From Candidatus Harpocratesius repetitus (GTDB lineage: Archaea; Asgardarchaeota; Lokiarchaeia; Sigyniarchaeales; Promethearchaeaceae), in the NCBI GenBank assembly GCA_021498095.1, contig JAIZWK010000001.1, positions 1,680,001 through 1,712,000 on the forward strand: a stretch of 32,000 bases of DNA, read 5' to 3'. A program made the position numbers and the translations under genes. Below the pieces are notes generated by a model. It did no database searches. It saw only the letters and a list, made by a program, of their open reading frames with translations, and was not told where the DNA came from. The first letter of the stretch is position 1. Every line of letters starts with the position of its first letter. This document shows positions 1 to 32,000 of the stretch, one piece after another.

Positions 1-293
1 GCATGTATTGTAGGTTCAAAATGCATTCGATCTTGAGTGCAAATAAAAGCAACATCTGCGATTTTTCCAATTTTAGAAGATAATAATTCTTTCCATGAGC
101 GAAATGTGCAATTTTCAGAAATATTATGTTCTTTCTGAAAAAGCTTTCGTCTATCTGCTTTTGGTTCTGCAATCGCAATGAATTGAAGTTTATCTGGATG
201 TTTTAGTGCATAATTTCCATATGAATCTCTTCCTCGTGTGCCTGCTCCACATAATACAGCAGTTACTGGTTTTTGATATTTATTCAAATTCAT
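1..293 (-). CDS. Gfo/Idh/MocA family NAD(P)-dependent oxidoreductase, N-terminal part (runs off window edge)
   Basis: Not in ORF track. Manual translation from ATG at 293: MNLNKYQKPVTAVLCGAGTRGRDSYGNYALKHPDKLQFIAIAEPKADRRKLF...ADVAFICTQDRMHFEP. Rossmann GAGxRG motif plus the ICTxDxxH motif typical of the family. Confidence 0.9.
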   Translation of the reverse strand, partial: MNLNKYQKPVTAVLCGAGTRGRDSYGNYALKHPDKLQFIAIAEPKADRRKLFQKEHNISENCTFRSWKELLSSKIGKIADVAFICTQDRMHFEPTIH

Positions 294-799
294 TCAATCA
301 ATATCAAGCATTCTTCATCAAAAAAATGTTCTTTTATTATATATTTTTTTAAAAAAATGATATTAAGTTCATTTTAAGTATTATAATTAAAATATATTTT
401 CAATTCTCTGCTAATTCTCATAAAAACTTATTCAAGATTTAGCTATGTTTGCAATGTAATTTGGGTCATCTAATCAAATTGTTGTTTTTACCTGTTTTTC
501 TTCTTAAATCGAAGTGAAATTACATCTTACTCGAATTTTATCGAAAATTAATCGTTTTTTTTTTTCCTAAGACATTCATTTAAGCTAAGATTTCTATAAT
601 CCAATAATATCGATGATTGCATTCATTTGTGGAATTAAAAGCAAATTCCCTAATTTTGAGGGATTATATTCCCATACAAAAAAGTAATAATATGAGCCAA
701 AAATCTTCATTCCTCAAGAATCCAAGCATAAGTTTTAAATTATTTCTTAACAATGATTTACAACAGAAGAATAATTTTTTCTTCTGAACAACTTTTATT

Positions 800-804
800 A
801 GGAG
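800..804 (+). promoter_or_regulatory. Shine-Dalgarno-like AGGAG upstream of the protease
   Basis: AGGAG ends 6 nt before ATG at 811. Confidence 0.6.
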
Positions 805-810
805 AATAAA

Positions 811-3800
811 ATGAAGGATTTTAAATTCTCTCTATCGAAAACTCGTTATCGAATCGGTATTTTATTGTTAATAACCGTAATGATGTTGCCTATGGGGATG
901 GCAACTAGCAAGACGGTTGCTAACAATGCGGTAATGGGTGAAAACTATCAAACAGAAGATTTCTCTGTTTCAGACTTTGATTCAAATCAAGTCGAAATCG
1001 GAGCTCCATCACTCGGATATGAATCTTCAAAACTTGATGGTTTATTAAACGCTTGGGTAGAAAGTCAAACGCTACCAATTAACTTACGAACTGTGAATGG
1101 TAAAGTGAGTGTTTTAATCTTGACCGATAGTTTAGATCATACTTTTGGTGGAAAAATTCAAAGATTATCCACTATAAAGTTAAATGATCGAGTTTCTATT
1201 GTTCATGGTTTAGTAAGTGATCTGAAAACTCTAATGGAATTGACTATGAATCCCGATATTAGTAGTATTAGAGGGGATGAATATACTAGCGATGCAGTAA
1301 TTCCAACCAGTGATGAAATTCTACGTGAAGTTAACGTTGAAAAAATTGATAAAATGGATAACGATGTGATTGATGCTTTTGATGGTGATTCTGAAATTGT
1401 AGACACCCAAGATACTGCAGAATTAATTGGTGCAACTGCGGCTCATGATTTAGGATATAAAGGTGCCAACTCTATCATCCAAATTTCCGATACTGGGGTT
1501 GATTTTGGGCATTCTGCTTTATATGGTGCAGCGGCTATTGATTCTGAAGGAAATCCTATGTCACTTGAACCAAGTGGATTAGGTTTTGCGCTATCTAGCT
1601 TGTATCAATATGATTATTATATGGATGAAAATAGGGGTAATGATACTGAATATGCTCAGAATTTTGCTCCTGCTCATACAGATATCTATGGAGATATATA
1701 TGTTGGGGGTATGTGGGATGATTTACTTTCTGTTCGTCCTGAATATGACTCCTTATCATATATTACATGGGCCATAAATTACTATCTAGCCTTGGAAGGA
1801 TATTCTCTCCCTGATTATTATCATGTTGGAGATCTCGCAGGGAATGAGACTGGATTTGCATTTGGGGTTACTGCTGTGTTAAATGGTTATGGAACCAATA
1901 TGTACAACTTTGTTCCTTTTCTGATTGCTGATAGCGATGGCGATACCAATTATGATACCCTTTATTTAGATTTTGAAACAGGAATATTACTCTCCCGATG
2001 GTGGTATGGAATAATTAGTACAGATACTTTGATGTACAATGCTCGTTGGGATTTTAGTAAAAGTGCTCCAAAAACTAATGATGGTGATGTCTATCTTGGA
2101 GGCGATGTTGAATCTATTTATGGATGGGGTGATCATGATGGTTATAATGATATTTCTATTGGAGGTTTGGCTACTGCATTAGATTTGTTTAATTTCTCTG
2201 GAAATGCTATTCCGTTAATTAAAGGTATTGATCCAAGTGGACGATTATTCGCTCATATCTGGGATTATCAAGGTCATGGAACAAGCTGCTCTGGTAATGC
2301 AATCGGCCGAAATGTTACCTATCATCCATACTTAGATTATGGAAGCACAGTTGTTGATCCAATGGAATATAGTTTACAAGGAATTGCTCCTGAAGCGAAG
2401 TTATTGGGTGTTATGGGATTATATACAAGTGCAATTGATTATGGCTGGTTCTGGGGTGCAGGTTTTGAACCTGATGAGAATAATACTTGGACATTCCATC
2501 CTGGTTGTGATCATATTGTCAACTTAACCTCAAACAGCTGGGGCTTTTCCGATTTCCATTTTGGAAATATTGCAAACAGTCATGATTTCGAAACCATGTT
2601 AATGGATTATTTAAGCGTTCCTGGTTATATTGATCCTACATATCCGGGTGTATTATTCTTAGATTCATCAGGAAATGGTGGACCAGGATATGGAAATAAC
2701 CGAGAAACTGGTCATTCTACCTTAGGTTTAATGGTTGGAGCATCCACCAATCAAATGGTTCGTTCAGTTTGGTATGGAGGCGAGTATTATGGTGTGGAAC
2801 AACCTGCCGATTATCTCGCTGGGTGGACTGACTTTGGACCAAATATTGCTGGATATCCTACATTGGATGTGGTAAATGTAGGATCTTGGGAATGGAGTAT
2901 AAATCCTGTTAGTTGGAGTCGACCTTATAGTGATGGTGGTTATTATAACTATGACTACTTTGGAGGAACGAGCCAAGCTTGTCCTATGACTGCTGGTGCT
3001 ATGGCTGTGTTGTATGGTGCTTGGACCGATAACTTTGGAACTCAATTGAATCCAATGTTGGCAAAAGCCATTGTGAAAGCTACTGCAGTTGATCTTGGAT
3101 ATGATCCAAATATGCAAGGAAATGGTCGTGTTGATGTACTAAAGATGGTTGAATATGTCACAGGGACTTCAGATATTCTTGTAGCAATAAACAATGAATC
3201 TATTCACAATGCGGTTGCCGCATTTGAAGCTGCATTCTTTGGTTATTTTGAAGAAGATCATCCTGCTTTAGTCAATCAAACGATGGACGGTTCTCTCTAT
3301 TTTGGTAAATTATTGCCAAATGATGTTGTAGATATCGATTTTGATGTGCTTGGAACATATTCTTCATTAGATTTCACCACTAAGAAATTAGTTCAATCTT
3401 ATACTGAAGAAAATCACTCTGCTGATTTAGTGACTTTGGATTATTATAACTATTTCAACTTTAGTGATGTGTTTGATGTTGATTTATTGAAAACAGCTGA
3501 TTTCTTCCAGTTAACTCTGGCAATTGACCTCGATACCTTGGATTTCTACGAATACTATGCATACCCACCATTCTTGCGGATTGAAGGTTTTAACGGTACT
3601 AATAGAATCTACTTGGTAAATTCCTATAATGTTGGAAATTTCCAGACTCTCTTCTTACCCACAGATTTTCTGTATGATACTGATTGGACATGGCAAATTG
3701 TGGTAAGAGATTATGGATATCGATTTTATGGAGAAAGTTGGGGTTCTTATGGTACTTACTTCAATTTAGGAATACGCGCTTTTAATTGGGAAGAAGATAC

Positions 3801-5805
3801 AGCTATTTCTGTAACAAGCGTTGACAGTAATACCTTAAACGCTCAACTTACGGTTCCAAGTGACGCTGCTGCAGGTGTTTATCAAGGTTTTGTAGTAGTA
3901 AATAGCACAAACGATAATCACATGTTAGTTCCATACGGTTATATGGTAAGCACTGAAGTAAGCGAATACAATGAAAATGGATGGACTGAAATCACTGGTT
4001 TATCTAATCGCTTAAATGATATTGGACTATTTGGTGGCTATGATCATCATTGGCGCCCTGATGTTGGTGATTGGCGTTATTATGACTTTACCTTTAATAC
4101 AACTGGATTTACAGATCAATTCCCTAATACATTAGCTATTGAATTGAATTGGTCTATTGAAGGAACAGCCCTTGATATGTGGGTTGTTGATGCTTCTGGT
4201 TATGTTGCTGGTATGACAGATTATATCACCAGCGGTGGAACATACTACACCACGATTAACGCTCCTCCAAAAACACAAAGATTATTGATAGATATGTCTG
4301 GATATGTTGATGGACGCTGGACCGATTGGTATCAACCGAATATTTCAACTCACGATGATGTATGGGGACACTTTACTTTAGTCATTCACTCTGCACAAAT
4401 TGAGTACAATGACACTACTTTCTTGCTAGAACCGTTTAGTGTTCGTATGGCTTGGGTAAATGAAACCGTTTCCGATTTCTCTGATCCGGTTCCGTCATTC
4501 GATGTTGCTGGTGATGAAGTATTAGCAGATGGAACTCCAATCACAGATACATCAATTACTTGTGGATGGACTGCAGTAACTTCAAACCCAATTTCTGAAT
4601 TCGACAACACACCATATGGTTTTGATGTAGCATTAGTTCCTGGATATGAAATTAATATCATTGAACCTGTTTCATTAAGTGATTTTTATGGCGGTAAATA
4701 TTATTACCATGAATTCTATTTTGAAGCAGGAGACTATGTCAGCTTTACTCTTGGTTGGTCTGATGGTTCTGATCTTGATTTCTACCTTTATGATCCATCT
4801 GGAAATGAAATTGCACATGCTGCAACATTGACAAATCCGGAGTATATGGAAGTTCTTATTCCTGAAACTGGATACTATACCTTGGAAACTGAATATTATT
4901 CTGGAACTCAAGCTGATTTAACTCTGCTATATAATATATTAGTTGAACAAGGAACGCCTTATGTTTTCCATGGAGTTGTTGGGACTGACTTAACTATTGA
5001 TCTTGCAAGTGAAGGTCTTCCAGATGCCTCATATTTGGTAAATATGTATGGATATGGTTGGAATTATAATTATGAATACAGTGATGCATTCGTATTTGAT
5101 ACGAGCGCTCCAGTGATTGTGGATGCTCCCGTCGATTTTGAAATGGATTGGGGTACCACTGAAACCTTATCTATGCTTGTTAGCGAATGGAATGGAACTT
5201 ACTCTCTTTCTATTGATGGAACTGAAGTTGATTCTGGAATTGTTTCTGGAATGACCGAAATCTCATATGATTTTGAAGGAGTTGAACCAGGTGTATATAC
5301 AGTCTCATTAGAAGTTGTTGATGTAATTCTCTCTTTAACTACAACCTATTCTTTTGAGATAACAGTATTAAACACAGAAACCTTGATGGATGTAAGTGTT
5401 TCTGGAAGTGTCATTACAGTTGTTGGTATTGATGATACTATCAATTCAGGAACCTATACAATAACGGATGGTAGCACAACCTTAGCATCTGGAAGTTGGA
5501 CAAATGGAACTGCATTTACATTTGATATATCAACCGCTACTTTATCTGATGGTGTGCATTACATTAAAATAACTTTGAACGATGGCTATGGTGGAGAAGT
5601 TTCTGATGAAGTTATGGTAATTGTTAAAACTAATACTGTAACAGACGATACCACCAACGATACCACAACCGATGATACCGCAACCGATGATACTGCCACA
5701 GATGATGATTCTTCTGGTGGTGGAATCCCTGGATATGCAACTGGTGGGTTAATCGTTGTATCTTTAGCAGCAGCTGCTTTATTATTGAAGAAATATCGTA
5801 AATAA
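811..5805 (+). CDS. Large secreted, cell-surface-anchored S8 (subtilisin-like) serine protease, 1664 aa
   Basis: Signal peptide and prodomain. Triad D227 (ISDTGVD), H489 (GHGTS), S721 (GGTSQACP), oxyanion N622 (SGNGG). PPC-like domain (GDYVSFTLGW..SDLDFYLYDPSG), Ig/PKD-like modules, Thr/Asp linker, C-terminal IPGY + TM + basic tail. Confidence 0.93.
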   Translation: MKDFKFSLSKTRYRIGILLLITVMMLPMGMATSKTVANNAVMGENYQTEDFSVSDFDSNQVEIGAPSLGYESSKLDGLLNAWVESQTLPINLRTVNGKVSVLILTDSLDHTFGGKIQRLSTIKLNDRVSIVHGLVSDLKTLMELTMNPDISSIRGDEYTSDAVIPTSDEILREVNVEKIDKMDNDVIDAFDGDSEIVDTQDTAELIGATAAHDLGYKGANSIIQISDTGVDFGHSALYGAAAIDSEGNPMSLEPSGLGFALSSLYQYDYYMDENRGNDTEYAQNFAPAHTDIYGDIYVGGMWDDLLSVRPEYDSLSYITWAINYYLALEGYSLPDYYHVGDLAGNETGFAFGVTAVLNGYGTNMYNFVPFLIADSDGDTNYDTLYLDFETGILLSRWWYGIISTDTLMYNARWDFSKSAPKTNDGDVYLGGDVESIYGWGDHDGYNDISIGGLATALDLFNFSGNAIPLIKGIDPSGRLFAHIWDYQGHGTSCSGNAIGRNVTYHPYLDYGSTVVDPMEYSLQGIAPEAKLLGVMGLYTSAIDYGWFWGAGFEPDENNTWTFHPGCDHIVNLTSNSWGFSDFHFGNIANSHDFETMLMDYLSVPGYIDPTYPGVLFLDSSGNGGPGYGNNRETGHSTLGLMVGASTNQMVRSVWYGGEYYGVEQPADYLAGWTDFGPNIAGYPTLDVVNVGSWEWSINPVSWSRPYSDGGYYNYDYFGGTSQACPMTAGAMAVLYGAWTDNFGTQLNPMLAKAIVKATAVDLGYDPNMQGNGRVDVLKMVEYVTGTSDILVAINNESIHNAVAAFEAAFFGYFEEDHPALVNQTMDGSLYFGKLLPNDVVDIDFDVLGTYSSLDFTTKKLVQSYTEENHSADLVTLDYYNYFNFSDVFDVDLLKTADFFQLTLAIDLDTLDFYEYYAYPPFLRIEGFNGTNRIYLVNSYNVGNFQTLFLPTDFLYDTDWTWQIVVRDYGYRFYGESWGSYGTYFNLGIRAFNWEEDTAISVTSVDSNTLNAQLTVPSDAAAGVYQGFVVVNSTNDNHMLVPYGYMVSTEVSEYNENGWTEITGLSNRLNDIGLFGGYDHHWRPDVGDWRYYDFTFNTTGFTDQFPNTLAIELNWSIEGTALDMWVVDASGYVAGMTDYITSGGTYYTTINAPPKTQRLLIDMSGYVDGRWTDWYQPNISTHDDVWGHFTLVIHSAQIEYNDTTFLLEPFSVRMAWVNETVSDFSDPVPSFDVAGDEVLADGTPITDTSITCGWTAVTSNPISEFDNTPYGFDVALVPGYEINIIEPVSLSDFYGGKYYYHEFYFEAGDYVSFTLGWSDGSDLDFYLYDPSGNEIAHAATLTNPEYMEVLIPETGYYTLETEYYSGTQADLTLLYNILVEQGTPYVFHGVVGTDLTIDLASEGLPDASYLVNMYGYGWNYNYEYSDAFVFDTSAPVIVDAPVDFEMDWGTTETLSMLVSEWNGTYSLSIDGTEVDSGIVSGMTEISYDFEGVEPGVYTVSLEVVDVILSLTTTYSFEITVLNTETLMDVSVSGSVITVVGIDDTINSGTYTITDGSTTLASGSWTNGTAFTFDISTATLSDGVHYIKITLNDGYGGEVSDEVMVIVKTNTVTDDTTNDTTTDDTATDDTATDDDSSGGGIPGYATGGLIVVSLAAAALLLKKYRK
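5641..5712 (+). repeat. Coding imperfect tandem repeat (TDDT[T/A])n, low-complexity Thr/Asp linker
   Basis: Encodes TDDTTNDTTTDDTATDDTATDDDS; about five imperfect 12-15 nt units. Confidence 0.8.
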
Positions 5806-5837
5806 TAAGTGGTAAGTTGTAGAATAGAAATACTTTT

Positions 5838-5868
5838 ATTACTCCATTATTGGAGTAATTCTTTTTTT
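5838..5868 (+). terminator. Hairpin plus T-tract terminator after the protease
   Basis: Perfect 9-bp stem ATTACTCCA (5838-5846) / TGGAGTAAT (5851-5859), 4-nt loop TTAT, followed by TCTTTTTTT. Confidence 0.7.
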
Positions 5869-6058
5869 ATTATATTTTATTAATCTTATTTATTTCGGTT
5901 TAGTTAGGTTTATATTATTCTTTTGTAGAAAATACTTGATATCTCCAATAGATCATTTCATAAAATTGTTGATATTTTCAATACAAAAAATTTATTTGTT
6001 GTATGGGCGTTTCCATAAATTTACCCTCAAATTAAAAAACAGTTAATTAAAATAAGAA

Positions 6059-7613
6059 CATTAACGATGTAATTGGTTTTTTATAGTTTTTCTTGTCTTG
6101 AAATTTTTATAAAATCTTAATTTTGATTCAATTTCGGTAGAATTGTTCATATTTTACTTCTTTGCAGGGATGCATTACAATTTTGAGAGATAAAGGGAAT
6201 AATTTAAAAGCTACGCTTTCTTACCCTTGGATATGACCTCAAATCTTCGGGGAAATCCATCGGCTGCCACCGATATTGGAAAAATTACTCCCGATCTAAT
6301 TAATCCGCAGTTACTTTTAGATATTGTGAAAGTGATAGATCCTGTGATTTCCCAAAAATTGCCTCAGAAGCGAAGTGGATTTTCCTACACCATCTTCGTT
6401 TTATTTGCATGTTGTATGCAAATTTTAAGACTTTCGCCCCGACACACATCAGAAATTTTCCAAGAAAAGTGTTCTCGCGCTCAAATTTCATTTCAGTCCT
6501 ACTCAGTTACCAAATTCTCAAATGGCAAACAACGGAGATTCTTTCCAGATCAACCTGCTTTGTCTCGATGTCTCCAAACCTTGTCTAAGTTAGATTTAGT
6601 AGAAGAATTTTGGAATTCTGTACTTTTGGCACATTTATTAATTCTCAAATCTCTGAAAATTGTAGGTTCAGATCTAAAGTTAATAGCAGATTATATTGAT
6701 ACGCCGTGCAAGAAAAATAAAGACGATCTGTATTGTTTCGGAAAAAAAGAAGGAAAAACAGTTCATCGTACGCTTAGTTTTTCCGTTATTTCAGGTGATT
6801 TTCATCAAATGATTGCCAATTTCAAAATTAAAAAGCGTCAAGATAAACTCCCTTTGTTTCAAAAAATCCATCAGATCATAGTTTCTAACGGCTTTTCAGT
6901 AAAATATGCTATACTTGACAGAGGTTTTTATCGTAAACGAATACTAAAGTTCTTTCAGCAGAAACATGTGACCGTGATTATGCCTGGAAGAAAATGTGCA
7001 CAGACAAAACAAAAAATCAGAAATTACTTGAATGGAGTAGGTAAAAGATACTGTAAAGGTATGATTAAGGGTAAATACGTAAAAAAGAAAGGATTTTCAC
7101 CCATTAAATTCGATCTACTGCTTGTTGCTAAACGCTCTTTTAATTTAAAAGAAATCATTCAAGATCTTAATCAAAAGAAGATCAGTGAACAAGTCGCCAG
7201 CAGCCGTATTTTTCCCCTAATTGTTATGTTCTGCTCAAAATCTGGCATAAAAACCCTACACGGCAACGAGAATTATATCCGAGATCTTTATCGCCAAAGA
7301 TGGTTAATAGAAATCGCATTTCGTGAAATGAATCGGTTAGGCATTGCACAAAAGGTGCAAGATCGCAATATCCGGCTGAATATTATGGGAGTTCGGTGCT
7401 TTTTGTACAATATATGGCAGACACAACGATTTCTGATAAAAAGAAACGATCCTACCGCAGCAGATTTAGAATTGAATGAATTTCTTGGAATGTGCTCAAA
7501 TCATCGGTATCCATTATATTTATCATCCATGAGTTGAAAGGAACAATATTATAACAGATTAACGAATAGATTAATCTTAAATAGAAGAAAAAGGATCAAT
7601 TACATAGTGAATG
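6059..7613 (+). mobile_element. Complete insertion sequence (1555 bp), IS4-superfamily/ISH3-like DDE element
   Basis: Left end CATTAACGATGTAATTGGT (6059-6077) matches the reverse complement of the right end 7595-7613 (CATTCACTATGTAATTGAT) at 16/19. An exact 7-bp direct repeat ATAAGAA flanks both ends (6052-6058, 7614-7620). Encloses a transposase ORF. Confidence 0.9.
6227..7537 (+). CDS. DDE transposase (DDE_Tnp_1-like, ISH3/IS4 superfamily)
   Basis: D155 (LIADYID), D231 (ILDRGFY), E362 (YRQRWLIEIAFR, the Y-R-E signature region). Intact frame; start may be ATG 6233 rather than TTG 6227. Confidence 0.88.
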   Translation: MDMTSNLRGNPSAATDIGKITPDLINPQLLLDIVKVIDPVISQKLPQKRSGFSYTIFVLFACCMQILRLSPRHTSEIFQEKCSRAQISFQSYSVTKFSNGKQRRFFPDQPALSRCLQTLSKLDLVEEFWNSVLLAHLLILKSLKIVGSDLKLIADYIDTPCKKNKDDLYCFGKKEGKTVHRTLSFSVISGDFHQMIANFKIKKRQDKLPLFQKIHQIIVSNGFSVKYAILDRGFYRKRILKFFQQKHVTVIMPGRKCAQTKQKIRNYLNGVGKRYCKGMIKGKYVKKKGFSPIKFDLLLVAKRSFNLKEIIQDLNQKKISEQVASSRIFPLIVMFCSKSGIKTLHGNENYIRDLYRQRWLIEIAFREMNRLGIAQKVQDRNIRLNIMGVRCFLYNIWQTQRFLIKRNDPTAADLELNEFLGMCSNHRYPLYLSSMS

Positions 7614-7773
7614 ATAAGAAAAAACTAAAATGTTTTTCAAGATTTTCTTGGGAAAATTGCGGATAAGAAGAACTCTGCAAAGAATTAAATGATTCAATTT
7701 TCAAGATTAATATATAATTTAACTTTTATTCCATCAATCATTTTTGACAGATTATTGGCAGAAGATGTTGTTT

Positions 7774-9852
7774 ATGTCAGAAAAAAAACCCAAAATTGAA
7801 GCTTTAATCACTGAAGCAGAAGAGATGATTTCATCAAAACCTGCTGAAGCAGAGATGAAATTTCGCAATCTTCTTCAGTATGCATTAAATCCAATTTTGT
7901 GGTTGAGAATTCAATCAGGATTGGCATATAGTCTTTGGCAACAATCTAAATTAAGGGAAGCTGAACAAATCTATCAATTACTTCTAAACAGAGCAAAAGA
8001 TCTTGATGAAGACGAATTTATTGGTGATAGTTATATTGGATTGGCTAGAATTGCAATAAACGAAGCATCTTTGGATAAATCCGAAAACTATTGTGAAAAA
8101 GCACTGAAGATATATCAATTAAAAGGAATTTTAGAAAAAGAATTAACTACTTTAAACATCATTGGGGTAATTTATTATACCAAAGGGAATGCAAAATTAG
8201 CAATACAAACCTTCAAAAAATGTTTACAATTAATGCCACAGCGACCAATAGTATTATATGTAAATGTGCTTAATAATTTAGGTTTGGCTTATCGTTTACA
8301 AGGTAATATTGAAAAAGCTGCAGAATTTTTCTCCAGTGCGTTTGAATTTGCATCTAAGAATCATTTTAAATGGGTTTTAAGTATATTTGAAAATAATTTG
8401 GCAGAAACCTTGTGCTTACTAGGTGATTATCAGAAAGCTCTTCATCATCTGCAATATGGATTAGAAATTGCCAAAGAAAATAAAGATGTAAAAGGTGTAG
8501 CACTACTTAAAACAACTTATGCCAATTATTTAATACAAACCGGTCAACTTGATTTTGCTTATCAAGCAATCATTTCTGCTTTACAATTATATGAAAACTT
8601 GGATGATCCTTTTGGAGAGATCGATTCTTTACTTGTTTTTGCAAATTATTGGTTTATAAGAGGTCATTTGCAGAAAGCTCGAAAAAAACTGGAAAAAGCC
8701 TGGGATATTATCCAAAAATCTGGTTTTAAAGAATCTGCAATTGAGGTATTAATTTTTCTTGCTGAAATTTATGAAAATTTAGGAAATACTGACCTTGCTT
8801 ATAATTATATAAAATTTGCCAATTCAATTGCTCAAAAACGTGATTCAGATTTAGCACGTGCACAAGTTTTGACTCAACGTGGATTAATTATGGTAAATCA
8901 TAACCAATATCATGAAGCCGAATTAATACTTAATGATGCAATATGGTTAGCGAAGAAAATTCAACATTCTGATTTAGAGTATAAAGCAGAAATGCTTCTC
9001 GCACGAAATTTTTTAGGGCAATATATGCAAGATTACCGCAAACAAGATTTTCAAAGAGCAATAGAATTAATCCAAGATGCAAAAATTGTTTCAAAAAGAC
9101 AAAAACTAATTCCTCGCTATATTGAGGCACTAATTATTGAAGGGATGCTCCTTTCAAGTAGTGATTCTCATGGAGATGCTAAAAGAGTATTAATTCAAGC
9201 ACGCACTCTTGCAAATGAAAGAGGGATGTTGATTCAAGCTCAAACAGCTCATGAACGGCTATTATTGGTCACAGGTAGTGGTCAGTCAGAAGATATAAAA
9301 AAACCTTTTAAAAAAATTGTTTTATCTCTAATACTTGATGAAATCTCCCGAGCAACAACTACCTATCTTGAATCAAATTTTTCTGAAGTTGATTTAGATG
9401 AAACATTCATGGCTGTATTTACAATGGATCCAAAAATAGGAACTAAGATTTTAGAAACTGAAAATATTAATCTAGATGATGACTTTTGGTATAGACAGAT
9501 TTTTCAGATTGCTTCTCTTTATTCAATAAGTTTAGGACAAGATCATCTTTCACATAATAGATTATTTGGACCATTACCATTCGGTGAAACAGATTTGCGG
9601 AGTATTATATTCACTCGTACATTTTCTGAAACAATAAAAAATAGAGAAAATCAAGAAACCATTCTATTTTGCATGGTATTTCCTAAAGAAATGATGCCTT
9701 TATTCTATGATCGCAAACGAGTTGAAGTTTTTTTCGCAAATCAAACAGAACAATTGAGTTCAAGTAATCAAATTACGAAATCCTTCTTGAAAACGATGCA
9801 TGAAAATATAATTGCTGAAATTATTGCAGATCTTTATGATCCTATGATGTAA
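7774..9852 (+). CDS. TPR-repeat protein with C-terminal longin/uDENN-like alpha/beta domain
   Basis: About 12 helical TPR-like repeats (e.g. LNNLGLAYRLQGNIEKAAEFFSSA). C-terminal domain from about 9406 (FMAVFTMDPKIGTKIL...LFGPLP). ATG 7774 preferred over TTG 7744. TPR call is firm; the C-terminal fold is inferred. Confidence 0.8.
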   Translation: MSEKKPKIEALITEAEEMISSKPAEAEMKFRNLLQYALNPILWLRIQSGLAYSLWQQSKLREAEQIYQLLLNRAKDLDEDEFIGDSYIGLARIAINEASLDKSENYCEKALKIYQLKGILEKELTTLNIIGVIYYTKGNAKLAIQTFKKCLQLMPQRPIVLYVNVLNNLGLAYRLQGNIEKAAEFFSSAFEFASKNHFKWVLSIFENNLAETLCLLGDYQKALHHLQYGLEIAKENKDVKGVALLKTTYANYLIQTGQLDFAYQAIISALQLYENLDDPFGEIDSLLVFANYWFIRGHLQKARKKLEKAWDIIQKSGFKESAIEVLIFLAEIYENLGNTDLAYNYIKFANSIAQKRDSDLARAQVLTQRGLIMVNHNQYHEAELILNDAIWLAKKIQHSDLEYKAEMLLARNFLGQYMQDYRKQDFQRAIELIQDAKIVSKRQKLIPRYIEALIIEGMLLSSSDSHGDAKRVLIQARTLANERGMLIQAQTAHERLLLVTGSGQSEDIKKPFKKIVLSLILDEISRATTTYLESNFSEVDLDETFMAVFTMDPKIGTKILETENINLDDDFWYRQIFQIASLYSISLGQDHLSHNRLFGPLPFGETDLRSIIFTRTFSETIKNRENQETILFCMVFPKEMMPLFYDRKRVEVFFANQTEQLSSSNQITKSFLKTMHENIIAEIIADLYDPMM

Positions 9853-9882
9853 AATAAGAAAAAAAAAGCAAATGCTTTATTG

Positions 9883-10515
9883 TCAGTTGATTTTTATCAC
9901 AGTTACTTTAAAGACCAAGAGTTTATTGTATAGTTGTGGGTTCGAAGGGCCATATCCCAATAATTCATTATTTGTTTCATCTTCAATTCCATCCTGGTTT
10001 TCATCTAATTGCCCTGGAATTTCAAACTTTTTTGTTTGACCTTCTTCCATACCAAGAATTTGGTAGTAAAAACCTCTAATCAATTTTGTTTTTGAAACTT
10101 CAGTATCGAATTGTGAAGGACCTTGATAAGGTGATTCGTTGTTTGTATCTACTTGACCATCTCCATCAAAATCAACCCAAAGAGTATATTCAAGCCTTAC
10201 ATTATCACCAGGTTGAATTCCAGAGGTTATTGTCGGTTCATTATTATTATCATTTGAAAAGTAATCCCCTGGTCCAGGAAGTAAAAGATCAGCAGCCGCT
10301 TTTTCTTCAATGTTCTTATTAACTTGGATTCCTATAACGACCCCAGTAGCGATCAAGATGGTAACGATGGTAAAGATTGCAAATGCTGCGTTTTTTTTAT
10401 GCTTATTGCTACTTAAAAATTCTTCATCATAGTAATGATGAGTTCTAGATTTAGGGTGGGATTGTTTATGTTCAATTTTTTTTGTTGCTTTAATTTGATA
10501 TTTACTTTTTCCCAT
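9883..10515 (-). CDS. Membrane-anchored FKBP-type peptidyl-prolyl cis-trans isomerase
   Basis: Basic N-tail, one TM (AAFAIFTIVTILIATGVVIGI), FKBP motifs GDNVRLEY, LIRGF...LGMEEGQTKKFEIP, GYG, LVFKVTVIKI. Confidence 0.85.
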   Translation of the reverse strand: MGKSKYQIKATKKIEHKQSHPKSRTHHYYDEEFLSSNKHKKNAAFAIFTIVTILIATGVVIGIQVNKNIEEKAAADLLLPGPGDYFSNDNNNEPTITSGIQPGDNVRLEYTLWVDFDGDGQVDTNNESPYQGPSQFDTEVSKTKLIRGFYYQILGMEEGQTKKFEIPGQLDENQDGIEDETNNELLGYGPSNPQLYNKLLVFKVTVIKIN

Positions 10516-10978
10516 GATTATTTCTCACTTTCTACATTAAATTTCCTAAATATTTATTCTTAACTACACATATTATGATAAAATAAAGAGGGGTAAATTT
10601 TAAAATTACTAGAAATGAATGATTAAATATTTTTTTAAGTTACAAATAATCAGATTAGGAAAGATTATTAATTGTAATTTTTCCAATAAATATTATAGGA
10701 TTTTGGAATTTTTCTAATTTTAAACATTTGATTCTAAAAAAATAATACAAAGATTACAGTACTTATATTTTAGTGCAAATATATAAATATGCTATCTCAC
10801 ATATAACTTCATAATGGTTAATATTTCTGAGGAAAATGTGATTATGAAAATTGGAATTTTTCTAATTGCGGAGAGATTTTCTAATTATACTTAAATATTT
10901 TTATTTCTTCAGTATAAGTAACTACTCTTGGAAAAGGAGAATTATATTTACTAACAAAATTAAATTATAATAATAAAA

Positions 10979-11260
10979 ATGAGGGGATTAAGAATATTGG
11001 AGACAACTTTTCAAGAAACAAACCTAAGCCGCCGAAAAATTGCTGATAGGTTACGATTGATCCGTTCCATTACAGAAAATTTTCATAAACATTATATTTT
11101 TCAAGATGGACTACGATTTAATTTCCTTTTTGGATTATACAGCCAAAAACTGGAAAACTTGCTTAATCAATGCGATCAAATTGATGATAAACAATTTCAT
11201 GATAATTTAAATATCTTACGACGTTCTGTCGAAGAGATGCAACCATATATAATAAAATAA
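10979..11260 (+). CDS. Small helical hypothetical protein (93 aa)
   Basis: ATG start, protein-like amphipathic helices, occupies otherwise empty space. No motif recognised. Confidence 0.65.
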   Translation: MRGLRILETTFQETNLSRRKIADRLRLIRSITENFHKHYIFQDGLRFNFLFGLYSQKLENLLNQCDQIDDKQFHDNLNILRRSVEEMQPYIIK

Positions 11261-11566
11261 AAACCCGAGTTATAGCAAAACAAAATTGTGAGATCTGAAA
11301 GTATTTATCCACTATTGGAGAAATATTTGATAGAACTCAACCAACAATCCAACAAATTCCTTTTTTCATTTTTTTCAATTTATTTTTATTTTTTTCAAAT
11401 TATTTTTCATTTTTATGAGGTTCCTGCAACTTCTTTTTTTTTTGACTGAATTACCATTTTAATCTTTCATTTTCCGACAATAATCAAATTTATCCAAGAA
11501 TTATTTCAGTCGGCAAAAATGAACTTTAGAAAATGGAATTATGGGTCGATTTTTGACTATTTTTAA

Positions 11567-12301
11567 TCAAATTTTAGTAGAATTTGATAAAAAAAGTTCA
11601 AGTTTTTCTATTCTTTTTTCTAATACTACCAAACGTGCTTTAATCTTATCTATTTCTGACAATGTTTTCTTATCAAGCAAAATTTTATTATTTAGCGATT
11701 TTGTTTCAATCCTTTTACGATATTCAAAAGGTTTTGGGGTAAATCCTTCACCCATTGGAATTTTAGGCAATGATTTAGATCGTATATGTGCCAACGACCC
11801 TGTAGATTGACCTGAAAGTTCTTCATTTTGTTGTACTAATCCAGGTGAAAGTTCAGCAATTTCTTCTGAAATTACTTCTTGGGTTTGTTGATCTTCTTTT
11901 ACCCATCCACGTGCTTGTGGGCGTTTTATTTGAACATCATCGGGTATTTTTTCTAAGACTTTTTCCATAGATTCAGATTTACCTGCTGATTGACGCATCT
12001 TTTCTTGTTCTTCTTGAGTTCGTAATGCCTTTTGTCGAATAAATCCTACTGTTTTTTGAATCTGATAGGTATTTAAGTTAGGAATTGCTAAAACACTTAA
12101 GATCCAACCAGTAATTTGATTACCTAATGGGATTTCTTCTGGATTAGGAACATCCTTAAATATCTTGCTTGCTAAGACGTCTCTTCCTTTTACTAGTCGA
12201 ATCGTCCAGAAATTATTTATTTTTCCCATTTGGAGTTGATAACTTGAACCTACTATACCTAATTGAGGAGTATAAGGTCTAAAGTCGTTCATTTCACTCA
12301 A
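11567..12301 (-). CDS. Hypothetical protein (244 aa): globular N-domain, low-complexity middle, C-terminal coiled coil
   Basis: Long ORF with natural composition; heptad-like C-terminus EIDKIKARLVVLEKRIEKLE. Confidence 0.8.
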   Translation of the reverse strand: MSEMNDFRPYTPQLGIVGSSYQLQMGKINNFWTIRLVKGRDVLASKIFKDVPNPEEIPLGNQITGWILSVLAIPNLNTYQIQKTVGFIRQKALRTQEEQEKMRQSAGKSESMEKVLEKIPDDVQIKRPQARGWVKEDQQTQEVISEEIAELSPGLVQQNEELSGQSTGSLAHIRSKSLPKIPMGEGFTPKPFEYRKRIETKSLNNKILLDKKTLSEIDKIKARLVVLEKRIEKLELFLSNSTKI

Positions 12302-12418
12302 ACTGAAAACACCATTTCCCTTTTATTTACTTTTATTTAACAACGTATATGATATATAGCTAATACTTTTGATCTATTCTATCTTCTTATTAATTTTTGG
12401 TATTAAAATATTTAAAGA

Positions 12419-14956
12419 ATGTTGCAGCTAATAAAAATAAGTGGTGCCGAAGTGGAAAAATATCGTTTGGAATACCAAAATAAAACTGTTCAAAAAAATT
12501 CCATGATTTTCAATAATATTTCAATCAATAATATGAAAAAAAGGATGGGAATCTACTACACCGCCGATGATTTGGCTTTTCAATTAGTTTATTTTACTTT
12601 AAAAAATCATTTTGCACCAATATTTAATAAAATAAAGCTTGTTAACAAATCTTTAAGAGAAATGTCTAGACATGAGCATAAAGAATTAAAAATACTGCTC
12701 TATACTCAATTTGAGAGAATTTTCGAAACCTCAATATGTGATCCTGCTGTAGGTGCGGGTATCTTTCTGAAACATGCATTTCGATTTCTATATGATTTGT
12801 TTGATAATATATATTCCCTTTGTTCTCTTGTGTGTAACAAAAATAATGCAGTCCCTTCTATTCATCTTCTTTTTACTATCTTTAAATCTGATTCACCTCA
12901 AAATCGTTTGAAATGGGCATATTTAATCATAACAAAAATGCTTTTTGGCGCAGATTTATCTCAAAATGCAATTAAAATAACTGAAAAAACACTTTTATCT
13001 GAATACTCTGCAATTTATGAAGATTTATTAAAAAAAGAAAAGAAAATTAAACAAAAAGAAAAAAAAAATGCACAAGAAGAATTGTTAAAAAAATCGATTT
13101 ATCAACAGCAAAATTCATTTTTTTGGTTGGAACCAGATAAAATATCACCCTTGATTTGTTTAAATCTAATCCACGGAAACAGTATTTGCCCAGTAAATGC
13201 CAATATTAATCCATTTTGTAATATAGCGTTAAAAAAAAATAATTCATCTCTCCAAAAAATCATAAAAATTAGAAATGATCTTCGAAGTTTTGGCATTTTA
13301 GAAAGAGAAAATGGAAATAATTCTACTTCTTTGCGTCAAACAATGGAATCCTTGCAGAATTCATTGATTTACCATAAATCTTTACTTTATTCTCAAATTA
13401 AGAATTATCCCTTTTCAGAATATGAACAAGAACTTCCATTCTCTTGGATCTTAGAATGTCCTGAAATATTTCTTGATTCTAATGGGAAACCTCGCGATAA
13501 TCCAGGATTTAGTATAATTTTATGCAATCCTCCCTGGAAAAATCACCAATTAAATGAAATCGATTTTTTTTCTCAATATTTAAGTACATATAATACAATT
13601 CCTACCAAAGAAAGAAAGTTGAAAAAAAGTGCATTTTTACAAGATCCGGAAGTTTCTAAAGAATATGACACGAAAATTCGCAATTTAAGACAACTAAATC
13701 ATTTTTTCGGGGAAATTTATTCACTACAAGGCGAAAGAAAATTTAATCTCTTTAAACTCTTTTTAGAGAGAAGTTTTCACTTAATGAAAAGAACAGGTTC
13801 TGCAGGTTGGATCACTCCTCTCGGAATATTTGGGGAAGCTCGTGCAACTAATCTTCGAAATTTCTTATTTAAGCATGTTCAAACACTAACAATTATCCCC
13901 TATTTTTCAGATTCTAACCTTTTTCCATCAATCACAAAAGGACAACCATTTTCTGCCTTTTCTTTTATGAGAGGCTCTAAATTATCACATATTTGTCTAG
14001 TTCCATCTGAAAATTCAAGTAATTTAATGTTTATATCTTCAGATTCTGAATCAATTCTTCTTTCTGTCAAATTAATCGAATTAATTAGCCCAAAAATTCG
14101 TCTTGCAGGTCAATGGGTAAAAATGAACTCCATTCCTCTACTTTGTAATAAATCTGAAGTTTCTCTTCTTATGCATCTTAGCCAAAAACCGGTATTTCGT
14201 GATGGATGGCATCTTCAATCTAAGCGGGAACTAAATCGAACTGATGATGAACGAAATGGTCTTTTGCAAAGAAATACCGGAACAATTCCAGTTATTGAAG
14301 GAAAACATTTAGTTCACTATGGATTTTCTTCACAACAAGTGCGTTTTTTCATCAATGATAATGTCAATTATAAAACATACCGACCAATTATTACAAAACC
14401 ACGCATTGTTTGGCGGAATGTTTCAAATATTCGTTTGCAAAGGCGTATGTTTTGTGCTTTACTCCCCCCTAATCATGCAACAGTTAACTCATTAAATTAT
14501 ATTTCAGAAATTTCTTCGGGGCCTTTAAAGCGGCCTGAACTTACAGAGAATGAGCGATTTTTTCTTTTAGGATTGTTGGGATCGTTAATCTGTGAATACC
14601 AAATACGACTTTTCAGCATGAATAATAATTTAAACCAGTATTTGATTGAAAATTTGGCGATACCTCTATATCAAGCCAAAAATCCCATTCATAGGAAATT
14701 TGTAAATACAATTAAAAAGTTTATCCCCGTTGCAAACAGGTGGGCGGATGAAATGGTAAAGAATATTCATAATGCTGCTGTTAAAGCTAAATTGACACAA
14801 AAATATTGGCCTTCAATGGCTAAAATAGATGCATTAACTCTAAAAATCTACAATTTAAATTTAGATGATTTAGCAATAATTCGGGTAAAATTCCCTAAAA
14901 TTGATTCTAAATATTTCTCATATATCATTCAGTGTTTTAACTCAACGATTGCTTGA
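12419..14956 (+). CDS. Eco57I/Type IIG-like N6-adenine DNA methyltransferase with TaqI_C-like target-recognition domain; no nuclease domain
   Basis: GIYYT, motif I CDPAVGAGIFL, FGAD, GNS, PFSWILECPEIF, motif IV CNPPW (gamma-class order), TRD-like KPRIVWRNVSN...RRMFCALLP. True start may be a downstream ATG. Confidence 0.88.
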   Translation: MLQLIKISGAEVEKYRLEYQNKTVQKNSMIFNNISINNMKKRMGIYYTADDLAFQLVYFTLKNHFAPIFNKIKLVNKSLREMSRHEHKELKILLYTQFERIFETSICDPAVGAGIFLKHAFRFLYDLFDNIYSLCSLVCNKNNAVPSIHLLFTIFKSDSPQNRLKWAYLIITKMLFGADLSQNAIKITEKTLLSEYSAIYEDLLKKEKKIKQKEKKNAQEELLKKSIYQQQNSFFWLEPDKISPLICLNLIHGNSICPVNANINPFCNIALKKNNSSLQKIIKIRNDLRSFGILERENGNNSTSLRQTMESLQNSLIYHKSLLYSQIKNYPFSEYEQELPFSWILECPEIFLDSNGKPRDNPGFSIILCNPPWKNHQLNEIDFFSQYLSTYNTIPTKERKLKKSAFLQDPEVSKEYDTKIRNLRQLNHFFGEIYSLQGERKFNLFKLFLERSFHLMKRTGSAGWITPLGIFGEARATNLRNFLFKHVQTLTIIPYFSDSNLFPSITKGQPFSAFSFMRGSKLSHICLVPSENSSNLMFISSDSESILLSVKLIELISPKIRLAGQWVKMNSIPLLCNKSEVSLLMHLSQKPVFRDGWHLQSKRELNRTDDERNGLLQRNTGTIPVIEGKHLVHYGFSSQQVRFFINDNVNYKTYRPIITKPRIVWRNVSNIRLQRRMFCALLPPNHATVNSLNYISEISSGPLKRPELTENERFFLLGLLGSLICEYQIRLFSMNNNLNQYLIENLAIPLYQAKNPIHRKFVNTIKKFIPVANRWADEMVKNIHNAAVKAKLTQKYWPSMAKIDALTLKIYNLNLDDLAIIRVKFPKIDSKYFSYIIQCFNSTIA

Positions 14957-15062
14957 TTAATCAATACTCGCACGATAAATTTTTTATAGTATCAGAGGTT
15001 TAATCTCATGTATTTCAAGCTTTATGCTTAGAATTCTTGAGCAACTGTTGAATAACATTTTA

Positions 15063-15070
15063 TTTAATTA
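15063..15070 (+). promoter_or_regulatory. Putative TATA box of the tRNA gene
   Basis: TTTAATTA about 26-33 nt upstream of the mature tRNA 5' end; weak evidence in an AT-rich background. Confidence 0.35.
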
Positions 15071-15132
15071 AAAATCGCATTATTTTTTCAAATACGCGCC
15101 TGTTGTCTAATGGTGAGGATCTCAGCCTGCCA

Positions 15133-15157
15133 CGTTCGGTTTCAGCCGATCGCAGAA
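15133..15157 (+). other. tRNA intron 1 (25 nt), canonical position 37/38
   Basis: BHB: central helix CTGC (15127-15130) / GCAG (15152-15155), 3-nt bulges CAC and AAC, intron hairpin TCGGT-TTCA-GCCGA. Confidence 0.9.
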
Positions 15158-15178
15158 CGTTGGGGGTCCGGGTTCGAT

Positions 15179-15208
15179 TTGAGTAAAGATTTCCTTTGCT
15201 TTCGAATA
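15179..15208 (+). other. tRNA intron 2 (30 nt), non-canonical position 59/60 in the T-loop
   Basis: BHB-like: central helix TTCG (15173-15176) / CGAA (15203-15206), bulges ATT and TAT, intron stem GAGTAAAG/CTTTGCTT with a T-T mismatch at its base. Confidence 0.82.
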
Positions 15209-15369
15209 TCCCGGCGGGCGCATTGTTTTTTATATTTCTTTGTTGTGCTAAATAGATATTTTTTTTTGATTATTTCAATATCTTCCGCTACTTTTAATAC
15301 TCTAAATACATATCTATATATATAGGAAATTATGCTTTGGTTACACAAAATAATTTAATTTTGATTATA

Positions 15370-17616
15370 ATGAACTTTCACACAAATCAGATCGCAAAAA
15401 TTTCTAAGCATATCATAAAAATTTGGGCTATTTTCACAATTATATGGGTCTTTGGTGAATTTAGTGTTATTTATTCCTTTTCAATATATGAAAATTCTGA
15501 AAGAAGATATTCGTTTAATAATTTTACAGAAAGCATAGAATCAAACAAGATTTTATCTGCTTTAAATTCTTCTACAAATGAAGTTCCTTCGGATAATTCG
15601 ACTTCACTAACTTTAAATGATGGAGAATTAGGGTTTCGATTTATTTTACCTGGAAATATGACAAATTATCAAGATGCGCCTGAAATACAAGTTGAAATTC
15701 AGAATTCAACAATTGTGCAGTATTCAAATTACACTTTGTTTATTAACTTAACTTATCCTATCCATAACATTTATAATTTTAATTTAACTAATACAAACTC
15801 CACTTTCATTCAAATTGCATCAAAAAATGGTTCATTGGCTGTAAAATACTTCAATAGTTTTAATCCTTTAAATAGTGATCATATTTCTTGGATTAATAAC
15901 GAGATTAAAGATTTATGGTTGCTTGCAGGTGATGGTAGTGAAATAATAATAAACGTGGCATCTAATCTTACAACCTTTGTTTATAAATTACAAATAGTGA
16001 AAGATTTGCAGTCACCAATTTGTCAAATGGGCTTTTTCTGGACTGAGAATCGTACTATTATTCCCTTTGATAATTCAACGAATATTTTTAATTCTCCTCC
16101 TGTTTTATCCTTAAACATTACAGATAATGTTGCAAATGAAATTACGGTTAATTACATTGTTAACAACCACTTTCTTTCAGAAAAGATTTATATAAAGAAT
16201 AAATTTGTAAATAATCATATTTTTGCTAATGGGGTATTAAATCTTTCATTATCGAATGCACTAGATAATTGGGAAGGGATTTCTGATGGGAATCTTACAG
16301 GGATCTTCTCATTGATTGATGCCGCGGGAAATCCAAGCGATTGGATTATGTTTTCATTTATTAAGGATACTACATCTCCTGTATTAGATAGTGGAATTCC
16401 TGATCGATCATGGGTAACCATTGGCGATTATGCTTTACAGGACTTGGAAAATCCCATCTATAAAACCATACAGATAAAAGAACGTCCTCATTTCAATGTT
16501 CTCCTTAAGGATCAAGATATAAAATCAGTTGGTTTACAAATTTATTCTAACAGTCTTAATTCCTATTTATCCACTTATGGCTATGATCAGAAATCTAATA
16601 AAAGTTTTTCATGGAATCCTCAAAGTTCTCAGCCTTCAGATTTTATTTATATCTCTGGTTTGAAAAATGGAAGTACATGGCATATTGAAATTCCTGAAGA
16701 TTTATGGAATATGTTTGGAAATGAAAAAGTAAATATGGATTTAGAGATAATTGATTTTGCTGGAAATGTTGCTATTTATTCTTTTTCAATCATGAAATTA
16801 ACAAATTCAGCTGATGAAAGTGAATTCTCTTTATATTTTGTTATAAGTCTTTTGGTTTTTTCATTAGGGGCAATAATGCTATTTATCAGCATTTCATATC
16901 ATGAAATTAAAATAAAACACAAAACATTCGAATCTGAAAAAGATTTTAATAAAATTGATTCTGATTTGTTAGATTTAGTGCTAGAACCTTTAGATCACTT
17001 TAAACTAAATCAAGTTACTGGAATAATAGACAAAGAGGGAAAAGATTGTAATCTTGATGCAATGTTACCTCCAGATGAACAAAATTTTCTAAAAGAATCT
17101 GTTCAGTTGGTCGATTTGAATGAAATACGATTATTATTAACAAGATATCCAATGAAATCTATGGATATTGAAGAATTTATTCGCGAAATGTTATCGCTTT
17201 CTCCAAAAGATAGAAGAGACTTTCTTTTACGCTATATGGAAGATGCTAATGTATTTTCAACTAACAAGTCTATCAAAAAGAACGAAAATACATCTTCAAT
17301 AAACAATTTTTTTGATGTAGTTAACAAAAACAGTGAATATTTTATTGATAAAGAGAAGTATGATAAAAAGAAAGCTTTTTTAAAGATAAAACAGAAATTG
17401 TATAAGAAGAAAAGGAAAGAAAGAGAACAAAGTAAAAATAATTTAATTTATCCATTTACGAGTGAAGATTTTGATCAAATAGACAAAACCAATAATGATA
17501 CTATTCAAGATAATGAACATATGGATTTTGATTCATTTTTAGATGAAATCGAAGAATTAACTGATGAATTATTACAAAATATTGAAAATGAGCAAAAAGA
17601 TCAAAAGGATGAATGA
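15370..17616 (+). CDS. Single-pass membrane protein: about three extracellular Ig-like repeats, TM helix, about 235-aa cytoplasmic domain with acidic tail
   Basis: N-terminal hydrophobic signal, many N-x-S/T sequons, repeats ending W..(L/I).DG...D.AGN / KD..SP. TM at about 16825-16899 (FSLYFVISLLVFSLGAIMLFISISY). ATG 15370 preferred over TTG 15337. Confidence 0.82.
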   Translation: MNFHTNQIAKISKHIIKIWAIFTIIWVFGEFSVIYSFSIYENSERRYSFNNFTESIESNKILSALNSSTNEVPSDNSTSLTLNDGELGFRFILPGNMTNYQDAPEIQVEIQNSTIVQYSNYTLFINLTYPIHNIYNFNLTNTNSTFIQIASKNGSLAVKYFNSFNPLNSDHISWINNEIKDLWLLAGDGSEIIINVASNLTTFVYKLQIVKDLQSPICQMGFFWTENRTIIPFDNSTNIFNSPPVLSLNITDNVANEITVNYIVNNHFLSEKIYIKNKFVNNHIFANGVLNLSLSNALDNWEGISDGNLTGIFSLIDAAGNPSDWIMFSFIKDTTSPVLDSGIPDRSWVTIGDYALQDLENPIYKTIQIKERPHFNVLLKDQDIKSVGLQIYSNSLNSYLSTYGYDQKSNKSFSWNPQSSQPSDFIYISGLKNGSTWHIEIPEDLWNMFGNEKVNMDLEIIDFAGNVAIYSFSIMKLTNSADESEFSLYFVISLLVFSLGAIMLFISISYHEIKIKHKTFESEKDFNKIDSDLLDLVLEPLDHFKLNQVTGIIDKEGKDCNLDAMLPPDEQNFLKESVQLVDLNEIRLLLTRYPMKSMDIEEFIREMLSLSPKDRRDFLLRYMEDANVFSTNKSIKKNENTSSINNFFDVVNKNSEYFIDKEKYDKKKAFLKIKQKLYKKKRKEREQSKNNLIYPFTSEDFDQIDKTNNDTIQDNEHMDFDSFLDEIEELTDELLQNIENEQKDQKDE

Positions 17617-17724
17617 ATTTTAAGTTTTTTCGTATGAAACAAATTGAATAAATTGTTATTATGTAAAATAAAACAAAAAAATGAAAGATAGGTTAAAACA
17701 TATCGAAATGATGGAGGATAATGA

Positions 17725-18423
17725 ATGAAACTTGAACCTTTAACAAAAATTGAATTAGAAGTATATACTGCAATCAAGGAATTATTGAAAAATCATAGAC
17801 AATTTAAGTTGCAAGAAATCTTACCAAAATGCTATAAATTGCTAAATCCTCCATATAAAAATTCTGAAATTTCGAAAGCTATTAACGGTTTAAGTCAGAA
17901 AAGATATATTATTAAGGGGACATCCCTAACACACGAAGATATTCTTCAGAATGCTGTTAGAAAGCGAATTTTAACCTATATTCAAATTAATCCAGGTGCT
18001 TATAATCGAAAAATACGAAGAGATTGTTCACTCGGTTCAAATGAATTTAAATGGCATTTAGGAATGCTAATAAAGTTTGGTTTTATCAAAAAAATTCAAT
18101 TTACTGCAAGATCTTATGGTTATTTCGAAAATCGAGATTATATGGGTCATGAAAAAGATCTTTTCTTACTTCAGAATGAGAAAGTTTCTCAAATAATCAA
18201 TTATCTCTCTGAAAAATCCGGTTCAATTTCAAATATTGCACGAGATTTAGATATTCATTATAATACAATACAGAAATACGTTTCTCTTTTAGAAGAGCGA
18301 GATCTTATTCATAGTTATGAAAATGATGATATTACTTATTTTAAAGTTAATGAAGAATTATTAATTCGATTGAAAAAGATTGTAAACGGGCAAGTTTTTG
18401 TTGATTTTGCATCAAAATACTGA
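17725..18423 (+). CDS. Transcriptional regulator with three winged-HTH modules (COG3398-like tandem HTH plus an extra N-terminal wHTH)
   Basis: ILTYIQINPGAYNRKIRRDCSLGSNEFKWHLGMLIKFGFIK and IINYLSEKSGSISNIARDLDIHYNTIQKYVSLLEERDLI, plus an N-terminal wHTH-like block. GGAGG SD at 17713-17717. Confidence 0.85.
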   Translation: MKLEPLTKIELEVYTAIKELLKNHRQFKLQEILPKCYKLLNPPYKNSEISKAINGLSQKRYIIKGTSLTHEDILQNAVRKRILTYIQINPGAYNRKIRRDCSLGSNEFKWHLGMLIKFGFIKKIQFTARSYGYFENRDYMGHEKDLFLLQNEKVSQIINYLSEKSGSISNIARDLDIHYNTIQKYVSLLEERDLIHSYENDDITYFKVNEELLIRLKKIVNGQVFVDFASKY

Positions 18424-18497
18424 TTTTTTCAAAAAAAAGATAATTAAGAAAAGAGAAACAAAAAACATTTAAAATTTTTAAAATCAAAAAAATAATT

Positions 18498-20556
18498 CTT
18501 AAGTTTACAAGTTAATTAATTTTTTACAACTTTTTATTATATTTAAAGGCAAAAGATTCTTTTTCATCTCCGACTTATTTCTTTTAGTTGGTTTATTGTC
18601 CTTGTTTATATTCTTTGATTTTTGTCGTCATAGATCTAAATTTCTATCAAATATTTTTGATTATCGTTGTTTTTCTAATGTCCCTCCCATGTAAATTCTG
18701 TATGATCTAAAATTAATCACTATTAAACCGTTGTATTTAGATAAATTCAAATAGTTATCCCTCCCTTATAGAATTGAGACATACCTGACTCGAAAGAAAA
18801 AAAATGGGAAATATTATCTTTATCTTATGGAAGATGCCCGAATTAATGGAAAAAAGAAACATATTCTCCAAAAATATCTAGGTCCGGAGGATAAACTTCA
18901 AGAACTAAAAATCTCGAATGTTCTTTCAAAACATACATCTCAAGTTGATGTTGTCTCTTTCAATTTTGGAATATCCGCCGCTTTATGGCATATTGCTAAA
19001 AAGATTAATCTTATCGAAACCATTGATAGTATAGGTATCAAATCCCGCCGTCAGGGACTTTCACTTGGAGAATTCCTTCTGATTGTTGCAATAAATCGAT
19101 GTAGCGAACCTTGTTCTAAATCCAAACTAGGAATTTGGTTTCAAAAAGATTGGATCTCAACGAAATTTAATATTAAACCCGAGTGCCTAAATGCTCAAAC
19201 ATATTGGAATCATTTTCAATACCTTAACGAAGAGATCATTAATTTACTCGAAACTATGATTAATAAGAAAGTTTTAGCTTCATATAATTTGCAATTAGAG
19301 CACTTACTATTTGATCCAACTAATTTCTTTACTTTTTCAAAAAATAAAAATGATGAAAGCCTGCTTCAATTTGGTCATTCAAAAGAAAATCGAAATGAAA
19401 ATAAATTGGTGAGTTATTCCCTTCTATGTGCCAAAGATTCAGGAGTTCCTGTTATGCATGAAACTTATGCAGGAAACATTCAAGATGCAAATGCATTTAA
19501 ACATATTCCAATAAATATTCAAAATCGGTTAAATCAGCTTGGATATACACCAGAACAAATTACGCTTGTTTTTGATAAAGGAAATCATTCAAAAGAAGCC
19601 TTTAAAGCAATAGATGATGCTAATTTTGGATTTATAGTCTCTGCCCGAAATTCTTCTTATAAAACATTGCTACAATTACCTGAAAGTAAATTTATTGAGA
19701 TCAATCTTCCTGTATCAAATAAATCGGTAAAATATTATAAATGTTCGCGGAAAATCTATGGAAATATGCGTGATGTGTATGTTGTTCTTGATCCTAAAAA
19801 GCAGACAAAGCTTTCTTTTCAATTTGAAACAAAGTTGCAGGAAAAAATCATCGAAATAGATGAATTCTTCGAAAAACGATTAAATATTAAAAAATGGCGC
19901 GATTCGGAAGCAGTAGAAGAAAAATTGCAAGCATTGATTGGCAAGAATCCTTATAAATCAATAATTAAGTACTCTATTAGTGGGAATTATGCACATCTGA
20001 CATATTCAATAACAATTGATAAAAAAGCTAAACAAATTCACCTGAATACTTTGGGAAAATCAATTCTTTTTACAAATCGAACAAAATGGACTGCAGAATC
20101 AATCATTTGGGGTTATCGGGAGCAATATATCGTGGAACATGCATTTAAATATATGAAAAGTCCCACATCTATCGCGATTCGCCCTATGTATCATTATTCT
20201 GAAAAATCGATTCGTGGTCATGTATTTATTTGTGTTTTAAGTTTATTACTACTTTCTTTACTTAGATTAGAATTAGCAAATCATTCCATTCCCCTCAGTT
20301 ATTTTGAACTTCACAATGAATTACAAAATATTCGATTAATGCAGATAAATCTTACTTCACAAGGCAAATCTTTGTGGAAACTTGAAAAAACAAACCCTTT
20401 GGCAACAAAAATAGTCAGAAAATTAAAATTGAAATCTTTAATTCAAAATTAAGAAAAGTCCCTCCCAATTTTTTCATTCTTTCTCGAAAAAAACGATTAA
20501 ATTTTGTATAATTTTGAGCAAATTTTTTTGTCGATTTATTAACTTGTAAACTTAAG
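18498..20556 (+). mobile_element. Complete IS1634-family insertion sequence (2059 bp)
   Basis: Perfect 19-bp TIR CTTAAGTTTACAAGTTAAT (18498-18516; reverse complement at 20538-20556), flanked by AATT direct repeats (18494-18497, 20557-20560). Encloses an IS1634 transposase. Confidence 0.92.
18827..20452 (+). CDS. IS1634-family DDE transposase
   Basis: LLFDPTN, FGHSKENR, VPVMHETYAGNIQD, LVFDKGN, YREQYIVEHAFKYMKS..IRPMYHY..IRGHVFICVLSLL. The open frame with RKKKNGKYYLY continues upstream of this ATG to about 18755. Confidence 0.92.
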   Translation: MEDARINGKKKHILQKYLGPEDKLQELKISNVLSKHTSQVDVVSFNFGISAALWHIAKKINLIETIDSIGIKSRRQGLSLGEFLLIVAINRCSEPCSKSKLGIWFQKDWISTKFNIKPECLNAQTYWNHFQYLNEEIINLLETMINKKVLASYNLQLEHLLFDPTNFFTFSKNKNDESLLQFGHSKENRNENKLVSYSLLCAKDSGVPVMHETYAGNIQDANAFKHIPINIQNRLNQLGYTPEQITLVFDKGNHSKEAFKAIDDANFGFIVSARNSSYKTLLQLPESKFIEINLPVSNKSVKYYKCSRKIYGNMRDVYVVLDPKKQTKLSFQFETKLQEKIIEIDEFFEKRLNIKKWRDSEAVEEKLQALIGKNPYKSIIKYSISGNYAHLTYSITIDKKAKQIHLNTLGKSILFTNRTKWTAESIIWGYREQYIVEHAFKYMKSPTSIAIRPMYHYSEKSIRGHVFICVLSLLLLSLLRLELANHSIPLSYFELHNELQNIRLMQINLTSQGKSLWKLEKTNPLATKIVRKLKLKSLIQN

Positions 20557-20558
20557 AA

Positions 20559-21650
20559 TTACATAATATTTTCAAGTTGATCTATTAATTGGCGTTGTTT
20601 TGAATTTAGGCGTTTATATGGAGGAATTTCTACTTCTACACGAATATAGTGAGCTCCTCGATGATTTCCTCTGCTATTCAAAAAGGGTACTCCTTTGTTT
20701 CGCAGTCTTAATTCAGTTCCTGGGGCAATTCCTGGTTGAATGCGAATTTTGGTTGGGCCATCAACAGTTTCTATCTTTACTTCACAACCTTTAATTGCTT
20801 GGATAAAATTAATTTTAATTGATGAATAAATGTCATTACCTCGCCTTTCGAATCGACGGTCTGGTTTTATCCGGATTTTAACATATAAATCCCCTGGAAT
20901 TGCATCTTTTACTGGGTAATGCCCTTGTCCTTGAATTTTTAAATGCATTCCTTCTTCTACACCAGCCGGAATATTGATTGAATGGCTTTGTTCTACTAAA
21001 ACTGCTTTTTTTCCTTTACAAACAGGACAAGGTCTACCAATAATTTCGCCTTCTCCTCCACATTGTGAACAAGTCACTACTTGTTGCATTAATCCAAGAA
21101 TTGATCGAGTTGTGCGGGTTTCTTGTCCTGTTCCATGACATTTTGGACATGTTCTTATATCTTTTCCACCACGTCCTTCACAATGTGAGCATGGTTCATA
21201 GCGTGAATATTTCAGATTTTTTTTAACACCATGAATAACTTCTGAAAAAGTAAGAGTTATAGTTGTTTCTACATCTTCACCATGTACTCGTCTTCTTCGA
21301 GATCTACGCGAAGAAGATCCTCCCATTCCACCAAAAATATCGCCACCAAAGAACATGTCCATAATATCTGCAAATGAAGAAAAGCCCCCTCCTGAAAAAC
21401 TCATTCCATCCATATCTAAACCATTAAATCCATATCTATCATATTTCTGACGTTTTTCTTGATCGGATAAAACCATATATGCTTCATTAATTTCTTTAAA
21501 TTTTTCTTGGGCTTCTGGGGATTTATTCCGATCAGGATGCCATTTCATTGCTAGTTTTCGAAATGCACGCTTAATCTCATCTGAACTTGCACTTCTGTCT
21601 ACTCCTAATACTTCATAGTAATCTCGTTTATTCTTACTTCGGTTGGCCAT
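20559..21650 (-). CDS. dnaJ: Molecular chaperone DnaJ (type I Hsp40)
   Basis: J-domain with HPD, G/F-rich region, four CxxCxGxG-type repeats (last one degenerate, CPVCKGKK), two C-terminal beta domains. Confidence 0.98.
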
Positions 21651-21813
21651 TTCCCTGTCACTTTTATATTGCTGTTTTTGTTCTCTGTTGGCGTGTTATT
21701 AATGTTAATTATAATATCGAATAATTAAAAAAAAAAAGGATTGAAAAAGAATTTTTAGTTTTTTTTTTTTTCATTATGTAAGCATAGACTTGAAGTTAGA
21801 TGAATCAAAGATA

Positions 21814-23778
21814 TTATTCATCTTCCCATTCAACATCGACAACTTTCTTTTTTTCTTTGCTTTTTCCAGATGGTTGTTCGTATGTTGCTCCACCTTGACT
21901 TCCGAAACCAGCACCACCTTGAGCTGCTTGTTGTGCAAATTTAGCTGCTTGAGCTGGATCCATACCGCCCATACCGCCCATTCCACCTGGTGCTCCGCCT
22001 TGAGCATAGATTTTTTCTGCTAGCTTATGCAAATGCTCTTCTAATGAGGTTTTTGCTTCTTTAATTCTGTTAATGTTCTCTGATTTTAATGCATCTTTTA
22101 CGTCATCAATCGCTTTAACTAGTTTGTTTTTTAGATCATCATCTAGTTTATCTGCGTGTTCTTTCATCATTTTTTCAGCTTGAAATGCAAGTGCATCTGC
22201 TTCATTCTTTGTTTCTATTTGTTCACGGATTTTTTTATCTTCTTCTGCATGTTTTTCAGCATCACGAATCTTAGCTTGAATTTCTTCTTCGGTAAGTTTT
22301 GATTGTCCAGTAATGGTGATTGATTGTTCTTTGCCTGTGCCTAAATCTTTGGCATTTACATGGACGATTCCGTTTTGATCTATTGAGAAAGTGACTTCAA
22401 TCTGAGGTACACCTCTGGGAGCAGGTGGAATACCATCTAAATGGAAACGACCTAATGTAATATTATCTTTTGCCATTGGACGTTCTCCTTGAATGACATG
22501 AATTTCTACACTTGGTTGATTATCAGTGGCAGTAGAGAATACTTTAGATCGCTCTACAGGGATTGTGGTATTTCTTTCGATCAAAGGAGTGGCAACACCA
22601 CCTAATGTTTCAATGCTGAGTGTTAAGGGCGTAACATCTAATAGTAATAAGTCTTCAACTTCTCCACTGAGTACTCCACCTTGAATTGCAGCACCTTGAG
22701 CAACACATTCCATTGGATCAATTCCCTTTTCGGGTTTACGTCCAAAGAAATCTTCATATACTTTTTGTACTGAAGGCATTCGGGAAGGTCCACCGACCAT
22801 AATTATTTTTTTTATATCTGATTTTTTCAGTTTTGAATCGCGTAAGGCTCTTTCCATCGGTGGGATTAAACGATTTAAGATTGGATCAATTAGTTCTTCA
22901 AATTTAGCTCGGGTCAATTCTAAATCTAAACTTAATGGTTGACCATCTTTACCCATTGCAATAAATGGTAAGTTAATTTGAGTTGAATAAGTAGTAGAGA
23001 GTTCTATTTTTGCTTTTTCAGCTGCATCAATTATTCTCATCATTGCTTGTGAATCATTAGAAAGATCAACATCAGTTTGTTTTTTGAATTCACTAATAAT
23101 CCACTCTTTTACGACTTCATCCATATCTGTTCCGCCTAATGCTGTATCTCCTGAGGTAGATAAGACTTCAAATACACCTTCACCCATTTCCATTATGGTT
23201 ACATCAAATGTTCCTCCACCTAAGTCAAGTACAGCGACTTTCATGGATCCTTGGTCTGTTTTATCTAATCCATAAGCAATACATGCTGCGGTTGGTTCGT
23301 TAATTATTCGTACGACATCTAAACCAGCAATTCTACCTGCATCTTTTGTAGCTGTTCTTTGAGAATCATTAAAATATGCAGGAACGGTGATAACTGCTTT
23401 TTCTATTTTTTCACCGAGGTAATCTTCAGAATCTTTCTTGATTTTTTGTAAAATCATGGCACTTATTTCTTCTGGAGTGTATTCCTTATTATCAATGCGA
23501 ATTTTTTCACTAGTTCCCATTTTTCTTTTTATTTTTCGAATGGTTCGATCAGGATTAGAAATCGCTTGTCGACGAGCTGGTTCACCGACTAATCTAGTAC
23601 CATCTTTAAGGAATGCAACATATGATGGAAATGCTTTACCACCCAATGAAACTCCTTCGGCAGCAGGGATAATTTCTGGTTTACCACCAATCATAACAGC
23701 AGCAGCTGAATTTGATGTTCCAAGATCAATTCCCAGGATTTTTTCTTTACGTGTTTTCTTTTCGTTTTCATTAGTCAT
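21814..23778 (-). CDS. dnaK: Molecular chaperone DnaK (Hsp70), archaeal/Gram-positive type
   Basis: [46 protein letters not shown]-repeat tail. ATG 23778 preferred because GTGAT (SD-like) lies 5 nt upstream; the ORF track starts at GTG 23787. Confidence 0.99.
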
Positions 23779-23879
23779 ATTTATCACGACCTGTTCAATA
23801 TGTGTTTCTGAATAGGATTAACATGATTTTTAATCTCTATAATAATGATGTGATTCAATGTTTATAAATGTATTGATTT

Positions 23880-23900
23880 ATGACAACTTAAGGTTGTCAT
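23880..23900. promoter_or_regulatory. Palindromic operator-like site ATGACAAC-TTAAG-GTTGTCAT in the dnaK divergent promoter
   Basis: Perfect 8-bp inverted arms with a 5-bp spacer, between TATA-like TTTATAAA (23861-23868) and TTTATATT (23900-23907). Confidence 0.75.
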
Positions 23901-23973
23901 TTATATTATTGAAATCTATATTGAAAATCACTAAGATGAAAATTTTTTTACTTCCCTCGTATTAGCCTATATA

Positions 23974-24264
23974 ATGGGATCCGAACCTGATGCAGATCAA
24001 ATGATTCATTGGATTCTGCAAAGTTTATATTTATTACTGGATGGGCAAGTTTCGGACACGCTCATATTATCTTCGCATAAAATTAATACGATTTTAGTTC
24101 AAAAATGTGGTGTTAACTTGAAAATTGATCGTATTGGTCGTTATTTGGCGCGTTTTTCCCGCCAACATCAATTAAAACGCCTTTCTACAAAGATTCCAAA
24201 ATATGTGGTAAAAAAGGAGTTGCTTCAAAAAATTTTGCAATCTTATTCAATAAAAACCACTTAG
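23974..24264 (+). CDS. Small basic protein, winged-helix-like (96 aa)
   Basis: Pattern helix-strand-helix-helix-wing (ADQMIHWILQSL / LILS / SHKINTILVQK / IDRIGRYLARFSRQ / LKRLSTKIPKYVV). The ORF is likely real; the fold is inferred. Confidence 0.65.
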   Translation: MGSEPDADQMIHWILQSLYLLLDGQVSDTLILSSHKINTILVQKCGVNLKIDRIGRYLARFSRQHQLKRLSTKIPKYVVKKELLQKILQSYSIKTT

Positions 24265-24312
24265 CTTGCAGTTCACGAGAATTTTTCTCTAATCGAATAG
24301 GAAGGTCTTACT

Positions 24313-25110
24313 GTGCCACAAACAACCAATCAGCGTCGTTATGATCATTTTATTCAATCTGGGTTAAATGCTTATAATAAAGCTGTTGAATCAAAATCAT
24401 TGAAAAAAACAGTTCTTTTAGCACAACAATCCATGGATTATTTTGAAAAAGCAATTCAAATGGCTGAACTTGTTGCAATGGAAGAACGAATTCCTTACGT
24501 GAATGAATATATTGTTCTTAATCATGCATTGATTGCTAACATTCTATTTCAAGAAAAGAAATATGATGAATCTCTACGAGCTTATGAAAAAGCCATGGAA
24601 ATTAATGAAAAAACGCTTAAAAATCAGGAAACCTTAATTCGAGATTGCTTTATTTCATCAGAAATGACTAAATTATATCTCTTACAGAAAAAAAAGATCT
24701 TAGTTGACAAAACAGCATGGAGAATTTTTAAAAATGCTAAAAATCTTGAAGATAAGCAAAAAGCGGTTAAATATTTAACAATTGCTCAAGAATTTTTTAA
24801 AAATTCAGAAAACTTATCTGGAGAAGAAAAAACATGGAAAGCTTTGCTAAAAATCTTAAAAAAGAATTGGGCAAATGATACAAAAATTAAACATGAGGAT
24901 GCAAAAACTAAAAAAATTGATATTTCAACTATTTATGATAAAATTAGAGCAGAAAAATATAATGCATATGGAGATTTTTTATTAAATAGATCTAAAAAAC
25001 CAAATTTATCAAATATTCGTAAATATTGGAAAAAATCTGCGGTATTGTATCATAAACTTCACTTAGAAAAAAAAGCGAAAGCAGTAGAAAAAAAAATCAT
25101 GAGTGTATAG
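24313..25110 (+). CDS. Lys-rich TPR-like helical-repeat protein (265 aa)
   Basis: Repeats such as IANILFQEKKYDESLRAYEKAMEIN. GTG start with GGAAGGT upstream; 48 bp after the previous gene. Confidence 0.75.
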   Translation: MPQTTNQRRYDHFIQSGLNAYNKAVESKSLKKTVLLAQQSMDYFEKAIQMAELVAMEERIPYVNEYIVLNHALIANILFQEKKYDESLRAYEKAMEINEKTLKNQETLIRDCFISSEMTKLYLLQKKKILVDKTAWRIFKNAKNLEDKQKAVKYLTIAQEFFKNSENLSGEEKTWKALLKILKKNWANDTKIKHEDAKTKKIDISTIYDKIRAEKYNAYGDFLLNRSKKPNLSNIRKYWKKSAVLYHKLHLEKKAKAVEKKIMSV

Positions 25111-25145
25111 AATATACCATAAATTCTTTTTAACTTAATTATTCT

Positions 25146-25931
25146 TTATTGATTCCAGCCCAGTTCATTCATTATCCTATCTATGAGATATTCTGTCTCT
25201 TTCAACGAAATTCCTTGGATATTTTGATCTTTTTCTGATATCAAATGAAGTTCAAGTAAATCCTGAATTGTATTTTTCCATACTTCTAAAGAGATATCGA
25301 ATTCACTAAAAAAGAAATTTTGAACTTTTTTTTTTGAAAAATCTCCAAAATCCATCAACAAAGCGAGCAAATCGAAAGCAAAGGGATGGAAAACTTTTTC
25401 TTTGTATAATTGCTTTAAAACATTTATCGCGAATCCAATCTTCTTTTGTTGATAATGCAGAAAATGAATTGTATATTTCCGTTCTGGGTGATTTTTACAT
25501 ACATATCCTTTGGATTTTGGGTAATTTCTACACATTTCTGGATGATTTCCATGAATAATACAATATGGAATATTTTCAGCAGTTTTCAAAGAAGATTGTG
25601 GGAAAGAAGATTGGTGCCAAGCTAAAAATAGACATTCTTTTGATTTTTTTGAGCTATATGGGAGAAAATTCTCTGCTAATTTTGGATGTCTTTCCCAAAT
25701 TTGTCGTTTGGAAGGAATATAATATCTATTTTCTTTGGTAGATGAATCAAAAATACACCATTTCTGCTGAATTTTTCGATAAAGTGTAATATATGGATGT
25801 TGATTTTTTTCTCTTATTTCTTGATGACTTGATTCAGAATAATTTGGAGAAATGAAGGATTCTGAGGATTTGAAATGGATTTGACCTTCAAATTCTATAC
25901 AACATTTCCCACAGCGCGAACATTGGAACAT
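25146..25931 (-). CDS. YkgJ-family (CxxCxxCC) cysteine-cluster protein with C-terminal wHTH-like domain
   Basis: FQCSRCGKCC, ECLFL, YCIIHGNHPEMCRNYP; C-terminal helices LLALLMDFGDFSKKKVQNFF...WKNTIQDLLELHLIS. Confidence 0.85.
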   Translation of the reverse strand: MFQCSRCGKCCIEFEGQIHFKSSESFISPNYSESSHQEIREKNQHPYITLYRKIQQKWCIFDSSTKENRYYIPSKRQIWERHPKLAENFLPYSSKKSKECLFLAWHQSSFPQSSLKTAENIPYCIIHGNHPEMCRNYPKSKGYVCKNHPERKYTIHFLHYQQKKIGFAINVLKQLYKEKVFHPFAFDLLALLMDFGDFSKKKVQNFFFSEFDISLEVWKNTIQDLLELHLISEKDQNIQGISLKETEYLIDRIMNELGWNQ

Positions 25932-26070
25932 TGATAATCATCTATAAAATTTTTCATAAATATTGATAAAAATGCTTACTTTGAATTGAATATTTTCATT
26001 TTTCTACATTATTTTTCAAAAATGGAAGAGTTTTTTTGTTGATATTTCCATTTTAATGTAGAGAGTTGCA

Positions 26071-28524
26071 ATGCCATCGACAGATAAAAATCCAAGATTT
26101 AAAAGTAAAAAAGAAATCAGTACGTCGAAAAAAACAAGCGACAAAGAATATACACTTAAACAAAAAATATATGCAAATATCATATCTCCAATTAAATTTT
26201 TTTTTATACGGGTTAGAGAGTTATTTTTAGGGCGAACGGACAAACAACTCACAGGTGACAAGCCTACATATCTTGGAAAAAAAATGATTTTTATTCTATT
26301 AGTTTTTACATTTACATCCTTTATGCTTTTTGCTGAAATGAATACAACTTTATTTGAAAATTCGTTTTTGGTCAATTTATTACAAATTTTAACTTTTAAT
26401 CAACCATATACATTTGGAATTGGATTAAGTTTCACATTTATAGAACTCAGCTTAATTAATTGTAATGATGTTATTCACAAATGGTTTTTCGGAAAATTAT
26501 ATGGCTTAAAGCAATCTCTTTTAATTATAGGGTCATTTACTGGAAATTTCTTTTTTGTACAATTCTTATTAACAAAGTCTATTGATCTATATTCTTTATT
26601 ATTATTATTTGCAGGAGTATGGCTTATTTTTCAGACCATCCGCATTTTTAATGGGGCAAAAACCATTGCGATAAAATCCGAAGCCAAAATATCAGAAAGA
26701 TATTCTCCATTTTTATTTTTCATTGCTTTTCTTACTCCATTTGTAGTCTTAGGATTTTTAGTCTTTCTTTCTTGGGTGTTTAGATATTACATTGTGGTTT
26801 TTACATTAGATTACATTGGTCATCCTGATCATGATCCACAATTAGCTTTACAAATATATGCAAAAGAAATGGGAACAATTATGCCGATGATATATATCGG
26901 AATGTTTTTTGTTTTTGTTATGATGATGGCTCAAATTGTGTTAAGTCGCAAAAAAGGGGCAACAAAACGGGCTGGGGTCTATGATAATTTCACTTTTGGT
27001 TTAATTAGTTTTATTATGTTTTTGTATTCTTTGTACAATATTGCTTTATATCTTTTCTTAGATCCTAAGTTTTTAGAAGGATTTGGAAAAGTTTTAGGAA
27101 GTACTTCACATAGTGCGACTGCATTTCTGGTGGAATTTTTAATAACTATTGTTTTCTTGATTTGGATTGTCATTGATCTTCATAAACAGTTTGAAAAAGG
27201 AATTTTATTTTTTACTAAAGATGGAATGGTATTATTCTTAATGGGAACTATTATTGCGCAGACTACAGCAAGACTTGGAATTGTTTTGGGACATAGTAAT
27301 ATCAACAATTTATTAGCTAATATAATAAAATATGATTATATGGTTCTTCCATGGGTTATTCTACTGTTTTTAGGTGTTACAATTGTCTCCTACTGGATCA
27401 GACCTCAAGAGATGTCAATGTTCCTGCATATGAGTAAATCTGCTGTTCGGGATCAAGATAAAGGTATGGAGAATATTTTACGATTTTTAAAAAGAGAATT
27501 TATTCGGCGTGGTGAAAAATTCGAAATATCACCTGATATAATTAATTCATTAAGGAAAATTACCGCTTATCCTTCTCAAGTCATTTGGTCGTTAATTTAC
27601 AGGTTAAATGATCAGTATATTGATGTACATTTGCAGTTTGAAAAAGACGAGCAAAATAAGAAAATTGTTTATTTTGACTTTCTTCCTATAACCCAGCGAT
27701 ATTCAAAGAGTAAAGAAGCGGAGTATAGGGCTAAAACCTATCTTTCATCCTATTTCGTGCAAAGTCTTCAAAAAAAACCTCGAAGAAAATTATCAGTTGC
27801 TAAAAAGAAGTTATCTTCATCGAAACAAAGTGATGTCTTTATTCAAAGTCTTTCTTTAACATATGCTAAAAAAGTTCAACAAGAAGAAAAAAGAAAGGAA
27901 CAACTTCGTTCTGGAGAACTTTTTGATGAAAAATGGTTAAACCGAGAATTAGATAATGAAACCAAGAGTTTAGTGTATGAAATAGTGAAAAAAGAGTATA
28001 TTCGTCGGATGAAACATATTTCTGATTATCCTAACGAGTATCGATTTCGAATGTCTGATATTGTATCCACAATTGAAAAATCAACCGGTGTTCCCGTTGG
28101 ACGAGTTTTTCCGCTATTATATCAATTAGCTGCAGAAAATTGGAATTTTATGCTTTCAGCTGATTTTATTGATGCAAAACATCCTGATGATCGACTTATT
28201 GAATTTCTTCCTATTGATGATTGGGAATTATATAGTGTTATGCGTGAGTATCGACCTGAATCACTAAGAGAGATTCATGTTCTAATGCAAATATGGTTTG
28301 ATCGAAATATTCATTATAAACGATTAAAATTAGAAAAACTTCCACCATTAGAATATGAAGAAGATGATGCAGAATTCGAAAGATCTTTTCGCTCTAAATG
28401 GTTCGCTCATACTATGCATTATTTTGCCCAAAATTATCATAAAAGACAAGAAGAACAAAATCTTTTAAATCGTACTTCAATTCTCTTGAAGTCTTTAAAA
28501 ATGTTAGGAGTAAATATTGATTGA
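26071..28524 (+). CDS. Polytopic membrane protein (about 10-11 TM) with a large cytoplasmic C-terminus containing a duplicated domain
   Basis: Hydrophobic segments across roughly aa 70-440, then a soluble basic region with two related units (27466-27690, 27961-28215). Confidence 0.85.
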   Translation: MPSTDKNPRFKSKKEISTSKKTSDKEYTLKQKIYANIISPIKFFFIRVRELFLGRTDKQLTGDKPTYLGKKMIFILLVFTFTSFMLFAEMNTTLFENSFLVNLLQILTFNQPYTFGIGLSFTFIELSLINCNDVIHKWFFGKLYGLKQSLLIIGSFTGNFFFVQFLLTKSIDLYSLLLLFAGVWLIFQTIRIFNGAKTIAIKSEAKISERYSPFLFFIAFLTPFVVLGFLVFLSWVFRYYIVVFTLDYIGHPDHDPQLALQIYAKEMGTIMPMIYIGMFFVFVMMMAQIVLSRKKGATKRAGVYDNFTFGLISFIMFLYSLYNIALYLFLDPKFLEGFGKVLGSTSHSATAFLVEFLITIVFLIWIVIDLHKQFEKGILFFTKDGMVLFLMGTIIAQTTARLGIVLGHSNINNLLANIIKYDYMVLPWVILLFLGVTIVSYWIRPQEMSMFLHMSKSAVRDQDKGMENILRFLKREFIRRGEKFEISPDIINSLRKITAYPSQVIWSLIYRLNDQYIDVHLQFEKDEQNKKIVYFDFLPITQRYSKSKEAEYRAKTYLSSYFVQSLQKKPRRKLSVAKKKLSSSKQSDVFIQSLSLTYAKKVQQEEKRKEQLRSGELFDEKWLNRELDNETKSLVYEIVKKEYIRRMKHISDYPNEYRFRMSDIVSTIEKSTGVPVGRVFPLLYQLAAENWNFMLSADFIDAKHPDDRLIEFLPIDDWELYSVMREYRPESLREIHVLMQIWFDRNIHYKRLKLEKLPPLEYEEDDAEFERSFRSKWFAHTMHYFAQNYHKRQEEQNLLNRTSILLKSLKMLGVNID

Positions 28525-29087
28525 TGAATAATAACGGTATTCTTTTTTTAGTGGTAGGTAATAGTGGAAGTGGGAAGGACTCAATTATATCCGGAGTAAA
28601 AAAGCAATGGAGCATTAAAAATCCAAAGTTGATTGTTCCCCGCCGTTATATCACCAGATCTAAGCACCCTTCAGAAAAATTTCATTCAATTTCTAAAGAA
28701 AAATTCACACAATTAAAGGAAAAGGGAAAATTTATTTTTACTTGGCATAGCTATGAGAATGATTATGGAATTCTATCATTGATTCATAAATGGCTGGAAA
28801 TGGGTCAATTCGTTATGGTAAACGTTAGTCGAAAAATTTTGAAAGAAGCAAAACAAAAATATCCTAATTGTAAAATTATTTTTGTTAAAATTCCTTATGA
28901 AATATCAGAAAAACGTATTCGATCTCGAAGAAGAGAAATTGTTGGTAGTGAAATTTATAGAGCTCGGCTAGAACGGGCTAGAAAAAACCTAATTTTAGAA
29001 GATGCTGATTTTATTGTCGACAATTCTACTGATCTTCATAATGCAGTTAAGATGGTTAAAAACTATATAAACAAATTTATTGAATAA
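28524..29087 (+). CDS. phnN: Ribose 1,5-bisphosphate phosphokinase PhnN (guanylate-kinase-like)
   Basis: VVGNSGSGKDS P-loop, RRYITR, W.SY...YGI, VMVNVSR, RIRSRRRE. The ATG overlaps the upstream stop (TGATG), suggesting translational coupling. Confidence 0.8.
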   Translation: MNNNGILFLVVGNSGSGKDSIISGVKKQWSIKNPKLIVPRRYITRSKHPSEKFHSISKEKFTQLKEKGKFIFTWHSYENDYGILSLIHKWLEMGQFVMVNVSRKILKEAKQKYPNCKIIFVKIPYEISEKRIRSRRREIVGSEIYRARLERARKNLILEDADFIVDNSTDLHNAVKMVKNYINKFIE

Positions 29088-29129
29088 CTCATTTTGATAA
29101 AATTCTACAATTCTTTACAAATGGTTAAT

Positions 29130-29702
29130 ATGAAATCAAACATAAGTCTAATAGGATTTAGGTATGCTGGAAAAACTACTTTGGGAAGAGCACTCGCTAA
29201 AAAGTTCCATCTGAATTTTATCGATATAGACGATGAGATAATTAAAACAGCCGGTTTATCTATATCAAAAATTTTTAAGCAAAGGGGAGAAAGATATTTT
29301 CGAGATTTAGAAGAGCAAGTAATTAATAGGGTTTATAATTCTGAAGAGAATGCAATCATTAGTCCTGGTGGAGGTGCTATTCTTTCATCAATAAATCGAA
29401 CGATTATCCAGCAGAATTCATTTACGATTTATCTTAATGTAAAGAAATCTATTCTAATTGATCGTTATTGTCAGTTTCTTTATCAAGAAGATGAATATCG
29501 TCCCAAGTTAAGTCAGTTAACACTGAAAGATGAAGCTTCGCTATTACTTCAACAAAGGCAGAAATGCTATATGGATGTTGCTGATATTGTGATTCCTTTG
29601 AATAATTCTTTAATAGTTCAAAATTTATCTATTATTATTGAAAAATTGTTGGAATTCGGCCCATCATGGTTAAAGAAACGTATAAATTCTATTGAAGAAT
29701 AA
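29130..29702 (+). CDS. aroK: Shikimate kinase, bacterial AroK/AroL (NMP-kinase fold) type
   Basis: LIGFRYAGKTTLG, FIDID, IF...GE.YFRDLE, GGGAIL, RP.L, RQKCY..VAD. Start may be ATG 29121 or 29130 (ORF track gives TTG 29094). Confidence 0.88.
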   Translation: MKSNISLIGFRYAGKTTLGRALAKKFHLNFIDIDDEIIKTAGLSISKIFKQRGERYFRDLEEQVINRVYNSEENAIISPGGGAILSSINRTIIQQNSFTIYLNVKKSILIDRYCQFLYQEDEYRPKLSQLTLKDEASLLLQQRQKCYMDVADIVIPLNNSLIVQNLSIIIEKLLEFGPSWLKKRINSIEE

Positions 29703-29735
29703 TAAAAGGTCAAATATTAAGGAGATTCAAAGAAA

Positions 29736-30206
29736 ATGGAAAATATTATAATAATTCTGTATTACAGTCGGGAAAATCACACAAAAATGCTAGCCAAGCG
29801 ATTTTTAGATATTTTTCGGGAATTTATACCAGAAAATTTCCGTTTAGAAATGTTGGATGCAAAGAATTTAAACGAAATTGATTATGAAAAATTAAAAAAA
29901 AGTGCAGGATTAATAATCGGTTCTCCTGATTATTTTGGATATGTCAGCGGATATATTAAAATATTTTTTGATAATATATATCCAGAACGATTTTTATTCG
30001 AACATAGACCTGTTATTGGATTTATTACTCATGGAGGGGGCGGAAAAGCTGAAAAAAAAATGCAAGAATTATTTTCCTTTCTTAATTTTGATTTTGTCGA
30101 TCCAATTATTTCAGTGAAATTGGATAAAATCACTTCAAAAATTGAAACCCAAATTCAAAAAAACTGCTTGAAAATGCTCAAATTAATTCAAGAAAAGAAG
30201 AAATAA
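29736..30206 (+). CDS. Flavodoxin-family protein (WrbA/FMN-reductase-like)
   Basis: ILYYSRENHTKMLA, LIIGSPDYFGYVSG.IK.FFD, GFITHGGGG; GGAG SD at 29721-29724. Confidence 0.85.
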   Translation: MENIIIILYYSRENHTKMLAKRFLDIFREFIPENFRLEMLDAKNLNEIDYEKLKKSAGLIIGSPDYFGYVSGYIKIFFDNIYPERFLFEHRPVIGFITHGGGGKAEKKMQELFSFLNFDFVDPIISVKLDKITSKIETQIQKNCLKMLKLIQEKKK

Positions 30207-30233
30207 ATTTTTATTTCTTATTGTGTTCTTTTT

Positions 30234-31049
30234 TCACTGATTTCGCTTTTGAATGAGTAAATCAACCATTTCAGAAAATCCTTTACCTGCTTCTTGATTT
30301 GTGATGTATTTTGGCAAATATTTCATATCTTCTTGGAATCTGCGAATATTTGCAACTCCTACTGAATTTGGGAAAAATTCAAACATTGGTTGATCATTAG
30401 GAGAATCACCAATAAAAAGAGCTTTATGCAAATTTATTGTGAGATCCAATTTGAGTAATTCTCTACTTAGCCTTTGAGTCATCTTTAACTTGTTAAAATC
30501 TCCAAACCATCCATTTACATGGATGCTACTCACCTTTGTTGTTGCACCAAATTTATGAAAAATCTTTTCGATCTGGTTGATTTGTTCTTTCGAATGAGGT
30601 GGTACATCTTCACAAAAATCAACTGCCATATCAAACAAACGATATGGTTGATCTGAAGCTAATGCAAGTGTTGATATTTGATTGAAGATTTCTTCTTTAA
30701 TCTTTTCAAATTTGTGGCGATTCTCCTCAATTTCTTGCTTTGATTGGTAAAAAATCATGCGAAGTTTTGATGGATTCACAGAATCATCTAAATATGCATA
30801 TAATGCACCATTTTCACCTACAACCCCTTTAACCGGCCAAAGTCTGGCAATTTGATCTACCCATCCTGCACATCTCCCAGTAATTGGCACAACATAAATT
30901 CCCTCTTTTTTCAATCTCCAAAGTGCCTTATATGTTTCTGCTAATAGTTTTCCATGAAAAGTCAATGTATCATCAATATCACAAAAAACAACTGAGATTT
31001 GACGACATGTAGAAGAAGGAATTTCTGAAAAGGGAATAAAGGTTTCCAT
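30234..31049 (-). CDS. HAD-superfamily subfamily IIB hydrolase (Cof-like phosphatase)
   Basis: Motif I FCDIDDTLT, motif II ITGR, ENGA, motif III K, motif IV IGDSPND. Confidence 0.92.
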   Translation of the reverse strand: METFIPFSEIPSSTCRQISVVFCDIDDTLTFHGKLLAETYKALWRLKKEGIYVVPITGRCAGWVDQIARLWPVKGVVGENGALYAYLDDSVNPSKLRMIFYQSKQEIEENRHKFEKIKEEIFNQISTLALASDQPYRLFDMAVDFCEDVPPHSKEQINQIEKIFHKFGATTKVSSIHVNGWFGDFNKLKMTQRLSRELLKLDLTINLHKALFIGDSPNDQPMFEFFPNSVGVANIRRFQEDMKYLPKYITNQEAGKGFSEMVDLLIQKRNQ

Positions 31050-31120
31050 ATGATCAAGTGAAATTTTTATCTAATAATAAAATTTTTCAATTGAAATTAA
31101 AAAAAAAAAGCTTATTTTCA

Positions 31121-31942
31121 TTAGCGCCTTTTCCTTTTCTTTTTATCTATTTTTACAACAGATACATCTACTTTATAACGATGTTGTGCAATTTGGAGAA
31201 GCAATTCAAACATATTATCTTCTACATTAGGATAATATTTTTGAAATTCAGTTAAAGCATCATCAAACGATATTTTCGACCAATTCTTTAAAAGCTCGAT
31301 TAGTGCTTCGCTCATATCAAAAAGCTGTTGAAATTCTTGCTGTAAAATCAAAACTTGTGATTCATCATCGATAATATCTAATGCTTTTTTAATTAATTCT
31401 TTTTCATAATCCAATTCAATATAGCGCCAAGGTGTATTTTCAATAAAACCTTCAGTTGTAATAACAAAAGTATCATAGGTTGGCTTTTTCTTATATTCTA
31501 AATCATAATACCATGAAAAAAGAAATGGATTTTGGTATTTTTTTGGAATAAATTGAGCGAAAAAGCGATTATAAATCGGAGCAAGGTTTTTATGTTCGTA
31601 TTTTGTATGCAGTAATGTAATTGGCATATTAATAATAACTGCATGCAATATATTTTGAACGCAATAATCTCCGTATTTTTTAAGAAGATCACGGAGATAA
31701 ACTTTTTCTTTATTTTTTTCAATTTCTTCCAAATTTAGGGATAAATCTAATTTTTCATATCCTGCATTATTTCCAGATTTGCTAAAGAAAGCAAGAAAAC
31801 GATGTTCGCAACATATCCCTTCATCTATTTGTATCTTGATCAATCCAACTTTCTTGGTTTCGAATAAACTTGAAGGAACTTCTATATCTTTTTCTTTCGA
31901 ACATTCAGGACATATAATATGTACTTTCTTAGTTCCGCTCAT
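31121..31942 (-). CDS. Hypothetical protein with N-terminal zinc-binding domain (CPxC...CxH) and helical, possibly DENN-like, C-terminal part
   Basis: ICPECSKEKDIEVP...GLIKIQI..GICCEHRF...GYEKLD. The frame is also open upstream to the window edge, so the start is not certain. Confidence 0.78.
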   Translation of the reverse strand: MSGTKKVHIICPECSKEKDIEVPSSLFETKKVGLIKIQIDEGICCEHRFLAFFSKSGNNAGYEKLDLSLNLEEIEKNKEKVYLRDLLKKYGDYCVQNILHAVIINMPITLLHTKYEHKNLAPIYNRFFAQFIPKKYQNPFLFSWYYDLEYKKKPTYDTFVITTEGFIENTPWRYIELDYEKELIKKALDIIDDESQVLILQQEFQQLFDMSEALIELLKNWSKISFDDALTEFQKYYPNVEDNMFELLLQIAQHRYKVDVSVVKIDKKKRKRR

Positions 31943-32000
31943 TAATTCATTCTCAAATTTCTTCCATATTTGAATTTTTTCATTTTGTTTAACAAATGAT

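Follow-up and report, generated by a model that had tools for sequence, protein, structure and literature searches.

Just two regulators of heat shock genes have been studied in archaea, Phr and HSR1, and both come from hyperthermophilic Euryarchaeota (PMC9133787, PMC10653856). Phr is a negative regulator of the genes encoding Hsp20 and an AAA+ ATPase; it binds a palindromic operator over the start site and blocks the recruitment of RNA polymerase (PMC9133787, PMC10746257). The Phr site is given as TTTA / TGGTAA / AAAA over 29 bp. HSR1, which is encoded in an operon with hsp20, binds CTAAC-N5-GTTAG and autoregulates (PMC9133787). Both regulons contain sHSP and AAA+ ATPase genes and exclude the thermosome (PMC10653856). 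A literature search found no description of an Asgard stress regulon, in agreement with the original prediction for the locus considered here, which regarded such a regulon as undescribed in Asgard archaea.

The window analyzed is a 32,000-nucleotide stretch of the genome of Candidatus Harpocratesius repetitus, and the features discussed below are collected in Table 1. It contains a dyad that is probably a heat shock (protein disaggregation) operator of one Lokiarchaeia family, most likely read by a 310-aa protein of the Phr/HSR1 family, with the adjacent winged-helix gene P0001 as a bystander. A spacer of 195 bp separates dnaK from P0001, and the dyad is within it; the distance from the dyad center is 112 bp to the ATG of dnaK and 84 bp to that of P0001. 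The dyad had been reported, with its N5 spacer, at positions 23880 to 23900, and the sequence ATGACAAC-TTAAG-GTTGTCAT is found exactly there, the 8+8 form being obtained when the flanking A/T at 23880 and 23900 is counted. Also as reported, two TATA-like boxes, TTTATAAA and TTTATATTA (23900-23908), flank the dyad. The former is the probable dnaK core promoter, an assignment that, like the other TATA assignments, is uncertain in this genome with 31% GC; if it is correct, the dyad would cover the BRE position or lie immediately 5' of it. Related dnaK spacers have a TTTATA/TTTAAA box on the same side of the dyad at a similar distance. The dnaJ gene follows dnaK in the same orientation and is probably cotranscribed with it, and the dnaK-dnaJ order is kept in relatives. 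The encoded DnaK has an acidic tail, EWEDE.

TABLE 1 Features of the dnaK locus and the gene of the candidate regulator (window positions unless marked as genome positions)
Feature	Position	Strand	Remarks
Operator dyad TGACAAC-TTAAG-GTTGTCA	23881..23899	none	Perfect 7+7
TATA-like box TTTATAAA	23861..23868	-	12 nt 3' of dyad in dnaK direction
dnaK (Hsp70)	21814..23778	-	654 aa from ATG 23778; Pfam HSP70 1.5e-223; first gene behind operator
dnaJ	20559..21650	-	Pfam DnaJ, DnaJ_CXXCXGXG, DnaJ_C; J, Cys-rich, and C-terminal domains
P0001, 96-aa ORF	23974..24264	+	Basic winged-helix protein, pI 9.9; divergent from dnaK
265-aa TPR protein	24313..25110	+	Pfam TPR_1/TPR_2; synteny; downstream partner of P0001
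232-aa double-wHTH gene	17725-18423		Downstream of dnaJ
310-aa Phr/HSR1-family protein	genome 4001521-4002453		Directly after cdc48; ArsR-type winged helix and coiled coil

Control of dnaK by HrcA-CIRCE was not apparent in this genome. The original prediction had noted neither a CIRCE element nor hrcA, and the same holds genome-wide: HrcA (PF01628) had no match in the whole genome in a search whose controls responded, and CIRCE (TTAGCACTC-N9-GAGTGCTAA) was not found anywhere in the genome with up to 3 mismatches.

The exact 8+8 dyad occurs once in the 4.36-Mb genome, and in a set of 200 composition-matched palindromic half-sites, just 0.5% are matched exactly anywhere in the genome. With up to 2 mismatches, the strict 7+7 motif gave 7 matches, a number reached by 64% of permuted palindromes; the count enrichment is thus not significant, and the only signal of the mismatch scan is the location of the matches. 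At the same tolerance, ATGACAAC-N5-GTTGTCAT had three matches in the genome, all of them intergenic (upstream of dnaK, of a triple hsp20 cluster, and of an operon encoding an hsp20-like protein, a CS-domain protein, and GrpE). Generalization of the motif to TGWYAAC-N5-GTTRWCA, without which the clpB site was not found, yielded 4 exact matches and a single intergenic match with 1 mismatch, that of the hsp20 triplet. A reversed control pattern had 0 matches. The resulting five sites are located 44 to 112 bp upstream of dnaK-dnaJ, clpB, the hsp20-like/CS-domain/grpE operon, the triple hsp20 cluster, and a gene for a 198-aa Hsp20. A matrix trained on the sites of relatives alone recovered these five chaperone sites as its top five matches in the genome (20.5 to 25.2 bits), with the dnaK dyad third (23.4 bits) and the next match at 15.7 bits. 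That sixth match (genome position 2462771, TGTAAAC-TTTAT-GTTTACA) precedes genes without a Pfam family. The dyad was searched for and not found at the three thermosome genes or at three further hsp20 genes (genome positions 1616721-1617945 and 2983085-2983870). The top five sites thus lie exclusively at chaperone promoters, and they show the restriction to heat shock genes, with sHSP and AAA+ ATPase genes included and the thermosome excluded, that is typical of Phr and HSR1. A genome scan had been suggested as a check of the predicted operator, and its best matches do precede sHSP, clpB, and grpE genes. These patterns, read from the genome sequence, support the dnaK dyad as an operator-like element of chaperone control.

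Conservation in relatives points in the same direction. A dyad with up to 2 mismatches is present upstream of dnaK in 12 of the 13 genomes of the family (f1), which as related genomes are nonindependent samples, and the 13th has GAAC-N5-GTTC upstream of dnaK; the footprinting of dnaK promoters that had been proposed as a further check therefore came out in favor of the element. When five orthologous dnaK spacers were aligned, the dyad was the only long invariant block. Exact copies in relatives precede clpB, an hsp20-like/CS operon, the gene for the 198-aa Hsp20, the triple hsp20 cluster, another hsp20, htpG (in one relative), and a padR-hsp20 operon, and the dyad also stands before hsp20-(CS)-cdc48-phr operons. 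The exact dyad is confined to f1, where it occurs in 6 of 13 genomes versus 0 of 17 others. Most dnaK promoters in families f3 and f4 are without it; they are a weak guide to the regulons of those families, because dnaK can follow grpE there.

Across the 27 sites collected, the core AAC-N5-GTT is invariant. The half-sites TGACAAC and TGTTAAC mix freely and without compensatory change, and perfect palindromes make up only 4 of the 27 sites; half-site positions 3 and 4 are noncomplementary in 12 sites, and each half-site keeps its own bases. The scarcity of perfect palindromes and the free mixing of half-sites argue for recognition by a protein. They count against a function of the palindrome as a nucleic acid structure, whether a DNA cruciform or a hairpin of the 5' leader that works as an attenuator or RNA thermometer, which we consider extremely improbable even though the dnaK dyad can form a 7- to 8-bp stem with a 5-nt loop. 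The position of the sites bears on the same question. The dyads of dnaK, clpB, and the grpE operon precede putative TATA boxes by 0 to 12 nt, so that they would not be transcribed; at the hsp20 genes, the dyad is 27 to 35 nt downstream of the putative TATA box TTTAAATA and may be transcribed. The distance of 44 to 112 nt from the start codons leaves the ribosome-binding site uncovered.

If the dyad is read by a protein, the nearest gene that might encode one is P0001, which had been predicted to be winged-helix-like, to pair with the dyad, and to autoregulate. The first of these claims holds at the level of the predicted fold: the AlphaFold2 (AF2) model of P0001 has a pLDDT of 87 and the topology H-E-H-H-E-E-H of a winged helix (H7-24, E29-33, H34-45, H51-65, E68-71, E76-80, H81-90). 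The protein has no Pfam family, fold searches (Foldseek against PDB and a VIA-wide search) matched winged helices only generically, without pointing to a specific family (Foldseek E values of 0.02 or higher, VIA Z scores of 7.1 or lower), and a protein-atlas look-up returned unnamed Promethearchaeota clusters only. Judged by its 14 homologs (42 to 77% identity) and its presence as a single copy in 30 of the 31 genomes of the order, P0001 is a real conserved gene. The pairing with the dyad was not supported by comparison with relatives. In at least 10 family genomes, P0001 orthologs sit in a cluster of their own, in which a gene X encoding approximately 265 aa is followed by P0001 and the TPR gene, and there is no dyad in the 300 bp upstream of the orthologs in G001, G003 to G006, G009 to G013, and, in f3, G021 and G024. 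The P0001-TPR pair occurs in every f1 genome that could be read, and across relatives the dyad goes with dnaK and not with P0001: it is upstream of P0001 only where dnaK is directly divergent (G000 and G002), is found after the TPR gene and immediately 5' of dnaK in G010 and G006, and is separated from P0001 by a 156-aa ORF and approximately 790 bp in G001. A more distant homolog, 46% identical, adjoins neither dnaK nor a dyad. Moreover, P0001 is distributed order-wide and all 14 aligned homologs have the same putative recognition helix, KIDRIGRxLA, whereas the exact dyad is limited to f1.

P0001 is therefore probably not the dyad binder, and the full proposal that it binds the dyad, controls dnaK, and autoregulates appears very unlikely, since its orthologs usually lie apart from the dyad and the Phr homolog is dyad linked elsewhere. 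What speaks for the proposal is the basic character and modeled winged-helix fold of the protein, the spacer that it has in common with dnaK here and in G002, its closeness to dnaK, within a few kilobases, in several genomes of the family (G010, G006, and G011), and structural neighbors that include PadR-type and other small regulators with Z scores of up to 7.1; the same fold matches include winged helices that do not bind DNA (Cdt1, Stn1, and eS25-like). Next to P0001, dnaK is inverted in this genus only, and such an inversion probably brought the P0001 gene beside the operator.

A better-defined DNA-binding protein is encoded at another of the five sites. A 232-aa Lrp/AsnC-type regulator (genome positions 4025672-4026370; HTH_AsnC-type, 1.4e-11; PDB 2IA0, 5.5e-13) clearly belongs to a DNA-binding family, and its gene diverges from the hsp20-like/CS/grpE operon with the dyad common to both, 85 bp upstream of its own start; the close relative L016 has the same divergent arrangement with the dyad. 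We nevertheless judge it a highly improbable candidate for an autoregulating binder of the dyad. In G001, of the same genus, the divergent neighbor of the operon is a MASE1 protein instead, and orthologs of the AsnC-type protein with 61 to 69% identity (in Lokiarchaeum ossiferum and on two other contigs) have neither chaperone neighbors nor an upstream dyad. Those orthologs and the copy in this genome carry TTGGAAA..TTC boxes. The usual Lrp boxes measure 13 to 15 bp, unlike the dyad, which is 19 bp long with a half-site spacing of 12 bp.

The preferred candidate is the sole Phr homolog in the genome, a 310-aa protein (Pfam HTH_5, 5.4e-9) with the architecture of the Phr family, in which an N-terminal ArsR-type winged helix is followed by a long coiled-coil dimerization helix. 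Its best PDB match is P. furiosus Phr (2P4W_A; phmmer E value, 2e-10), in an alignment of residues 49 to 220 with Phr residues 7 to 168 that spans both the winged helix-turn-helix and the coiled coil. The cdc48-phr pair is kept across families f1 and f3. In G010, G004, and G011, the phr gene is the last in an hsp20-(CS)-cdc48-phr operon headed by the dyad; in f3, the cdc48-phr operon is headed by the variant TGTCAAT-N5-ATTGACA; and in f4, the phr homolog follows clpB in a dnaK-dnaJ-clpB cluster. The recognition helix reads VSKQAIKKHL in f1, ISRQAIHSQL in f3, and VSRQAILKQL in f4; recognition helix and operator both differ between f1 and f3, and no f4 operator was identified. The covariation of regulator and operator is based on two or three lineages. 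In the genome studied here, no full dyad is present upstream of cdc48-phr, where only a half-site-like TCTTAAC-CTAAA-GC is seen, and autoregulation is thus not evident in this genome. Two further points count against the Phr homolog as the reader of the dyad: it has approximately 100 residues more than Phr, and other helix-turn-helix genes (P0001, the AsnC-type gene, and the double-wHTH gene) lie near the sites or dnaK.

The dyad could also be a real chaperone operator that is read by another factor, such as the double-wHTH protein or a PadR-like regulator, and this factor might activate transcription where the dyad is 5' of TATA; this is unlikely, though with a better chance than the alternatives above. 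Archaeal activators use positions immediately 5' of TATA, where several of the dyads are found, and these sites could fit an activator equally. Synteny of the double-wHTH gene with dnaJ-dnaK extends to relatives, yet this gene has no nearby dyad and is not linked to any of the other four loci; the protein shows no similarity to the AsnC-type protein and has no PDB relative. In G010, a dyad occurs 114 bp upstream of the start of a PadR-like gene. Both genes fit the precedent of an HSR1-like motif and its regulator less well than the Phr homolog does. As the main dyad binder, the PadR-like regulator was rejected: throughout the order, the TATA box of its operon is flanked by separate conserved TTCGAA..CGAA boxes, and G010 alone has the dyad there.

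With the Phr homolog as the reader of the dyad, we infer that it binds the dyad and represses, with heat as the signal. A dimeric transcription factor would read the two 7-bp half-sites, with 5 AT-rich bases between them. If it behaves like Phr and HSR1, the Phr homolog would be bound at normal temperature and would occlude the BRE/TATA region of dnaK, clpB, and the grpE operon and the start site region of the hsp20 genes, and it would come off the dyad under stress. A wider picture is possible, if short of probable, in which a repressor of the Phr/HSR1 type controls the whole bacterium-derived Hsp70 disaggregase network (dnaK-dnaJ, grpE, clpB, and htpG) together with the native sHSP and cdc48 genes, regulator and operator coevolve between families, and P0001-TPR forms a cochaperone-like module for DnaK rather than a regulator. 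Loki-type Asgard archaea would then have a single, unified proteostasis regulon, with the operators TGWYAAC-N5-GTTRWCA in one family and TGTCAAT-N5-ATTGACA in another.

The analysis provides a defined operator, a regulon of five promoters in a complete genome, approximately 27 sites across the family, and a named candidate repressor. It would show how chaperone genes gained from bacteria by horizontal transfer (dnaK, dnaJ, grpE, clpB, and htpG) are wired into an archaeal-type control circuit, and the promoters with a dyad are candidate stress-inducible promoters for Asgard genetics. The naming of a small winged-helix gene as regulator by its neighbors, tempting as it was, is now corrected.

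Among known systems, HrcA-CIRCE of bacterial dnaK and groE resembles the one described here in having a palindromic operator before dnaK-dnaJ and grpE and in the bacterial type of the chaperone genes; in contrast, the spacer of the dyad is 5 bp versus 9 bp, the sequences are unrelated, and the promoters here are of the archaeal TATA type. Phr (PF1790 of Pyrococcus furiosus and its Thermococcus kodakarensis counterpart; 2P4W) is the best solved-structure match of the candidate, and its site at the start site may be paralleled by the hsp20 dyads downstream of the putative TATA box. Differences from Phr are the N- and C-terminal extensions that make the candidate longer, an operator of the form TGWYAAC-N5-GTTRWCA, the half of the sites that abut the upstream side of the putative TATA box, and the host, a mesophilic or moderately thermophilic Asgard archaeon rather than a hyperthermophile. 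The closest likeness in motif is to HSR1 (AF1298 of Archaeoglobus fulgidus), as the original prediction had recognized: the inverted repeat has the same AAC-N5-GTT core and spacing, and the commonest half-site gives TTAAC-N5-GTTAA. As with HSR1, the regulator gene is found in relatives in an operon with a cdc48-type AAA+ gene and hsp20 behind its own putative operator, and the thermosome genes are outside the regulon. Unlike that of HSR1, the half-site is longer and different in its outer part, TG(A/T)(C/T)AAC; the regulator comes last in its operon, which runs hsp20-(CS)-cdc48-phr; in this genome the operon is split, leaving the regulator without a full upstream site; and the regulon adds the bacterial-type dnaK-dnaJ, grpE, and clpB and, in one relative, htpG. 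Taken together, the motif, gene content, and homology suggest that this is most likely a new Asgard representative of the Phr/HSR1 type of regulon, extended to bacterial-type chaperones.

The inverted repeat between dnaK and the divergent 96-aa open reading frame P0001 is present in the sequence where the original prediction placed it, in a genome that forms a single contig of 4.36 Mb with 31% GC and of which the window covers bases 1680001-1712000. The exact dyad is single copy genome-wide. The genome contains neither an identifiable HrcA nor a CIRCE element, extending to the whole genome an absence first noted in the window, and P0001 matched no Pfam family. A DDE transposase gene (541 aa, 18827-20452) is inserted between dnaJ and a gene for a 232-aa double-wHTH protein (17725-18423); the latter gene is conserved, and the insertion is absent from relatives. 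DnaK carries an acidic C-terminal tail (dnaK 3' end, 21814-21850), and the TPR protein (24313-25110), for which P0001 is a constant partner, stays beside dnaK or close to it in several genomes of the family, an arrangement that recalls eukaryotic Hsp70, whose EEVD tail is bound by TPR co-chaperones.

Coordinates of the dyad, its neighbors, and the regulator loci elsewhere in the genome (unprefixed positions are those of the window)
Feature	Position	Placement	Remarks
Dyad ATGACAAC-TTAAG-GTTGTCAT	23880-23900	Between dnaK and P0001	Sequence
dnaK	ATG at 23778	Minus strand, left of dyad	Pfam HSP70, 1.5e-223
dnaJ	20559-21650	After dnaK	
P0001, 96-aa ORF	23974-24264	Plus strand, right of dyad	pI 9.9
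TPR protein, 265 aa	24313-25110	After P0001	
Phr homolog, 310 aa	genome 4001521-4002453	After cdc48	HTH_5 and HTH_20 domains
padR-like (192 aa)-hsp20 (165 aa)-77-aa ORF-hsp20 (141 aa) operon	genome 1616721-1618508 (loci L079/L080)	Outside the window	

Scanning the whole genome with the 8+8 form of the dyad gave one match each at zero, one, and two mismatches, all three intergenic: the dnaK site itself, a site at genome 1101685 that stands 44 bp ahead of a tandem array of three HSP20 genes, and a site between an Lrp/AsnC-type gene and an HSP20-like/CS-domain/grpE operon (genome 4025577). A related sequence, TGTTAAC-ATTAA-GTTAACA, lies at the promoter of another hsp20 gene (198 aa, 3.20 Mb). The generalized pattern TGWYAAC-N5-GTTRWCA had four exact matches genome-wide, every one intergenic and at a chaperone promoter, including one new to the scan, 100 bp before clpB, and its reversed control pattern had none. 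Allowing one mismatch gave five matches, with the hsp20 triplet as the sole intergenic one; such counts are unremarkable by themselves once mismatches are allowed, and the evidence is the position of the strong sites, all of which stand 44 to 112 bp before a chaperone gene. With a weight matrix built solely from sites of other genomes, the five chaperone sites topped the genome at 20.5 to 25.2 bits, the next site scoring 15.7. The proposed genome scan yielded strong sites at hsp20, grpE-operon, and clpB promoters, and no dyad site was found at the three thermosome genes or at three other hsp20 genes. The sixth-best match, TGTAAAC-TTTAT-GTTTACA (genome 2462771-2462789; locus L146:2771-2789), is a perfect intergenic palindrome 118 bp before three small genes without a Pfam family and may be either an additional regulon member or a chance match.

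Of the 13 other genomes in this family (f1), 6 carried the exact pattern, versus none of 17 genomes from three sister families. In these relatives it precedes dnaK, clpB, an hsp20-like/CS operon, the 198-aa hsp20, the hsp20 triplet, another hsp20, htpG (Hsp90), and a padR-hsp20 operon. With up to two mismatches, the dyad stands 19 to 170 bp before dnaK in 12 of the 13 family genomes, the thirteenth having GAAC-N5-GTTC instead. Phylogenetic footprinting of the dnaK promoters, as the original prediction had suggested, showed the dyad to be the only long invariant block among five aligned orthologous spacers (53% mean column identity). The htpG site, TGACAAC-ATTTG-GTTAACA, is an exact dyad about 84 bp ahead of the gene in one relative (G006; locus L030, contig C655). 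Only 4 of 27 collected sites are perfect palindromes, and the half-site variants TGACAAC and TGTTAAC are freely mixed among them, whereas the AAC/GTT core is invariant; this combination is expected of a dimeric protein that reads two half-sites. A hairpin of RNA or DNA would not predict the mixing of half-sites without compensatory change. Site positions and conservation strongly support the proposed operator for chaperone control, and the dyad very probably serves a chaperone regulon as a conserved cis-regulatory site.

Two promoter geometries recur among orthologous dyad promoters, although TATA assignments, made from sequence in so AT-rich a genome, are tentative. In the first, found at the hsp20 triplet and at the 198-aa hsp20, the dyad is preceded at 27 to 35 nt by a TTTAAATA box and would cover the expected start-site region; Phr, the heat shock regulator of P. 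furiosus, binds in this geometry and blocks the recruitment of RNA polymerase (PMC9133787). In the second, which applies to dnaK, clpB, the grpE operon, and relatives' cdc48-phr operons, a TATA-like box follows the dyad by 0 to 12 nt, so that the dyad would cover the BRE position and hinder TFB/TBP binding. Repression by occlusion fits both geometries; activation could also fit the second.

The protein that reads the dyad had been proposed to be P0001. Its gene is genuine, with 14 homologs known (42 to 77% identity), and is single copy in 30 of 31 genomes and present in all four families of the order. Its wHTH-like description holds: the AF2 model (pLDDT 87, confident) has the canonical winged-helix order H-E-H-H-E-E-H, and structure searches returned only generic winged helices, DNA-binding and not (Foldseek E of at least 0.02, VIA Z of at most 7.1). 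Throughout f1, P0001 usually belongs to a cluster of genes on one strand, in the order X (~265 aa), P0001, TPR (~255 aa), and the 300 bp ahead of P0001 contain no dyad. The order in G010 and G006 is P0001, TPR, dyad, dnaK; in G001, P0001 lies about 790 bp from the dyad, with another ORF in between; dnaK is inverted so as to share its spacer with P0001 only in the present genome and G002. One homolog with 46% identity, found on metagenomic contigs, lacks both dnaK and the dyad as neighbors. Given this mismatch in distribution and context, the dyad follows dnaK, not P0001, and the proposed pairing is not supported; P0001 is very unlikely to be the regulator. The cluster around P0001 spans 23974-25931 in the window (also loci L039-L047), X is probably the CxxCxxCC/YkgJ-like protein encoded, inverted, at 25146-25931, and one f3 genome (G021) retains X and P0001 with no TPR gene after them.

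A fairly probable regulator, and the best candidate, is the Phr/HSR1 homolog, the only Phr homolog in the genome. Among solved structures it matches P. furiosus Phr best (2P4W_A, E 2e-10), across the winged helix and coiled coil. The cdc48-phr pair is conserved in f1 and the sister family f3, and relatives' operons begin with an hsp20 gene headed by the dyad: TGTTAAC-ATTTT-GTTGGCA before hsp20-CS-cdc48-phr in G010, GGTAAAC-CTTTA-GTTAACA before hsp20-cdc48-phr in G004, and, in G011, the imperfect copy AGTGAAC-TAAAA-GTTGTCT, which a TTTAAATA box precedes by 24 nt. The f3 hsp20-cdc48-phr operons carry TGTCAAT-N5-ATTGACA-type palindromes about 12 to 22 nt after the TATA box (L147/G021, L148/G028, L149/G015), apparently the operator in a form specific to that family. 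In sister family f4, the gene for the Phr homolog lies after clpB, within a dnaK-dnaJ-clpB cluster. The recognition-helix segment reads VSKQAIKKHL in f1, ISRQAIHSQL in f3, and VSRQAILKQL in f4; it varies together with the operator between f1 and f3, and for f4 the analysis identified no operator. The ancestral hsp20-cdc48-phr operon is split in the present genome: the 198-aa hsp20 (3.20 Mb) and the hsp20-like/CS pair, together with grpE (4.03 Mb), retain the dyad, and cdc48-phr (4.00 Mb) has only half-site-like sequence upstream.

There are two other nearby regulators. The Lrp/AsnC-type gene shares the grpE-operon dyad in one close relative as well, but not in G001, and its orthologs in Lokiarchaeum ossiferum and on two other contigs have TTGGAAA..TTC boxes instead of a dyad. 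Regardless of neighbors, the orthologs repeatedly carry TTGGAAA..TTC(C)AA boxes upstream (loci L016-L019; e.g., TTGGAAATATTCCAA in L016), and so does the gene in the present genome, at genome 4025600-4025672 (L003:3600-3672); they are probably the AsnC-type regulator's own autoregulatory site. The second, a PadR-like protein, is encoded by the first gene of a padR-hsp20-hsp20 operon that the order as a whole conserves. The padR-hsp20 pair is conserved across f1 and f3, with TTCGAA/CGAA repeats on both sides of the TTTAAATA box (e.g., TATTCGA-TTT-TCGAATA), ATTCGAT..CGATA variants in f3, and the dyad in G010 only. This operon looks like a second, separate sHSP/stress control circuit.

Literature searches found no prior description of a chaperone regulon of this kind in Asgard archaea. 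According to a review, HSR1 of A. fulgidus binds CTAAC-N5-GTTAG, controls its own expression, and has its gene in one operon with hsp20 (PMC9133787), a gene arrangement matched by the dyad-headed hsp20-cdc48-phr operons of relatives. The Phr and HSR1 regulons comprise an sHSP gene and an AAA+ ATPase gene and exclude the thermosome (PMC10653856), which here, too, is outside the dyad-bearing set. The chaperone regulon is a new Asgard member of this known type. Unlike in the Phr/HSR1 systems, the half-site is longer and different, the candidate regulator is longer, operator and regulator covary between families, and the regulon extends to the bacterial-type dnaK-dnaJ, grpE, and clpB genes and, in one relative, to htpG.
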